Shown piece after piece: positions 1-64,000 of a stretch of DNA of 64,000 nucleotides. Each line of letters begins with the position of its first letter. The stretch's first letter is position 1. The notes under the pieces were generated by a model, which was not told where the DNA came from, ran no database searches, and was given only the letters and a program-made list of their open reading frames with translations. This stretch comes from a virus, in the IMG/VR virus record IMGVR_UViG_3300020057_000027, positions 64,001 through 128,000 of that record. One strand, 5' to 3'. The translations under genes were made by a program, and so were the position numbers.

Positions 1-642
1 AGATTAGTTTGCTTAGATGTTGATAAAGCATATTCGCTCTGGATAGATATTGATGCGTGGAAAGAAGGTAAAGGTGCCGATAGTATTTCTTGGTACTCTA
101 AAGCTTATAGTACATTCTTTGTTGATAAAGAAATTAAAGATGAAGCAACACTATCTCTAGCCGCAGAAGCGAGAGAAGATCTTTCTATGTTTAACTTGAA
201 GAATTTCTTTCCAGAAAGAAACTGCGACATTGAGCAATTCATTTATATGATGAAGTTTAATGAGAACGGAGCACTATCTGATGCTATTTGGTCTGGCAAC
301 ACTGATGGACTTAAGCAGTTAAATTCTAAGTATGGTAGCAAGCTATACTTGAGATATTTGATGAACCAAAAACCATTATCAGAAACCTTTGATATGGTTA
401 AGAAATACGCACTATACCGCTATGGTGGTAAGATGAAAGTTAATAAGATGGATATAACACAAAATGATCCTAAATCTTTTCACATAACATATGGTGAGTT
501 ATTGAACACACTTGATAAACTTCTTTCAGAAAAACAAGGTGAAGATAAAAAGCTTTTAACTTCTTTGTTAGAATTTTACAAACAATCTCCAATTACTATT
601 GTTGCTGGCGATGAATTGATAGGAGTAGTAAATGCTAGTTGA
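1..642 (+). CDS. Hypothetical protein, 5' truncated by window edge
   Basis: Frame 1 is open from base 1 into the 187..642 ORF. Confidence 0.7.
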   Translation, partial: RLVCLDVDKAYSLWIDIDAWKEGKGADSISWYSKAYSTFFVDKEIKDEATLSLAAEAREDLSMFNLKNFFPERNCDIEQFIYMMKFNENGALSDAIWSGNTDGLKQLNSKYGSKLYLRYLMNQKPLSETFDMVKKYALYRYGGKMKVNKMDITQNDPKSFHITYGELLNTLDKLLSEKQGEDKKLLTSLLEFYKQSPITIVAGDELIGVVNAS

Positions 643-868
643 TATTCTGTTATTTTTTCTTGTTTTTACTATTGGTAGAATTATAGGTAAAGCTGAAGCT
701 AGAATGGCACTATCTCAGGCAGCAAGAGATCTTCCAATTTATGATAAAATTATTAAGCTTGCAGAACTTAAAGGTGAAGATATTAGTAAGCTTACTAATG
801 ATGAGATACATAAAAGGGTAGAAAAATATAAAAAGGATATAAGTGCCAGAGACGATCTTCCTTATTAG
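632..868 (+). CDS. Small membrane-anchored hypothetical protein
   Basis: N-terminal hydrophobic helix; AGGAG upstream. Confidence 0.6.
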   Translation: MLVDILLFFLVFTIGRIIGKAEARMALSQAARDLPIYDKIIKLAELKGEDISKLTNDEIHKRVEKYKKDISARDDLPY

Positions 869-965
869 TATCATCATAGCAGCAGCAATTTATTACACTG
901 GATTTAAACACGGCTATTCAAAATGTATTGATGATCTCCGAAAAGCTCCAATCAAGAGAGGTTAA

Positions 966-1106
966 ATGTTAGTTCTTCTTTTTGTCATATTTCAATTTTG
1001 TATTGCGTTTGCTTTTGGATGGTTCAGAGGTAATATGAAAAGATTTGAATTGGATGAAAAAGAAAAATTAGATCTATATTGTGCAGGGTGGAGAGACAGT
1101 ATATAA
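966..1106 (+). CDS. Small membrane protein (46 aa, not in ORF track)
   Basis: GAGG upstream; MLVLLFVIFQFCIAFAFGWFRG... Confidence 0.5.
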   Translation: MLVLLFVIFQFCIAFAFGWFRGNMKRFELDEKEKLDLYCAGWRDSI

Positions 1107-1120
1107 TATTTTAGGAGAAT

Positions 1121-1444
1121 ATGATGATCAATACTACTTCAAGGAAAGGGCTCTTGACGGATTTAAGGAATTCCAATCCTCTTTTAAAAAAGTTGAGCCG
1201 CACTAGATTTTCATATAAGACAGCTAAGAGTATTTTAGAAAAGTTTTCTAATGATCCTTTAGCTATGTTAGCATATGAAGAGGTTGCATCTTTTTTCAAA
1301 CAGAATGAAAAGAAAACGGTGCGTTGGTTCTTTGCTGAAAATCCTATGTTGGGTGGTATTAGACCAATTGAAATGATAATAATGGGAAGACAAAAGAAGT
1401 TAATGCAATTTATTTTAGATCAAAAAGAAGGTAGAGGTGAGTAA
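1121..1444 (+). CDS. MbcA/ParS/Xre antitoxin C-terminal domain-like protein
   Basis: WFFAENPMLGGIRPIEMI resembles the W-x3-PN-x2-LGG-x2-P motif; AGGAG RBS. Confidence 0.6.
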   Translation: MMINTTSRKGLLTDLRNSNPLLKKLSRTRFSYKTAKSILEKFSNDPLAMLAYEEVASFFKQNEKKTVRWFFAENPMLGGIRPIEMIIMGRQKKLMQFILDQKEGRGE

Positions 1445-1820
1445 TAAACCACATACTTGTCCAGTCTGCGGAGGTTCAGGAACTAATCCTGTTGGTGGTT
1501 GGTCTACCAGTGCTATACCTATGACAGTTCCCTGTACAACTTGTAGTGGTCAAGGTATTGTTTGGGGTCCAGAAGGATCAGAAAAAAATTGGACGATGCC
1601 TGAGATAGCAGCAGATTTATATCCTATAATTAATATTCCCAGAATATTCCCACCTCTTCAAGATCCACACGATTTGATGCCACCTCCAAATAAAATACAA
1701 GAAATAATGGAGCAATTGGATGAAGCAATCAAAAAACATAAAGAAGAGAATCCAAAAACCTTAGAAGAAGAAATATTAGAAATAATAAAAGAAACCTGTA
1801 CAAAACGCATACAACTGTGA
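1437..1820 (+). CDS. Protein with DnaJ-type zinc finger
   Basis: Two CxxCxGxG repeats (CPVCGGSG, CTTCSGQG). Confidence 0.6.
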   Translation: MSNKPHTCPVCGGSGTNPVGGWSTSAIPMTVPCTTCSGQGIVWGPEGSEKNWTMPEIAADLYPIINIPRIFPPLQDPHDLMPPPNKIQEIMEQLDEAIKKHKEENPKTLEEEILEIIKETCTKRIQL

Positions 1821-1832
1821 TATAATGATTAT

Positions 1833-2720
1833 ATGATATTAATTGATTTTAACCAAACTCTTATTTCTAATTTGATGTCGCAGATCGGCAGCAATCCTAA
1901 TGCCCAACTAAGTGAAGATTTGATACGCCATATGGTGCTATCAAGTATCTTATCATATAAAAAGAAATTTGGTCCAGATTATGGTCAGATGGTTTTTTGT
2001 TCTGATGATAGACATTATTGGCGCCGCGAAGTATTTCAATACTATAAAGCTAATAGAAAGAAGGCGCGAGAAAGTTCTGGATTTGATTGGGGTTTAATCT
2101 TTAACACTCTCAATAAAATTAGAGATGAGATTAGAGAAACTTTTCCCTACTTAGTAATTCAAATTCATGGCGCCGAAGCGGATGATATCATTGCTACTAT
2201 GACAAAATATACACAGACTAATAATCTTACTAGAGTTGGTTTGGATGAAGAAGCTCAGCCAGTATTGATATTATCTGGAGATAAGGATTTCTTACAGCTA
2301 CAGAAGTATCCAAATATTAAGCAGTATTCACCTATGCAGAAGAAATATCTAAGTGTAGATGATCCTCATAAATATCTAATAGAGCATATTATCAGGGGAG
2401 ATAGTGGTGACGGTATTCCTAACTTCTTATCTTCAGATAGTGTTTTTGTAACAGAAGGTGCAAAGCAAAAATCAGTAATGACTAAAAAAGTCGATGAATG
2501 GTTGAGAGCTAAATCACCAGAAGAATTTTGTGATGAAGGAATGTTACGTAATTATAAGAGAAACGAGCAACTGATTGACCTAAGTAAAGTGCCTGAGGCG
2601 ATAGAATTAGCTATCATTCAAGCATATGAACAAGGTCCAAAAGGTAGCAGAAAAAACTTATTTGATTACTTTGTGAAAAATCGGTTGAAGTTTTTAATGG
2701 ATGAGATGTCTCAATTTTAA
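1833..2720 (+). CDS. rnh: T4-like RNase H (5'-3' exonuclease)
   Basis: ILIDFNQ, YKANR, EADDII, SGDKDFLQL and GDSGDGIPN motifs. Confidence 0.95.
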   Translation: MILIDFNQTLISNLMSQIGSNPNAQLSEDLIRHMVLSSILSYKKKFGPDYGQMVFCSDDRHYWRREVFQYYKANRKKARESSGFDWGLIFNTLNKIRDEIRETFPYLVIQIHGAEADDIIATMTKYTQTNNLTRVGLDEEAQPVLILSGDKDFLQLQKYPNIKQYSPMQKKYLSVDDPHKYLIEHIIRGDSGDGIPNFLSSDSVFVTEGAKQKSVMTKKVDEWLRAKSPEEFCDEGMLRNYKRNEQLIDLSKVPEAIELAIIQAYEQGPKGSRKNLFDYFVKNRLKFLMDEMSQF

Positions 2721-2730
2721 TGGAGTTAAT

Positions 2731-3243
2731 ATGGCATTAGTACATAATCTACCTAGAACGGTAGGAGAAGTTTTTGAAGCATTGAAAGGTGCTAAGACAA
2801 AAGGTGAGAGAGCAAAGATTCTACAAGAGAATGATAATCTCGCGGTGCGATCAATATTGCGATTAAATTTTGACCCTAAGTTGAAATTTGAATTGCCTGA
2901 AGGATTTCCTGCCAATTACAAACCTAATCCAAAACCAACTGGTTTTGGTGAAGTGACTTTGAAAAGTATTGTAAAGAAGTTTTATATTTTTGTTAAAGAA
3001 TCTACGCCAAATTTGAGACAGTTTAAGCGTGAACAGATCTTCGGACAGTTACTTGAACAATTATCTCATCAAGAAGCAACAGTGCTTGTTGAAGCGAAGG
3101 ATAAAAAGCTTAATGTGGGTTTAACTCGCAAGTTAGTAGAGGAAATATTTCCTGATCTACTGCCGGCGGATGCTAAATCTATTAAAGAGACTAAAACTTC
3201 TGGAGATTTAGATGAAACCGAGGGCGCTGATAAGGTTGTTTAA
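2731..3243 (+). CDS. Conserved T4-like phage hypothetical protein
   Basis: ATG at 2731 after GGAG; LPEG..P and KREQIF..LLE.L...EA motifs; adjacent to rnh. Confidence 0.65.
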   Translation: MALVHNLPRTVGEVFEALKGAKTKGERAKILQENDNLAVRSILRLNFDPKLKFELPEGFPANYKPNPKPTGFGEVTLKSIVKKFYIFVKESTPNLRQFKREQIFGQLLEQLSHQEATVLVEAKDKKLNVGLTRKLVEEIFPDLLPADAKSIKETKTSGDLDETEGADKVV

Positions 3244-3448
3244 CCTAGTAGTATCATATGATACAGAGCAGCCCGATATTCTTTTGGAGCAAGAAGCCCA
3301 ACTTTTAGTAGCAGAGATAAACAGAATATTAAAAGAGAATTTACCTGGCCCTATACCACAACTATCTTTTGAAGATATGAAAAAGAAAATTAAAATTGGA
3401 GTTAAAAATTATAAAGCCTCAGAAATTGGGCTTGATGATAGTGAATAA
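3212..3448 (+). CDS. Hypothetical protein
   Basis: Overlapping operon ORF; GGAG upstream. Confidence 0.55.
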   Translation: MKPRALIRLFNLVVSYDTEQPDILLEQEAQLLVAEINRILKENLPGPIPQLSFEDMKKKIKIGVKNYKASEIGLDDSE

Positions 3449-3450
3449 TT

Positions 3451-3684
3451 ATGAGAGCAAGACTAACGATACTTTACAATCCTTCTTGTCCACAAGAGAC
3501 TCAAGAGATTGACGATATGCGCCACGCATCCGATTTCAAAATGATCATCTGGGACATCCAACAAAAATTAAGAGAAATAGAAAAGCACGGAGATCATTCT
3601 AAACTTACTGCTTATGATGTTATAGATGAAGTAAATCAACTCATAAGAGAAGAACTCACTAGTAAGGGTTTAACATTAGAATAA
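3451..3684 (+). CDS. Hypothetical protein
   Basis: Tightly packed ORF. Confidence 0.55.
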   Translation: MRARLTILYNPSCPQETQEIDDMRHASDFKMIIWDIQQKLREIEKHGDHSKLTAYDVIDEVNQLIREELTSKGLTLE

Positions 3685-3691
3685 ATAATAT

Positions 3692-3922
3692 TAGCCGCGC
3701 CCCTTAAGCAAGGGTCAGTATCCGCCCGTTTAATTCAACGGGCTAATGAAGTGGTTGCTACCACAAAAAAGAATTCCTGCTTGCGAAGTAGGTGTGGAAG
3801 CACACCTTTAATACAATGGGTGGAGGTAGTTAAATACCGTTGAAATCTTTTTGTATATGCTTCTTTTTCTTTCCTACCCTTGGCAGTAGACCTCTGGATA
3901 CTTCTAAATAATTTGAAGTATT
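3692..3922 (+). ncRNA. Putative structured non-coding RNA of unknown family
   Basis: Several consecutive hairpins plus long-range helix AGTATCC(3717)/GGATACT(3896); preceded by ATAAATA at 3681. Confidence 0.5.
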
Positions 3923-3941
3923 TAATTAGAAGAGGTGTCAA

Positions 3942-4595
3942 ATGATTAAACTGTTGCTTGGATTCATTTTGGATGCTATAAGAGTATCCGTTAAATGTTT
4001 TCTTCTATTCCTTCCGTCGTTGTTAGTCTATACCGTTTTAACTCAACCAGCAATCATAATGAATCGTGGACTTCCTCTGGTTGAAATTGCTAATCAACCA
4101 TTAATTCACGAATTACTTCCTCACACAAGATGGGGAGATCTTAAACCTTGTGGTACAGTATTTGATGAACAAGAAGAATTCAATAAAGCTAGACAGTGTG
4201 TTAATCAGACCGCATGGCGCAAACGTCCAGTTAGTGAAGAATTAGAAATTCCTAGATGTTACATAGTTAGTGCTAGTTCGCCTGATGTATACAGCGAAAA
4301 AACAGGAACATTTAATTTCATACCAGTAGTAGATATATACGGAATTGGTGCTGTATTGGGTGTATATCAACCAGAAACACGTACTGTATTCATAGTTGAA
4401 AATATTGATGCTGCCCAAGTCTACAGACACGAAACACAACATTATATGCTTCACGAACATGATCCTGAAACTCGTGGTGGCGGCCATCATCAAGAGATCT
4501 GGCAGTCGTGTGAAGCTCCTTACTACAGTCCAAGTATAGAAGCAAAAATGATTGGTGCTATTAAAGATTTCAGTAAACCAAAAGCAGAGAAATAA
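3942..4595 (+). CDS. Membrane-anchored putative zinc metallopeptidase
   Basis: N-terminal hydrophobic segment; HETQH (HExxH) motif; GAGG RBS. Confidence 0.55.
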   Translation: MIKLLLGFILDAIRVSVKCFLLFLPSLLVYTVLTQPAIIMNRGLPLVEIANQPLIHELLPHTRWGDLKPCGTVFDEQEEFNKARQCVNQTAWRKRPVSEELEIPRCYIVSASSPDVYSEKTGTFNFIPVVDIYGIGAVLGVYQPETRTVFIVENIDAAQVYRHETQHYMLHEHDPETRGGGHHQEIWQSCEAPYYSPSIEAKMIGAIKDFSKPKAEK

Positions 4596-4621
4596 AAAAA
4601 AGGGCACATTGAGTGCCCCTT
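4594..4621 (-). terminator. Intrinsic terminator between convergent genes
   Basis: GGGCAC-ATTGA-GTGCCC hairpin preceded by an A run (U tract on the minus strand). Confidence 0.7.
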
Positions 4622-4627
4622 GAGTGT

Positions 4628-4747
4628 TTACTTCTTGCCTTTCTTAGTAGCTTTCTTCAAAGGAAGTACACAAGCTTTACACTGTGAGGCCTTCTTTAAT
4701 CCAAGCTTAACTAGGAGTCTAGCAAGTAAACATTTTAGCTTTTTCAT
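4628..4747 (-). CDS. 39-aa highly cationic peptide (not in ORF track)
   Basis: GGAG RBS; ATAAATA late-promoter-like motif at 4783-4789 (minus); own terminator. Confidence 0.7.
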   Translation of the reverse strand: MKKLKCLLARLLVKLGLKKASQCKACVLPLKKATKKGKK

Positions 4748-4803
4748 GTTGTTTCTCCAATAAAAACGTTTACTATTCAGATTATTTATGTTAGAATAAT
4801 CTT

Positions 4804-5283
4804 ATGAACATATTCTATCTTTCTGAAGATCCAAGTATAGCCGCTAGGTATCACAATGATAAACATGTAGTTAAAATGATTTTAGAAACTGCTCAAATAC
4901 TATCAACGGCACATAGAGTATTGGATAAGAGTATATCTACTGAATTATATAAAGCTACGCATATCAACCATCCGTCTACTAAATGGGCACGTGCCAACAT
5001 AAATAATTATCAGTGGTTATATAATTTGTTTTGTGAACTTTGCACAGAATACACTTTTAGGTACGGAAAAACACACCTTACTGAGAAGAAACTTAAACAT
5101 GTGTTACAACAAGCGCCGATGCTTATATCTAATGACGCTTTCACTCAACCTCCTCAAGCTATGCCTGACGAATTTCGCAGTGCGGATAGTATTCAATCAT
5201 ACAGAACCTATTATATTAAAAGTAAAAATCATTTGGCAAGTTGGACTAAAAGACCAACACCAGATTGGTATACAGGAGTTTAA
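4804..5283 (+). CDS. Pyrimidine dimer DNA glycosylase / endonuclease V-like protein
   Basis: MNIFYL..DP, DKHVVKMILETAQIL, HINHPSTKW, RYGKTH. Confidence 0.85.
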   Translation: MNIFYLSEDPSIAARYHNDKHVVKMILETAQILSTAHRVLDKSISTELYKATHINHPSTKWARANINNYQWLYNLFCELCTEYTFRYGKTHLTEKKLKHVLQQAPMLISNDAFTQPPQAMPDEFRSADSIQSYRTYYIKSKNHLASWTKRPTPDWYTGV

Positions 5284-5285
5284 TT

Positions 5286-5546
5286 ATGCCAACATATGAA
5301 TTTGAATGTAGTAAGTGTAATTTTAAGTTCAGTGATCTTTTGAAGATAGTAGAAAGAAGTATACCTTTAGAAAGTCCCTGTCCAAATTGTAAGGAGGAAA
5401 AATGCGTTACTTCAGTCTTCTCGGCTCCAGCTTTGGTGAGTCCGAGTGCTATAGATGGTCTGAGAAAACCTCGGTCGGATTTCAAGGAGAGGATGTTACA
5501 GATTAAAGAAGGCAACAAACACACGACTAAAATAAAGGACTATTAA
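5286..5546 (+). CDS. FmdB-family zinc ribbon protein
   Basis: MPTYEFECSKC...CPNC. Confidence 0.85.
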   Translation: MPTYEFECSKCNFKFSDLLKIVERSIPLESPCPNCKEEKCVTSVFSAPALVSPSAIDGLRKPRSDFKERMLQIKEGNKHTTKIKDY

Positions 5547-5548
5547 CT

Positions 5549-6322
5549 ATGGGAAAAAGATCCCGTAAAAATACGAATTACAAACCAGAGCAAGCCCCAC
5601 AAGAAGACGTTTTAAAAGAAGAAGATCCTTATAGAAGACAGAAAAAGTTATTAAATCATAATTTCAAATTAGAGGCCATCAAACCTCTTACTGAAAATCA
5701 ACGAAAAGCTTTTTACGCTTTTGGTAGTGATAAACATCTTTTGTTGTATGGTGTTGCAGGTACAGGAAAAACATTTCTTGGTTTATATTTTGGTCTATCA
5801 GAATTATTTTCTGGTAATGTTCGCCAAATAATAATTGTGAGAAGCGCGGTGGCATCAAGAGATCTAGGGTTTATGCCTGGAACACTATCAGAAAAGATGG
5901 CAGTCTATGAAGCTCCATATAAAGATATTTGTGCTGAACTTTCTGGTGGCCGTAGAGATGTATATGATACACTGAAAAAGAAAGGCAATCTTGATTTTAT
6001 GTCCACATCATTCATTAGAGGATTAACCTTTGATGACGCAATATTGATTGTGGATGAAGTTCAGAACTTAACCGATCACGAATTAAATTCAGTCTTAACA
6101 CGAGTAGGAAAAAACTGTAAAGTAATACTATGCGGTGATTTTAGACAAGACGATTTGAAAATGAACGGTAAAAAGTCACAAGAAACTGGTATCCATAATA
6201 TGATAAAAATAGCTAGAGCAATGCCCAGTTTTGACTTGATTGAGTTTCAAATTGGTGATATAGTACGTAGTGGGTTCGTAAAAGAATACATTATAACCCG
6301 CCACAATTTAAAGCTAGATTAA
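5549..6322 (+). CDS. phoH: PhoH-family ATPase
   Basis: GVAGTGKT, LGFMPG, FIRGLTF, DEVQN, TRVG, IVRSGFVK. Confidence 0.95.
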   Translation: MGKRSRKNTNYKPEQAPQEDVLKEEDPYRRQKKLLNHNFKLEAIKPLTENQRKAFYAFGSDKHLLLYGVAGTGKTFLGLYFGLSELFSGNVRQIIIVRSAVASRDLGFMPGTLSEKMAVYEAPYKDICAELSGGRRDVYDTLKKKGNLDFMSTSFIRGLTFDDAILIVDEVQNLTDHELNSVLTRVGKNCKVILCGDFRQDDLKMNGKKSQETGIHNMIKIARAMPSFDLIEFQIGDIVRSGFVKEYIITRHNLKLD

Positions 6323-6336
6323 CCTTGGAGTTTATT

Positions 6337-6711
6337 ATGAGTGAAGTTGAAAAAGAAACACAAGGCGTAAAACACGATCAAGATAAGATTCGTATGGATC
6401 TTGTACCTTGGGATGTTGTAGTTGAGATTGCAAAGATCTTAACTTTTGGTGCTAAGAAATACGCCGACAGAAATTGGGAAAAAGGTTTCAATTGGTCAAG
6501 AGTATATGGAGCTTTGATGCGCCATTTAACTCTGTGGTTTCAAGGTCAAGACACAGATGCCGAGACTGGAAGATCACATCTTGCACATGCTGGATGCTGT
6601 TTGTTTTTCCTTTTGGCATTTGTTCTTCGTGGTGTAGGTAAAGATGATAGACCTAAACTCACTGAAGCGCAAATAGATGAAATGACTAAGTATGAAATTA
6701 ATCCTAGATAA
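6337..6711 (+). CDS. dATP/dGTP diphosphohydrolase-domain protein (DUF5664)
   Basis: KHDQDK.RMDL, FGAKKY..RNWEKG, ALMRHL, D.ETG.SHLAHA. Confidence 0.85.
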   Translation: MSEVEKETQGVKHDQDKIRMDLVPWDVVVEIAKILTFGAKKYADRNWEKGFNWSRVYGALMRHLTLWFQGQDTDAETGRSHLAHAGCCLFFLLAFVLRGVGKDDRPKLTEAQIDEMTKYEINPR

Positions 6712-6747
6712 TAGTTCCAATATATAGTACGTTATAATAAATAGATT

Positions 6748-7141
6748 GGGGCTGCCATGGTTTCGACTGGAAAAACTAAGGTTAGTCGCGCAAGCCGTAG
6801 ATGATTCTTGGCTACGTTAAAATGAATCAAATGTTAAATGCAAACTCTAACGATTTTGCCGATTACGCACTAGCTGCATAATCTGTGTTTAAGTAAAGAT
6901 AGATAGTAGTATACTTAAACATATAATTTCACCACTATCGGAGCCTCTCAATAACCGTCCGTAAGAGAGTAAACCAAAACTGGGATGGGAATAATGGTTG
7001 ACCATTTGTAATTCAGGTTATGTTGTTTATTTTGAAACTGAATTGCGTGAAGGGCTGAAACCCCTCAAAAAATAAACTACGCTTGTAGTGCGAATAATTA
7101 AAGATTCTAGGACGCGAGTTCGATTCTCGCCAGCTCCACCA
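6748..7141 (+). ncRNA. ssrA: tmRNA with tag ANSNDFADYALAA (6840-6881)
   Basis: 5' GGGGCTG pairs with 3' CAGCTCC-ACCA including G3:U70; T arm GCGAG-TTCGATT-CTCGC; resume GCA and YALAA* tag. Confidence 0.93.
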
Positions 7142-7144
7142 TAT

Positions 7145-7219
7145 CGCGGGGAAGAGAAAGAGTAACTCGCTTGGCTCATAACCAAGAGATAGCATGTGCG
7201 ACTCATGCCTCCGCTACCA
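7145..7219 (+). tRNA. tRNA-Met(CAT), initiator-like 1:72 mismatch
   Basis: Cloverleaf; CTTGG-CT-CAT-AA-CCAAG; C1:U72; CCA end; atypical T loop. Confidence 0.8.
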
Positions 7220-7483
7220 TTTTTTAAGGATACTATGAACGGCGATAGACACATTAAAGGTTATGCAGTTTGTCTTTGTAAAAACTGTACACCTCCTTCA
7301 GGGAGATCTAAGTATCGTGCTTGGTTAAAATCGTTTCGTTCAGGTCTAATGCGTAAACAAAACAGAAAAATCATCAAAGAACAATTGTTAGATACACCAG
7401 TTTAAGCCCGAAACCCCGAAAAGCCAATACGTAGTGGAATGACTAAATATTAGTCTAGGGATTAGGGCTCTTTTTTGGGTGTT

Positions 7484-8353
7484 ATGAAAAGTTTCTATCA
7501 ATATATAACAGAATCAATCGTCGATCCATATCACGAATCTTATTCTGATGAAGTTTTTGATGACTCATCCACAGAAAATCCAAAATTAAAAACAAAAATA
7601 TTAAATCTAATCAATAAAGACTTAGAACAATTTAAAAAGACTCTTAATATAAAAGATGTTGTTCTAGTTGGAAGTATATTAACTAAAAGATATCGCTTTG
7701 ATACTGATTTAGATGTTCATATATTAGCTGATGGTGCTAGTGAAGCATCAATGGAAAAGTTCGCAAAAGATTACAGTGAACATATAATTCCGGGAACAGA
7801 TCATCCAATCAACTACTTCATAATTTCAAATAAAAAAGATCACGATAGAGCTAATGCGTTAGGTGATGCTGAATTTGATATAGAACAAAATAAATTCAGA
7901 AGAAAGCCAGTAGATAGACCTTTTGATATTACACAATACTTTGGAGATTTTAAAAAGAAAGTAGATAAAATAAATTCACTCAAAGCAGATTTAAGACACG
8001 ATTTAATAGATTATGAATCATTGAAGAAAGTTGATAAATCTGAAGTTAAAAAATTATCAGTATTAATCAAAGATGAATTAAAGAAAATAGAAAACACCGC
8101 ATCTGGTTTAGTTGATATCTATAATAAAATTAGACAAGATAGAAAAGATGCTTTTGCTGGTGAAGTTACTCCAGATGAAATAAGAAAATACGGCGAAAAG
8201 AATCGTACACCAGGAAATGTTATTTTTAAATTGATGGAGAAATATCATTATTTACAATTCTTGAAAAAAATAGAAGAGATTTTAGGTCCGGACAAAAAGC
8301 TTTCGGATAAAGAAGCTGAGAAATTAGCAAAGGTAGTAAAAGAAGATGATTAG
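7484..8353 (+). CDS. Pol-beta-superfamily nucleotidyltransferase with capsid-targeting-like leader
   Basis: LVGS-x9-DLD motif; N-terminus MKSFYQYITE; CTAAATA upstream. Confidence 0.7.
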   Translation: MKSFYQYITESIVDPYHESYSDEVFDDSSTENPKLKTKILNLINKDLEQFKKTLNIKDVVLVGSILTKRYRFDTDLDVHILADGASEASMEKFAKDYSEHIIPGTDHPINYFIISNKKDHDRANALGDAEFDIEQNKFRRKPVDRPFDITQYFGDFKKKVDKINSLKADLRHDLIDYESLKKVDKSEVKKLSVLIKDELKKIENTASGLVDIYNKIRQDRKDAFAGEVTPDEIRKYGEKNRTPGNVIFKLMEKYHYLQFLKKIEEILGPDKKLSDKEAEKLAKVVKEDD

Positions 8354-8783
8354 CGAATTAGATAAAGTTGGTCTAGTATACGACAAACTTACAGAAAAAG
8401 AAAAGAAATTTTTTAAAGATTACATCTGGAATGGAGTAGGTAGTAGAAGTTTCTTTGTTAATCCACATGATCTAATTTTCAAAGAAGCATCACTATACCA
8501 TGATTTTTACTATTGGCGCGGCGGCCCACAAGAGTTAAGAGAATTGGCAGATAAAGATTTTTTTCATCGTTGCCACTCAGCCGTTAGAAAACAACCAAAA
8601 TATAAAAGACCTTTTTATTATCTTACATCTTATGTATATTTTGCATTTTTACGAATGCTTGGTAAAGTAGCGTGGGAATATTCAGAAAAACCATCCAAGA
8701 CTTTTAAAGAATTGCTTGATAAAGTCCATTTTTATTATGATAATAACCCAAACATATCAGGACGTCCACCAAAGTTCAAATAG
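8346..8783 (+). CDS. Phospholipase A2-like fold protein (putative)
   Basis: NGVG...FKEAS.YHDFYY...ADKDF resembles NGCG...F..AC..HD.CY...CD..F. Confidence 0.45.
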   Translation: MISELDKVGLVYDKLTEKEKKFFKDYIWNGVGSRSFFVNPHDLIFKEASLYHDFYYWRGGPQELRELADKDFFHRCHSAVRKQPKYKRPFYYLTSYVYFAFLRMLGKVAWEYSEKPSKTFKELLDKVHFYYDNNPNISGRPPKFK

Positions 8784-8788
8784 GTTAT

Positions 8789-9061
8789 ATGCAAGAATTT
8801 GTGGACAAATATTTACTTGAGTCACATCATTTCAAGTCCCGCCCAGAAAAATTAACTACTGAAGACGAAAAGAAATTTAATATACTAACGTTGAGTGGTG
8901 AAGAAGTTTGGGATATCTTAGTATTTTTAATGATACATATGATGCGTGGAAGATATGTATCTCATACCGTAGAAGAGAAATTCACTAAGATACATGCATT
9001 AAAGAGAATTGAAACGGGAACTGTGGAATATTGGCTCCACATAAAATATCAAATCAGATAA
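8789..9061 (+). CDS. Hypothetical protein
   Basis: ORF in operon. Confidence 0.5.
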   Translation: MQEFVDKYLLESHHFKSRPEKLTTEDEKKFNILTLSGEEVWDILVFLMIHMMRGRYVSHTVEEKFTKIHALKRIETGTVEYWLHIKYQIR

Positions 9062-9300
9062 ACGCAATAAATATTTAATATAATCCTAGAAGTTGTGCAA
9101 CATAGATAATTGTTCCAAGTATTACTAATAGTCGTATACCAAAAACGTATGCTCCATCAATTCCTATCTTTGGAAGTATAGCTAGAAAAGCGCCTATTAA
9201 AATTAGATTGATTATTACGTGTGAATTAAGTAGTGCATTAATATTTCATATTGACCTTATTATTAAAATAACTTACTATATAGTTTCATAAATATTAACC

Positions 9301-9951
9301 ATGAAGACACTCAAAACATATATTACTGAAGTAGCCGTGACGGCTCCAAATGTCATGCATGATGCTAATGCTACTATTGAGAAGCTAAAGAAAGAGCTAT
9401 CTCATGTTCTTGGCAATCGTTATGTTATTAAAGCAAATGTTTCAGGAAATCTTGGAAAATCAGCACATCTTAGAATAGTAGATACACATCCAGCTAATGG
9501 TATTGATCATAACTCTCCGGTGTTTATGCAGTTTATGATGTATCTTTCAACTAGTCACGGCAAAGATGCAGATCTTGATAAAGTATCTTGGAAAATGTCA
9601 CAAGGTCCTCGCTCAGTTCCTTATAGAAAAATCACTTCAGCAAAATCTATTGATGATGCAACATCAAAATTAATTCAATGGTTCAAACAGAATAAATCAA
9701 AATTAGATTCATTACTACATCCTTTGAAAGAAGAAAATATTAGAAGCATTGATGGTGTATTCGATAAAGAAAATCTAGCAAGAATACATAAACTACAGCC
9801 ATTCAAAGTTGATGATATTTTAATTAGTAGAAAAGGTGAAAAATTTACTGTTGTTAAAATCCAAGCATTATCAAATTCGTATGCACATAGTTTAGCTATA
9901 GATATTGTTGGATCTAATAAAGGAAAAGTTTTCACTATTTACGTAAAATAG
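9301..9951 (+). CDS. Putative internal head protein
   Basis: MKTLKTYITE leader like the T4 IP capsid-targeting sequence; ATAAATA directly upstream. Confidence 0.6.
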   Translation: MKTLKTYITEVAVTAPNVMHDANATIEKLKKELSHVLGNRYVIKANVSGNLGKSAHLRIVDTHPANGIDHNSPVFMQFMMYLSTSHGKDADLDKVSWKMSQGPRSVPYRKITSAKSIDDATSKLIQWFKQNKSKLDSLLHPLKEENIRSIDGVFDKENLARIHKLQPFKVDDILISRKGEKFTVVKIQALSNSYAHSLAIDIVGSNKGKVFTIYVK

Positions 9952-9954
9952 TCA

Positions 9955-9983
9955 TTGACAGAACACTAAAATACCTATATAAT
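9955..9983 (+). promoter_or_regulatory. Sigma70-type promoter for the tRNA cluster
   Basis: TTGACA-17-TATAAT. Confidence 0.8.
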
Positions 9984-10122
9984 AGTCTTATGATAGAAAT
10001 TCGTTCTAACCTATTACCGCTCCCACTCTTATATCCCTCGCGGGATTATAAAACACTCTTGCGTCCATTGGACGCATAATCACACATTCAAATATTAGTA
10101 GAAGAAAAGATAATTAAATTAT

Positions 10123-10199
10123 CTAGGTGTAGCAAAGTTTGGTATTGCGCCCGCTTTGGGAGCGGGAGGCCGCAGGTTCAAATCCTGCCACCTAGACCA
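10123..10199 (+). tRNA. tRNA-Pro(TGG)
   Basis: Cloverleaf; CCCGC-TT-TGG-GA-GCGGG; CCA. Confidence 0.92.
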
Positions 10200-10202
10200 T
10201 AT

Positions 10203-10286
10203 GGGAGTTAAGACATACGGACTTGTCGGCTGTCTGTAAAACAGTTGTAGAAATGCAAGGGGGTTCGATTCCCTCAACTCCCACCA
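10203..10286 (+). tRNA. tRNA-Tyr(GTA)
   Basis: GCTGT-CT-GTA-AA-ACAGT; long variable arm; CCA. Confidence 0.88.
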
Positions 10287-10289
10287 TAT

Positions 10290-10374
10290 ACTCTTGTGGC
10301 GGAACTGGCATACGCGGCAGACTTAAACCCTGTTGCCTTCGGGATTGAGGGTTCGACTCCCTCCAAGAGTACCA
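10290..10374 (+). tRNA. tRNA-Leu(TAA)
   Basis: CT-TAA-AC loop; long variable arm; CCA. Confidence 0.88.
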
Positions 10375-10382
10375 TTTTTTAT

Positions 10383-10459
10383 AGTCAAGTGATGGAATTG
10401 GAATACATACTTGTCTCAAACACAAGGTTTTAAGGGTTCGACTCCCTTCTTGACTACCA
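10383..10459 (+). tRNA. tRNA-Leu(CAA) with short variable loop
   Basis: CTTGT-CT-CAA-AC-ACAAG; variable region only GTTTT; CCA. Confidence 0.8.
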
Positions 10460-10476
10460 TTTTTAAAAATAATTTA

Positions 10477-10505
10477 TTGACAAATGCCTTCCCGGCATAT
10501 ATACT
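10477..10505 (+). promoter_or_regulatory. Sigma70-type promoter
   Basis: TTGACA-17-TATACT. Confidence 0.8.
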
Positions 10506-10506
10506 A

Positions 10507-10650
10507 CCACAAGTTGAATGAGTTTTGGGATTTTATGTCCCATTTTCTTTTGTGGATTGTAAGCTCTACTACTACCGTGGCGGGTGGTCTTTAGGTAGGC
10601 CTAAAACGAAGACTTTCGGGTTCACTGTAGTGGAGCTTAGAGTTTACAAA
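10507..10650 (+). ncRNA. Putative small structured RNA
   Basis: 13-bp helix TAAGCTCTACTAC(10560)/GTAGTGGAGCTTA(10627) enclosing two hairpins; own promoter; no ORF in the track. Confidence 0.5.
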
Positions 10651-10665
10651 TTTGCAAAATAAAGA

Positions 10666-10695
10666 TTGACAAACGTAGTGAACGTGTGTTATTCT
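10666..10695 (+). promoter_or_regulatory. Sigma70-type promoter upstream of the hammerhead-containing RNA
   Basis: TTGACA-18-TATTCT with TG extension. Confidence 0.6.
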
Positions 10696-10757
10696 ATATA
10701 AAGATAGTCTGATGAAAGGGAAAATCAACTAGGGATAACTTCAACTATCCCATCGGG

Positions 10758-10840
10758 CACACCTGATGAGTCCATAAGGACGAAACAGGGGAGTTAATAG
10801 AGCGTAATAATCGGATCGATTGCTCCTCCCCTGTCGTGTG
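10758..10840 (+). ncRNA. Type I hammerhead ribozyme; predicted cleavage 3' of C10835
   Basis: CACAC-CTGATGA-GTCC(ATAA)GGAC-GAAA-CAGGGGAG...CTCCCCTG-TC-GTGTG: full core with stems I-III. Confidence 0.9.
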
Positions 10841-11113
10841 ATGAAGGACTTAAGGCCTTAAACCTTATCATCGTTCTTCGGTTGGCAAGTTTCGTCTAAA
10901 CATTTATTGTTGCGCTTTCAGTGACAGCTTAGATTAAGGACGAGTATTAGATGGAATCGCGGGTATTTCCACGCCGAGCATTGCGAAAGCGTACATGTGA
11001 ACACTACCGTATAGTTTGCCTAGTTCTGTAAGATTGATTGGGCTTTTTTGTTTTTAGATATTGTATGTTAAACGGACTGGAACGATTAGAGACTGAGAGA
11101 GCGTAATTTTTAC

Positions 11114-11188
11114 GTTCCCGTCTTCTAACGGCTAGGAAGTCTGACTTTCAATCAGATAACGAGGGTTCGATTCCCTCCGGGAACACCA
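11114..11188 (+). tRNA. tRNA-Glu(TTC)
   Basis: TCTGA-CT-TTC-AA-TCAGA; CCA. Confidence 0.92.
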
Positions 11189-11197
11189 AAGGTAATT

Positions 11198-11377
11198 ATG
11201 ACTGATCAAAAATTTGCTGATTTATCTACAGAAGATTTAGAATTAGCTATTGATATGTTTGAACAAACACAGTTAAGAACGAAAGATGTAATTCTTCAAA
11301 ATCAAATTGATGAATTAAAGAAAGAGTTAGACAATAGAAAAAGACCTTTACTTGAAAAGGTTTTACTGAAGGGATAA
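11198..11377 (+). CDS. Small hypothetical protein (59 aa) between tRNAs
   Basis: AAGG RBS; MTDQKFADLSTEDLELAIDMF... Confidence 0.55.
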   Translation: MTDQKFADLSTEDLELAIDMFEQTQLRTKDVILQNQIDELKKELDNRKRPLLEKVLLKG

Positions 11378-11422
11378 TTATATGACTACAGATATTACAG
11401 ACGATAGAAGCCACGATATTAT

Positions 11423-11497
11423 GGGCTTATGGTCTAATGGTCATGACGCTACTCTGTCTAAGTAGAAGTCCGGGTTCGATTCCCGATAAGCCCGCCA
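11423..11497 (+). tRNA. tRNA-Asp(GTC)
   Basis: CTACT-CT-GTC-TA-AGTAG; G73; CCA. Confidence 0.88.
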
Positions 11498-11652
11498 CAA
11501 ATTTGCTAAATAGTTTTATGATTAAGTTTCTTTCAATCACGTCCTCATCCACCTGTACATCTACAGGGTCAACAGGCTGTTGCCTGTAATTCAATTCGCC
11601 CTAACGGGCACATCATCACAAATAAGGGTAGAAGTTTTTCAAATCGCAAAAT

Positions 11653-11727
11653 GCGAATAAGATGTTAATGGATACATGTCAGTTTTCCAAACTGAATTTC
11701 TCGGATCGTTACCGAGTATTCGCTCCA
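11653..11727 (+). tRNA. tRNA-Gly(TCC)
   Basis: GCG acceptor, U73; TCAGT-TT-TCC-AA-ACTGA. Confidence 0.85.
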
Positions 11728-11730
11728 TAT

Positions 11731-11804
11731 GCGGGATTAGTATAATGGTATCATGTCACGTTGCCAACGTGAAGACGCGAGTCCGATTCTCGCATCCCGC
11801 TCCA
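11731..11804 (+). tRNA. tRNA-Gly(GCC)
   Basis: GCGGGAT acceptor, U73; TCACG-TT-GCC-AA-CGTGA. Confidence 0.9.
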
Positions 11805-11813
11805 ATAGTTTAA

Positions 11814-11887
11814 GCCGTTATAGTATAGTGGTATTATATCCCCCTTGTGAGGTGATGATTCGGGTTCGATTCCTGATGACGGCTCCA
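11814..11887 (+). tRNA. tRNA-Thr(TGT), atypical
   Basis: GCC acceptor; TCCCC-CT-TGT-GA-GGTGA with one stem mismatch and G37; CCA. Confidence 0.65.
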
Positions 11888-11890
11888 TAT

Positions 11891-11966
11891 GCTTCTTTCG
11901 CCAAGATAGTAAGGCAACCGCCTGCAAAACGGTTATGCGAGGGCGCACATCTCTCAAGAAGCTCCA
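11891..11966 (+). tRNA. tRNA-Cys(GCA), atypical T loop
   Basis: CT-GCA-AA loop; U73; T loop CGCACAT; CCA. Confidence 0.75.
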
Positions 11967-11969
11967 TAA

Positions 11970-12053
11970 GGAAGGTACTGCTCAAGGGGGCAATCCGGTT
12001 TGAACCCGGAGGTGATGTAAAAGTCAGGCGTTCGATTCGTCTACCTTCCGCCA
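11970..12053 (+). tRNA. tRNA-Ser(TGA)
   Basis: TCCGG-TT-TGA-AC-CCGGA; long variable arm; G73; CCA. Confidence 0.88.
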
Positions 12054-12066
12054 TTTCTCTTGACAT
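12045..12066 (+). repeat. 22-bp direct repeat, copy 1 (tRNA-Ser 3' end plus -35 box)
   Basis: CTTCCGCCATTTCTCTTGACAT identical to 14152-14173. Confidence 0.9.
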
Positions 12067-12093
12067 TATGATGTTGTTGATATATAATTAATT

Positions 12094-12357
12094 ATGCGAA
12101 AAACATTTAAGACTGGAACCGTAGTAGTATTTGAACCAAAGAATTTTAATCCAGAATTCTGGGATAATCTTTCAGAAAAAGATAGAAATAGATACTATGG
12201 TCTATTAGGTTACGGTCAAGCCAAGCCAGTATTCTTTGTATTTTTAACTGAATTGAAAAATGCTCCTGGTCATTGTATATTAGTTAATCTTAATACACAT
12301 CAATTAGAAACTATGCGGCCCACTTCAGATTTTAGAGAAGTAACAGAAGAATTTTAA
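12094..12357 (+). CDS. Hypothetical protein, probably leaderless
   Basis: ATG 5 nt after TTGACA-17-TATAAT. Confidence 0.65.
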   Translation: MRKTFKTGTVVVFEPKNFNPEFWDNLSEKDRNRYYGLLGYGQAKPVFFVFLTELKNAPGHCILVNLNTHQLETMRPTSDFREVTEEF

Positions 12358-12872
12358 TGATACAAAGCGATAAAATATTATATTCTGCTGGTTCTAATGA
12401 TGAATGTTATACACCTGATTATGGTGTTGAGCCAATACTAGAATTCATTCCGAAAGGTGCTATAGTTTGGTGTCCATTTGATACTGAATCAAGTCAATTT
12501 GTAATACAGATTAGTAAACAGAATAAAGTTATAGCTAGTCATATTGATGAAGGTAAAGACTTCTTTACTTATGAACCAGAAAAATGGGATGTTATAATAT
12601 CTAATCCACCATTCACTAACAAGCGCAAATATTTTGAAAGAGCATTAAGTCTTGGTAAACCGTTTGCATTGATAATGACAAACACTTGGTTGAATGATGC
12701 TGCACCTAAACAGATTTTTAAAGATAAAGATCTACAACTATTAATGTTTGACAAGCGAATGGAATTTATACAGCCTAATAGCACTAAGACTAATAAGATT
12801 ACTTTCAGTAGTAGCTATTATTGTTGGAACTTTCTACCAAAACAGATTGTTATTAAGACTTTGAATAAGTAG
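12357..12872 (+). CDS. DNA amino-methyltransferase (N6-adenine type, phage family)
   Basis: DECYTP, WCPFD, DFF and catalytic SNPPF. Confidence 0.8.
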   Translation: MIQSDKILYSAGSNDECYTPDYGVEPILEFIPKGAIVWCPFDTESSQFVIQISKQNKVIASHIDEGKDFFTYEPEKWDVIISNPPFTNKRKYFERALSLGKPFALIMTNTWLNDAAPKQIFKDKDLQLLMFDKRMEFIQPNSTKTNKITFSSSYYCWNFLPKQIVIKTLNK

Positions 12873-14096
12873 TTATTTCTTAACTACTTTGAAACCTGGC
12901 CAGTTGTTCATAGCTGCTCCAGCATTAGCCCAGTAGTGAAACTTGATACTAAACTTATCATAGTTAGCAGTCATAAATTTCATTCCCTCTGTAGGGTTCA
13001 TGATGATAACCTTTACAGCACCATCTTTCATCTTGAAAAGTTTTTGTGCTAATACGTTAATTTCTTTTGTCCATTTAGCATTTAAATCAAAATTGAGATT
13101 CGTTAAAAAGAAAAACATAACGCTATCCCAATCAACTTTTTGATCTAGTTTGTTAGCTGCTATACCATATTTTGTTTCTGGTAATTGTTTATATAACATT
13201 TTGTTTGTCATCTTTGAATGATCAGCAACAAACTTTTTAAACTGCATTTCATTCAAGTCTCCATATCCCATCTTCTTAAGTTGAGCATATAGTTTCTTCA
13301 TATAAGGCAAGTGCTTAGAGAAGAAAAATAGAGCATCATATATTTTTCTGTTAGATATATGAGAGAAGCCTTCGTGTAATAGTTTTTCTCCTGGATCTTT
13401 TGGCTTGTATTTTTCTAATTCACCTTTAAGATTAGTTAAGGTGTTACCACTACCGAAATCTGTTTCAGATTTTCCAGACTTAACAGCAAGTCCAATTTCT
13501 TCTTCATAGTAATCTACTGTAGCTGAATTACTTTCAGAACTAAATCTGATATATTTTTTCTTCTGTTTAAGTGAATCCATTGCGGCAGCGATTTCACCAA
13601 AGTCATTACGGATAGTAGCTAATGTTTTATCATCTACTAAAGCAAATATTTTAGGGTTATATTTTTCACCATTGACAATATCTATGAGGTGTAATAAAAC
13701 TTTTTTGACTTCTGGTGTTATGCCTTTACCTTTAGCAATTTCAGTTCTTGAATCTTTTTCTAGTGCTGCTAGAGTTTTATAAGTCTTTCCGTTCATTCCG
13801 AAAGCTGCCGGAGTAAATTGCTTTGCTGCAACCTTGCCATATCTCATTACAAGAACAAACTTTTCGCCTTTATCATTAATTACATATGAAGTGTATTTAC
13901 CTGAGTATCCACTCCCAGCATTAAACATTTCATGTTTTACTTTTAGTTTCTGTATAGTTTCTTGAACTTTCTTTCCGTCTGATTCATTAATGACCTGCCA
14001 AGAAGGTAGCCCACTCTTCTGCTTTGCCCTAGAATCAGGGGTTACTTTTATGTTGAGATTTGCTAGTGTTGACCAAAAAGGTGTTATAGCTGCCAT
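12873..14096 (-). CDS. Putative PD-(D/E)xK-like nuclease
   Basis: DFGE...SN...VD-x8-VK arrangement; convergent with the methyltransferase. Confidence 0.45.
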   Translation of the reverse strand: MAAITPFWSTLANLNIKVTPDSRAKQKSGLPSWQVINESDGKKVQETIQKLKVKHEMFNAGSGYSGKYTSYVINDKGEKFVLVMRYGKVAAKQFTPAAFGMNGKTYKTLAALEKDSRTEIAKGKGITPEVKKVLLHLIDIVNGEKYNPKIFALVDDKTLATIRNDFGEIAAAMDSLKQKKKYIRFSSESNSATVDYYEEEIGLAVKSGKSETDFGSGNTLTNLKGELEKYKPKDPGEKLLHEGFSHISNRKIYDALFFFSKHLPYMKKLYAQLKKMGYGDLNEMQFKKFVADHSKMTNKMLYKQLPETKYGIAANKLDQKVDWDSVMFFFLTNLNFDLNAKWTKEINVLAQKLFKMKDGAVKVIIMNPTEGMKFMTANYDKFSIKFHYWANAGAAMNNWPGFKVVKK

Positions 14097-14151
14097 TGAT
14101 TTCCTTGTAAACTGTATAATATTTATGTCTCTGGTTGTTATGATGTTCCAT

Positions 14152-14173
14152 CTTCCGCCATTTCTCTTGACAT
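14152..14173 (+). repeat. 22-bp direct repeat, copy 2
   Basis: Identical to 12045-12066; again supplies the TTGACA of a promoter (TTGACA-17-TATTAT). Confidence 0.9.
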
Positions 14174-14224
14174 ATAGATATGATTGTAGTATTATAAATA
14201 GATAAAGTTATTCAACAGGTACAC

Positions 14225-14518
14225 ATGAGTAAAAGAAAATTAGCTGTGTTAGTTTTTTCATCAAAAGGAATACTAGCCGTAGAACCTACTGTCCGTGGTT
14301 TTCTAACAACAAGTTTAAAATTTGTAAGACTACAAGCAAAACTACAAAAAAAGTTTAGAGCTAAAAATACACCAATAGCAATAGGTATTCAAACTCCTTA
14401 TTTTGATACTATCAGATGGGAACTACTTGAATGGGTAGTACCTTGGCAAGCAGATGCAGCTCCACAAGATGAACATGATCATTTAAAGTATTTAAAGGAT
14501 GATACATATGACTGCTAA
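14225..14518 (+). CDS. Hypothetical protein
   Basis: ORF after TATAAATA (14193). Confidence 0.55.
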   Translation: MSKRKLAVLVFSSKGILAVEPTVRGFLTTSLKFVRLQAKLQKKFRAKNTPIAIGIQTPYFDTIRWELLEWVVPWQADAAPQDEHDHLKYLKDDTYDC

Positions 14519-15524
14519 AATTACTCGTCCATTATTAGCAGGAAAAGTTGAAGACTTTTCTAAAATTAATTATCCAGTATATGCTACTCCAAAGCTTGAT
14601 GGCATTAGGGTAATGAAAGTTGATGGCCAAACAGTCACAAGAAAATTTAAAGAACTTCCCAATAAATCTGTTAGAGCAAAACTAAACTTTCTATTACCTG
14701 ATGGAATGGATGGTGAAGTGATGACAAGAATTACTAATGTTGTCGGGGATCATTCTGTGATGTTTGAAGAGGGAACTAGAACAGTTACATCTCGTGAAGC
14801 AACATTCAATGAGATCCAATCACAGATAATGTCATTTGATGGTGAGCCTGATTTTATTCTATATCTCTTTGACTATGTTAAAGACTCGCTAGATAAGCCG
14901 TACCTTGAGCGTGTAGCAGACCTTCAGAAGTGGTTTGATGATGTTCTATTGAAAGCTATGGTAGCATCTAAAATCCCAATGGGAGTAACTACAGTAGATC
15001 CAGAAAATTTTAAAGATAAGATTAGACTTATCATTCCAAAACAAATTAATGATGAAGAAGAATTGTTACATTATGAACAAAGATGTTTAAAGCTTGGCTT
15101 TGAAGGTGTAATGATTCGTAAAGGTGATGGAAAATATAAGTGTGGTAGATCTACAGAGAAAGAAAGTATACTATTAAAGCTTAAGAGGTTTGAAGACTCA
15201 GAGGCCGAAGTATTAGGTTTTACCGAAAAGTTGCGTAATGATAATATACAAGAAGAAGATGAGTTTGGACTGTCAAAACGTTCTCATAAAAAAGAAGGTT
15301 TAGTTCCCGCCGATACATTAGGTGCATTAGTTGTTAAAGATATTAAAAGCAGTGTTGAATTTGAAGTTGGCTCAGGTTTTGATGACGCAACCAAAAAAGA
15401 AATATGGACTAACCAATCTAAATACTTAGGTAAGACAATCAAATATAAATTTCAACCTGTTGGAATTAAAGATAAACCAAGATTCCCTGTATTTTTGGGG
15501 TTTCGTCACATAGATGATATATGA
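14508..15524 (+). CDS. lig: ATP-dependent DNA ligase
   Basis: PKLDGIR adenylation motif, DGE, FEGVMIR, LLKLK, PRFPVF. Confidence 0.95.
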   Translation: MTAKITRPLLAGKVEDFSKINYPVYATPKLDGIRVMKVDGQTVTRKFKELPNKSVRAKLNFLLPDGMDGEVMTRITNVVGDHSVMFEEGTRTVTSREATFNEIQSQIMSFDGEPDFILYLFDYVKDSLDKPYLERVADLQKWFDDVLLKAMVASKIPMGVTTVDPENFKDKIRLIIPKQINDEEELLHYEQRCLKLGFEGVMIRKGDGKYKCGRSTEKESILLKLKRFEDSEAEVLGFTEKLRNDNIQEEDEFGLSKRSHKKEGLVPADTLGALVVKDIKSSVEFEVGSGFDDATKKEIWTNQSKYLGKTIKYKFQPVGIKDKPRFPVFLGFRHIDDI

Positions 15525-15946
15525 GTAAAATAGACTTTGAAACTATAGAAAGAACTTGCTGTGCCTGTCCTTCTCAGTGGCAAGGTTATCTTACCGATGG
15601 TAGAATGTTCTATGCCCGTTATCGTTGGGGTAGACTAGCAGTAGAATTCAGTAATAAGCCAGTTAAAGATGTATCAGAACTATTTGATGATTGTACAATT
15701 GTGTATGATAGTGATGATGGAGATGGTTTTGATGGTCTTATGACTGATTGGAAATTTTACGGGATATTATTGAAGAATAATCTATTAGATGCTAATAGTA
15801 TAACACGAGTTACGATCAAATATTTTTCAAGATTTTTTGGTTATCTCGAAGACCGAGCATTTGCTAGAAGTCTCGCAAAAGGTATTAGAAGAATAACAAA
15901 ATACGGATTGTTTGGAGATAAGGCCGATGAAGATAAAAATAAGTGA
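15521..15946 (+). CDS. Hypothetical phage protein
   Basis: ACPSQW.G...DGR.FYARYRWG. Confidence 0.6.
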   Translation: MSKIDFETIERTCCACPSQWQGYLTDGRMFYARYRWGRLAVEFSNKPVKDVSELFDDCTIVYDSDDGDGFDGLMTDWKFYGILLKNNLLDANSITRVTIKYFSRFFGYLEDRAFARSLAKGIRRITKYGLFGDKADEDKNK

Positions 15947-16163
15947 ATTCACAAGAACCAATCTTGGTTTTCCTTCCGAATGGAAAGGCAAATGTATTGA
16001 AGGTGTGGCAGTTATTTTAAGTTTTAGACACGGCAAATTAAAAATATTCTACGATGAAAAATTACTTTTAGATACTCATAAAGATGAATGGGATATAAGT
16101 GGATATCTTTCTGATGAGGATTTAATATTTCTGTTAAAAAAGCATGACTTATTATTTGAATAA
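15927..16163 (+). CDS. Hypothetical protein resembling the upstream ORF
   Basis: RT...FPSEWKG...FRHGKL parallels RT...CPSQWQG...YRWGRL. Confidence 0.5.
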   Translation: MKIKISEFTRTNLGFPSEWKGKCIEGVAVILSFRHGKLKIFYDEKLLLDTHKDEWDISGYLSDEDLIFLLKKHDLLFE

Positions 16164-16179
16164 TGATATAAGTATTATA

Positions 16180-16413
16180 ATGACGTTAAAACTTCACACA
16201 CAAACAAGTTTCTCCCGCGAAATAGAAAGACTCGTGCGAGAGAAAAAAGTTACTTACTTTGATGCAGTATGTGATTACTGTAAAGAGTTTAACATAGAAC
16301 CCGAAACCGTTCCGAAGCTACTCACACAACAAATTAAAGGTCTGATAGAAACAGAAGCTACGGAATTGAATATGATCAATCGTGGACAAAAGAAACCAAA
16401 GATATTAGAATGA
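16180..16413 (+). CDS. 33: Late promoter transcription coactivator gp33
   Basis: FSREIERLV, YFDAVCDYC, IEPE.V.KL, IE.EA.ELN; upstream of gp59/gp32. Confidence 0.85.
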   Translation: MTLKLHTQTSFSREIERLVREKKVTYFDAVCDYCKEFNIEPETVPKLLTQQIKGLIETEATELNMINRGQKKPKILE

Positions 16414-17042
16414 TAACAGTGACACCATTTCAAGCATATAAAAAATACGTTGCTTTGAAGCTACATTTTTCGTCTGGTAGTTATGACTATTTCAAATTTA
16501 ATGGAGAGGTAAAAGTATCTGTTGATTCATTTGAGAAAAGAAACGATAAAGCATTTTTCTATAGACTAGCTAAGAAATATAAACCAGAAGAGTTAGAGCA
16601 ATATCTAGTAGCAAATTTCTTAGATGATCCAGATAACTGGATTGGTGATCTAATCACTACAGAAGGTGAAGATGTATTGAAAGCATGGCAGAAGAAAATT
16701 CAATCACTCACATATAATTTCAAACAAGACATTACACACATTAAAGAATTCTCTGATGTATGGCTAGATTCTTTTGATTATGCTTTTGTATCACATAAAG
16801 GATCTCATCCATACGTATTAGATGTAACACTACAAAAAGAAATTTCTATTGAAACTTTTATTATTATGAATAAGATATTAAAGTTTTTCCCTAGATTTGA
16901 TAGAACTATCAAAGAAAAATTAATATGGAACGAATTTAAGAGTTTGTGCTTGAAGTATGAGCCATTCTTAAAGATTGTGGATGAAAACAAATTCAAAGAC
17001 ATAATGAAAGAAATTCTAGTTAATACTGGAAAGCTTACATAA
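16410..17042 (+). CDS. 59: Helicase loader gp59
   Basis: YVALKLHF...YDYFKFNG, FEKRNDK.FF, ISIETF, KYEPFL. Confidence 0.92.
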   Translation: MITVTPFQAYKKYVALKLHFSSGSYDYFKFNGEVKVSVDSFEKRNDKAFFYRLAKKYKPEELEQYLVANFLDDPDNWIGDLITTEGEDVLKAWQKKIQSLTYNFKQDITHIKEFSDVWLDSFDYAFVSHKGSHPYVLDVTLQKEISIETFIIMNKILKFFPRFDRTIKEKLIWNEFKSLCLKYEPFLKIVDENKFKDIMKEILVNTGKLT

Positions 17043-17145
17043 AAGTCTTTGTATTATTGTAATGATATGCTACTATAGTGTTAAGGTCAAACATTATAGT
17101 ATATTGATTATTTTGAAAAGACCAATTTGAATATAGGAGAAAAAT

Positions 17146-18069
17146 ATGTCATTTGATGCAATTAAAAAGACGAAGGGCACCTCTGGTCTTTCGGCCATTC
17201 AGCAAAAGCTTGAACAGCTTGGCGGTGAAGGTAAACAAGAGCGACAAAAAGATGAACGTTTCTGGCGCCCGACACAAGGTAAAGATGGTGTTGGTTCAGC
17301 TATTATTCGCTTTCTTCCAGTGAGTGAAGGTGATAGTCAGCCGTGGGTAGAACTAACTGAATATGCTTTTCAGGGTCCAGGCGGTTGGTATATTGAAAAA
17401 GCTTTGACTAGTATTGGTCGTAAAGATCCAGTACAGGATAAGTTTTCTGAATTGTGGCAGACTGGTATTGAGGCGAATCGTGAAAAAGCTAAGAAGCTTA
17501 AGCGTAAGTTTAGTTATGTTTCAAACATTCTTGTTATCAAAGATCCAGGAGCACCTGAAAATGAAGGTAAGGTATTCTTGTATAAGTTTGGTAAGCGAAT
17601 TTTTGATAAGATCCGTAATGCTATGTTTCCTGAACAAGATGAGCTTGACGAACAAAAGAAGGAAGGGATTAACGTATTCTGTCCATGGGAAGGTTCAAAC
17701 TTTAAGCTACGTGTAGCAAAGGTTGATAGTTTTCCTAATTATGATAAGTCAGAATTCGCTACGCCTGCTGCCCTATTGGACGGTGATGATACAAAGATTA
17801 AGAATCTTTGGGAAAGTCAATATAAACTGAGTGATGTTGTAGCACCAGATCAGTTTAAGTCATATGATGCATTGAAAGCTAGACTTGATCGTGTACTTGG
17901 TTTATCGTTGCCGAAGGGTAATGCTGAAACCACACAGAAGAGCGCACCAAAAACTGTTGCGGCTACAGTAGCAGAAGTAACAGAAAGTGAAGAAACTTCA
18001 ACTTCTGAGACTCCCGAAAATGTTGATGATGATATTAGTTATCTTCAGCAATTAGCTAGTGAAGATTAA
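17146..18069 (+). CDS. 32: Single-stranded DNA-binding protein gp32
   Basis: DERFW, AIIRFLP, FQGPGGWYIE, NEGKVFLYKFGK, NYDKSEF, acidic tail. Confidence 0.95.
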   Translation: MSFDAIKKTKGTSGLSAIQQKLEQLGGEGKQERQKDERFWRPTQGKDGVGSAIIRFLPVSEGDSQPWVELTEYAFQGPGGWYIEKALTSIGRKDPVQDKFSELWQTGIEANREKAKKLKRKFSYVSNILVIKDPGAPENEGKVFLYKFGKRIFDKIRNAMFPEQDELDEQKKEGINVFCPWEGSNFKLRVAKVDSFPNYDKSEFATPAALLDGDDTKIKNLWESQYKLSDVVAPDQFKSYDALKARLDRVLGLSLPKGNAETTQKSAPKTVAATVAEVTESEETSTSETPENVDDDISYLQQLASED

Positions 18070-20549
18070 ACACCACAGGCGCCAGTAACACTGCCGCCCA
18101 TAGTGGAGCATTGAATGTTAGTAGCGTTCGGTGCTCCATTATTTCCACCACCTCCGGACATCATATTATTAGTTTGTGGAGCATAAACAACATTTGTTGC
18201 GGCCGCAGCATTTGTTTGATCTACTGATTGTTGTGCTTGTGCTACTTGCGTTAATGTTCCTGAAGACGCAGGTGAGGCAGCACTAGCCAAAGCGGTTGGT
18301 GGAGCCACTGCTGGACCAGATGGGTTAGTATTTCCTACTGCCGTAATACTAGTATCTTGACTTGTTTTTGCGAATCTTTTTTGTCTATCTTCTAAACCAT
18401 TACTGCCGCCGTTAATAACTTTTGTGCTGGCGGTTATATTAGAAAAATCTTTAACTCTTGGTTTAACTCTAGCTTTCCAGAATTCTGTCGCTACTCGTGC
18501 AGCTATCTTTGGGTCTGCTGCCCAATCAGGATTATTTTCAAGATCTAAACCAATTCTACTTCCGAATTCTTTATAGTTTGCTCTTCCTGTTAGTTGTATG
18601 AAACCTCTACCTTTAAATCTAGGTCCATCTCCTGGTTCTGTATTACCTAAATTTTTAATTCTACCTTCATAAGCTCGTCCAGATGCCATTTCTCTTAGTC
18701 TGGTATAACCCATACTTTCATGTGACATTTGTGCCATAAAGGCAGCACGTTCTGTTGGGTCAGTAATTCCTGCCCCATTCATAGCACTGATTAATAATTC
18801 TTTTCCAGTATCACCTGATATTGAAGATGATCCGACTGCTTTGGGAGCACTTTCTGGAGAACCAGGAGCTCCAGAAGTACCTGAACCGCCAGGAAGTGTT
18901 GGTGGTTTTGCTGCGGCCTTTTGATCTATAGTATTAGCTACGGCAAGTGCCTTTGTTCTTTTTACTTGTGATATTTTCTTTTGATTTGCGTATGAACCTT
19001 CTTTAGCTCCTTCAGCATCTCCTACCATTTCATAAGAAAATCTTCCTGTGCCAGTTTTGAATTCTCTATCTAATTCTGCGTCTTGTTTATCAAAATCTTT
19101 ATTTACAGCATCTTTATTATCTTTAGTTAATGAAGCGGAAAGAGGCTCGGTCATTCCTAATACAGCACTTCTTGCTTTATTGACTTGTTCCATTGCAGCG
19201 CCGCGAATACCAAAGTTTTCTGGAAGTAGAGCGACTGCGGAATCTGCCATATCAAAAATAGATTTAAACATCCCATTAATTGTTGACATAAGAAAATCAA
19301 AGATACCAAATAGTCCAGCTTGAAATGGATTTGCTGCTCCCATATCAGGGACGGCATCACCTAGCCAACTATTGACACCATCCATCATAAGACCGAATAA
19401 AGCTCCTACGATAGTTCCACCCAAAGGTAATACTGCCGAGCCTGCTTCAGCTCCCGCTTTTGCGCCTGCTCCTAGATTAGCAATACCATCAATAAGACTT
19501 TTATCTAAACCTTGAATGAATTTTTCTGTGTCACTATCACCAAACTTACCAGTTTTCAAATATGATTGCATTATATCATATGCACCATATAACACAGCAC
19601 CAGCGGCACCTGCCATAAGACCATATTTACCAATCATCATTAGTAAACTACCTTTACCTCCGCTGCCGCCACCCAATAGATCTGATAGACTACCTAGAAT
19701 TCCTTTACCTTGTTTTTTAGTTCCGCCTGAGTCTTTATCTCTTACTAATCCCCTGCCCTCTCTTGATGATTCTACAGAATCAAGAGCATTAAGACTTTTA
19801 TTTGTTGCGTCTTTATCAGCAAACTGAACAAGTTTTTTTACATCATCTGAAATTTCTTCTGTGAATAAGAAGATATCTTGAAGTATATACAATAGACTTC
19901 CATCTGAGTCTAGTCCTCCACCACTACCGCCACCGAAAGGACTTTTTGTGTCTCTCATTAACGGCGAACCATAAGGAGAAAATGGGTCAGATTTATCTTT
20001 ATCTGGTTGTGTATTGGGTCTTAATGCTTCGGCGTCTTCTCTAAGTGTTGCCTTCTTTTGTTCTTCGGCAGCAACTTTTTTCTCTTTGCGTGATTTTAAG
20101 AAATCACCAGCAATTTTTACTCCTAACCCTATTAGTGGGTCGCCGCCTGCTATACCAATTAATAGTGCTCCAACGTCAACGGAACTATCCGAAACAATTT
20201 TTTTAGCTCTAGCGAAAAAAGCTTTTTTACTTGCTAGTTGTGCTTGAATAGCAGTCTGTACTTTATTAATAGAATCTAAAACAATACCTTCTTCGGTTGG
20301 CCCAACTCCTGCTTGTTTGGTGTATTTTCTTAAATTGTTTAATCTAATGTTTCGTTGTTCTAGTTCATCAATAGAAGCTTTGTCTGCTCCAACTAATGTA
20401 GATTGAATAATACGAAAAACATTACGTGAGAAATCTGATTGGGTTTTATTTTCTTCTTCATCTAAGGCGCGATCAATACCATAGAAATTCTTTTCATCTT
20501 TTGATAGATTTTCTTGTATTTCTTTATCAAGTACGTCGTTAAGTGCCAT
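18066..20549 (-). CDS. Tape-measure/baseplate hub (gp29-like) protein with C-terminal GH19 domain
   Basis: Helical and Gly/Ala-rich hydrophobic body; AQMSHES, GNTEPGDG.RFKGRGFIQLTGRANY, INGG.NGLEDR. Confidence 0.75.
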   Translation of the reverse strand: MALNDVLDKEIQENLSKDEKNFYGIDRALDEEENKTQSDFSRNVFRIIQSTLVGADKASIDELEQRNIRLNNLRKYTKQAGVGPTEEGIVLDSINKVQTAIQAQLASKKAFFARAKKIVSDSSVDVGALLIGIAGGDPLIGLGVKIAGDFLKSRKEKKVAAEEQKKATLREDAEALRPNTQPDKDKSDPFSPYGSPLMRDTKSPFGGGSGGGLDSDGSLLYILQDIFLFTEEISDDVKKLVQFADKDATNKSLNALDSVESSREGRGLVRDKDSGGTKKQGKGILGSLSDLLGGGSGGKGSLLMMIGKYGLMAGAAGAVLYGAYDIMQSYLKTGKFGDSDTEKFIQGLDKSLIDGIANLGAGAKAGAEAGSAVLPLGGTIVGALFGLMMDGVNSWLGDAVPDMGAANPFQAGLFGIFDFLMSTINGMFKSIFDMADSAVALLPENFGIRGAAMEQVNKARSAVLGMTEPLSASLTKDNKDAVNKDFDKQDAELDREFKTGTGRFSYEMVGDAEGAKEGSYANQKKISQVKRTKALAVANTIDQKAAAKPPTLPGGSGTSGAPGSPESAPKAVGSSSISGDTGKELLISAMNGAGITDPTERAAFMAQMSHESMGYTRLREMASGRAYEGRIKNLGNTEPGDGPRFKGRGFIQLTGRANYKEFGSRIGLDLENNPDWAADPKIAARVATEFWKARVKPRVKDFSNITASTKVINGGSNGLEDRQKRFAKTSQDTSITAVGNTNPSGPAVAPPTALASAASPASSGTLTQVAQAQQSVDQTNAAAATNVVYAPQTNNMMSGGGGNNGAPNATNIQCSTMGGSVTGACGV

Positions 20550-20555
20550 TTGTTA

Positions 20556-20867
20556 TTACTCTTCTTCTTTCTTGTTGGCTTTATTAGTGTCTTTCCATTT
20601 ATCATCAAGAGTTGCGAAACCAACATAAGCTCCAATAACTGAACCCATTATAATATAGAACCAAGTTATGATATTATCTAAAACTTTTAATCTTGCCGGC
20701 GGCACTTCAAACAAACACCAATAAGTTACAACTAGAATAGATAGTAGGGAAATATATGCCATTCGTCTACGATGTTTCCAACGATTTGCGGCAAGTATAG
20801 CAATTTTCTTGGCGTGTTCTTTAGCGCCTTCTAAGTTAAATTCTTGTGCTTTATTATCTGCTTCCAT
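20556..20867 (-). CDS. Two-TM membrane protein (holin-like candidate)
   Basis: RRRMAYISL and VIGAYVGFATLDDK hydrophobic helices. Confidence 0.55.
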   Translation of the reverse strand: MEADNKAQEFNLEGAKEHAKKIAILAANRWKHRRRMAYISLLSILVVTYWCLFEVPPARLKVLDNIITWFYIIMGSVIGAYVGFATLDDKWKDTNKANKKEEE

Positions 20868-20871
20868 AAGG

Positions 20872-21066
20872 TTATTTATTGCGCCTTTGTTGAGCCAATT
20901 GCTCTTGTTCCTTAAGGTGCTTAACTAGCAATAACATGTATAGTTCTAACTCGTATGGAATTAGACTCTCAAGTTCAGTCAAACTATACTTATGATGCTG
21001 AACCAAAGAGAATAACGACTGATAGTAATTCTCTAGGCTGTTGTGGCCCAGCGTTATCCGAAAAAA
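20872..21066 (-). CDS. Small baseplate hub assembly ORF (gp51-like in cyanophage annotation), no ATG at its 5' end; probable -1 frameshift extension of gp26
   Basis: LENYYQSLFSLVQHHKYSLTELESLIPYELELY; lies in the -1 frame of gp26 at T-TTT-TTC. Confidence 0.7.
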   Translation of the reverse strand, partial: FFRITLGHNSLENYYQSLFSLVQHHKYSLTELESLIPYELELYMLLLVKHLKEQEQLAQQRRNK

Positions 21067-21785
21067 CTTTCTAACCCCTCAAGAGTATATTCTTGTGTGA
21101 AAGGACATATTCCACACTTAACAGTAATTTTTTGTGATAGCTTTGGCATTGTTCTAAAGAAGTCTTCTATTAATATAAACTGGTCAGAACGTAAGTTTTC
21201 TAAAAACTCTACGCCTTTTTCTGTTGTTACTTCTGATGCTTTGTTGAGCTTTTCATCTTCAAAGACATTTTCAACACATCCCCAAATTACTTTGAAGAGA
21301 TCGTTTAGATCTTTAGAGGCTCGTGCTTTCTCTAATGCGTCAAGCATTTTTGCGTTAGGGTAACGCATAATTAAACCAACATTAGGTGTTAAGAAGATTT
21401 TTTTAGAGTGTCCCTCTTTAGCTTCAATCTTAGCATCTTTAAGATTAATTTCAACTACTCGCGGTTTTGAACATTCAGGACATTCTGTCCCTTGTCTTGG
21501 TAGAAATCTAATCTTTGCTGTCTCACCTATAGAACTAATTCGTAATTGTATTAAGATGTATTCTATATCATACATTTCTAATGTATCAATATTGAAATTA
21601 GAAGTAACAATACAGTTGTTTATGATTTGTTTTGTTGCTCTTACGATATCTTCAGGGTCTCCGCTTTGAAGAGCCATAAGAAGAATTTTTTCTTCTTTGA
21701 CTAAGAACGGTCTAACAAGTATCGTATCTTTTGTTGATGGTACAACAACTTCATATGTTGGTGTGTCTAATTTTGGTAATGCCAT
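21054..21785 (-). CDS. 26: Baseplate hub subunit gp26-like
   Basis: MALPKL.TPTY, RPFLVKEEKILL, DIEYI, FF.TMPKL, LEGLESFF. Confidence 0.9.
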   Translation of the reverse strand: MALPKLDTPTYEVVVPSTKDTILVRPFLVKEEKILLMALQSGDPEDIVRATKQIINNCIVTSNFNIDTLEMYDIEYILIQLRISSIGETAKIRFLPRQGTECPECSKPRVVEINLKDAKIEAKEGHSKKIFLTPNVGLIMRYPNAKMLDALEKARASKDLNDLFKVIWGCVENVFEDEKLNKASEVTTEKGVEFLENLRSDQFILIEDFFRTMPKLSQKITVKCGICPFTQEYTLEGLESFFG

Positions 21786-21827
21786 AATAACTCCATGTTT
21801 ATAATACTATAATTTAGGTACAATAAT

Positions 21828-22520
21828 TTAAGCTAATAGTTGTGCTACCAAAGATGTTGCTAGTGGAATATAAGAGCTTAAATCTGGTAATCCAGGTGTA
21901 AGACCGCCTGGAAGTATAGGAGATGAAATAAGGTCTACGGCAGCATTATATTTTCTATAAGCAAACTGTATGTTTAATCTCAAATAATCTTCTGAAGCAT
22001 AACTTAATTCTTGGGCCGCTATTGCTATAGGAAAACATTCTTGTAATTGCCACACTGATAGTAGATTAGCAGCCGAAGACACATCAGCTCCAACACTATC
22101 ATTAAGTTTTACAACTACTATAGTTGAGCAATAATCATCAAAATAATTCATATAATTATTATGTGGGTTGTGGATGTAATTCATCCATACATCAAAGAAA
22201 GTTCTTTCTACCATTGATTTTGTACAAATAAAACCAACATTGAAATCATCATACAATGTACCATATGGCATTTTCATTGTTGAGCCGTACATAGTAAATG
22301 GTGTGGTTGCTATTTGCTTACCAGGAATACTAGCTGTTTCTGCCATCAAGCTCACTTGTGCTGAGCCAGCAACACTTAATACTGTTCCTAAAACACCAAG
22401 AGAACCACCTAATAACATTCCTGGAGGTGGTGATATGAAGCACACATAATGACACGGACGTGATGGCTCGCCTAATTTGTCAAATGAAAATTTTAATGTG
22501 TCGGGTGAAAATAATCCCAT
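21828..22520 (-). CDS. Tail tube-like / baseplate tube initiator (gp54/gp19 fold)
   Basis: SIPGK, KMPYG..YDD, ERTFFDVW, FP.AI..QELSY, FAYRKY. Confidence 0.75.
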   Translation of the reverse strand: MGLFSPDTLKFSFDKLGEPSRPCHYVCFISPPPGMLLGGSLGVLGTVLSVAGSAQVSLMAETASIPGKQIATTPFTMYGSTMKMPYGTLYDDFNVGFICTKSMVERTFFDVWMNYIHNPHNNYMNYFDDYCSTIVVVKLNDSVGADVSSAANLLSVWQLQECFPIAIAAQELSYASEDYLRLNIQFAYRKYNAAVDLISSPILPGGLTPGLPDLSSYIPLATSLVAQLLA

Positions 22521-23120
22521 TTAGTATTTGCTCCTTGAATCTTCCCAGATATCTTTTTTTGTTTCGTTCTTAAATCTTTCAGTTGGTAAAAATAATGCCA
22601 TATCCCATTCTTCTGGTGTTACTGGTAGGAAAAAATTACCTATGTTATAATACCTATATCTTTTAATACATGCTTTGTAGAATCTCATTCTTCTTGAGCT
22701 TTGTAGTATATTGTATGTTATATTTATTCGTAAAGTATTATTTCTTGTGTCAGGTGTTTCAAATTTATAGAGCGCATCCATGAAAAATGCTCTATCTACT
22801 GGTCTTAGGTAATGAAAGTTTAGACCTAGAAAACCTCCAGGAACTGGTTTGATTATCAATACTAATGGAAATAGGTCATAATAGGGTAGTTTATCTTTAT
22901 GTTTTGGATTATATTTGAATGAATACATCCAGCCTGGATTAATATGATTTATTGGTGTGTGAGGTATGATTTTTGTGTCTAGCTTCAGTGAAGTATTACC
23001 ATAATAGGTTTGAATCTTCTTTCTATACCATTCTAATGATACTCTGGTTCTTGCTTCAAAGACTTCTTGGTTTAAGTCTTTTTGAAACAGGTCTTTTAAT
23101 ATTTTCGTGTATATAGACAT
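22521..23120 (-). CDS. 2: DNA end protector gp2
   Basis: YNPKHKDKLPYYDLFPLV, GFLGLNFHYL, LFLPTERF. Confidence 0.92.
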   Translation of the reverse strand: MSIYTKILKDLFQKDLNQEVFEARTRVSLEWYRKKIQTYYGNTSLKLDTKIIPHTPINHINPGWMYSFKYNPKHKDKLPYYDLFPLVLIIKPVPGGFLGLNFHYLRPVDRAFFMDALYKFETPDTRNNTLRINITYNILQSSRRMRFYKACIKRYRYYNIGNFFLPVTPEEWDMALFLPTERFKNETKKDIWEDSRSKY

Positions 23121-23132
23121 AGTGGTATTTAG

Positions 23133-23579
23133 TTAAGATCCAAGAACTTTAATACCTAAAGCTTTTAGAGTATCTTCTGTCCATACCTGAAACGTTGCGC
23201 TATTCTTATTAGCAAGGGCATCCGCTGCTTTCCATTTAGCTTGGTTCTTTACATATGACATAACTTCAGTGATATATCGTTTAGTTTGACGTTTCGGTTT
23301 TTTGGGTGGTTGTGTGTGTTTCTTAGGTTTTACTTCTATCCATAGTTTTCTACCAGACTCTAATTCTATCTGAAAATCCACAAAGTAACGATGATAGCTT
23401 CCATCAGTCGGACATAAATAAGGTATAATAAGTTCTTCGGAGGACCATGAAACAACTTTTGAATTATTGTCACACCACAACATTACAGATAGTTCCCAAG
23501 ATGAACGATAAACAATCCCAGTATAATCACCATTATACTTGCTTGGGTTTTTGGGTTTAAACTTTCCTTGGTAGGTCAT
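23133..23579 (-). CDS. 4: Head completion nuclease gp4
   Basis: YQGKFKPKNP.KY.GD, YRSSWE, WSSEE, HRYFVDF, IEVKP, NQAKW.AA. Confidence 0.93.
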   Translation of the reverse strand: MTYQGKFKPKNPSKYNGDYTGIVYRSSWELSVMLWCDNNSKVVSWSSEELIIPYLCPTDGSYHRYFVDFQIELESGRKLWIEVKPKKHTQPPKKPKRQTKRYITEVMSYVKNQAKWKAADALANKNSATFQVWTEDTLKALGIKVLGS

Positions 23580-23584
23580 AAAAT

Positions 23585-24484
23585 ATGGGATTTGAATCTT
23601 TCTTAAAAGCTATTGGTAAACGAGCTACTGCCTCGGGAACCATCATAGATGCTAATACTAAAGCTAGTCTTGGTGGAACTTCTGCTATATTCCCTTCAGA
23701 CCTATTTACGCCAGCAAATGAAGCGTTTATCCTTTTTGTTAAAAGAGATCCAGTTAATCAAAACGAGATATCAAAAGATACTGATAAAGACTCTCCAGCA
23801 AGAATGGCTTTATACATGCCTCCACAGATGAAAGTTAATTATGGGTCGCAGTGGGAAGAAATACAAATGACCGTATTTCAATATATGGATATGGGTAAAG
23901 AAGGTGCTGCTGGTGCTGAGTTTGTAAAAAATGTAGCAGGCGGAACAGACGCAGGCAGAAAGGCAGCAATGGACGCAGCAATTCAAGCAGTCGGTAGAGG
24001 TTTCACTAATCTATTAGATTTCACTGCTTCAGGTTCTAACTTCGGACAGCAATTTGAACAACTAACCAAAAAGACATTAAATCCCCATATGGCTCTATTG
24101 TTTAAGGGTGTTAGCTTTAGAGAGTTTTCGTTTGATTTTCAAATGATGGCAAGAAATGAAGAAGAAACAGAAGCAATAAGAAAAATTATAAGATCATTCA
24201 AAGCTGGCATGCATCCTAAAATAGAAGATGGTTCTGGAAGATATATGATCTATCCAGATACTTTTGATATATATTTGAAAACGGGCGTTAAAGGAACAAA
24301 CACCGATTCAGAATATCTATTTCAAATTAAAACTGCTGCCCTTACTGGTATGAGTGTTGATTACGCAGGTTCAGGTATTCCTAGTTTTTTTGCTGCCAAT
24401 GGGGCTCCAGTTGATATAAGACTTAGTTTATCATTCAAAGAACTCGGTGTTCTAACTAGAGAAGATGTTCATAAGGGATATTAA
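23585..24484 (+). CDS. 48: Baseplate tail tube cap gp48
   Basis: LYMP, NPH..LLFKG..FREFSFDF, YPD.F.I, L.LSFKE. Confidence 0.85.
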   Translation: MGFESFLKAIGKRATASGTIIDANTKASLGGTSAIFPSDLFTPANEAFILFVKRDPVNQNEISKDTDKDSPARMALYMPPQMKVNYGSQWEEIQMTVFQYMDMGKEGAAGAEFVKNVAGGTDAGRKAAMDAAIQAVGRGFTNLLDFTASGSNFGQQFEQLTKKTLNPHMALLFKGVSFREFSFDFQMMARNEEETEAIRKIIRSFKAGMHPKIEDGSGRYMIYPDTFDIYLKTGVKGTNTDSEYLFQIKTAALTGMSVDYAGSGIPSFFAANGAPVDIRLSLSFKELGVLTREDVHKGY

Positions 24485-25002
24485 TGAAACATTTTGAATT
24501 TTTTCCTAAAATAGATTACAGTAACGAAAAATCTGTGAACATAATGGTTCGCGGAAAGATTAGAGATGCTATATTAGCCAACGTTGCTCTGTATTACAAA
24601 TATACCATAGAAGATTCTGATCGTCCAGATATATTAGCAAACAAATATTATGGCAATAGTAATCATACTTGGGCTATATTCTATGCTAATGAGATATTTG
24701 ATCCTAGATTTGACTGGCCTTTGAATAGCTCACAGTTTTATTCATATATTAAAGCAAAATACGGTTCAGTACAAAAAACACAAAATCTATTAGATGAGCC
24801 ACATCATTACCTTTTAGATGATACCTTCGTAATAGATAAAACAACCTACCTAGATAATAGTATTGAGCAAGCAAGAAAACAGAAGATTAGTGTATATCAA
24901 CACGAATGGAATCTTAATGAAGCGAAAAGAGATATTAAAATAGTTGATGTGGTATACTTAAGACAATTAACTAATGAATTAGAAAATTTGTTTAAGAGTT
25001 AA
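24484..25002 (+). CDS. 53: Baseplate wedge gp53
   Basis: F..FPKIDY, DRPDILA.KYYG, N.I.DP.FDWPL, NEAKR.IK. Confidence 0.9.
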   Translation: MKHFEFFPKIDYSNEKSVNIMVRGKIRDAILANVALYYKYTIEDSDRPDILANKYYGNSNHTWAIFYANEIFDPRFDWPLNSSQFYSYIKAKYGSVQKTQNLLDEPHHYLLDDTFVIDKTTYLDNSIEQARKQKISVYQHEWNLNEAKRDIKIVDVVYLRQLTNELENLFKS

Positions 25003-25003
25003 T

Positions 25004-26362
25004 ATGGGTGACGGAGAATTACGCCGTGAACATGATTTTATCCTCAACTACTTAAAAATAGTAGACTGGAAGGGTAATGAATATGATTTCACTGCACATT
25101 ACATTGAATTCACATACGAAGAAAGTATCTTTACTGTACCACACGGCACATTAGTTGCTATGGACGCAATAGATTATCCTACGCTATTGCCCATAATCGG
25201 CGAAGAAAGAATGAAAGCATCTTTCACACGTCCAGATGAAAAAAAGTTGGGCGATAATTTACCAGACCTAAAATTTGATTTGCATGTATATGCTCTAACT
25301 GGTAAACATCAAGATCAGGGGTCAAGAAAGCGTCAAGTATATAATCTAAAATATATTTCAGATGCGCCAATCAAGAGCGTAAACACTAGAGTATTCAAAG
25401 CATATAAAGGTAAACTATATTCTGATATGGTTCAAGAAATATATGATGAATTCATTACTGATGGTAAACCTTTAGAAATAGAAAAAACTCTGCACGAAAT
25501 GGATTACGTTGTTAATAATGAAAAACCATTCAACGCAATAAAGAAAATGTGCCAGCGTTCTATATCAGATGAGCAAAATGGTAGTATGTATACATTTTAT
25601 GAAGATAGAGATAAATTCTATTTCATGAGTCTTGGTAAAATGTTTGATAGACCAGTAACAACAACTATCAGCTATGAACCAAAAAACATCAATAAAGATA
25701 CGCCTGCATTAGAACATAAGACAAAAGATTTAGAGCGCGACATGTATAACGTATCACAAATGTCCAATGGTGATGGATTTGATATTTTACATTCCGCAAT
25801 GAGTGGCGAAGGCAGTTCTAATTTACTATCAATTAATCCAATAAGAAGAAAGTTTATAGAAAAAACTTTTGACTTAAGAGAAGAATACGATAGCTTCAAA
25901 CATATTGAAAAGAATAAGAAGTGGTCAGACAAAAATAAAATGTTTGGCGATAAAAAATCTAATCCGTTGATGATTGTTAGTAACATTGGTAATGATACAG
26001 CTCCATATATTTCAGATCACGAGCCCGGCATCAAACCATATTTCTTTGAAGAATATAAACTTCATAGACTATCTCAAAAAATGCAGATATCAAAACATAT
26101 TACTAAAGTTACTCTATCTGGTGATCCAAGAGTAAAAGCTGGTGATATGATAGAATTTCTATTACCTGAAGCATTAGGTAAAACTAATATTGATGAACCA
26201 GAAGAATTGGATAGATATCTTCAAGGTAAATATCTAGTAGCCGCAGTAGCACATATAATGAAACAAAATAGTTATACTATACATTTGGAACTATTGAAAG
26301 ATTCATACTTCAAAGAACTTCTTAATAGAGATCCAGTGGAAGAATATGAAGGTAAATTTTAA
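25004..26362 (+). CDS. Baseplate hub protein (gp27-like)
   Basis: LPIIGEE, FYE....YF.S, GD...KAGD.I, GKYLV; follows gp53. Confidence 0.7.
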   Translation: MGDGELRREHDFILNYLKIVDWKGNEYDFTAHYIEFTYEESIFTVPHGTLVAMDAIDYPTLLPIIGEERMKASFTRPDEKKLGDNLPDLKFDLHVYALTGKHQDQGSRKRQVYNLKYISDAPIKSVNTRVFKAYKGKLYSDMVQEIYDEFITDGKPLEIEKTLHEMDYVVNNEKPFNAIKKMCQRSISDEQNGSMYTFYEDRDKFYFMSLGKMFDRPVTTTISYEPKNINKDTPALEHKTKDLERDMYNVSQMSNGDGFDILHSAMSGEGSSNLLSINPIRRKFIEKTFDLREEYDSFKHIEKNKKWSDKNKMFGDKKSNPLMIVSNIGNDTAPYISDHEPGIKPYFFEEYKLHRLSQKMQISKHITKVTLSGDPRVKAGDMIEFLLPEALGKTNIDEPEELDRYLQGKYLVAAVAHIMKQNSYTIHLELLKDSYFKELLNRDPVEEYEGKF

Positions 26363-27043
26363 TAATACTTGCATTATATTGATTAGTTTAGTATATTAGT
26401 TATATGAAGATTTTCTTGTCAATTACTTTAGTTCTATGCGGTGTTGCAATTGGTCTTGCAATAGACCAAGCCAACAATCGTCGTTTAGTGACAAAAGCAG
26501 AAACAGCGTGTCATAATCGGTGCGACAAAAGCAATCCAGAAGAGATTGGCAACTTAATTTGTAAATCACAGTGTACCAGAATCATCGTTGACAGTCAATG
26601 CTTGAAATTTCCTAATCAATAATATGCTTCCTACCACAGAACGCCGACTCCGCAAAAACTTTGCTAGTGCCGTAAACAATTTTGAATTAAAAATCAAATG
26701 GTTACAAGAGCAAGCTAATAACAAAGATATAAAGATTAAATCCCTCCACAAAGAAATTCTAATATTGAAAAACAAGAACAAACGTCTTGGAATAGCAATC
26801 GCTATTATAATATTAGGATTTTTGTTGTATTCACTAATATAATGTGTTAAGATGACTGATAAGAAGAATGAATCAGACGAACCTGTTCCTGTAGAAGTAA
26901 AGGAATATGAACGTTTGAGAAAAAAACACAAGAGTCGTATGCGTAGAGAGCAAGAACAGAAAGAGCGTGAAGAACAGCTAGAAGATCTTGACGATGACAT
27001 GTATGCTATTATGAAAAAGATCAAGTGATCTTCGGAGTATATT

Positions 27044-27505
27044 ATGAATTACGCGCATCTATATTATCTTGCTAGTCCATATTCACACAAAGATCATGCC
27101 GTTATGTCTCAAAGGGCTGAGACAGTAACACGAGCCGCAGTCGATCTATTAAATCAAGGTATATTCGTATTTGCACCAATAGCATACAATGCACCTTGGG
27201 AGAAATACAATCTGCCAGGCGATTGGAACTTCTGGCAAGAGTTTGACAAAGCATTTGTATCACGTATGGATGCAGTGGTTGTTTTAACTATTGAAGGTTG
27301 GGATATTTCTACTGGTGTTACAGCCGAAATTGAGTTTGCTAAACAAAATCACATTCCAGTTTATTACTTATCATTAGAACAAATAGCATCAGGAGATTTG
27401 GGACATATTCATCCTAATATTGCAACACGAGATAAACTTGCATTATTGAATGAAGCTTGTTATAATAGTGTAAGAAAAGGTTTATTTGAAGGAACAAAAT
27501 TATGA
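27044..27505 (+). CDS. DUF1937 / nucleoside 2-deoxyribosyltransferase-like protein
   Basis: YLASPYSH, VFAPI, W..FD, GWD.STGV.AEIEFA. Confidence 0.8.
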   Translation: MNYAHLYYLASPYSHKDHAVMSQRAETVTRAAVDLLNQGIFVFAPIAYNAPWEKYNLPGDWNFWQEFDKAFVSRMDAVVVLTIEGWDISTGVTAEIEFAKQNHIPVYYLSLEQIASGDLGHIHPNIATRDKLALLNEACYNSVRKGLFEGTKL

Positions 27506-27789
27506 ATAATGTTGAGCCAGTTGGTGGATTATATGAAGTTGAAGTATTAGATACAAGCGTAACTGCTTCAGGTCTAGTATTAGCTAGAAGTGAAAATGAT
27601 CACTTGCTGGTTAGAATATTGAAGGCTCCAGTTCGCAAGCGACAAAATGCTAATGGTTTTTTTCAAGTTAATATTGCTGGTGCTGGTGATATTGTAATTA
27701 TACATAAAAACAATCTTGTTGAAATTAAAGTCGGCCTCGTTAATGTTAGATTGACAAGTGATGATGCTATTATAGGAATTGTGAGTTAA
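27502..27789 (+). CDS. GroES-like co-chaperonin (divergent)
   Basis: TASGLVL mobile-loop motif, GDIV, C-terminal DAIIGIV. Confidence 0.6.
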   Translation: MNNVEPVGGLYEVEVLDTSVTASGLVLARSENDHLLVRILKAPVRKRQNANGFFQVNIAGAGDIVIIHKNNLVEIKVGLVNVRLTSDDAIIGIVS

Positions 27790-27791
27790 TT

Positions 27792-28073
27792 ATGCCATAT
27801 ATTAAAAGTGAAGAAAGAGTGCCATATAATGATTTGGTTGATAAACTATCTGAATTGGTGAAAGATTATGGTGAGCAGCACGCTGCCACATATGGTGGCC
27901 AGTTAAACTATATCATTACTACTCTATTACTTAAAACATACGCTGATACGTTACCCAATTACTCAGATTATAATGAAATCATTGGTGTTTTAGAGTGTGC
28001 GAAATTAGAAATGTATCGCAGACAAACAGCACCATATGAAGATGTGAAGATTGAGGAGAATGGTAATGTCTAA
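27792..28073 (+). CDS. Conserved phage protein (DUF6899-like)
   Basis: MPYIK, GQLNY, IGVLECAKLEMYRR..APYED.KI.ENG. Confidence 0.7.
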   Translation: MPYIKSEERVPYNDLVDKLSELVKDYGEQHAATYGGQLNYIITTLLLKTYADTLPNYSDYNEIIGVLECAKLEMYRRQTAPYEDVKIEENGNV

Positions 28074-30118
28074 TAATTCTATTTTTTCAGGACTTAGTTT
28101 TGAATCTCTCGCTAATGTTAGTGCTAAAAAAATACAAGACTATATAAAAGAGTATAAAATAAAATATGCTAGAGTATCGCAAATTGATTCACTGTTAAAT
28201 ATATTGGCAGTTGATGCCGAGAAATTACAAAATCAATTAAGTCACCTATCAATGGAACGTCAAGAATTAGTTCCAGATATGCGTAAAGATATGAAAGTTT
28301 TATTTGGTATGATTGCTTCACACGTTGATATGCCAGTAGTTAAAGAAACCTTTTCTACCGACAATCAAAATTATAATAGTATAGATGTTGGCGGTATAGA
28401 AAGAATACTTAATGGAATAAGGAACTATAAGGCAGAATAGATATGACAATGAAACCAAAAGAAATACAAGAAGAATTAGTAAAAGTTGTTAATGAATGTT
28501 TGTGCCATCGTGAAGCACTGGCAGTATTGGAAAAGCGCCGCACGGATTTGATTAAGCTTGCTAGAGGATTTAGCTCTAGTGTTAAAAGCAGTGAAGCTGT
28601 TGGAGCTCCTGGAGTAATACAAGGGCCACCACCTGCTAAAAAGGAAGAATAATGACACAAAAAGTAGAAGAATTAGCAAAAGATATCGCAGAAAAACTTA
28701 TTAGTATTGAAGCTAAAGAAGTTGAAGTTGAGGAAATCAAAAAGAAAGTTTCATCATTAGACGATGAGATTAAAACATTACAAGAGTCCAAAAGAACATT
28801 AGAGCAATTGATTAGTTCAGAAAGATATGTGATTGCAGAGCGATTGGGTAAACCAAAGGCAGAGGTACTTGCTTTTAAGAGATGAAATATTTAATACTAG
28901 TAACATTACTATTGAATAGTTGTACGTTTAGACCTATTGAGCCACTTGGACATATAGTAGTTTATAGTATTGAATGTGATAGTGCTTTAAGTTGTAATTA
29001 TAAAGCATTGACTCAATGTCCATTAGGATTTGGAGTTGAGAGTTATGATAATAACATTATGTTTTTTTGGTGTAGTACATGGCAAGGGTTTCTAAAAGAA
29101 AATCAAAAACCTTAGAGTTTAAAAGTAAATCAGCTAAAGAGATGTTTGATTTAATCGAAGAAGTTAAGAAAGCTAATGATGCTGGCCTGTTGAATATTGT
29201 CCGAATATCGCCAGCGGATAATTATATTCAATTTCAATTAGGCACTAATGATAAAAAGAAAATTAAAAAAGTATGTGACTCATTATTACAGCGTTATACC
29301 TCATTACATTTTATGTGGAATAAAACACCAGAGGGTAGTGTAGCAGGCGTGGTATATTATTATGAAACATAGAAACTTTTATGTGAATGATAAATTACAA
29401 TTTTCATTTTTTCTTACTAATGAAGATAAAGAAACTGTATTGAAAAACTTCTTTGAAGGTCACGACTGGAAGTTTCAGGCTTGGTATTGTGGATGGATAG
29501 TTAAAGAAACAAAATGTAATAAAGACTTAACTGAAATACACATAACAGTTACTTTAGGTCAAGAGAAGAAATGAATAACTTAGCACAACTATTAGATGAA
29601 CTCGATGAGGCTAATAAAAACAGATTATTAGAATACGAAGTTTTGGTTAATGCTTCAGATAAACTGGGATTGGTAATCAGAACCGCAGGCACACAATCAG
29701 AAAAGTCTATTAATGTGCTAATACACAGAATAGAATCAGTTTATCCAGCAAAGGTAATAACAAGAGAGGATTATCAGCGAGTCGGCAGAAAGATTGCTAC
29801 CAAGTTGGAGATAGTTTATAATTTGGATTCCTATGAGCAAGAAAACTTCCTACAGATCTATGGAGGACGAATCATTAGAAGAGATCCTACATTTACTAGA
29901 GAAGTTACAACAAAATCAATCAATAAAAAACCTTGAAGTTGTAACCAAAGCACAGATAACTCCACAGGAAAAATTGGTGTGTACACTAACGTTTGAAGTA
30001 ACATCTGGATTAACTATTGATAAGTATCATAAAATAGCAAGTTTCTTCCAAGAGCATTTTCCTTATTTCTCAATAAAAAGAGTTTACCACAAGCATCAAA
30101 TTGTGCTATACTATTCAT

Positions 30119-30367
30119 ATGAAGATTAAAGATATCAGAAAACTTTTGGAAGGCTTAGATGGGCCATTGTTTAATGGTACGCCTAGAGATCCTAAACGTA
30201 TACCTGATATACTCAGACAACTAAAAGAAATATGGGAAAAGTATCCTGATTTGAGATTGTCTCAATTGATAGGTAATTTACAAACACGAGATGGTGATTT
30301 ATATAATGTGGAAGATCAACAATTAATAGACCGATTAAGGGATTTATATAATGACCGTAAAGCTTGA
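30119..30367 (+). CDS. Conserved phage hypothetical protein
   Basis: RDPKRI...L..IW.KYPDLRL.QLI. Confidence 0.6.
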   Translation: MKIKDIRKLLEGLDGPLFNGTPRDPKRIPDILRQLKEIWEKYPDLRLSQLIGNLQTRDGDLYNVEDQQLIDRLRDLYNDRKA

Positions 30368-30545
30368 TATATTTCACGAAAACGTATTAGGTAAAATACG
30401 AAAAGAGTTTGATGATGCTAAACATAAAGGATTAGTAATAATAGATTTTCGTCCTAATAATAATAGACTTGATATCGGATTTGCTGATTCAGTAGATCTG
30501 CAAATGATTGATAGAGTGTGTGAATATGTCAGAAAAAATTATGAT

Positions 30546-30593
30546 AGAATTCAATATCAAGTTTTTAGAAGAATTCAATATCAAGTTTTTAGA
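30546..30593 (+). repeat. 24-bp in-frame tandem duplication
   Basis: AGAATTCAATATCAAGTTTTTAGA x2 (RIQYQVFR x2) in ORF 30351..30647. Confidence 0.9.
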
Positions 30594-30715
30594 GATGAAT
30601 GGAGTCAATGTAATGTTATGCGGATTATGAATATGAGAGCGGAATAGAAATTAGAAATTGAAAATAAAACATATACAATCGTGGGATTGGATGAATTATT
30701 AAAAGGAAGATAGTT

Positions 30716-31192
30716 ATGTTGTTTAGTTCACTGCCTGTTACACACGATCCCGAGATTGTTTTATCGGGATATGCAATAATGGAACTTGAGACTGGTTCTT
30801 GGAAGGGAAAGACATATCACTTTGTTGGTAATGATGTCCGCAATGGCGGTGGCCGAACTAGCACACCTATTCAAGTATTTGATAAAGAACAAATGATAGG
30901 TATCACAGCCAGCGGCAGAACGTATAAGCTAGTAGAAAATAGAGTTGGGTTTTCTGATATGGGAGATTCCGCATATATTTTTAATATGTTCTTTCAAGCT
31001 AACCATGGCACATTTAAAAAAGATGTAACAGAACAATTTCTATCTGGCAATAAAAGAATTCTAAAAAATCTTATGGACGCTGAACAATCAGCCGAAACAG
31101 AACATTTGAAGAAAGCTAGAAAAGCTAGAAAAAAGAAACCAAGTAAGAAAGAAAAAGAGTTGCTTGATATACTAATGAAATCTATAATCTAA
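30716..31192 (+). CDS. Conserved hypothetical protein
   Basis: HFVG...GRTST.I..FD....GIT.SGRTY.L. Confidence 0.6.
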   Translation: MLFSSLPVTHDPEIVLSGYAIMELETGSWKGKTYHFVGNDVRNGGGRTSTPIQVFDKEQMIGITASGRTYKLVENRVGFSDMGDSAYIFNMFFQANHGTFKKDVTEQFLSGNKRILKNLMDAEQSAETEHLKKARKARKKKPSKKEKELLDILMKSII

Positions 31193-31601
31193 ATTCTTTT
31201 TTGTTTGCCTTGAAGAAAGCATAACCTGTTTCATTCCAAGGTTTAACTGAGAATCGTTTAGATTTACGTTTTGCTAGTTTGTACATTGTGCTACCATAGT
31301 CAGCACGTCTATGTGTGCCTCGGACATATACCCATATTTGACGTTTGCCGCTCCAACTTGGTTCAATAATAGCCGACCAAGCTATTAATTTGTTTCGTGT
31401 GTTGTATAACATAATCACGAAACCCATGTATATGTGAGGTTTAAGTTTTTGGTCTTTTAGAAAACCTTTCATACCTGCACCATTACCGAATTTGATTGAG
31501 ACACGAGCAAGATCTCCGCGTTCTTTTGGTGTTAATTCCCAGAAGTGCTTCTTGACTAATTTCATATTACCTTGGATTGTTGTAGATTGTGGGCGCATCA
31601 T
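31182..31601 (-). CDS. GNAT-like acetyltransferase (putative)
   Basis: VYVRGTHRRADYGSTM resembles motif A (V...RRxGxG); C-terminal N..GYAFF. Confidence 0.5.
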   Translation of the reverse strand: MMRPQSTTIQGNMKLVKKHFWELTPKERGDLARVSIKFGNGAGMKGFLKDQKLKPHIYMGFVIMLYNTRNKLIAWSAIIEPSWSGKRQIWVYVRGTHRRADYGSTMYKLAKRKSKRFSVKPWNETGYAFFKANKKEFRL

Positions 31602-31667
31602 ATTTAGGTTTATACTACATAGTTTATACTAAATGTATAGTTAAACTTTTACTAAACTATAAACAAT

Positions 31668-32120
31668 ATGAATATAAAAATATGTACAAAATGTGGAGAA
31701 TCCAAAGAAGAAAAAGATTTTTACTTTAGGTCTCCTAAGTCATTAAATGATAGACACTCACATTGTAAAAAATGTCATTGGTTGTATTATCAGAAAAAGC
31801 AAGATATGGAATACAGAGATAAGAAAAAACCATATATGAAAAACTATCAAAGAATTAGAAAGTTAGCTAATTATGGATTAACTCAGGATGCTTACAATCA
31901 GTTATTAATTGAGCAAGATAATAAATGTAAATTGTGCGGCAAGGTTGAAACAGTTGTTGGTAGAGATAACACATTAGATCCACTATCAATAGATCACTGC
32001 CATAATACTAATAGAGTTAGAGCTTTATTATGTAGAAAATGTAATACTGGATTAGGTTGTTTTGTTGATTCTCCAGAGTTACTTCAAAAGGCTATTGACT
32101 ATCTGAAAACATTCTGTTAG
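31668..32120 (+). CDS. Endonuclease VII-domain (His-Me finger) protein, probable homing endonuclease
   Basis: CTKC/CKKC zinc knuckle; YGLT..Y..L...Q..KCKLC; IDHCH...VRALLC..CN.GLG. Confidence 0.85.
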   Translation: MNIKICTKCGESKEEKDFYFRSPKSLNDRHSHCKKCHWLYYQKKQDMEYRDKKKPYMKNYQRIRKLANYGLTQDAYNQLLIEQDNKCKLCGKVETVVGRDNTLDPLSIDHCHNTNRVRALLCRKCNTGLGCFVDSPELLQKAIDYLKTFC

Positions 32121-34972
32121 AATAGTATTATGTCTTTCAAATACGAAGCAGATCCAGACTTCAATAGAGATGATTACAATACGTGGTATGACGGAGACTT
32201 GATTAAACTTAAAATCCAAAATGATGCTTGGCCGCCTCAACATCTATTCAGTATCATCAAAAGAAAGGGTGATAACATCCGCATAGTGGTAAACAAGATT
32301 GGACACGGCACATGGGTTAAAGTTGAGGAGGTTGAATGGGTTGCAAGACCGCTTTTCCCAGATTAGATGAAGTTCCAAGAACTTGGTCTATTGAGAAAAC
32401 TACTTCACATCCACTGCTAATACAATTTCTTGATGAGATTCAAAAAGCTGTGGATAACAAATTGGTACATCATCAAATTATACAATATCAAGGATTCTTC
32501 GCAGGCTACATAACAGTATCAGGTAAGAACAAAGATAAGATTGCTATTTTGATGAAACATATAATCCGCACATACCCTTGGATTGAAACAGCTCCAAGTC
32601 CAACGTCAGACTATAGTTTTATGTACAAATACCGAGATCCACACGAAAAAAGGTCAAAAAGTACCTAAGATGGGAATCCGAATAGGTGGAAATGTCATTT
32701 AATCGCTATTTTGCTCCAATGTATAGATTATGAAGAATAGAATAGATATAGTGCTAGATGCGGTGTTTAACAGCGACAAACACGCTCTAGGCTTGATTTG
32801 TTTTGAAGTTGATGTCACAGGGGTGACTCAAAAAGAATATGACCTATACGCTCCATCCTATGATATTCGCTTGGATATGATAGCATTTGAGCTATCTTGG
32901 ATAATATATACGAAGAATCATCCACAGCCCAATCCACAAGATTTCAAGTCTTTTGTCAAATACGATAACCGCGGAAGAGAGCTATTCAAGAAAGCAAGAG
33001 AGATAGCAGAATCCAAGCTTCCGCGAGATATATCCTTAAACAAGTTGCGTAAAGTCTCCAGATATGTTAGAATAAAAGAAGAGCCATTGAAATTCATAAC
33101 AGCATTTCTGATAGCCACACTTTTACTTTTTACGGTGGTATTATGTACAGCATTTTTAAGATAATTATAATTCTCTGGGTGTTTTGTATACTAGCCGTGC
33201 CAGTTGGTGGATTCATATATGGGTTCTATTTACAAAATGAAAAAATACAATCAGAAAAGTAAATATATGTGGGACTGGATAATTACAATACTATCAGCAA
33301 TAATAGTATTGCCTGTATTCTTGATCGGATACATAGTAGTGTGGGTTGTGATGGCGTTATATCAATTCGTGAAATATTCCCTAACGGGTAAACTATAACA
33401 TCCATAATTCATTCGTATAGTAGACATGTTGTATCTCCTGATATAAAATTCAGTTTATTGAAACGTTCTGAATAGTATAGAAGAGCTAAAAGCAATATCG
33501 TACCGCTCCGAACCGACGATATAGAAAAACGTTTCTTTTCCAATAAATATCCATAGAATAATTTACTCACTGGAGATATATGGATGAAAACCTTACTCCT
33601 TCGTTTTGAGCGCAAGCTTAAAAAACACTCAACAAAATTCAGATGGCTTCACGATGAATGTCCACTCACATTTCTATTATTGATTTGGGGTCTTTGTTCA
33701 TTAATTGGGTTCACAGGTATTTTCTTAGTATATTTCAATATCATATCACACGAAGATTTTAACATCTTACTTTCAATGCTTGCATTACTCGCAGCGTTCA
33801 TATTATCCATAGTAGTCGTACTTTAAAACACTTATTCTAATAAGCTGATTGGATGCAGGAATTAGCACCATCTTTCAGTAACCTATTAGTAACATTCAAC
33901 TAAGTGCTTGTTAATATTAACACAAATGATCTCTGATCACACATGAAATTGTGTAGTACACAATTTCACAGCAATATTAATATCCACAAAATTAAGAATA
34001 ACTTTGTATCCAACTAATGTTGTGTTATACTAGTATTATGAATGGTGATTATATGAAAAAATTTATATTTGAGTCATTACAGATTGCTGCCGGTATTCTG
34101 GTAGCCCATATTATAGTAGAAAAATGGCACACTATTAGCAATTTTGCTGATATGGTGGTTAGTAAGTTTTAATTAACAGATCTTCGCAGAGATTTTGAAA
34201 AAGCGCAAGATGCTGGACTATTGGTCCGCCGCACGATAGGCCGAGCCAAGTGATCCGTCTCAATATGAATCGGTTCGATATTTGACTAATACATAGTGTA
34301 ATCGCATCCGCAACGGACATCCTGAAATAGAATACGGCTACGCTATCTGATGAAGTTGAAGAGATGAATAGATTGCTTGGCAACGCAATAACAACCACAA
34401 AATCCAAATTATGAGGTATCACACACAATGGGCCCCCAACGGTACCAATTGGTTAGTAGAGCCTCCAAAGAAAACAAGGAAAAAGAAATGCACGAAGAAA
34501 TAGAAGATCCAATCAACCGAGGATTAATGAGTCATGTGGTACAGAATTACGGGAGATTTAATTCATACCGAATTAATGAAACAATAACAAAACTGCATAT
34601 GTATGTAAGTCATGATCGTGATGAAGTTGTAATAAAAGAAGGTAGTTACGAGATATTCAGATTTCACCAAGAGTTGAAGAAAGCTGCCGACCAGTATCTC
34701 CTAGTATGGTCAGGTATAATGCAAGAAGAAGGAGATTTCAGAGTATCGCATAATGTGAACAAAGACAGATTTGATGAAATGGTACAATACCTAGCAAAAA
34801 CATATCAGTCAATAGATTTTTATGTTTGTGATGCTATGAGTGAATACGGCAAGGTATTATATAAAGCAAAAAGTATTGAGAAAGTTCCAATGAATTCAAT
34901 AGATTAGCATAATGCATGAACACGAAAGACTATCAGCAGATATCGGCAAAGCAATAGTACATACTGAGATTA

Positions 34973-35028
34973 ATCAGATTATTCAGACTTCCAAGGTTCC
35001 ATCAGATTATTCAGACTTCCAAGGTTCC
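34973..35028. repeat. 28-bp perfect tandem repeat
   Basis: ATCAGATTATTCAGACTTCCAAGGTTCC x2, intergenic. Confidence 0.9.
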
Positions 35029-35150
35029 GCTAATACTTGTATTTGGGTTCGGGTCGTTCCACACCGGACGCCCAAAAATTCTTAGTTATTACGCATTTTT
35101 CTTTCCCGGATTCTGAATCGGCCAAGCAAAATCCATGCCAATTAGGCCGG

Positions 35151-35167
35151 CTAAGAAAAACTCTTAG
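35151..35167. promoter_or_regulatory. Palindromic operator-like site
   Basis: CTAAGA-AAAAC-TCTTAG; variants at 36785-36800 and 48985-49001. Confidence 0.55.
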
Positions 35168-35257
35168 ACAGGCCTACAACATTCTCGTAGACGCCGGCAG
35201 GCCGGGAGGCCTTGCAAGAATCATACCAAAGTATTCCAGAATTATTTGGATTAAGTA

Positions 35258-35287
35258 TTGACAGCCGCCAACAATCCATGGTATACT
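35258..35287 (+). promoter_or_regulatory. Early promoter
   Basis: TTGACA-18-TATACT with TG extension; ATG 6 nt downstream. Confidence 0.8.
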
Positions 35288-35535
35288 TAGTATATGATAA
35301 AGAATCAAGAGACATTAGACGGACGCTATAACAGGTTAAACAATATGCACTATAGCGAAAGATTGAAACAAGAGGCAGCAATATTAGAAGCCCGGCTTGC
35401 TAATGCTGAAAAGACTATCCAAGAATTCAGAAAACATTTGGAGTCTACAAAGTTTCATAACGATCCTACTATTCAGGTTCGGGATGTTAATAATTATCTT
35501 TTAGATATTTTAGATGACATTAGAGGTATAGCATA

Positions 35536-35826
35536 ATGAAAAAGATTACACTTCTATTTTTAACAGATCCGGGACATGGTTGGTTGAAGGTTCGGCGCTC
35601 AGTAGTTGAGGCGGCCGGAGTTGCTCAGTCGATTAGTCAGTACAGCTATCAAAGAAACAATCATGTATATTTGGAACAAGATTGTGATGCCGGACAACTT
35701 CTTGAAGCTCTAAAAGCTCAAGGTGTTGAAGTGAAGATCAAGAATGTGACTGCTAGAAATAAGCAATCCAAAATCCGAAGTTATCACAGATATACTAAAC
35801 CTTATGTATCATGTTTCGGAGGTTAA
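35536..35826 (+). CDS. Conserved phage hypothetical protein
   Basis: DPGHGWL, IS.YSYQ, VYLEQDCDA. Confidence 0.65.
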   Translation: MKKITLLFLTDPGHGWLKVRRSVVEAAGVAQSISQYSYQRNNHVYLEQDCDAGQLLEALKAQGVEVKIKNVTARNKQSKIRSYHRYTKPYVSCFGG

Positions 35827-35827
35827 T

Positions 35828-36034
35828 ATGAATCCACAATATGATAAGTCACACGGCTCGCCGTATGATCGTGGTACCAGTGCTGATGCATACTACGGCA
35901 GAGGAATTGAACCACACAAGTATCCAAATGGCACGTACAATGCGCCAAAGTTGGAACTAACAGATCCAAAAAAGATAGAAGCATACTTGGCCGGTTATCG
36001 AGGAGAGACTGATGATCGCAAGGTGTGGGAATAA
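35828..36034 (+). CDS. Conserved phage hypothetical protein
   Basis: HGSPYDRG..ADAYYGR...PH; GGAGG RBS. Confidence 0.65.
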   Translation: MNPQYDKSHGSPYDRGTSADAYYGRGIEPHKYPNGTYNAPKLELTDPKKIEAYLAGYRGETDDRKVWE

Positions 36035-36149
36035 TTTTGGAGTAATGCTTGCATATTGCTGGCAACAGTGATATACTGGTATTATAGAAAGTAGAAACCG
36101 AAGGCGGGTGCGCCGCTAGTAGAGTTTTTTTAAATTGGAGTATGATAAA

Positions 36150-36395
36150 ATGACTAAAGTAAGTACAGAGAAGAAAGAGTTGGCCGAGAAGATCGTGCAG
36201 GCTCTAGGGCCTATTGTGACCCGAAAGCAGGTTCTAGCGTTCGTTAAGTCGAACGGCGGAGCGGTTGCTGATGTGCGGTTCATCTTTAATAACAAGAACT
36301 TCCGGGCCGGTCGTGGTCAGTATGATCTTTCAAGCCTTAATGGTGTTGAAGCTACTAACACTTCCGTAGTGGGTGCTCCTGTTGTGAGTGCATAG
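36150..36395 (+). CDS. Small protein resembling the N-terminal domain of the nearby AAA ATPase
   Basis: TR..V.A..K.NG...R..RG.Y pattern shared with the 37287 ORF. Confidence 0.6.
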   Translation: MTKVSTEKKELAEKIVQALGPIVTRKQVLAFVKSNGGAVADVRFIFNNKNFRAGRGQYDLSSLNGVEATNTSVVGAPVVSA

Positions 36396-36810
36396 TCCTC
36401 AGGGCTAATAAATTTCCTACCTGCCCTATTGAGCATCCTGGCATACGATGTGGGACGTGTATGCTTTTTGTTTATAAATAACTTTATGGATAAAAGGTTC
36501 ATGCAATTATTGTTTACTCCGTTCTTTAGTGCAGCTATGCAGGGCACGGACTCGCATATTCCTGGACAGGAATATATCAATATAATGGTTAAGCGCATCA
36601 AAGAAATTAAAGCGCCGTTACAAACTGAGGTTCTGTTATACCTGGCCGCCGAATTAGAAAACACAGTAAGAAAGCTTCCAAGCATTCCGAGAGATCTCCG
36701 AGACGATTTCAAGCTTAAGATCGAAGCAATCAAGAAAGTCCTAGAAGAGTTCTAATCATATCACATAGTTACGGCTGTCCAAAATACGAGTTTTTCGTAG
36801 CCGAATAGTC

Positions 36811-36840
36811 TTGACTTAAGTGTGGATTGTATGGTATACT
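36811..36840 (+). promoter_or_regulatory. Early promoter
   Basis: TTGACT-18-TATACT; shares ATGGTATACTTAGTATATGATAAGAA with the 35258 promoter. Confidence 0.75.
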
Positions 36841-37286
36841 TAGTATATGATAAGAAATGAAAACAAAAGCATTGAAGAAGTAATAGAACAGATTAACGAT
36901 TTAACATATGATGTTATGTTGTTAGAATCCGAGTTAAAAGGATGTGAAGTTGTTTCACTAGGTATGGATCTAATGGATCAACTAATAGAAAAGAGAATCA
37001 AACTAGCAATTTTAAAAGACTGTAACGGATTCTAAGATGTGCAAAGTATACGATATATTCGCTCCGAACATTAGGGTAGAAGGCAAAGCATTGGCAACAT
37101 TCAGCACCACGGCAGAGCTTGAAGCCGAGCATGAGATTTTGAAAGCTATACTATTGGATGAGACGGAAGCTAAGTGGATCCAAGAACTTGCATATGAGCA
37201 GATACAAATAGTGGAATGTGCAATTTCAATACTTGACATGTCATCCACACATGTGCTATAATAGATTATAAGATAAAAATAGAGGG

Positions 37287-38234
37287 TTGTTAATTATGAG
37301 TAATTTAGTTGAAGTATTAAAGAGTTCCGGTTCCACTAGTTTCACAAGAGACGAAGTGAAAGCACTAGCAAAGGAAAATGGAATTAAGACTACAGAGCTT
37401 AAAGCGTTTCTCCAAGATCCTGCTAATCGTCAAGAGCGCGGCCGCTATGGTGTAGTGATTACGCAAGCAAAGCCTGTACAGACAGAAACGGAAGAACAGA
37501 TTGCAGTAAGAATCCGGGATCGTTTTGAGATACTAGAATCACTTTCTAGTTCCGCCGCTTCAGGTGAAACTCGGGCCCTAATAGTAAGCGGCCCTCCGGG
37601 ACTTGGTAAAACTCACACAGTAACAAACACAGTAGAAGCACTATGCCGGGATAACGTAGTTGTTACCCTATCAGGTTCCGCCTCAGCTATCGGGTTGTAT
37701 AGAGGTTTATCAGACACAAGATCAAAAGGTTCAGTATTGATCTTAGATGATTGTGATGCGGTATTCTTTGACCTAGCAAGTTTATCACTACTTAAGGCCG
37801 CTTGTGATAGCACAAAGAAAAGAATCCTAAGATGGTCTAGTGAATACCACTTTGGCGGAGACGCTATAGACAAGTGTTTCGAGTATCACGGAACAGTTAT
37901 ATTCATTACCAATATAGACTTTGATGCCGAGTTAGCACGTAGATCAAAACTAACACCACATTTGGAAGCCTTAATGTCAAGAGCGCATTATCTCACGTTA
38001 GGTATTAGAACCAAGAAAGATTTTATAGTACGTATCATTGATGTGATCAAGGTGATGTACAATAAGGGCGAATTCGGAAAAGATGAAGCTGTGGATGCTA
38101 TTACCTTTATTAAAGACCATGCTGATAGTCTTAGAGAGTTGTCATGTAGAACAGCTATTAAGATTACACAGTTACGCAAGAGTCTCCCGGATGATTGGGA
38201 ACGTGTAGCAAGAATAACAATGTGTAAGGAATAG
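37287..38234 (+). CDS. AAA+ ATPase
   Basis: Walker A GPPGLGKT, Walker B LILDDCD, IFITN, ALMSR. Confidence 0.85.
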   Translation: MLIMSNLVEVLKSSGSTSFTRDEVKALAKENGIKTTELKAFLQDPANRQERGRYGVVITQAKPVQTETEEQIAVRIRDRFEILESLSSSAASGETRALIVSGPPGLGKTHTVTNTVEALCRDNVVVTLSGSASAIGLYRGLSDTRSKGSVLILDDCDAVFFDLASLSLLKAACDSTKKRILRWSSEYHFGGDAIDKCFEYHGTVIFITNIDFDAELARRSKLTPHLEALMSRAHYLTLGIRTKKDFIVRIIDVIKVMYNKGEFGKDEAVDAITFIKDHADSLRELSCRTAIKITQLRKSLPDDWERVARITMCKE

Positions 38235-38578
38235 CATATAGACAGGGCCGGGACTAAGAATCCCGGCTCGATTAAAATTAAAAAGAATACAAGGTTCGTG
38301 TGAGGATCCGTTTTAAGTAGGAAATAAAAAAAGAACCATTTATATAAGAGAGTACCTATGACGACAGCGCAAAATTTAAAACCCATTCCAAAAAAATCTG
38401 GTAAAAAAATTTCAGACCCTATTAGTGATTTTTCTACACTCCGAGAATTCCTTAATAAAGAGTTTGCAAGAAAACAAGAGGTTAAGCGACATTTAGAATA
38501 TGAGCTTAGTTTAATCGATCAAGAGTTTGAAGAACTTAAAGAGTTATATCAACAGGTTAAGACATCTTAATTTGACTA

Positions 38579-38607
38579 TTGACAGCCTCCAAAGAGTATG
38601 GTATAAT
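38579..38607 (+). promoter_or_regulatory. Sigma70-type promoter
   Basis: TTGACA-17-TATAAT. Confidence 0.75.
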
Positions 38608-38638
38608 AGTATTATAACATGATGATTGAGGTGAAACA

Positions 38639-39022
38639 ATGTTGAGATTTAGATTAAAAAAATTAATTGAAGAAGTTGCAGAACTAAGAGGTGAAAAATT
38701 TTATCTCACTAACCTAAGCAAAGAATCGGGTTTAGATAAGAACGCACTTTCCAGATTAGCTAATCATCCAAAGATTACACCATCAAGCGAAGTATATAAT
38801 AAACTATTAAACTTTGCTTACAACGAATTCCGCAAAGCATACAAGAACAGAACAGATCAAGAGGTCGCAGAACTTATACAGCGAGATTTTGTTTTGTTCG
38901 TCCCGGATGCTCTAACGGATGCTCTAAAGGTCGCAGTAAAGGTCGCAGAACCTAATCACATAACACCAGACGATTTTGAATATCACACAAGGTACCAATG
39001 GAAAGAGATTAAGAGTATATAA
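38639..39022 (+). CDS. XRE/Cro-type helix-turn-helix protein
   Basis: RLKKLIE...LTNLSKESGLDKNALSRLAN....PS.EV..KL. Confidence 0.7.
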   Translation: MLRFRLKKLIEEVAELRGEKFYLTNLSKESGLDKNALSRLANHPKITPSSEVYNKLLNFAYNEFRKAYKNRTDQEVAELIQRDFVLFVPDALTDALKVAVKVAEPNHITPDDFEYHTRYQWKEIKSI

Positions 39023-42000
39023 CGACACACTAAGTTTCCGATTATACTTCTATCTACAGAGTAAAGGGTTTAAGTTGATATGATACACAAAGCTTCCGTA
39101 AATTACCAGAACGTACCATCTTGGAAACTTGTTTTGATTCTCAAAGACTGTAAAAAGCTGCTTGACAGTAGACCTGATTATAGTGTACAATTAAGAGAGA
39201 GGTTGAAGAACACTATTAAGCTACTGAGAAATATTTTAATTCAGAGACAGGTGTTAGCATGAAAGGTCGGTCACTAAATGAGTTTGAGCAGATTAGGTTT
39301 GAGTTAAACAAACGAGGTGTTACATTCCTGTGGATGAAAATTCTGGGTATTCGTTTTATGAGATAACAGAAAAGTTTTTAAGTGAGTTTAGAAAATGATT
39401 GATATAGTTATTCCTAGGTTGCTGAGTGGTTGCTGTGGAGCAAAGCTAATAAACGGAAGCATGTGTTCAGACTGTAAAGAACACGCTGATGTATATTGCG
39501 AGACGTGCGGTTCAGAATACGAGTACGGCACAGAGTCGTGTGTGGTGTGTGGTGCTAAAGAGATGACGATTGATGATGTACGAGACTTACTTGGACGTGC
39601 TGATGGTGAATAGGACGGCTTAGCGATTAAACGATATAGATTGATAATATGAAAACTACTTTTGATATTGATAACGAGATGGTGATGTTGGCTAATTCAG
39701 TTGTCACAGTAGTTAATGGACACGATGGAAAGTTTTATCTTCACGTCACAAAGTCACGGTCTAAAGAGCAGACAGATAAACCTATTGTGTGTGATAATAG
39801 AGAAGAGTTTGCAAAGATGCTTGTAAGAATTATGTTTGATGAAAAATGTTTTATTGAAAGAGTAATACAATGAAAGAAAAATACGTGCTATTAAAGAAAG
39901 AGTATTCAGAAGAAGATCTTTATGATCTTGAAAGAGACGTGTCAGAGATACATGACTTTCCTAAGGATGCGGAATATAAACGATTGAAGAACGATGATGA
40001 CTTCAAAGCTGGAACTTATTTGGTTACTATAGTTTATGTTCCTGGAGATGGTGATAGACTAGAAGGTGGTTCAGAACTTGACGAAGACGATGTGGATTTG
40101 GGAGGTAGTTAAATGGAACTTAATAGAGAACCAACACAAGCAGATATTAAAGAGTACGTAAGACAAGCACTTTGCAGAATGTTAAATGATGCACTTGAGT
40201 TGAATGATCTACAGTTACAACGTGGAGAAGATCCAGCAGTGGTGAAAGCTACTGAAGAGGATATAATGGAAGACTTTCAAATGATGCTTGACTGGTTTAG
40301 ATTAACAGAGTATAATAAACAGAGAAGGTAAAATTATGTCAACCATTTACATAGTGCGAGGCCAAACTGGTATATACGACGATCATTATGAATGGAATGT
40401 AATGGCATTTACCGATAAACAACAAGCACAATTTAGGGTTTCTATTCTTCATACTATATTAAAAGAACATAATGCACTTTATGAAAATGGTATTGATTGC
40501 GCCGCTTATAATGATAAAGATGTAAAAGCATTACTGGAATCTGAAATAAAAAACTTTGACCCACACTTTTCTTTAGATTATACCGGAACAGAATATCAAA
40601 TTGAAGAACTTGAATTGGTATGAGTAAAAAGAAACTATCAGACAAAGAACTAATCATGAGGTCTGGAGCTTTACTTGCTGAGATGTATCAGGTTATTGGT
40701 GATGCGATGTTTACGTTGGATGAAAAGCGTATAACACAGAAAGAAAAACTTAGAGTAGGAAAGAGATTGCTTGATGCTGCTGATCTAATAGACGCTGAAA
40801 TGGCTAACTGGAATAGCAGATTGAATACTAGAAAACAATGTGATGCTTTTGATAAAGCACTTGACTATGTTAATAAGAAGATGAAGTATGAGTAAGAAAG
40901 TATTTGTTCCAGATCTATGTTCGGCTAATGTAAAGATTTATTCTTCACTGGAAGAAGCAAACGAGGTGCAAGGTTTTGTGCATCCAGGAGATACTTGTCC
41001 TACATATATGGACGCTCTTATGTTTATTAAGAAGCACACCGAAGAAGATTTACAATATCAAGAAGCCACAGCATGTACAGCACATGCTTGGGCGAATCGT
41101 GATAGAGAAAATCTTATTAAAGTAAAGAAAGAAATTAGAAGTCTATTAACAGGTAGGAAGAATGGAACTAAGAGATAGACTATTTTTATGCTTGTATTTC
41201 TTGATGTGATAGTGTATACTTTAGTCTTTATGCAATTGAGGAATTTAATATGAGTAATCCAGTAGAAGATATAGTAGCAGAAAAAGTAGCACAAGAAATT
41301 ATTACGGTTGAGGAAATTAAAGAAGTCCTTGAGGCCATATCTACATATACTGCACTGCTAGATGTTATAGTACAAAATTTTGAACAGCGCATAGGCGCAT
41401 TGGAGTTATAACATGGTAGACGTAAAATCAATATTAGCAGAATATGATATCTTTGAAGACGATTTCGGATTCACTGGTGTATCAGAAGATGAAATGAATC
41501 AAGCGGTAGATCAAGCGGTTGCTGCCACAGAGGAAGAAACAATTGCTGAGTATAAAGCAAAATTGCTTGAGGTAGAAAAATTGATTATGCCATTCTTAGG
41601 TAAGCTGCTAAAGACTAATGAAACATTTATCAAGTGGCCACCAGATATTCGTAAACCGACAATACAAAAACAGATTGAAAAGATTTTAGCTATAACTAGG
41701 AGTTAATATGACTGAAGATACACCACAAGTAACACTAACAGAGCCAACACCACAAGTTGTTGGAGCTATTGATGCTGAGCCGTTAGCAATTCTTCCAGAT
41801 ACTAAGAGACTGGCGCGAGATAAGTTGATTCATAGACTACAAGTAACAAGCGTGAGGCTTGCGCGAAGACAGACTGGAAATCTTAGTCGTTTGGGAAATC
41901 TTCTTAGACGTGTTAATGGACTTAGAAAGCAGTTAGGTTTTCCTACACTTACATTAGCACAGTTCAGAGGATTTAATCCGCCACCATCTGCGGAATAACA

Positions 42001-43269
42001 AAAGGAAGAGTAATGTGTGAGAGGTGACTGGAACTTTCTATTGCCTTGGGTGATTCCGATCTTGTGGGTGATATTAGGTATAATACATTATAGGAGTTAA
42101 TTATGAGTTATTTGAGAGTGAACAGCGTACAAGGAGAATTAGTCCTTGACGTTGATAGAATCGGAGGTGTTGGTGAAGTATTTGCCAATTCAGCTTTAGG
42201 TGGACAAGATGATGCTTTTATTAGTGTAGCATTATTTCTTTCTGGTTATCAAATAACAGTATATGTTAGAGATGCAGAACAGAAAGATAAACTTATTGAA
42301 GCAGTGAAAGATATTCTTAATCAAAGAAAAATTAGACAGCCAATGAAGGTGATTGAAGTATGAGCTTACCATCAGTCGAACTCTCAAGAATTTTAAATAA
42401 TTTGTGCGCGAGATGAAGCAATGGAAATTTTGAAACACGCATGTACTCAATATGCTTCTGGTACTATTCATCCTGAAGACATGGAACTATTTGAACATGA
42501 TTTAGAAGTTATATTCAAAGAATTAGATCTTGCTAATAATGCGTTGAATGATGTACAGTTAAAGCAATAATATGGAGCGCATAGATACTAATAAGGAACA
42601 AGCATTATCAGATATTAAAGTAAAAGCATTGTTAGTTATAGAAGCACTTTGTTTTGGTGAGGTAAAGATAGACCAATTAAAACAAAACGAATTGATATAT
42701 AAATTTTCTCATGCTGCTTTAAGTAAAAATGTTTGTAACCGATGTAATCATTCCGATTGGGAAAAAAGAGCTTAATCAATGGTACTCTGATTTAACTGGA
42801 GCCGGCATAATATAAGTTGAATATGAAACACTTCTATAATCCACAATATGACTGCTTGGATATAGAACACGTCATGTTTTTGCGCGAGGTTTTAATTCAA
42901 TTAAAACACGAAGTTGTATCCATTCCAGAAGAGTATCTGATGGAAGAAGATGTGCGAATATATTTGGAAGATAGATTTGATTGGTTTGCTAAACTACAGT
43001 TAGAACTTGACTTATTGTTACTGGACGTGATACACTAATAGTATGGGTAAAAAGAAAAAGATAATTGAGCTTCCAAAAACTAAGAATCCTGATGTAGGAG
43101 TTATTGAGTTTGTGTTAGATGCGAGAGCTACTGAATTGAGAAATAAAATTGAAGAATTAAATTCTGAAGTAGAAGATCTATCAAACGAATTAGAAGAAGT
43201 TGAAAACGCACTTACTGAATTAGGTATTGTAACTGATGTACTATTAGATAATAATTTATTGAAGGACGA

Positions 43270-43854
43270 GTGATGAGTATACAGGGTAGATTTAAAAAGA
43301 TTTTCGGATTCAAAGAACAGTATCTTCATGAGACTTCTATTGGACGTATCTATCAACACTCTCAAGAAAAAACTATTGGGATGATGACTGCTTTTAGAAG
43401 TGAGTTCGAGTTAAAAGAAAACATAAGACGCAATCAGCAATTGAAATTTAGTATACAAACTAATGGTTTTGGTTTTATTAATTTAACTGGGCACTATGTA
43501 GAAAACGGAAAGCCCGTTGTTGAACAGAGCTTTTTAATTATTAGTTCCCCTGATGATAACGGTAAACTGAAAGGATTCTTAAAAGCTTCAGGACATAAAT
43601 GGAATCAAGACAGTGTTCTGTATAAAGAATTCGGTGAAAAAGCTATGCTGATCGGAACATCTGCCGGTAATGATACTAATGGTAATCCACGTTGGCCTGG
43701 CCTGGGCACTGAAGTTACTGTTGGTGATTGGAAAGCAAATAAGATAGGACAATTTTACAGTCAATTAAAAGGTCGAGGTAATCGAACATTCGTGTTTGAA
43801 TCTGCCGACTATGAGCCAAATTTATTCACAAAAGCATATAGAGGTAGAGTATGA
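43270..43854 (+). CDS. Putative S-adenosylmethionine lyase (T3 SAMase-like)
   Basis: TAFRS, EN..R, LTGHYVE, PVVEQS and WNQDSVLYK are colinear with T3 gp0.3 motifs as I recall them. Confidence 0.65.
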   Translation: MMSIQGRFKKIFGFKEQYLHETSIGRIYQHSQEKTIGMMTAFRSEFELKENIRRNQQLKFSIQTNGFGFINLTGHYVENGKPVVEQSFLIISSPDDNGKLKGFLKASGHKWNQDSVLYKEFGEKAMLIGTSAGNDTNGNPRWPGLGTEVTVGDWKANKIGQFYSQLKGRGNRTFVFESADYEPNLFTKAYRGRV

Positions 43855-46487
43855 ACAATTTTGAAAACCATTTAGAGGGTACTTATATTCCATACACCGG
43901 CGGGCGATTTTATACGTTTGTTGAAAGGGATGTATTTGAAGATTATTTCGATAAGATTGATGATGAATCATTAGAAGATTTAACTGTGGGTGAAACGTAT
44001 ACTTTCTTCCGTGTTGTTAAAGACCAGAAGACCGATGAGGTTTTGTTTGTCAAAATTACCGGAGAGATTATTTCAATAAATGAAACAGAGATGGTTTTTA
44101 TCCATACTGGAACATTGGGTAAGGTAATGAGTTTGGATAACTTTCTTGAGAACTGGTTTTTCATGTCAGGTAAAGTATAATAAATAGGTCTATTAGTTTA
44201 TAGAGGTAATACAAATGGCAACATATCATACAACAGAAGAAGAAGCGGCAATCAGAGCATTAAGCACAAGAGATCTAGCAAAGAAAAATAACAAGATGCT
44301 GAATGAAGCACTTGTTGCGGATACTCCAGATAAGAAACTTAAACATAGTGAATGTAAAGCTATTGTAAGAGAAGAGCTTGCCACTAGAGGTATTCTTTCC
44401 TCATCGGCCGAAGAGCGTTTGATTGATGGCACTGAATTAGTATAAGGATAATTTCATTATGTTAGAATTGAATGATTATGAAAAAGGTCAAGTAAAAGAT
44501 GCTATTCGGATAGCTTGCGAACATTATGGATATGGTTCATCCCTATCTAGTCCATATGCACTTAAATTTGTGCTTAATAAGAAATTAGAAAGTATTCGCA
44601 ATTCTCAATATCAAGGTATTAATGATAGTACACTTCTTTTAAACACTGGAACATCTGCCATGCTAATTCGTGCTGCTATTGCTTTTTTAGAAAAGGAATA
44701 TCAAGTATGAAAGTTGGTGAATTAATTGAATTACTAAAGACAGCTCCACAAGATCTTGAAGTGTTAGTTCCAGGATATGAAGGTGGATTTGATGACATAA
44801 CTCGGGCCGTTACAGACTATGTAACATTTAATGCTAATAAGGAATGGTGGATGGGTTCACATGATGTTATTGAACCTAATCAGGTAAAAGACACAGAAAG
44901 GCCAAACGCATTGCTATTAAGGACTACTCGTAATGAAAGAAAACTCGGCGCAGAAAGCGATTAAAGACTTTCTATTAAATGAAGTCCTTAGACGTGATGA
45001 TACTATATCGGAACGTGAGTTAAAACTTACTGAAGCGATGATCCGCGCGAAGCTGGCAGAGCTTGTTGTCCAAGTAGAAAAATTAGATGATAAATCTTCC
45101 GCAGATGCTTATAATAGCTATTTGCTTACCGCACTATCATTAAAAATAATACTATCATATTCAAAAAAGTTGAGGGCCGATGCAGTGGTTTAAAAAGCTA
45201 TTTAAGAAATCACTTAATACTCAATTAAATGAGGCAGCACACGAATTCAAAGATCTTGATGCTAATGATATTGGTTCAGCTACTAGTACAGCATCTACTC
45301 ATCCAGTAACACATTCATGGAGTCAAAATGCTCATAATGTTCATATACCGATGGGAGCTGTTCCGGGAATAATGGGTGCCCACGTTCATACTCCACCAAG
45401 CCAGAATCCAGTTTATGCGGGTGTAGGAATTCCTAATAATTTTAATATTCAAAAAAGAGATAGGTCAGTAACTTCATATAGAGCGCGGGAATATGTGGAT
45501 AAACTCAATTTAAAAATCGCCAGTCTAATAAGAATAAGACTTGTTGCTAAGACACAAGAAGAAAAAGACGCATTGACGTTATCAATTGATATATTAGAAA
45601 TGAGCAGGGAACTTGTAACGGAAGTATTTGTCAATCAACTAAAAGATTAATATGAAACTTTTTAAAGATGTGGGGTTTCTATTAAGGTGGTATGATAAAG
45701 AAGATCTATTATATTTCTATGAGCAATTACAGAATAGAATAACCAATACAGTTAAGAGTGAAACGACAGATAACGAAAAGCTTCAGGGATACATCTGGAA
45801 GATAATGGCTACTACTATTGAACGTTGTCTTCCTCAAAGTAGAAGATATACAAGAATAAACGAAAAACAGAGAGAAGAGTTCTGCCAATTAATATCAGAT
45901 AGAATGAAAGATTTGAATGTACAGTATCAAGATTACACAATAACAAAACAAGAAAGAGAAACTATATTGTTTAGTTTATATGCAATGAAGTTTCTTTTGG
46001 CCTTAGCAAAACACGATGACCTATTTTAGGAGACAATATGAATAAGAATAAATTAAATGAACTTGTGGCTCGCATCGAAGCTAAACTGGATAAAATGCCA
46101 GATAATACTAAGAAGACAAAAGAGAAAGAAGATATTCTCTTGACAAAAGGTATATTAGAGTTTATACTGATGTTAGCTCAAAATGAATTGAGTAAAAATT
46201 CTGAAAATGGATTAGTGGCAACACTAGAGGAAGTATATAACTTAACACACGATGAGTAGAGATATATTAGACGCATTTGAAAGGAGGCATGGGAAGAGAC
46301 AGTTTGAAAATGAACAACTTCCTAAGTTGACTGGCGTTGAAAAAAGATTATTTTGTGATAGACTACAAACTAAAATAGTAGCATTACAAAATCAATTGGA
46401 TAAAGAGAGTGGTTCAAATTTAGATAATCTTAAACTATCTCAGATGACTTTAATGTGGATATACGATCAAGTTTTTTATGGTAAATT

Positions 46488-47066
46488 ATGAAAGATGAAT
46501 TAGAGAAAGAAATAACAGATAGTTGTCCTAAACTTTTCAGATCGTTCTGGGAAGAGAGACAAAAACTTAATGATCAATGGGCCGCTAAAGGTCGAGAACC
46601 TTTTCATCCGATTGCTTTTGGTTTTGAGTGTGGTGGTGGGTGGTTTCCTATCCTAAAAGAACTATGCTTAAAGATTGAAGCATTAATCAATACATTACCG
46701 TTAGACGAACAGCAAAATTTTCATGTTGCTCAGGTTAAAGAAAAGTTTGGCGGACTTAGATTCTATATGCATGGCGAGACTGATGAAATGAGTAAACTTA
46801 TCAGAGAAGCAGAAGAAAAATGTGATTCTACTTGTGAGACTTGTTCCGCTCCATCTATCCAATTAGGTCAGGGCTGGATTGTTAATGCTTGTCGGCCGTG
46901 TTGGGTGAAGTATGCAGTCGGCCACAGTTATCGCTATGATACTGATGAAGAATCCCAAGGAAAGTATTATGATGATACTGTAAAGCGCATTAATAAACGT
47001 AAGACCGCACTAGCAAGAGTAAACAAACTAAGAACTAGTAAGGGTTTAGAAATCCGTCATTATTAA
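46488..47066 (+). CDS. Conserved phage hypothetical protein
   Basis: GFECG.GW, QVKEKFGGLRFY, TCETC. Confidence 0.65.
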   Translation: MKDELEKEITDSCPKLFRSFWEERQKLNDQWAAKGREPFHPIAFGFECGGGWFPILKELCLKIEALINTLPLDEQQNFHVAQVKEKFGGLRFYMHGETDEMSKLIREAEEKCDSTCETCSAPSIQLGQGWIVNACRPCWVKYAVGHSYRYDTDEESQGKYYDDTVKRINKRKTALARVNKLRTSKGLEIRHY

Positions 47067-47107
47067 ATTGAACAAAATCAATACCTTATAGTCTCTTGGA
47101 ATAACTG

Positions 47108-47137
47108 TTGACAGTGACGGATAATCCATGATATACT
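47108..47137 (+). promoter_or_regulatory. Early promoter
   Basis: TTGACA-18-TATACT with TCCATGA before the -10. Confidence 0.8.
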
Positions 47138-47537
47138 TATAGTATAGAGAGTGAGTTGATATCAAATTCATTCTGAGGTGTTTACGGTTTCCACCTTTCC
47201 CACCAGAGACATATAAACCGTTTATTTTATAATGAGGTATTGAACATGATTACACAAAACGAATTGAACAAACTAAGCAGAGAAGAACTAAGAGAATTAA
47301 ATCATCGTATCGTAGTAGCTTTAAACTATAAGCAAGCCGCACTAGCAATTACCTTTAGTGTTGGAGATCGGGTTTCCTTCACAGGAAAATATAATCAAAA
47401 ATTAACTGGTCAAGTTACCAAAGTAAACCTAAAAAGCATTAAAGTTAAAGATATTAATAATGGAAACTGGAAATGTTCACCAAGTCTATTAACTAAAATC
47501 TAATAAAATCAACCACTTAGATATCGTGGAATAGTTG

Positions 47538-47567
47538 TTGACAGTAGCAGTTATTCCATGATATACT
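47538..47567 (+). promoter_or_regulatory. Early promoter
   Basis: TTGACA-18-TATACT; near copy of the 47108 and 49076 promoters. Confidence 0.8.
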
Positions 47568-47605
47568 ATAAGTATAGACAATAAGAACTAAGAGGTAGTT
47601 ATATT

Positions 47606-47892
47606 ATGATTCAATTAAGTGATACGCAAGTAAAAAAAATTAAGCAAGTGACTGGATATCGTGGTCGTAATGTTAAACTAGAAAACTTTAAACCTGGAAT
47701 GGGTTTAGCTTCATATTGGGATGAGGGTTCTAAAAATAATTTTTGGATAATGGTCATGCGGTTCCGGTTTCATCTAATGGTGGACCGTTTCAAAAAAATG
47801 AAATCAAACTTGAAAATCTTGAAGCTAATCAAGTTGTAGCTGAAGTTAGTATTTTCAGAGGTAAATCAGTAGCTTTATATATTCATTCATAA
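47606..47892 (+). pseudogene. Frameshifted phage ORF (decay or assembly indel)
   Basis: YRGR..SYWDEGS N-half; protein-like continuation (VVAEVSIFRGKSVALYIHS*) lies in another frame from about 47745. Confidence 0.45.
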
Positions 47893-49075
47893 GAGGTAAA
47901 TCATGAGTACAGCAACAATAATTGAAAGTCCGGAAACTTTAGTTTTGTTTAGTTATACTACTCCGGTTGCTTATGTCAATAAGTTGACTGGAGAAGTTTT
48001 CAAGACAAGTAAAAAACATAGTAAGACTACTACTAAACATATCAATCAATTTTTTAGTGAGAAGGTTATTGGAAATACTCATTCTGCTTTTAACGTGATC
48101 GAAGTTGAGCAAGAGACATTAGACAAGAAATTTCCACTTAGCATTGTTAAACTATAAGAGGTAACATGAAAGCAATATATTTTCCAAGTAGAAAAGAAGA
48201 ACTATTGAAGCTATTAGAAGAGCTTAAAGACGTTGTACTAGCTAGTCGAAGTCTACTAGAGGGTGAGCATTATCGTGATGCTAGTGAGACGGTAAAGAGC
48301 TTGATTGAGACAATAGAAGAAAGAGAAGTTGAAGAAGTTGTTTTGGGAGATCAATATGAATAAAGAAAATTTAAATACTCCAAAACGTGTATGGGTGAAT
48401 TCACCTAGTACACTTCAACCATATCACGAGCTACACGGAAGAATTGGAATCGCAGTCTTAATAAAAGACGAAGTACGAATTTACTTCACGGAAGGTTCAG
48501 TTCATAATCAGCAAATAGATCCTTTATATCTTTCGGAGAAACATTAATATGAAAAATGAAATATCAGTTGTGCTTAATGGGGTTGTTATTGGTAAGGTTT
48601 ATGAGCTATCAGATCGTTGGGTTGCTCAGCCGTCGTGGTCGCTTTATAGTTGTTCGTTTCTTAGCAGTGAAGAAGCAATAATTGAACTTAAATTCCATTA
48701 TCAAACAAGTCAATTGCAATCAGGTAATCATCAAATACAATAGAGGTATCAATGAATAGTGAAGACATTAAACGTTATCAAAGAGCTTTTGAGCAGGGTA
48801 GACAAGACGTATTAAACAAAACAGATACACTAGAGCTTGCAAGAGACGAAAAGGAATATGAATTCTATATCAAAGGTCGTAAAGATGCTGGAGAGATTCC
48901 AGTTAAAGTTGAACCACGGATTGAAGGTTATTCAAGACAAACTGCGGAAACTGAAAACGTTAATCCACTTAAAACTATACTCTTCTAAGAAAAACTCGTA
49001 GTTCTAAATGGGTAATATACTGGTTTCATTACCCTATTTCCGTTACTTATTACCCTATTATATTCCAAATAAGTA

Positions 49076-49105
49076 TTGACAAGAGCATTGGATCTATGGT
49101 ATACT
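49076..49105 (+). promoter_or_regulatory. Early promoter
   Basis: TTGACA-18-TATACT; shares TATACTATAAGTATAGACAATAAGAA with 47562. Confidence 0.8.
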
Positions 49106-49462
49106 ATAAGTATAGACAATAAGAATAAGAGGTAATGAGAATGAAAATTGAATTTAGTTTATTGAATAAGAAGTATAATGAAGCATTGAAGCTGGTTAAA
49201 AGTCCAGAGAATGAATCAAGTATTGTTAAGAACGTTCCGCTTGAGGTACTAGACAAGGTTAAAGAGATATTGAAAGAGACGTTTCCGAATTCAAAGTTTT
49301 ATGTTAAGTATAGAGGTCCAAGACAAGCTGTTGGATCTGCTAGTGGTACGTGTTGGAAAAAGTTTGCTAAGTCGGCAGCTATATATTTCAAAACGTCATA
49401 TGATTATGAGACAAGAACTTGGAAGTATCAGTAATTAGAGAGCTTATAAGGTTTAAAATTAT

Positions 49463-49571
49463 GCCGGGCTAGCTCAACGAAAGAGCGGCCAAAGAACACC
49501 GCACTGTCCGTGTTGAGGACAGAGAGCGGATTCTGGTGTAAGGGTTCCGGGTTAAACTCCCGGGCCCGGCG
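49463..49571 (+). ncRNA. tRNA-like RNA with a greatly extended anticodon-position arm
   Basis: Acceptor GCCGGGC/GCCCGGC, D arm GCTC/GAGC, T arm CCGGG-TTAAACT-CCCGG; no CCA. Confidence 0.65.
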
Positions 49572-49686
49572 GCTTATAAGGTAGCGTTGGAAGACGAGAA
49601 AATAACACGAGGCGACTGTACGCGCCTACTCTAATGAAAAGTTTTTTTATGTTGACAGTATATGATTAATCTGGTATTATTATAAT

Positions 49687-50379
49687 ATGGGTTGCGATAT
49701 TCACATATATCCTGAGTGGTACTCTAAGAAAGACCAACTAGAAAGTATACCAGAAAAATCTGTTTGGATTCATTCCGCTTGTTCTGAATTTCATGTTGGT
49801 AGAAATTACGAGCTGTTTAGTATAATGGCTCAAGTAAGAGGTGCTTCTCCATTTGGTTATTCACCAAGAGGTTTACCCGATGATCCAGCTCCTGGATTTG
49901 ATGCTAGTTACAAATATAAACTAATAGTAATACCCGATGAAGAATTAAAAGAATCAGGTTCGTCGGATTTTGGACAGTCTTTTGTTGCAAAGAGTATAGC
50001 AGAAAATTGGAAAACCTGTTTATGTTATTCAATCAAAGTATTACAAGATGCAGATCCAGAAAACAGAAAAAGAGAAGAGATCATGCATCCAGATTATCAT
50101 TCTCATTCGTGGTTGACCACAAAAGAATTATTTCACGTTAGACAGATCTATCTAAGAGAGCAGATCGAATTTAATTACTCCCAATATGATATGACAAAGA
50201 AGAAAGTTAAACCTCTTCTTAAAAAGCTTGATGATTGTCCAGACCCTATAGACCTGTTCAATATAAATTTTGGTAATTTTGAATATACTAGTCTTAATGC
50301 TTTGATTGGTATGTTATATTCTGCTGAGAGAACTGATCCAGATACGCAAGGTAGAATAGTTTTTTGGTTTGATAGTTAA
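49687..50379 (+). CDS. Conserved phage hypothetical protein
   Basis: MGCDIH, RNYELF..MA.VR, PRGLP.D, HSHSWLT, RIVFWFDS. Confidence 0.7.
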   Translation: MGCDIHIYPEWYSKKDQLESIPEKSVWIHSACSEFHVGRNYELFSIMAQVRGASPFGYSPRGLPDDPAPGFDASYKYKLIVIPDEELKESGSSDFGQSFVAKSIAENWKTCLCYSIKVLQDADPENRKREEIMHPDYHSHSWLTTKELFHVRQIYLREQIEFNYSQYDMTKKKVKPLLKKLDDCPDPIDLFNINFGNFEYTSLNALIGMLYSAERTDPDTQGRIVFWFDS

Positions 50380-50665
50380 AGGAAATATATTATGTTTAAA
50401 TACCCTGAATCGTTTGTTGCTAAGTGTAAAGAAGTTTATCCTGATTGGGAAGATCTCCATTATCAATTGAATCTCAATAGTCGAGCAGTTGGTAATATTC
50501 TTGAGCGTGGAGTAGGTTTCTCATTAGATGAAGAGATGATTATATCATTATTCAGAAACAAGAAAGAAACTAAAATTTTAGAAGCTGCTAAGAGAGCTAA
50601 ACTTAAACGAGATCTTTATAGAGAGTGGACAGAAGTGGTAGATACAATCATAGAGCATAACGGGC

Positions 50666-50833
50666 ATGAGGTTTAGAGTGTCAGAAGACGAAGTGAAAGT
50701 TGTTTTTAAATGTGGTGTAGGTGAAGCACTAGCAATGATTATTTCATGGAGTCTTCATAAGTCTTTAATTTGGGCTATAGTTCATGGACTGTTTGGCTGG
50801 TTCTACGTCATTTATTATATCATCGTAAGGTAA
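50666..50833 (+). CDS. Small membrane protein (55 aa, not in ORF track)
   Basis: LAMIISWSLHKSLIWAIVHGLFGWFYVIYY. Confidence 0.6.
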   Translation: MRFRVSEDEVKVVFKCGVGEALAMIISWSLHKSLIWAIVHGLFGWFYVIYYIIVR

Positions 50834-50893
50834 TATAGGTTTCTAAAACTGAACTAAATATCTCTATGATTGATAAAACATATGTAGAGATTT

Positions 50894-52816
50894 ATGGAAA
50901 GTAATTGGTTCGGAAAAGAAATGATATGGTGGAAAGGCGTTGTCGAAGACCGCAAAGACCCATTGTTTCTTGGCCGTTGTAAAATCAGAATATTCGGCTG
51001 GCACACTCAAGATAAAACACAGATGCCGACTGAGGCACTTCCTTGGGCTCTACCAAGTCTACCTATTGATAACGGAAGAAGTCCTGTAGGGTTGCGCGAG
51101 GGTGATTGGACGTGGGGTTTCTTCATGGACGGTTCTGAAGCACAACAACCAATTGTGTGTGGTTTCACTCCAGGAATTCCCGAAGATAAAGCAGACCCCG
51201 AAAAAGGATATCACGATCCAACTCCAGAAGAAGAATTATTAAGCACTCTACAACCAAGACCTCCTGAGTTTTCTCCTATTATTGAAGCTGAAGAAGGTGA
51301 AGAGGGAGAAGCTGTAGTTGGGTTAGGTAGATTTGATGACCCGAATAAGTTGCCTGGAGAAAACGTTGCGTTTGGTGAATTAACGCAAGACTATGATCCA
51401 GCATTATATAAGTGGGACGTAAATCGTGATGGAAAATATGATGCCGTTGACGCACTTCAAATAAGTGATCCTGATGGTGATGGTATTCCCGGAACGGGAG
51501 CAGGCAGCGACGATATTTTTTCTGGTGGAGAAGTTACTACCATATCTTATCCGATGAGTAGGTATCCATTAGAGCCATTTTTAAATGAACCTACTACACC
51601 AAGAATATCAAGAAACGAAAAGATTGAAGAAACTATAGTTGCAAAAAAGAAAGGTGATCTTCAAACTGGTGATGCTGCCGCTCATGAAGCATTGGGTGTA
51701 GGTAGTGATCAGGGAGCAGAAGCAGAAGCGTTTGGTGAACCAGAAACACCATACGCAGCCAAGTATCCTTTTAATCACGTATATGAAAGTGAAGCTGGCC
51801 ATTATCAAGAAATAGATGATACTCCTGGCGCAGAAAGATTACATTCGTATCATAGATCTGGAACATTCAATGAAATACATCCTGACGGTACGCAAGTAAA
51901 CAAAGTAGTAAAAAAAGGCTTTCATTTTGTAGTAGAAGAACATAATTTTGCAACAAAGAGTTTTGCTAATTTTAGTGCTGCCCAAGCCTTTAGAATCAAT
52001 GCTGGCGCAGAGATGAATCTAAAATCCGGCGGCGACATGAATCAAGATGCTGGTGGCAACCATAATACTATTGTTAAAGGTGATTCTAATAATAGAATAA
52101 AGAAGAATTCATATACTGTTATTGAGGGTGATGTTAGAGTATTAGTAAAGGGTAACGTGTTTCTTGCCGTTGAAGGTAATTTAGAAACAAAAGTCGTCGG
52201 CAATATTTTATTAGACGCTGGCGGAGATATATGTTTAACTGCTGGTGGTGGTATACATACAACCGCTCCACAAATTCATATGGTAACTCCTGTTGTTGAA
52301 GCTAATGTTAAATTTGCTATGACGGCTGGAAGTTCTCCTATAGGACCTCCTCTGCCTGCAATACCACTACCTTGTACTCATATTAACACTGCTGATAATA
52401 AAGATAATCTGGTGGCAGAACCATTTACACCAAAAGAAGGTTTTGTTTGGGAAGAACACACAGGAGATTTATGGAAACCAATATCAGATAGTGATGGTAA
52501 TGCAGTTACTTTAAGTTTGACTTTGGGTGTTCCTCATTTCTTAGTAGAAGCACTTCCTACTGGAGCACTAGAGACAGTAACTATCAAATATAAACACAAA
52601 GATGGTAGAATAGTAGAATGGGAAGTTACAAGGCCAGTACATACACCAGGAACACGAATACTTGAAGCTGGTGTTTATAAAGGTAATGGCAACGGAGGTA
52701 GAGATCATTACCGTTGGAGTAAACCAGGAGCTGAATATCCAACACAGATGTTTTTACGTATCGGTTCATATCATCAATTAATACTTTCAGCGGATGTTAG
52801 ACATGAAGCTTTCTAG
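50894..52816 (+). CDS. 5: Baseplate hub/spike gp5-like, no recognisable lysozyme domain
   Basis: WWKGVVEDRKDP..LGRCKIRIFGWH OB fold; YPFNHVYESEAGH..EIDDTPGAER; beta-helix repeats. Confidence 0.9.
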   Translation: MESNWFGKEMIWWKGVVEDRKDPLFLGRCKIRIFGWHTQDKTQMPTEALPWALPSLPIDNGRSPVGLREGDWTWGFFMDGSEAQQPIVCGFTPGIPEDKADPEKGYHDPTPEEELLSTLQPRPPEFSPIIEAEEGEEGEAVVGLGRFDDPNKLPGENVAFGELTQDYDPALYKWDVNRDGKYDAVDALQISDPDGDGIPGTGAGSDDIFSGGEVTTISYPMSRYPLEPFLNEPTTPRISRNEKIEETIVAKKKGDLQTGDAAAHEALGVGSDQGAEAEAFGEPETPYAAKYPFNHVYESEAGHYQEIDDTPGAERLHSYHRSGTFNEIHPDGTQVNKVVKKGFHFVVEEHNFATKSFANFSAAQAFRINAGAEMNLKSGGDMNQDAGGNHNTIVKGDSNNRIKKNSYTVIEGDVRVLVKGNVFLAVEGNLETKVVGNILLDAGGDICLTAGGGIHTTAPQIHMVTPVVEANVKFAMTAGSSPIGPPLPAIPLPCTHINTADNKDNLVAEPFTPKEGFVWEEHTGDLWKPISDSDGNAVTLSLTLGVPHFLVEALPTGALETVTIKYKHKDGRIVEWEVTRPVHTPGTRILEAGVYKGNGNGGRDHYRWSKPGAEYPTQMFLRIGSYHQLILSADVRHEAF

Positions 52817-53093
52817 TAAACTTGCGGTCTTCTTAATTACACTTCAAGTGGCTGATGCTACTCTAACAGGTTTTGGTGTCAATACATTTGGAATAGGCGC
52901 AGAGGGTAATCCGCTAGTTAAATATGTTATGGTGGAGCTTGGTGTGATTCCGGGACTAATTTTAGTTAAGATGTTTGCTATTCTTTGTATTGGTTTACTG
53001 TGGAAAGCTAAAGCCACTAATATTATATTATTTTTATCGGGCCTATATACTAGTATAGTAATAATGTGGTTACTTGCATTTTACTACAACTAA
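52803..53093 (+). CDS. DUF5658-like membrane protein
   Basis: DATLT..G....EGNP; three hydrophobic helices. Confidence 0.65.
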   Translation: MKLSSKLAVFLITLQVADATLTGFGVNTFGIGAEGNPLVKYVMVELGVIPGLILVKMFAILCIGLLWKAKATNIILFLSGLYTSIVIMWLLAFYYN

Positions 53094-53113
53094 AATTAAG
53101 TATATGGAATATT

Positions 53114-53365
53114 ATGAAATTGTCAGGGCCGATAGTAGAAAAGAACGCTAAGGGAGAAACAGTAGTTCATTTAGAAGCAGTAGAAGAGTTTCTTGATTAT
53201 AGTGAAAGGTTAGAAGAAGCTGTAAATAGGTTTGGCGAGATATTGAATTCCAAAGAATTCAATGAAGCATTGGTGGATGTATATGATCCAGAGAGAACAC
53301 CATCTTCAGAAGTAATAATACAAACAGCATTAACACTTAAGAACATCTTGGCCAAAGTGGTATAA
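53114..53365 (+). CDS. Hypothetical protein
   Basis: ORF before gp25. Confidence 0.5.
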   Translation: MKLSGPIVEKNAKGETVVHLEAVEEFLDYSERLEEAVNRFGEILNSKEFNEALVDVYDPERTPSSEVIIQTALTLKNILAKVV

Positions 53366-53368
53366 ATA
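53361..53368 (+). promoter_or_regulatory. T4-type late promoter
   Basis: TATAAATA upstream of gp25. Confidence 0.75.
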
Positions 53369-53400
53369 ACTCTTGGATATACCAAAAGGTTAATATACTC

Positions 53401-53790
53401 ATGCCTGTAGTTAAGAAATATAAAGATTTAGACTTAGACTTTATACCTCATCCCGTATCTGGAGATCTTTTACCGTTGAAAGATGCTGATGCGGTTAAAC
53501 GTTCTGTTAGAAATCTCATACTAACTGGTCTATATGAAAGAGTCTTTCAACCTAAAATTGGTTCAGGCGTTAGAGAGTTATTATTTGAGCTTATAAATCC
53601 ATTAACACAAAAGAGTATTGAAATAGCTATTGAAGACGTTTTAAGAAAACATGAAAAAAGAATAACTTTAATATCTACATTGGCCTCAGTTAATACAGAA
53701 GAAAATGGTTATAATATAACAATAACATTTTCAGTAGACGCTATATCAGAAATATTGGTTGTTGATATGTTCTTAGAAAGAGTAAGATAA
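53401..53790 (+). CDS. 25: Baseplate wedge gp25
   Basis: YKDLDLDF..HP, AVKRSVRNLILT...ER.FQP.IGS, FLERVR. Confidence 0.93.
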   Translation: MPVVKKYKDLDLDFIPHPVSGDLLPLKDADAVKRSVRNLILTGLYERVFQPKIGSGVRELLFELINPLTQKSIEIAIEDVLRKHEKRITLISTLASVNTEENGYNITITFSVDAISEILVVDMFLERVR

Positions 53791-53793
53791 AAA

Positions 53794-55593
53794 ATGGCAC
53801 AAATAAAATACACCGAATTAGACTTTGCTAAGATTAAAGATAATCTAAAGACATTCTTAAAATCACAAGATCAATTCAAAGATTATGATTTTGATGGTGC
53901 TGGTATTTCGGTGCTACTAGATCTATTGGCATATAATACTGCCTATAACGGTTTCTATCTAAACATGCTTGCTAGTGAAATGTTTCTTGATAGTGCTGTT
54001 CTTAGAGATAGTGTAGTATCAAGAGCAAAACATTTAGGTTACACTCCACGATCAGTTCGTTCAAATGTTGCTACTATTGATTTAGAAATCTTTCCAGCTT
54101 TCGGTCCAGGAGCAACATCCCCGACAAGTATATTCATAGATACTACTCAAAAATTTTATGCTGTTGTTGATAATAAGAAATATATCTTCAGTCCAAAACA
54201 ATCTATATTAATACAACCTAATGCTGGTAAATATCTTGCTACAGGTTTAGAACTAATTGAGGGAACAAGATTAACCCATAGATGGACTTTTGATGCGTCA
54301 TTAAGCATAAAACAGAGATTTATTATACCTAATAGTAATATAGATACCACTCAATTAAAAGTTACTGTACAAGATTCAGAAACTAATAATACAATAAGAT
54401 CATATAATCTGCACGAAGATATAAATGAATTAACTCCTGAGTCGCAAGTGTATTTTCTGCAAGAGGCAACAGATAAAAAATATGAAATTATTTTCGGTGA
54501 TGGTGTAGTAGGTAAAGGTTTAATTGATGGCAACATTGTTATTGTAGATTATATTGTTTCATCTGGCAGCTTATCTGTTGGCGCAAAGAAATTTGTTCCT
54601 GTAGAAAAAGTTGGCGGTTATGATCAATCAACAATTGTTTGTACTATTCCGGCCAAGGGTTTTACTGAGCAAGAAAGTATTGATAACATTAAAAGATTGG
54701 CACCATTAAATTATGATGCACAAAATCGAGCAGTAACTAGATTAGATTATGAGACATTAGTAAAGAAAGATATACCATCAATTCAATATCTCAGAGTATG
54801 GGGAGGAGAAGATAATGTACCTCCACAATATGGAAGAGTATTCATGTCGCTCAAGCCATTTACTGGAACATCATTATCTGAAGATCAAAAAGCGGCTTTA
54901 ATTGAAGCATATATTAGACCTAGAAATCCAATTTCAATCGAAGTAAAAATTGTAGAGCCTGATTATCTAAGATTGCAGATAGAAAGTTTAATATTATATA
55001 AGAGTAGTAATACTATTTTATCTGAAGCTGATATTAAAAATAAAGTTAAAGATGCTATTATAGCATTTAGATCTGCTGAATTAAATGGGTTTGACGCAGA
55101 TTTTAGATATAGTAAGTTTGTTCAAACTATTGATGAAGCTGATATAGCTATTGAAGGAAATTTAACTAATATTAAAATGAAATATCGTATATTTCCTCCA
55201 TTCAATGTACCAACAAAATTTGAAATCAGCTTGAATAACTCAATAGATAAAGGTGATGCGGCTAACGGTTTAGCATCTATAGTTAGTAGTGCTTTCATAT
55301 ATAAAGGTAATACAACATTTGCAGGGGATGATGGTAAAGGTGTATTATCATTATTTCGCATAGTAAATGATCAAAAAGTTACCATAGAAAATAATATCGG
55401 AACCGTCAACTATGAAACTGGAGAAATAGTTTTAGATGGCTTCTTAGTTCAAAGCATTCCAGATAATAAAGACTATGTTGATTTTGTTATTGTACCTAAA
55501 GTACAAGACGTTGAATCATTACGTAACCAGATCCTTTTAATGGAAGATGAAGATATAATTCTGGCAACTAAAGATCTGAATAAAAAGGTTTAA
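53794..55593 (+). CDS. 6: Baseplate wedge gp6
   Basis: ELDF..IK.NL, DYDFDG, LLAYNT, EMFLDSA, QNRAVT..DY, WGGED. Confidence 0.95.
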   Translation: MAQIKYTELDFAKIKDNLKTFLKSQDQFKDYDFDGAGISVLLDLLAYNTAYNGFYLNMLASEMFLDSAVLRDSVVSRAKHLGYTPRSVRSNVATIDLEIFPAFGPGATSPTSIFIDTTQKFYAVVDNKKYIFSPKQSILIQPNAGKYLATGLELIEGTRLTHRWTFDASLSIKQRFIIPNSNIDTTQLKVTVQDSETNNTIRSYNLHEDINELTPESQVYFLQEATDKKYEIIFGDGVVGKGLIDGNIVIVDYIVSSGSLSVGAKKFVPVEKVGGYDQSTIVCTIPAKGFTEQESIDNIKRLAPLNYDAQNRAVTRLDYETLVKKDIPSIQYLRVWGGEDNVPPQYGRVFMSLKPFTGTSLSEDQKAALIEAYIRPRNPISIEVKIVEPDYLRLQIESLILYKSSNTILSEADIKNKVKDAIIAFRSAELNGFDADFRYSKFVQTIDEADIAIEGNLTNIKMKYRIFPPFNVPTKFEISLNNSIDKGDAANGLASIVSSAFIYKGNTTFAGDDGKGVLSLFRIVNDQKVTIENNIGTVNYETGEIVLDGFLVQSIPDNKDYVDFVIVPKVQDVESLRNQILLMEDEDIILATKDLNKKV

Positions 55594-55596
55594 TAG

Positions 55597-57681
55597 ATGA
55601 CTCAGTTTATTGACTTATCTGGTTTAGGTATTATCTCAGAAGAAAACTGGGCTTGGGTTATTCGACCTATTGGTATTGGTCCACTATTAGTTGGTACGCC
55701 CGAACTTAATTTAACAATATTCACTCCTTCTATAGTTTCACAAGAAACTTTTGGTTATCATAGTGTTGGTAACATTACATTAAATTCTAGTATAGCTGAT
55801 GCCAACAATACGTTTGGTATTCCTAATATTAGTAATACTTCAAGTGTTCCTTTAATATCATCTCAAATATATTCTCAGCTTCCTAGTTTTGTTAGAGAAG
55901 ATCATCCACATTTCATAAACTTCATGGAAGCATATTATGAATGGATGGAAAATTATAGAAATGTTCAATTTGATATAGCAAGATTAAAAACATATCAAGA
56001 TGTTGAAACTAGTATTGATATTTTTACAGAACAATTCTTTAAAGAATTTTTAACTAATATACCAAGAGGTATTGTTGCTGATAAAGAAAATGTTTTAAAA
56101 AACATTAGAGAGTTCTATCGTGCTAAAGGAACAGAAAAGTCATATAAGTTCTTTTTCAGAATATTGTTTAATATAGATGTTGATTTTTATTATCCTAGAA
56201 TAGACATGTTGCGAGTGTCTGATGGTAAATGGATTCAACCAATTACATTGCGTATCAGATCTACTGTGGGTAATCCTTTTGATTTAGTCGGTAGACGAAT
56301 TAGAGGACTAAACAATAATGCTTCGGCGTTTGTTGAACAAGTACAATTCGTTCAAGAAGGTTTCTTAACTGTATATGAATTATTTTTAAATCGTTCGAGT
56401 ATATCTGGTTTATTTGAAGGTGATGAAGTTATCAAAGCTGCGGATGTTGATATTGAAGGGGTAATTTATCCAATAGTAGATTCAATTAAAGTTGTGAGCG
56501 GCGGCGAAGGGTATTCAACCGGAGACCCTATATTGATTGGTGGGCCAGGCGTTGGAGCTACTGCTGTAGTTCAATCTGTTGGTAGTTTGGGTGCGATAAA
56601 GAAAGTTAAGATGACTGCTTTCGGAGCAGGATATACAAGTGCTCCACTAGTAACTGCTCCCGGAGGTACGGTAGTAGCATCATTAGAAGCAGTAATCGGC
56701 GCACAAACTAAGTATCCCGGATTCTTTTTAAATGAAGATGGTCAAATATCCGCATCAAAATATATTCAAGACGGTAAGTATTACCAACAATTTTCTTATG
56801 TAGTATTTGTTAATGAGTCTATAGAAAAATATAGAGACGCATTAAAGCGAATGATCCATCCTGCCGGTTTAGAGATGTTTGGTGGATTCAGATCTCAAGA
56901 ATTGATAGATGCTGGTGTAAACCTTTCTTCAAGATATGGACAGGTTGGCACTTCAATGCTTAGAATCCACGACCATTTTAAATTTGTTTGGGTGGTATTT
57001 GATATTAATAATCAACCATTGAATGTATTTGATAATGAACAGCTTGCTATACAGTGGTTAAAAGAGCTAGGAACCTTACCATACACCGAATATCTATCAA
57101 CCGACTATGTGGTGCTAGATGTAAATTTGAAAGTATTAGCTGTATTTGCTTCACAGATCGAAGCGCAAGACTGGTTGAACGATCACGAGTCTGAGTATCC
57201 AGGTACATTATTTCATATAAAAGAAAGAATAGACACTAGATTCAATTCTCAATATCTCCAAAGAAGAGATAGTAGACAAGTAAATCCATTTTATTTTGAT
57301 CCTATAGATGCTCGTATTAAATCACAACAAACAGAGCTTATTTTAATCCACGATCTATATGAAGGTATTAATCAAGCCAAACTTGGACCTTCTTACCGTT
57401 CTATTGAGCGAGATAAATTCACATATAGACCATTTGAGAAAACCGATATTACTGGAGAGTTGAATGGTGTTAATGCTGGCTATTGGGGTATTCAAGGTGT
57501 TTTTATATCTCAATTTGCTAATTATCAGATAAAAGACTTTAAAGATATAACAGTAAAAGAGATGACAGAAAAACCTTGGACGAAGATAAATATAATGCCT
57601 GAACCTATTGTTAGAAACAGTGACGGAACTAGCATTAACAGTTTAGAAAAGTTTGGAATAGCTGAAATCTCACACACTTAA
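55597..57681 (+). CDS. 7: Baseplate wedge gp7-like
   Basis: QLP.FVRED, AYYEW, FYRAKGTEKSY.FFFRILF, IQDG.YYQQFSY, HPAG. Confidence 0.85.
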   Translation: MTQFIDLSGLGIISEENWAWVIRPIGIGPLLVGTPELNLTIFTPSIVSQETFGYHSVGNITLNSSIADANNTFGIPNISNTSSVPLISSQIYSQLPSFVREDHPHFINFMEAYYEWMENYRNVQFDIARLKTYQDVETSIDIFTEQFFKEFLTNIPRGIVADKENVLKNIREFYRAKGTEKSYKFFFRILFNIDVDFYYPRIDMLRVSDGKWIQPITLRIRSTVGNPFDLVGRRIRGLNNNASAFVEQVQFVQEGFLTVYELFLNRSSISGLFEGDEVIKAADVDIEGVIYPIVDSIKVVSGGEGYSTGDPILIGGPGVGATAVVQSVGSLGAIKKVKMTAFGAGYTSAPLVTAPGGTVVASLEAVIGAQTKYPGFFLNEDGQISASKYIQDGKYYQQFSYVVFVNESIEKYRDALKRMIHPAGLEMFGGFRSQELIDAGVNLSSRYGQVGTSMLRIHDHFKFVWVVFDINNQPLNVFDNEQLAIQWLKELGTLPYTEYLSTDYVVLDVNLKVLAVFASQIEAQDWLNDHESEYPGTLFHIKERIDTRFNSQYLQRRDSRQVNPFYFDPIDARIKSQQTELILIHDLYEGINQAKLGPSYRSIERDKFTYRPFEKTDITGELNGVNAGYWGIQGVFISQFANYQIKDFKDITVKEMTEKPWTKINIMPEPIVRNSDGTSINSLEKFGIAEISHT

Positions 57682-57689
57682 ATTAGTGC

Positions 57690-57697
57690 TATAAATA
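57690..57697 (+). promoter_or_regulatory. T4-type late promoter
   Basis: TATAAATA upstream of gp8. Confidence 0.75.
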
Positions 57698-57718
57698 TTA
57701 CTAGAGGATAAAACTAAG

Positions 57719-59458
57719 ATGACCGCAATAATTAAAAATAGATTCAGAATACAGAACGCTAAAGACTTCTTAGAAAATCTTGTCGGTCATCCTAGAACAA
57801 GTGTTATAGGTAACACAATCAATCTTACTGGTGTAACCGAAGCAGAAAGAATTGCAGATCTTCAAACTGAAATTGGTTCTCATGCTGTAGATAGAAATTT
57901 ATATTTGTTTGTTGGTAGAGCTAGACCTTGGCCAACAGATCTTTTGAACGGAACTAATGAGTTGGCTCCACCTCTAGCTAAAGATACGATATCAGAAGAG
58001 TATCGTATTTGGGATGCTATGTTAGGTTTAAAGAAAGTCACTGAAACTTATTCTTCTCTTGTTGTTCCTAGATTTGATTGGGACGCTACAGGTGAAACTG
58101 TATATAAACCCTTTGACGATCAAGATAAAGATCTATTCAATCATCCAACTACTGCTGAAATTGCTGATGGTAATCTTAATAGCTATACCGCAGGATCTTT
58201 TTATGTATTGACTGATGAATATCATCTATTCAAATGTTTAGGTAATAATCTTTCAGCAAAATCTACAGTTAAACCACAAAAACCTTTAGCTGCTCCATTT
58301 ATATTTGAGGGCTCAGATGGTTATAGATGGAAGTATCTAACAACAATTACTCCCGGCCAGGTAGTTAAATTTTTAACTGAAAGATGGATACCTGTAGTTC
58401 AACTAGCAGAAGATGATGGTAGTTCACAATGGTTGGTTCAACAGGCTGCCACTGAAGGTACTATTGATACTTTTATTATTGATAATAAAGGTTCCGGATA
58501 TATTTACGTTCATTCAGGAACACTACAGGGGTTTAGCGGAACCACAGGTTCTTTAGATTCTGGATTTTCTATTGTGGCCTCAGCATATGTTGGAGCACAG
58601 ATTCATATAGTTTCTGGAACTGGAGCAGGCACAGTAAGAAACATTACATCATATGATGAAACTTTTGGTATTGTTACTGTAAATGTTGCTTGGTCTGTTG
58701 ACGGAAGTTCTGTATATGAAATAACGCCAAAACTTACTATTTCAGGAAACGGAACAGGCGCTACAGCCAAAGCAGTTGTTGAAACTCTTGCTGGGCCTGA
58801 CCAATATAAAATAACAAAAATTATTTCCACTGCTGGTGGTTCTGGTTACACTTTTGCTTCTGTGTCTATTACTGGAGCTGGTGGTTCTGGTGCTTCAGTG
58901 AGAGCGCAGATAGCTGCTCCGGGTGGTCATGGTTCAGATATAGAAAAAGAACTTGGTGCTTTCTTTGCCATGTTGAATGTTAGATTGAAATATGAAGAAG
59001 GTGCTGGAGACTTTCCTATATCTAATGACTATAGACAAATTGGAGTAGTTAGAGATCTTAGAAACTTAGATGGTTCTTTAGCGACTGAAGATACTCGTAT
59101 TGCTACAAAGAAATTAAATCTAACTGGTGTTAGTCCTGGTTTGGGTGGCGATTTTGCTCCAGATGAAGATATCACTACTGGTGGAGCTACTGCTAAAGTT
59201 ATAGATTATGTTGCTACTGGTCCTGGAACAGGAACAATAACTTTCTTTCAAGATGAAATAACAGGTTATGCTTCATTTGCTGGTGGACAAGTGGTTAGTG
59301 GTTTAACTAGTGGTGCTACAGGAACTATTGCTTTATCGGGAGTAATAAATGAAGAAATTAAAAAGAATGTTGGAGAAATCATTTACATAGAAAATCGTAG
59401 ACCTGTTCTGCGAGCCCCTGACCAGATAGAAGATATAAAAGCTATTATAGAATTCTAA
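57719..59458 (+). CDS. 8: Baseplate wedge gp8
   Basis: YLFVGR..PW, FYVLT....FKCL.N, DGYRWKYL, GGHG, IYIENR.P..R..DQIEDIK.IIEF. Confidence 0.9.
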   Translation: MTAIIKNRFRIQNAKDFLENLVGHPRTSVIGNTINLTGVTEAERIADLQTEIGSHAVDRNLYLFVGRARPWPTDLLNGTNELAPPLAKDTISEEYRIWDAMLGLKKVTETYSSLVVPRFDWDATGETVYKPFDDQDKDLFNHPTTAEIADGNLNSYTAGSFYVLTDEYHLFKCLGNNLSAKSTVKPQKPLAAPFIFEGSDGYRWKYLTTITPGQVVKFLTERWIPVVQLAEDDGSSQWLVQQAATEGTIDTFIIDNKGSGYIYVHSGTLQGFSGTTGSLDSGFSIVASAYVGAQIHIVSGTGAGTVRNITSYDETFGIVTVNVAWSVDGSSVYEITPKLTISGNGTGATAKAVVETLAGPDQYKITKIISTAGGSGYTFASVSITGAGGSGASVRAQIAAPGGHGSDIEKELGAFFAMLNVRLKYEEGAGDFPISNDYRQIGVVRDLRNLDGSLATEDTRIATKKLNLTGVSPGLGGDFAPDEDITTGGATAKVIDYVATGPGTGTITFFQDEITGYASFAGGQVVSGLTSGATGTIALSGVINEEIKKNVGEIIYIENRRPVLRAPDQIEDIKAIIEF

Positions 59459-59466
59459 TATAAATA
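59459..59466 (+). promoter_or_regulatory. T4-type late promoter
   Basis: TATAAATA upstream of the large structural gene. Confidence 0.7.
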
Positions 59467-59493
59467 GAATACAGACTTTGGTAATAAGAGAAT

Positions 59494-62400
59494 ATGACTA
59501 AAATAGATTTAAATCAATCACCATATTTTGATGATTATAATGAGAATAAAAAATTCTATAAAATCCTATTCCGTCCAGGAAGAGCAGTTCAAGCAAGAGA
59601 ACTAACACAAATTCAAACTGCTTTACAGAAGCAAGTTGAAAGAATGGGAAGACACATCTTTGAACAGGGTTCACAGGTTCTTCCAGGCTCTAAAGAAGGA
59701 GTTCGTTATATTAACAATAACGGCTTCATTAAAATTCCAAGAACCTCATATGCTAATACCTTAACTGAACTTAATACTTATTGGTTAGGAAAAGAAATAA
59801 TTAGTGCTAGTGGTGTTCGTGCTAAAGTAATCGGGGTTAGAGAAGCAGACACTATTAATGAAGCAAGATTATATCTTAACTATCTTAATGCTTCTACTAG
59901 CGGTTTAGTTACTTCTTTTGTTTTGGGTGAAATCATACAAACAGATGAAATAGTTCCAATTACAACTACTATTCCTGCTACTCAATATTCTATCGGTTTA
60001 ATATCTTCTGTTATAGTCGAAGAGGGTGTATATTTCTTTGATGGTAATTTTATTCTTGTTGATCAACAAACTGTTTTTATTACTCCGCCAGACACCGAAG
60101 ATCAAGCAACATGGAATAACCAACCAACGGCTTTGGTTGGACTTAAAATAACTGAAAGTGTTATAACATCCGATGACGATGAAACGCTATTAGATAATGC
60201 GTTGGGTTCACCAAACTATGCGGCTCCAGGAGCCGACAGACTTCATATATCTGCTGATTTAATTCAAGCTGCTTTAAACACTGACGATTCGGATTTTATT
60301 TCTCTTCTTAGAGTTGTTGATGGTGTTGTTCAAGCAAGAGTTATACGAACTGAATATTCAGTCCTTGAAGATACATTAGCTAGAAGAACAAATGATGAAA
60401 GTGGAGACTATAGTGTAGTACCATTTCAAATCCAGATTAGAGATTTCCTAAGAAATAATATTAATAATGGTATTCATAATGAAAAGGAATTTCATTTTGA
60501 TACTCAATTAGAAGCTCAAAAAATATCAATATCTACTTTTGGTTTAGCCGAGCCAGGAAATGCAGTGCTTCATCCTGATTTTATTTCAGTGTGGGTTCCT
60601 GGAACTTCATATAATACTGCTGGAGATGCTAGTTCATTTATTCAACTATGTGATGATCGATTAAGTATCAAAGTTGATCCAGGTAAAGCATACGTTAAGG
60701 GTTATGAAATTGAAAAACTTTCTACTACTATAATAGATGTTGTTAAAGCAAGAACATTACGATATAGAAATAATAAAACTATATCTACTCCTCTTGGAAC
60801 ATTTTTATATGTTAAGAAAATGTATGGAGCATTAACTCTTGAGACATATGACACTGTTGAACTTTATGATCGTCCTATAGTAACTGGAGGTGCATCTTCT
60901 GGAAATAAAATAGGCACTGCTAGAGTATTAGCCGTAGAATTTTTCAGTGGTGTTAATGGTAGTGTTGATGGAGTATATCGCCTATTTGTTTTTGATATGA
61001 AAGCCGATCCAGGCAAGTCACTTAGACAATTAAAATCTATATACTCACCAAATCCAACTTTTACTTGTGATTGTGTAACTCAAAATTTTAGATTAACTGG
61101 TTCTGTTGCTAAATTACCTAATCAATTAATTGGTACGGGAACATCTTGGAAAAACGATGAACTACAAAGACTACAAGCAGGAGATTTTGTTCAAGTAAGC
61201 CAAGGGCCAACAGCTACTATCTATAGACTCCTTTCTACTCCATCAAACGATAATGTGTTAGATGTTACCCCTAATCCAGCAGGAGCACTTTGGCCTGAGG
61301 GTTCTACTATAGATTATTCTTTTGTGTCTCCAGAAACCAATTCACAAAATTCGGGATTATTATTCAGACTACCAGATGATGTTGTATACACACTTCATGG
61401 GGGTTCACAAGGTTTTGTTGATACTTCTCTAGCTGGAATTGATACTGTATATACTTCACGTAGAGTTGTGGGTAATGGAGTTGTTCCTGTATCTGATGAA
61501 CTACAATTTACTTTATCTGATCCTAATGAAGAGTTTGAAGATTTTAATACTTCTGGATATGCAGTAATTAATCTTGGTGGATTATCTGGTGATTGGTTAG
61601 AACTTATTCCATATGTTGCAGGAAATCCTTCTGCTGGAAAATGTGAAGTTCAAGCACTTGGAGCACAAGTAACATTTCACTTAAATAATACTGATACGCT
61701 TTCTGCTGGTCTTAATGGGTTTTATGTAATCACTCCTGTAATACATAGTGGAAATTTTGCTTCAAAAGAAAGATCTAAAACTTTAGTTAAAGGTTCTTTT
61801 CCTCTTGGAGTATACTCTGGTGAAAGTGTAGTTAGTGCAGGCTCGGATGTATCAGAAATTTCTCTTGGTAGAGCAGACGTACTTAGAATAACTAGAGTTG
61901 TAGAATCTCAAAATTATACGTCAGTGCCAAGCGATTTAGAAGTTCTTCCTCCAACAGATAGAGATATTACTGGTCTTTATATTTTAGATGATGGTCAAAG
62001 AGATTATTTTTATGATATCGCTAAAGTAGTATTACGTCCCGGAGTAACCAGACCAAGAGGACGAGTAAGAGTAGAATTTGATTATTTTCAACATGGTACT
62101 TCTGGTAATTATTTCTGTGTAGATTCATATCCATTCAGAGGTCCTGGTAAGCAAATGGACTATGAAGAAATTGGCATATATGTTTCTGCTGATGGTACAG
62201 AATATGATTTAGCTTCTGCTGTAGATTTTAGACCTAGAGTAATAGAGCCTGGTGGTATTGGTTCTGGTTTTGCTACTACTCTTGAATTACCAAAAGAAAA
62301 TTTTAGATGTGATTATCACTTCTACGAAGGACGTATTGATAAACTATTCTTAGATAAGAGTAGTAAGTTTCTTATTAAGTCAGGAACTCCTGATGTTAAA

Positions 62401-64000
62401 CCTCAAGCTCCAGATGAACCAGAAACAGGAATGGTAATCTATGCTTTAGATTTTGCTCCATATACTGCTTTGCCGGCTTCGGTATTTCCTAGATTCCGAG
62501 ATAATAAGCGTTATACAATGCGCGATATTGGTAAACTTGAAAAGAGAATTTCTAATCTCGAATACTATACTACTCTTTCTTTACTTGAAGTAAATACAAA
62601 AGATCTTAAGATCACTGATGCTCAAGGTAATGATAAATTTAAGAATGGTTTCTTAGTTGATAACTTCGGAACATTCAATGGCGATTTAGGTAGTGCTGAC
62701 TATAAAGCTGCCGTTGATCGTACTGCTGGCACAGCTAGACCTATTATAGTTCAACAAAATGCTGGACTATTTGAAAAGGTATTACTAGAGCCAAATACTA
62801 TTCAACAAAATGCACTAAGAGTAGCTGCCAGATATCAAAAGACTGGAGATATATACACTCTTCCTTACACTCCAAATAAACTACTTGAACAAAAGAAAGC
62901 AAGTAAAGTAGCTAATGTAAATCCTTATGCTGTATTCACATTTGTTGGAGCAGTAGATATTACTCCTTGGTCTGATGAATGGAGAGAAACTAAAACTGTT
63001 GAACCATTAAATGTTGTTGATTCCGGTGCGTATGAAGCTGCACAGAAATCATTCGGACCGACAGGCACAACTATTGATTATACTTCTACTACACAGCAAT
63101 GGACTGGTAGCAAAACAGAATCAACTAAGATTGGAGAAGTTATTAAGGTTGGTGGTCATGAATTCTTTGATGATCTTCCTAAGAAAGAAAAAAAGAAACT
63201 TAAGAATCAAATAAAGAAAGGCAAAGGTAAAGTTGTTATTCCAGAAGGTTATGTAAATTCTGGTGAAGAAGTTCCTGCTGGCCGTAGCACAGAAATTGCT
63301 GATAAGTTTAGAACTACAACAACTATTACTGGCGAACAAATCACACAAACTTTCACTTCAACTTTTGTCGATCAAGGTTTCTCAAATCCAGTTTCATTTG
63401 GTTCGAGAATTATTGAAACTGCAATGGCAGAGTTTATGCGCGAGCGAGAAATAGTTTTCAGTGCCAAAGCTTTTATGCCATTTGCTAGATTGTATCCTTT
63501 CTTTGATGATGTTGATGTTGCTGAAGACTGTAAGCCAGATGGTGGAGCTTATGGTAACGATCTTATATGCGACAGTAAAGGAAGACTTAAAGGTACTTAC
63601 AAAATTCCTAATAGAGAAGGAAAGAAATTCAAAGTTGGTGATCGTATATTCCGACTAACTACCTCTCCAAACAATCAAAAGAATCCACCTCCTGCTTCTG
63701 CTGGTGAAGGTAAATATACTGCACGTGGATGGATTGATGTTCAACAAGAAACAACCTATTCAACAAGATTGTTTACTGTTGACCGAGGCAGCACAACAAG
63801 CTCAAGTGATATTTCTTTACAAACTTCTGAAACATTCTCAGAAGGTAAAGCGTGTCCAAGAGATCCTATAGCACAGAGTTTCTTCATTTACGAAAATGGC
63901 GGATGTTTTATCACGGCCGTAGATGTTTTCTTTTATAAGAAGCCAACAGGAAGTTCTCAACCTTCAATTACATTACAGATTAGACCTTTAGATGAAGGTG
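59494..64000 (+). CDS. Large virion structural protein (VrlC/DUF4815-like), 3' truncated
   Basis: PYFDDY, LFRPGRAVQARELTQIQ, APGADR, RRTNDESGDY, KRYTMRDIG.LEKRI, FKNGFLVDNF, DPIAQSF; runs off the window end. Confidence 0.88.
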   Translation, partial: MTKIDLNQSPYFDDYNENKKFYKILFRPGRAVQARELTQIQTALQKQVERMGRHIFEQGSQVLPGSKEGVRYINNNGFIKIPRTSYANTLTELNTYWLGKEIISASGVRAKVIGVREADTINEARLYLNYLNASTSGLVTSFVLGEIIQTDEIVPITTTIPATQYSIGLISSVIVEEGVYFFDGNFILVDQQTVFITPPDTEDQATWNNQPTALVGLKITESVITSDDDETLLDNALGSPNYAAPGADRLHISADLIQAALNTDDSDFISLLRVVDGVVQARVIRTEYSVLEDTLARRTNDESGDYSVVPFQIQIRDFLRNNINNGIHNEKEFHFDTQLEAQKISISTFGLAEPGNAVLHPDFISVWVPGTSYNTAGDASSFIQLCDDRLSIKVDPGKAYVKGYEIEKLSTTIIDVVKARTLRYRNNKTISTPLGTFLYVKKMYGALTLETYDTVELYDRPIVTGGASSGNKIGTARVLAVEFFSGVNGSVDGVYRLFVFDMKADPGKSLRQLKSIYSPNPTFTCDCVTQNFRLTGSVAKLPNQLIGTGTSWKNDELQRLQAGDFVQVSQGPTATIYRLLSTPSNDNVLDVTPNPAGALWPEGSTIDYSFVSPETNSQNSGLLFRLPDDVVYTLHGGSQGFVDTSLAGIDTVYTSRRVVGNGVVPVSDELQFTLSDPNEEFEDFNTSGYAVINLGGLSGDWLELIPYVAGNPSAGKCEVQALGAQVTFHLNNTDTLSAGLNGFYVITPVIHSGNFASKERSKTLVKGSFPLGVYSGESVVSAGSDVSEISLGRADVLRITRVVESQNYTSVPSDLEVLPPTDRDITGLYILDDGQRDYFYDIAKVVLRPGVTRPRGRVRVEFDYFQHGTSGNYFCVDSYPFRGPGKQMDYEEIGIYVSADGTEYDLASAVDFRPRVIEPGGIGSGFATTLELPKENFRCDYHFYEGRIDKLFLDKSSKFLIKSGTPDVKPQAPDEPETGMVIYALDFAPYTALPASVFPRFRDNKRYTMRDIGKLEKRISNLEYYTTLSLLEVNTKDLKITDAQGNDKFKNGFLVDNFGTFNGDLGSADYKAAVDRTAGTARPIIVQQNAGLFEKVLLEPNTIQQNALRVAARYQKTGDIYTLPYTPNKLLEQKKASKVANVNPYAVFTFVGAVDITPWSDEWRETKTVEPLNVVDSGAYEAAQKSFGPTGTTIDYTSTTQQWTGSKTESTKIGEVIKVGGHEFFDDLPKKEKKKLKNQIKKGKGKVVIPEGYVNSGEEVPAGRSTEIADKFRTTTTITGEQITQTFTSTFVDQGFSNPVSFGSRIIETAMAEFMREREIVFSAKAFMPFARLYPFFDDVDVAEDCKPDGGAYGNDLICDSKGRLKGTYKIPNREGKKFKVGDRIFRLTTSPNNQKNPPPASAGEGKYTARGWIDVQQETTYSTRLFTVDRGSTTSSSDISLQTSETFSEGKACPRDPIAQSFFIYENGGCFITAVDVFFYKKPTGSSQPSITLQIRPLDEG

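Follow-up and report, generated by a model that had tools for sequence, protein, structure and literature searches.

A predicted type I hammerhead ribozyme between a promoter and a conserved structured RNA in the tRNA gene region of an uncultured T4-like phage

The biological purpose of most bacterial and phage hammerhead ribozymes is still not known. The locus described here raises this question in a simple form: what does a self-cleaving ribozyme do when it is placed directly behind a promoter and in front of a tRNA gene? The placement can be read as one promoter, one cut, one conserved structured RNA and then a tRNA, and because it is readable in this way, a simple experiment could show what a natural hammerhead is for. 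Intergenic hammerheads of phages and prophages are established, and they are known to cut long transcripts (Perreault et al. 2011, PMC3088659).

The stretch of DNA analysed (the window, 64,000 nucleotides) corresponds to bases 64001-128000 of an IMG/VR virus record that is 164,106 bp long and has direct terminal repeats, from a phage with a G+C content of approximately 35%. Among its large ORFs are T4 baseplate domains (gp5, gp6 and gp8) and an ATP-dependent DNA ligase, and the gp6 homologue shares 38% identity with those of Pelagibacter phage HTVC008M and the Methylophilales Melnitz phages. Since the baseplate domains are those of T4 and gp6 reaches just 38% identity, the source phage is, to judge by its genes, an uncultured, distant T4-like myophage. 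An RNA-gene island at 6748-12053 contains a tmRNA and at least 10 tRNAs, and within it the ribozyme locus occupies the 654-nt gap from the end of tRNA-Leu(CAA) at 10459 to the start of tRNA-Glu(UUC) at 11114. All features described below lie on the + strand. The tRNA-Glu gene (11114-11188), called by ARAGORN and scoring 64.4 bits with the Rfam tRNA model, encodes its CCA end, as the preliminary description of this DNA had read. A conserved ORF is not apparent in the ribozyme and core region; the sole ORF of the window there has 26 codons, and its ATG is missing in one relative (L098, alignment judged by eye). On the 3' side of tRNA-Glu, a 59-aa ORF has an identical sequence on 17 contigs from several samples. 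Over 10460-11190, three of the four contigs compared are identical to the window, and the fourth, L170, is 97.8% identical. JGI samples 3300020596 and 3300020180 and the sequencing runs SRR6448213 and SRR6448205 contain near-identical copies. Given near-identical copies on 17 contigs from several samples, the locus is, on the evidence of these copies, no assembly artefact.

The hammerhead and its relatives

The type I hammerhead proposed in the preliminary description is found at 10758-10840 with every invariant position present. Stem I (5 bp) is formed by 10758-10762 with 10836-10840; it is open, and for this reason the ribozyme is assigned from its sequence to type I. The core CUGAUGA (10763-10769) is followed by stem II (10770-10781; 4 bp) and by GAAA at 10782-10785, of which A10785 is paired to U10834, and stem III, with 9 bp, spans approximately 50 nt (10785-10834). 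The cleavage triplet GUC occupies 10833-10835, C10835 being position 17, and the predicted cut lies between C10835 and G10836. Read in order, the window hammerhead is CACAC / CUGAUGA / GUCC-AUAA-GGAC / GAAA / stem III ACAGGGGAG ... CUCCCCUGU / C / GUGUG, and the set of invariants is complete: C3-U4-G5-A6-N7-G8-A9, G12-A13-A14, the A15.1-U16.1 pair and H17 (not G) at the cut. The next tRNA, earlier placed at about 280 nt from the cut, begins 278 nt behind it (11114 minus 10836). A purpose-written motif scanner found this one site on both strands of the 164,106-bp genome; the chance expectation is 0.03 sites per Markov-shuffled genome, a figure obtained with stem lengths looser than those seen in the window hammerhead.

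Homologous loci were reached via relatives of a 216-aa protein encoded just upstream. The comparison set consists of the window and four uncultured-phage contigs (L096, L098, L099 and L100), and the case made here rests on these five loci, all from uncultured phages. L096 ends at its contig end inside stem III; the region downstream of the cut was compared in the four complete loci (window, L098, L099 and L100) together with a partial one, L182. The gene order tRNA-Pro, three tRNA-Leu, gap, tRNA-Glu, tRNA-Asp, tRNA-Gly and tRNA-Thr is shared by L098 and L099, and L098 also has a tmRNA and tRNA-Tyr; in L100 and L096, the hammerhead module lies behind protein genes. L182, a contig of 161,886 bp, has the same tRNA order without the hammerhead, whose slot is occupied by an HNH endonuclease ORF and a Gp23-like fragment.

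By aligning the five loci, the pairing of the hammerhead can be followed through its divergence. In total, 98.6% of the stem cells pair and 9 of 18 pairs are changed on both sides, and none of 500 shuffles reaches either value; when the partner strand is slid by 1-3 columns, the pairing drops to 35-49%. Stem I occurs as CACAC/GUGUG, AGCAC/GUGCU, AUCACAC/GUGUGAU and GCAC/GUGU, stem II as GUCC/GGAC or GCCC/GGGC, and stem III as ACAGGGGAG, ACAAGGGG, ACGGAGAG or ACAAGGGGUAA, each paired with its complement. The relatives have the same core, with the sole exception of L100, which has C at the variable position 7. Distal stem III keeps UCGGAUCG in three lineages and is different in L100.

The loci form two subtypes. 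The window and L099 have a short, 4-nt loop II (AUAA and UAGA, respectively) and an insert after the cut, and L096, L098 and L100 have a loop II of 9-10 nt; no insert is present in L098 and L100, nor is one shown by L096, whose contig ends before that point. Within the second subtype, loop II of L098 and L100 could pair with the spacer that precedes stem I (GGUG/CACU in L098 and CGGUG/CACUG in L100), whereas L096 has only a 3-bp CAG/CUG there, and the complementarity in L098 and L100 resembles the pseudoknot contacts of many hammerheads (PMC3088659). No such pairing for a stem I/II tertiary contact was found in the window or L099, which do have a bulged stem I extension.

At gathering thresholds, no Rfam hammerhead match was obtained for the window or for L098, L099 and L100. 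In a permissive search, the best match of the window hammerhead is Hammerhead_3, at 24.1 bits compared to a gathering score of 48.5 and with an alignment that spans stem II and the core only, and Hammerhead_1 does not match the window. This low score is attributed to the insert of approximately 50 nt in stem III, and the shortfall likely reflects a limit of the model rather than a missing hammerhead feature. The segment 10745-10850 is much more stably folded than its shuffles (z = -4.0). The minimum-energy fold of the window contains an alternative hairpin, CAUCGGG/CCUGAUG, which can sequester CUGAUG, and the ribozyme fold lies 4.3 kcal/mol above it. In L098, the ribozyme fold is itself the minimum-energy fold, and in L099 and L100, it lies 1-2 kcal/mol above the minimum. 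Altogether, the invariants and the covariation make it very probable that the hammerhead is real and under selection, and cleavage leaving 2',3'-cyclic phosphate and 5'-OH ends is predicted.

Conserved elements on both sides of the ribozyme

The preliminary description had placed the hammerhead just downstream of a promoter and behind a GGGATA/TATCCC hairpin, and both elements are borne out by the relatives. Promoter P2 (10666-10695; TTGACA-18-TATTCT with a TG-extended -10), located by a consensus scan and with a start predicted near 10702, is in the same place in all loci, L096, L098, L099 and L100 retaining a TTG -35 and a TGn-extended -10. Hairpin P0 (10732-10751; GGGAUA/UAUCCC), which lies 6-10 nt upstream of stem I, is conserved and covaries: its stem is (GAU)AAGGUA/UACCUU(AUU) in L096, L098 and L100, with three positions changed on both sides, and AAGGGU/ACCUUU in L099. 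Farther upstream is a second unit (10477-10668), conserved in the five loci and composed of promoter P1 (10477-10505), a hairpin with a U-run and a rod-like RNA, of whose 41 consensus pairs 15 have compensatory changes. This unit is present wherever the hammerhead is present and absent from L182, which is without the hammerhead. Neither the terminator scan nor the sequences revealed a terminator between the rod RNA unit and P2, so that the ribozyme would also cut P1 transcripts, and at the same site.

On the 3' side of the cut, a nested fold of approximately 270 nt had been proposed. What the comparison shows instead is a lineage-specific insert after the cut, followed by a core of approximately 160 nt made of separate hairpins. 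tRNA-Glu lies 278 nt from the cut in the window, 306 nt in L099, 160 nt in L098 and 163 nt in L100, and the difference is due to the insert directly after the cut (10841-10946, approximately 105 nt), which the window, L170 and L099 have and L098 and L100 lack. Between the window and L099, the insert has short common blocks only, e.g., GGACUUAA and GUGAyAGC, and L170 differs from the window almost only here, with 10895-10906 and 10942 rewritten. By folding energy, 10836-11113 does not stand out from its shuffles (z = +0.82), 160 of 200 of which are as stable. Minimum-energy folds computed for the downstream RNA of each locus separately did not agree with one another and were not used.

The proposed helices were examined on the alignment, in which L099 is the sole divergent relative with the insert. 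There, 3 of 7 pairs are lost from ATCGTTC/GAACGAT, 3 of 6 from GGCAAG/TTTGCC and 4 of 6 from TCGTCT/GGACGA, and the 5' strand of all three helices is missing in L098 and L100. GGCAAG/TTTGCC also competes with hairpin H3, which is supported by covariation (see below), and the GC-GAAA-GC tetraloop sits in a linker variable in sequence and length and is not kept. These four elements are not conserved. The remaining helix of the insert, TGATGAAGG/CCTTATCA, keeps 4 of its 5 aligned pairs in L099, which lends it slight support, and the loci with an insert may share a hairpin immediately behind stem I. In L170, TCGTCT/GGACGA is broken and an 8-bp UCUUAAUC/GAUUAAGG is created with the same 3' region (sequences read by eye), which weakly hints that some hairpin is kept at this site.

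The core region from approximately 10947 to 11113 aligns in all four complete loci with a mean identity of 67%, and RNAalifold on these loci gave four hairpins, H1, H2', H3 and H5, with 8 of 22 pairs compensated; these covariation counts are small because they come from four full divergent homologues and one truncated homologue. MAFFT sets H1 and H3 out of register by one column. H1 (10952-10971) is the previously proposed TGGAA/TTCCA helix, for which covariation provides support: besides UGGAA/UUCCA, the stems UCCAGA/UCUGGA, UGGG/CCCA and UCCGGA/UCUGGA occur, with 4 pairs changed on both sides, around a conserved 10-nt loop, UCGCGGGUAU (UUGAGGGUAU in L099). H2' (11003-11015; ACUA/UAGU, 4 bp, loop CCGUA) was obtained from RNAalifold and the sequences. 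The GCGG(G) of the H1 loop can pair with the CC(C)GU of the H2' loop, and in L099, UUGAGG can pair with CCUUAG, both sides being changed. A loop-loop kissing contact between H1 and H2' may therefore form, and since it depends on a single compensatory event, it is taken as a lead and not as a result. It was the only pairing retained from an all-against-all search for conserved long-range pairings, which returned mostly A/U-rich chance matches.

H3 (hairpin 11018-11043; feature 11018-11055) is terminator-like. Four entirely different stems of 6-8 bp (GCCUAGU/AUUGGGC in the window, and UUAUGGUU/AACCGUGA, UCCCCA/UGGGGA and UUGCGAU/AUCGCAG) surround a conserved loop, CUGUAAnAyUG, in the four loci; the stems are weak, at -6.6 to -9.1 kcal/mol, and the loops, with 11-14 nt, are long beside the 3-8 nt of an intrinsic terminator. 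The U-run that follows is strong in the window (UUUUUUGUUUUU) and in L099 (AUUUUUU) and weak in L098 and L100 (UUUA), and H3 is absent from the output of the terminator scan of the window. Next comes a conserved leader of tRNA-Glu (11056-11117) with the blocks UAUGUUAA, GAUUAGAGA and GAGAG, which ends in H5 (11099-11117), where the last leader bases pair with nucleotides 1-4 of tRNA-Glu. In L182, tRNA-Glu starts with AUCC and not GUUC, the leader is changed to GGGUGU, and the H5 pairing is kept (GAGGGUGU .. AC followed by AUCCCC), so that the leader and the tRNA 5' end are both changed. It could be that H3 and the blocks behind it serve as signals for transcription and do not belong to a folded RNA.

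Covariation across 10836-11113, for which the preliminary description had called, is present in H1, H2', H3 and H5, and most of the proposed long-range helices are lost in the relatives. Of the structured RNA of approximately 400 nt that it had outlined, the hammerhead, P0 and the core of approximately 160 nt stand, and the variable insert does not, nor does the folding energy of the whole downstream segment set it apart. The core (10947-11113) has no Rfam 15 match at E up to 10 in the window, and the cores of L098, L099 and L100 have none at E up to 1, in keeping with the earlier proposal of an undescribed RNA.

Possible roles of the cut

We consider it probable, at roughly 60%, that the promoter-proximal type I hammerhead is a built-in 5'-end maker ("insulator") for the downstream RNA. 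Transcription would start at P2, near 10702, and the polymerase would transcribe P0 and the hammerhead, which would then cut itself after C10835. Because the ribozyme is of type I, its catalytic core would depart with the 5' piece of approximately 130 nt, which would carry the 2',3'-cyclic phosphate, and the downstream RNA would begin at G10836 with a 5'-OH, independently of the exact start site. This RNA would comprise the lineage-variable insert, the core with H1, H2' and H3, and the leader that pairs with the 5' strand of tRNA-Glu; it would be freed by termination at H3 or by the RNase P cut at tRNA-Glu, and the product would be either a stable folded non-coding RNA or a leader tied to the expression of the tRNA-Glu operon. 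A 5'-OH end escapes nucleases that sense a 5'-monophosphate, and at this phage locus the 5'-OH would in the same way shield the RNA from 5'-phosphate-sensing nucleases, an effect whose relevance here we infer from the predicted end. Cleavage, ends, stability and role of the downstream RNA are likewise predictions. Of the earlier proposal that self-cleavage matures a 5'-OH non-coding RNA, this reading keeps a hammerhead that is conserved, promoter-proximal and in all likelihood genuine, and a downstream core that covaries, and gives up the nested fold.

The 3' end of the released RNA can be placed in two ways. In L182, nothing but the stretch 3' of H3 is retained, as a tRNA-Glu leader behind a promoter of its own, which marks a module boundary at H3. 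The released RNA may accordingly end at H3, with a length of approximately 215 nt in the window and approximately 100 nt in L098 and L100. Alternatively, it may extend as far as the RNase P site at tRNA-Glu, with a length of 278 nt in the window and 160 nt in L098. A conserved tRNA-Glu promoter 3' of H3 was not found in the hammerhead-bearing loci. MAFFT aligns the L182 promoter with H3 and not with the conserved TATGTT block.

A rival that we regard as rather unlikely is that the hammerhead only punctuates transcripts, separating the P1 rod RNA and the P2 leader from the tRNA-Glu operon in the manner of clustered prophage hammerheads. H3 would then be a terminator or attenuator in front of a tRNA leader, and there would be no functional RNA product. 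Several observations fit such a role: without a terminator between the rod unit and P2, P1 transcripts should run into the ribozyme; U-runs follow H3; L182, with its own promoter, retains only the part 3' of H3; nothing in the folding energy sets the downstream RNA apart (z = +0.82); and gene-flanking phage hammerheads are known (PMC3088659). On the other hand, the loops of H1 and H2' (UCGCGGGUAU and CCGUA) and the 11-14-nt loop of H3 are conserved while the stems vary, which is unlike plain terminators, and the H3 stems are weak, with poor U-runs in L098 and L100.

It is quite unlikely that the 5' product is what matters, i.e., that the cut sets the 2',3'-cyclic-phosphate 3' end of an upstream RNA (either P0 with the ribozyme or everything from the rod RNA to the ribozyme) and that the downstream part is a by-product. 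P0 and the rod RNA do covary and always co-occur with the hammerhead, and the UCGGAUCG of distal stem III is kept in three lineages; however, P0 and distal stem III may simply help the ribozyme to fold, distal stem III is different in L100, and the downstream core is at least as conserved. The formation of a circular or ligated RNA, for which an RtcB-type or kinase-plus-ligase pathway would connect the two ends of the 5'-OH RNA or attach it to a second RNA, as the preliminary description had suggested checking, has the 5'-OH end chemistry alone in its favour and is very improbable, since with one ribozyme per unit nothing makes a 2',3'-cyclic phosphate at the 3' end and the phage genome has no match to RtcB, an Rnl2-type ligase or Ro (a search for Rnl1 was uninformative, the family having also failed in every control genome).

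Beyond the role of 5'-end maker, the hammerhead, the H1-H2'-H3 core and the rod RNA could together make up one undescribed phage RNA system, its core perhaps stabilised by the loop-loop kiss, in which the 5'-OH end and an 'anti-acceptor' leader hairpin would control the timing and manner of maturation of the tRNA-Glu operon, or which would yield a stable decoy or regulatory RNA acting on the host. We regard this extension as unlikely.

Relation to known RNAs and distribution

Compared to the type I hammerheads of bacteria, phages and prophages (PMC3088659; Rfam clan CL00010, RF00163/RF00008), the ribozyme has the same core, three-helix junction, open stem I and GUC, and it shares with them the intergenic phage setting on the transcribed strand. 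Unlike these, it lies directly behind its own promoter in the tRNA region of a T4-like phage, it has a covarying hairpin before it and a conserved structured RNA after it, and with its stem III of approximately 50 nt, it reaches no Rfam hammerhead threshold.

The nearest parallel within phage tRNA gene regions is another class of small self-cleaving ribozyme. Theta (minimal HDV-like) ribozymes are reported to abut phage tRNAs and release tRNA 3' ends (Kienbeck et al. 2024, PMC10879173). The hammerhead lies 160-300 nt upstream of the tRNA and would make a 5' end, in contrast to theta ribozymes, and hammerheads are not mentioned in that paper (PMC10879173). A theta or HDV-like identity for the present ribozyme was considered and rejected because it is a hammerhead located 278 nt upstream of the tRNA and not immediately adjacent to it; a search of the window for an HDV-like fold at the locus likewise gave no Rfam match at E up to 10. 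In phage tRNA regions, the HDV-like theta ribozymes have a hammerhead counterpart in this locus.

Two RNA motifs of the locus are uncatalogued, namely the H1-H3 core and the rod RNA farther upstream. Full-text literature searches returned no paper in which hammerheads are treated together with phage tRNA clusters or T4-like phages, an absence that is no proof, and the arrangement of promoter, hammerhead, folded RNA and tRNA-Glu appears in no paper or RNA catalogue searched.

The tRNA cluster of phage T4 itself contains two stable RNAs, species 1 and 2 (rnaC/rnaD), whose role is unknown and whose ends are made by RNA processing. The downstream RNA would resemble them as a non-coding RNA co-located and co-transcribed with tRNAs in a T4-type phage, its ends likewise being made by processing; to our knowledge, no ribozyme is involved in species 1 and 2. 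In RiboJ-type synthetic insulators, a hammerhead directly behind a promoter gives the downstream RNA a defined first base with a 5'-OH, no matter where transcription began. The phage locus resembles them in placing the hammerhead right after the promoter, where it would fix a 5'-OH start, but the phage hammerhead is natural, and the ribozyme body would leave with the 5' fragment and not be kept on the downstream RNA.

Searches for further members of the family covered several collections. A search of phage GenBank DNA with 10460-11190 matched in the tRNA-Glu part alone. In IMG/VR, the exact 24-mer of stem II and the core was found in four unrelated intergenic hammerheads and in no homologue; whole-record searches of five related contigs and degenerate pattern scans for the hammerhead, the rod RNA and the core gave no homologue either. 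Synteny via a 171-aa methylase led to 80 loci, none with the RNA region; no relatives of a 407-aa neighbour protein were found, and the 59-aa ORF found only itself. A scan of JGI metagenomes returned unrelated hammerheads only, and the one match of a GTDB genome scan, in a Fibrobacter MAG, was set aside as chance, being located inside a coding region. Using the core as a query, nhmmer found one copy per genome in the DNA searched, only within this phage-locus family. Another family of hammerheads with a long stem III is present in IMG/VR; it has a different flank and no tRNA neighbour.

A rod-like RNA unit upstream of the hammerhead module

A second non-coding unit with its own promoter (P1, TTGACA-17-TATACT) is located at 10477-10668, just 5' of the hammerhead module, and contains a GC hairpin followed by a U-run at 10526-10552. 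Comparison of the five loci carrying it, namely the window and the hammerhead-bearing relatives, showed that 15 of the 41 consensus pairs of this rod-like RNA are compensated; the RNA has no match in Rfam. The rod RNA unit and the hammerhead module are always found together. On the module side, a window-specific 26-nt insertion (10706-10731) lies between the predicted start site of promoter P2 and hairpin P0, which precedes the ribozyme. It includes CUGAUGAAAGGGAAAA, which resembles a hammerhead core without the helices and may be either a remnant or a chance match.

Sequence between the hammerhead cut and tRNA-Glu

In the population variant L170, the variable stretch after the hammerhead cut differs at positions 973-1022 (window 10895-10942), where 12 nt are replaced, 9 nt are added, and G10942 is changed to C. 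By reading of the sequence, these changes would abolish one predicted helix of this stretch and let its 3' partner region enter a different helix of 8 bp. Further downstream, the final bases of the conserved leader pair with the 5'-terminal 4-6 nt of tRNA-Glu as a hairpin (window 11099-11117; 7293-7315 in the syntenic relative L182), and sequence comparison shows that this pairing is maintained in L182 though both strands differ there. Such "anti-acceptor" pairing is a predicted competitor of the tRNA-Glu acceptor stem.

Gene content of the tRNA island

In L182, the slot between tRNA-Leu and tRNA-Glu is occupied by an ORF for an HNH endonuclease and a Gp23-like fragment of 98 aa (6228-7197), and both the rod RNA unit and the hammerhead module are missing from it; mobile genes therefore appear to move in and out of the tRNA island. 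The window also carries a tmRNA (143 bits) and, directly 3' of it, a tRNA-like gene at 7145-7216, which together span 6748-7216. The tag encoded by the phage tmRNA is ANSNDFADYALAA. The tmRNA is also kept in the relatives L096, L098 and L182, and its 3' end is present at the contig edge of L100.

A second hammerhead family

Another conserved type I hammerhead family, flanked by GAGCUAUGGCGC..CACCUGACGAGCCC and having a long stem III, was found in uncultured phage contigs (loci L101, L105, L112, L117, L120, L139, L145, L152, L172, L173, L176, L177 and L180). A scan of eight of these loci revealed no tRNA. The frame CAC-CUGAYGAG-CCC/GGG-CGAAAC..GUCGUG is common to this family and the hammerhead of the window.
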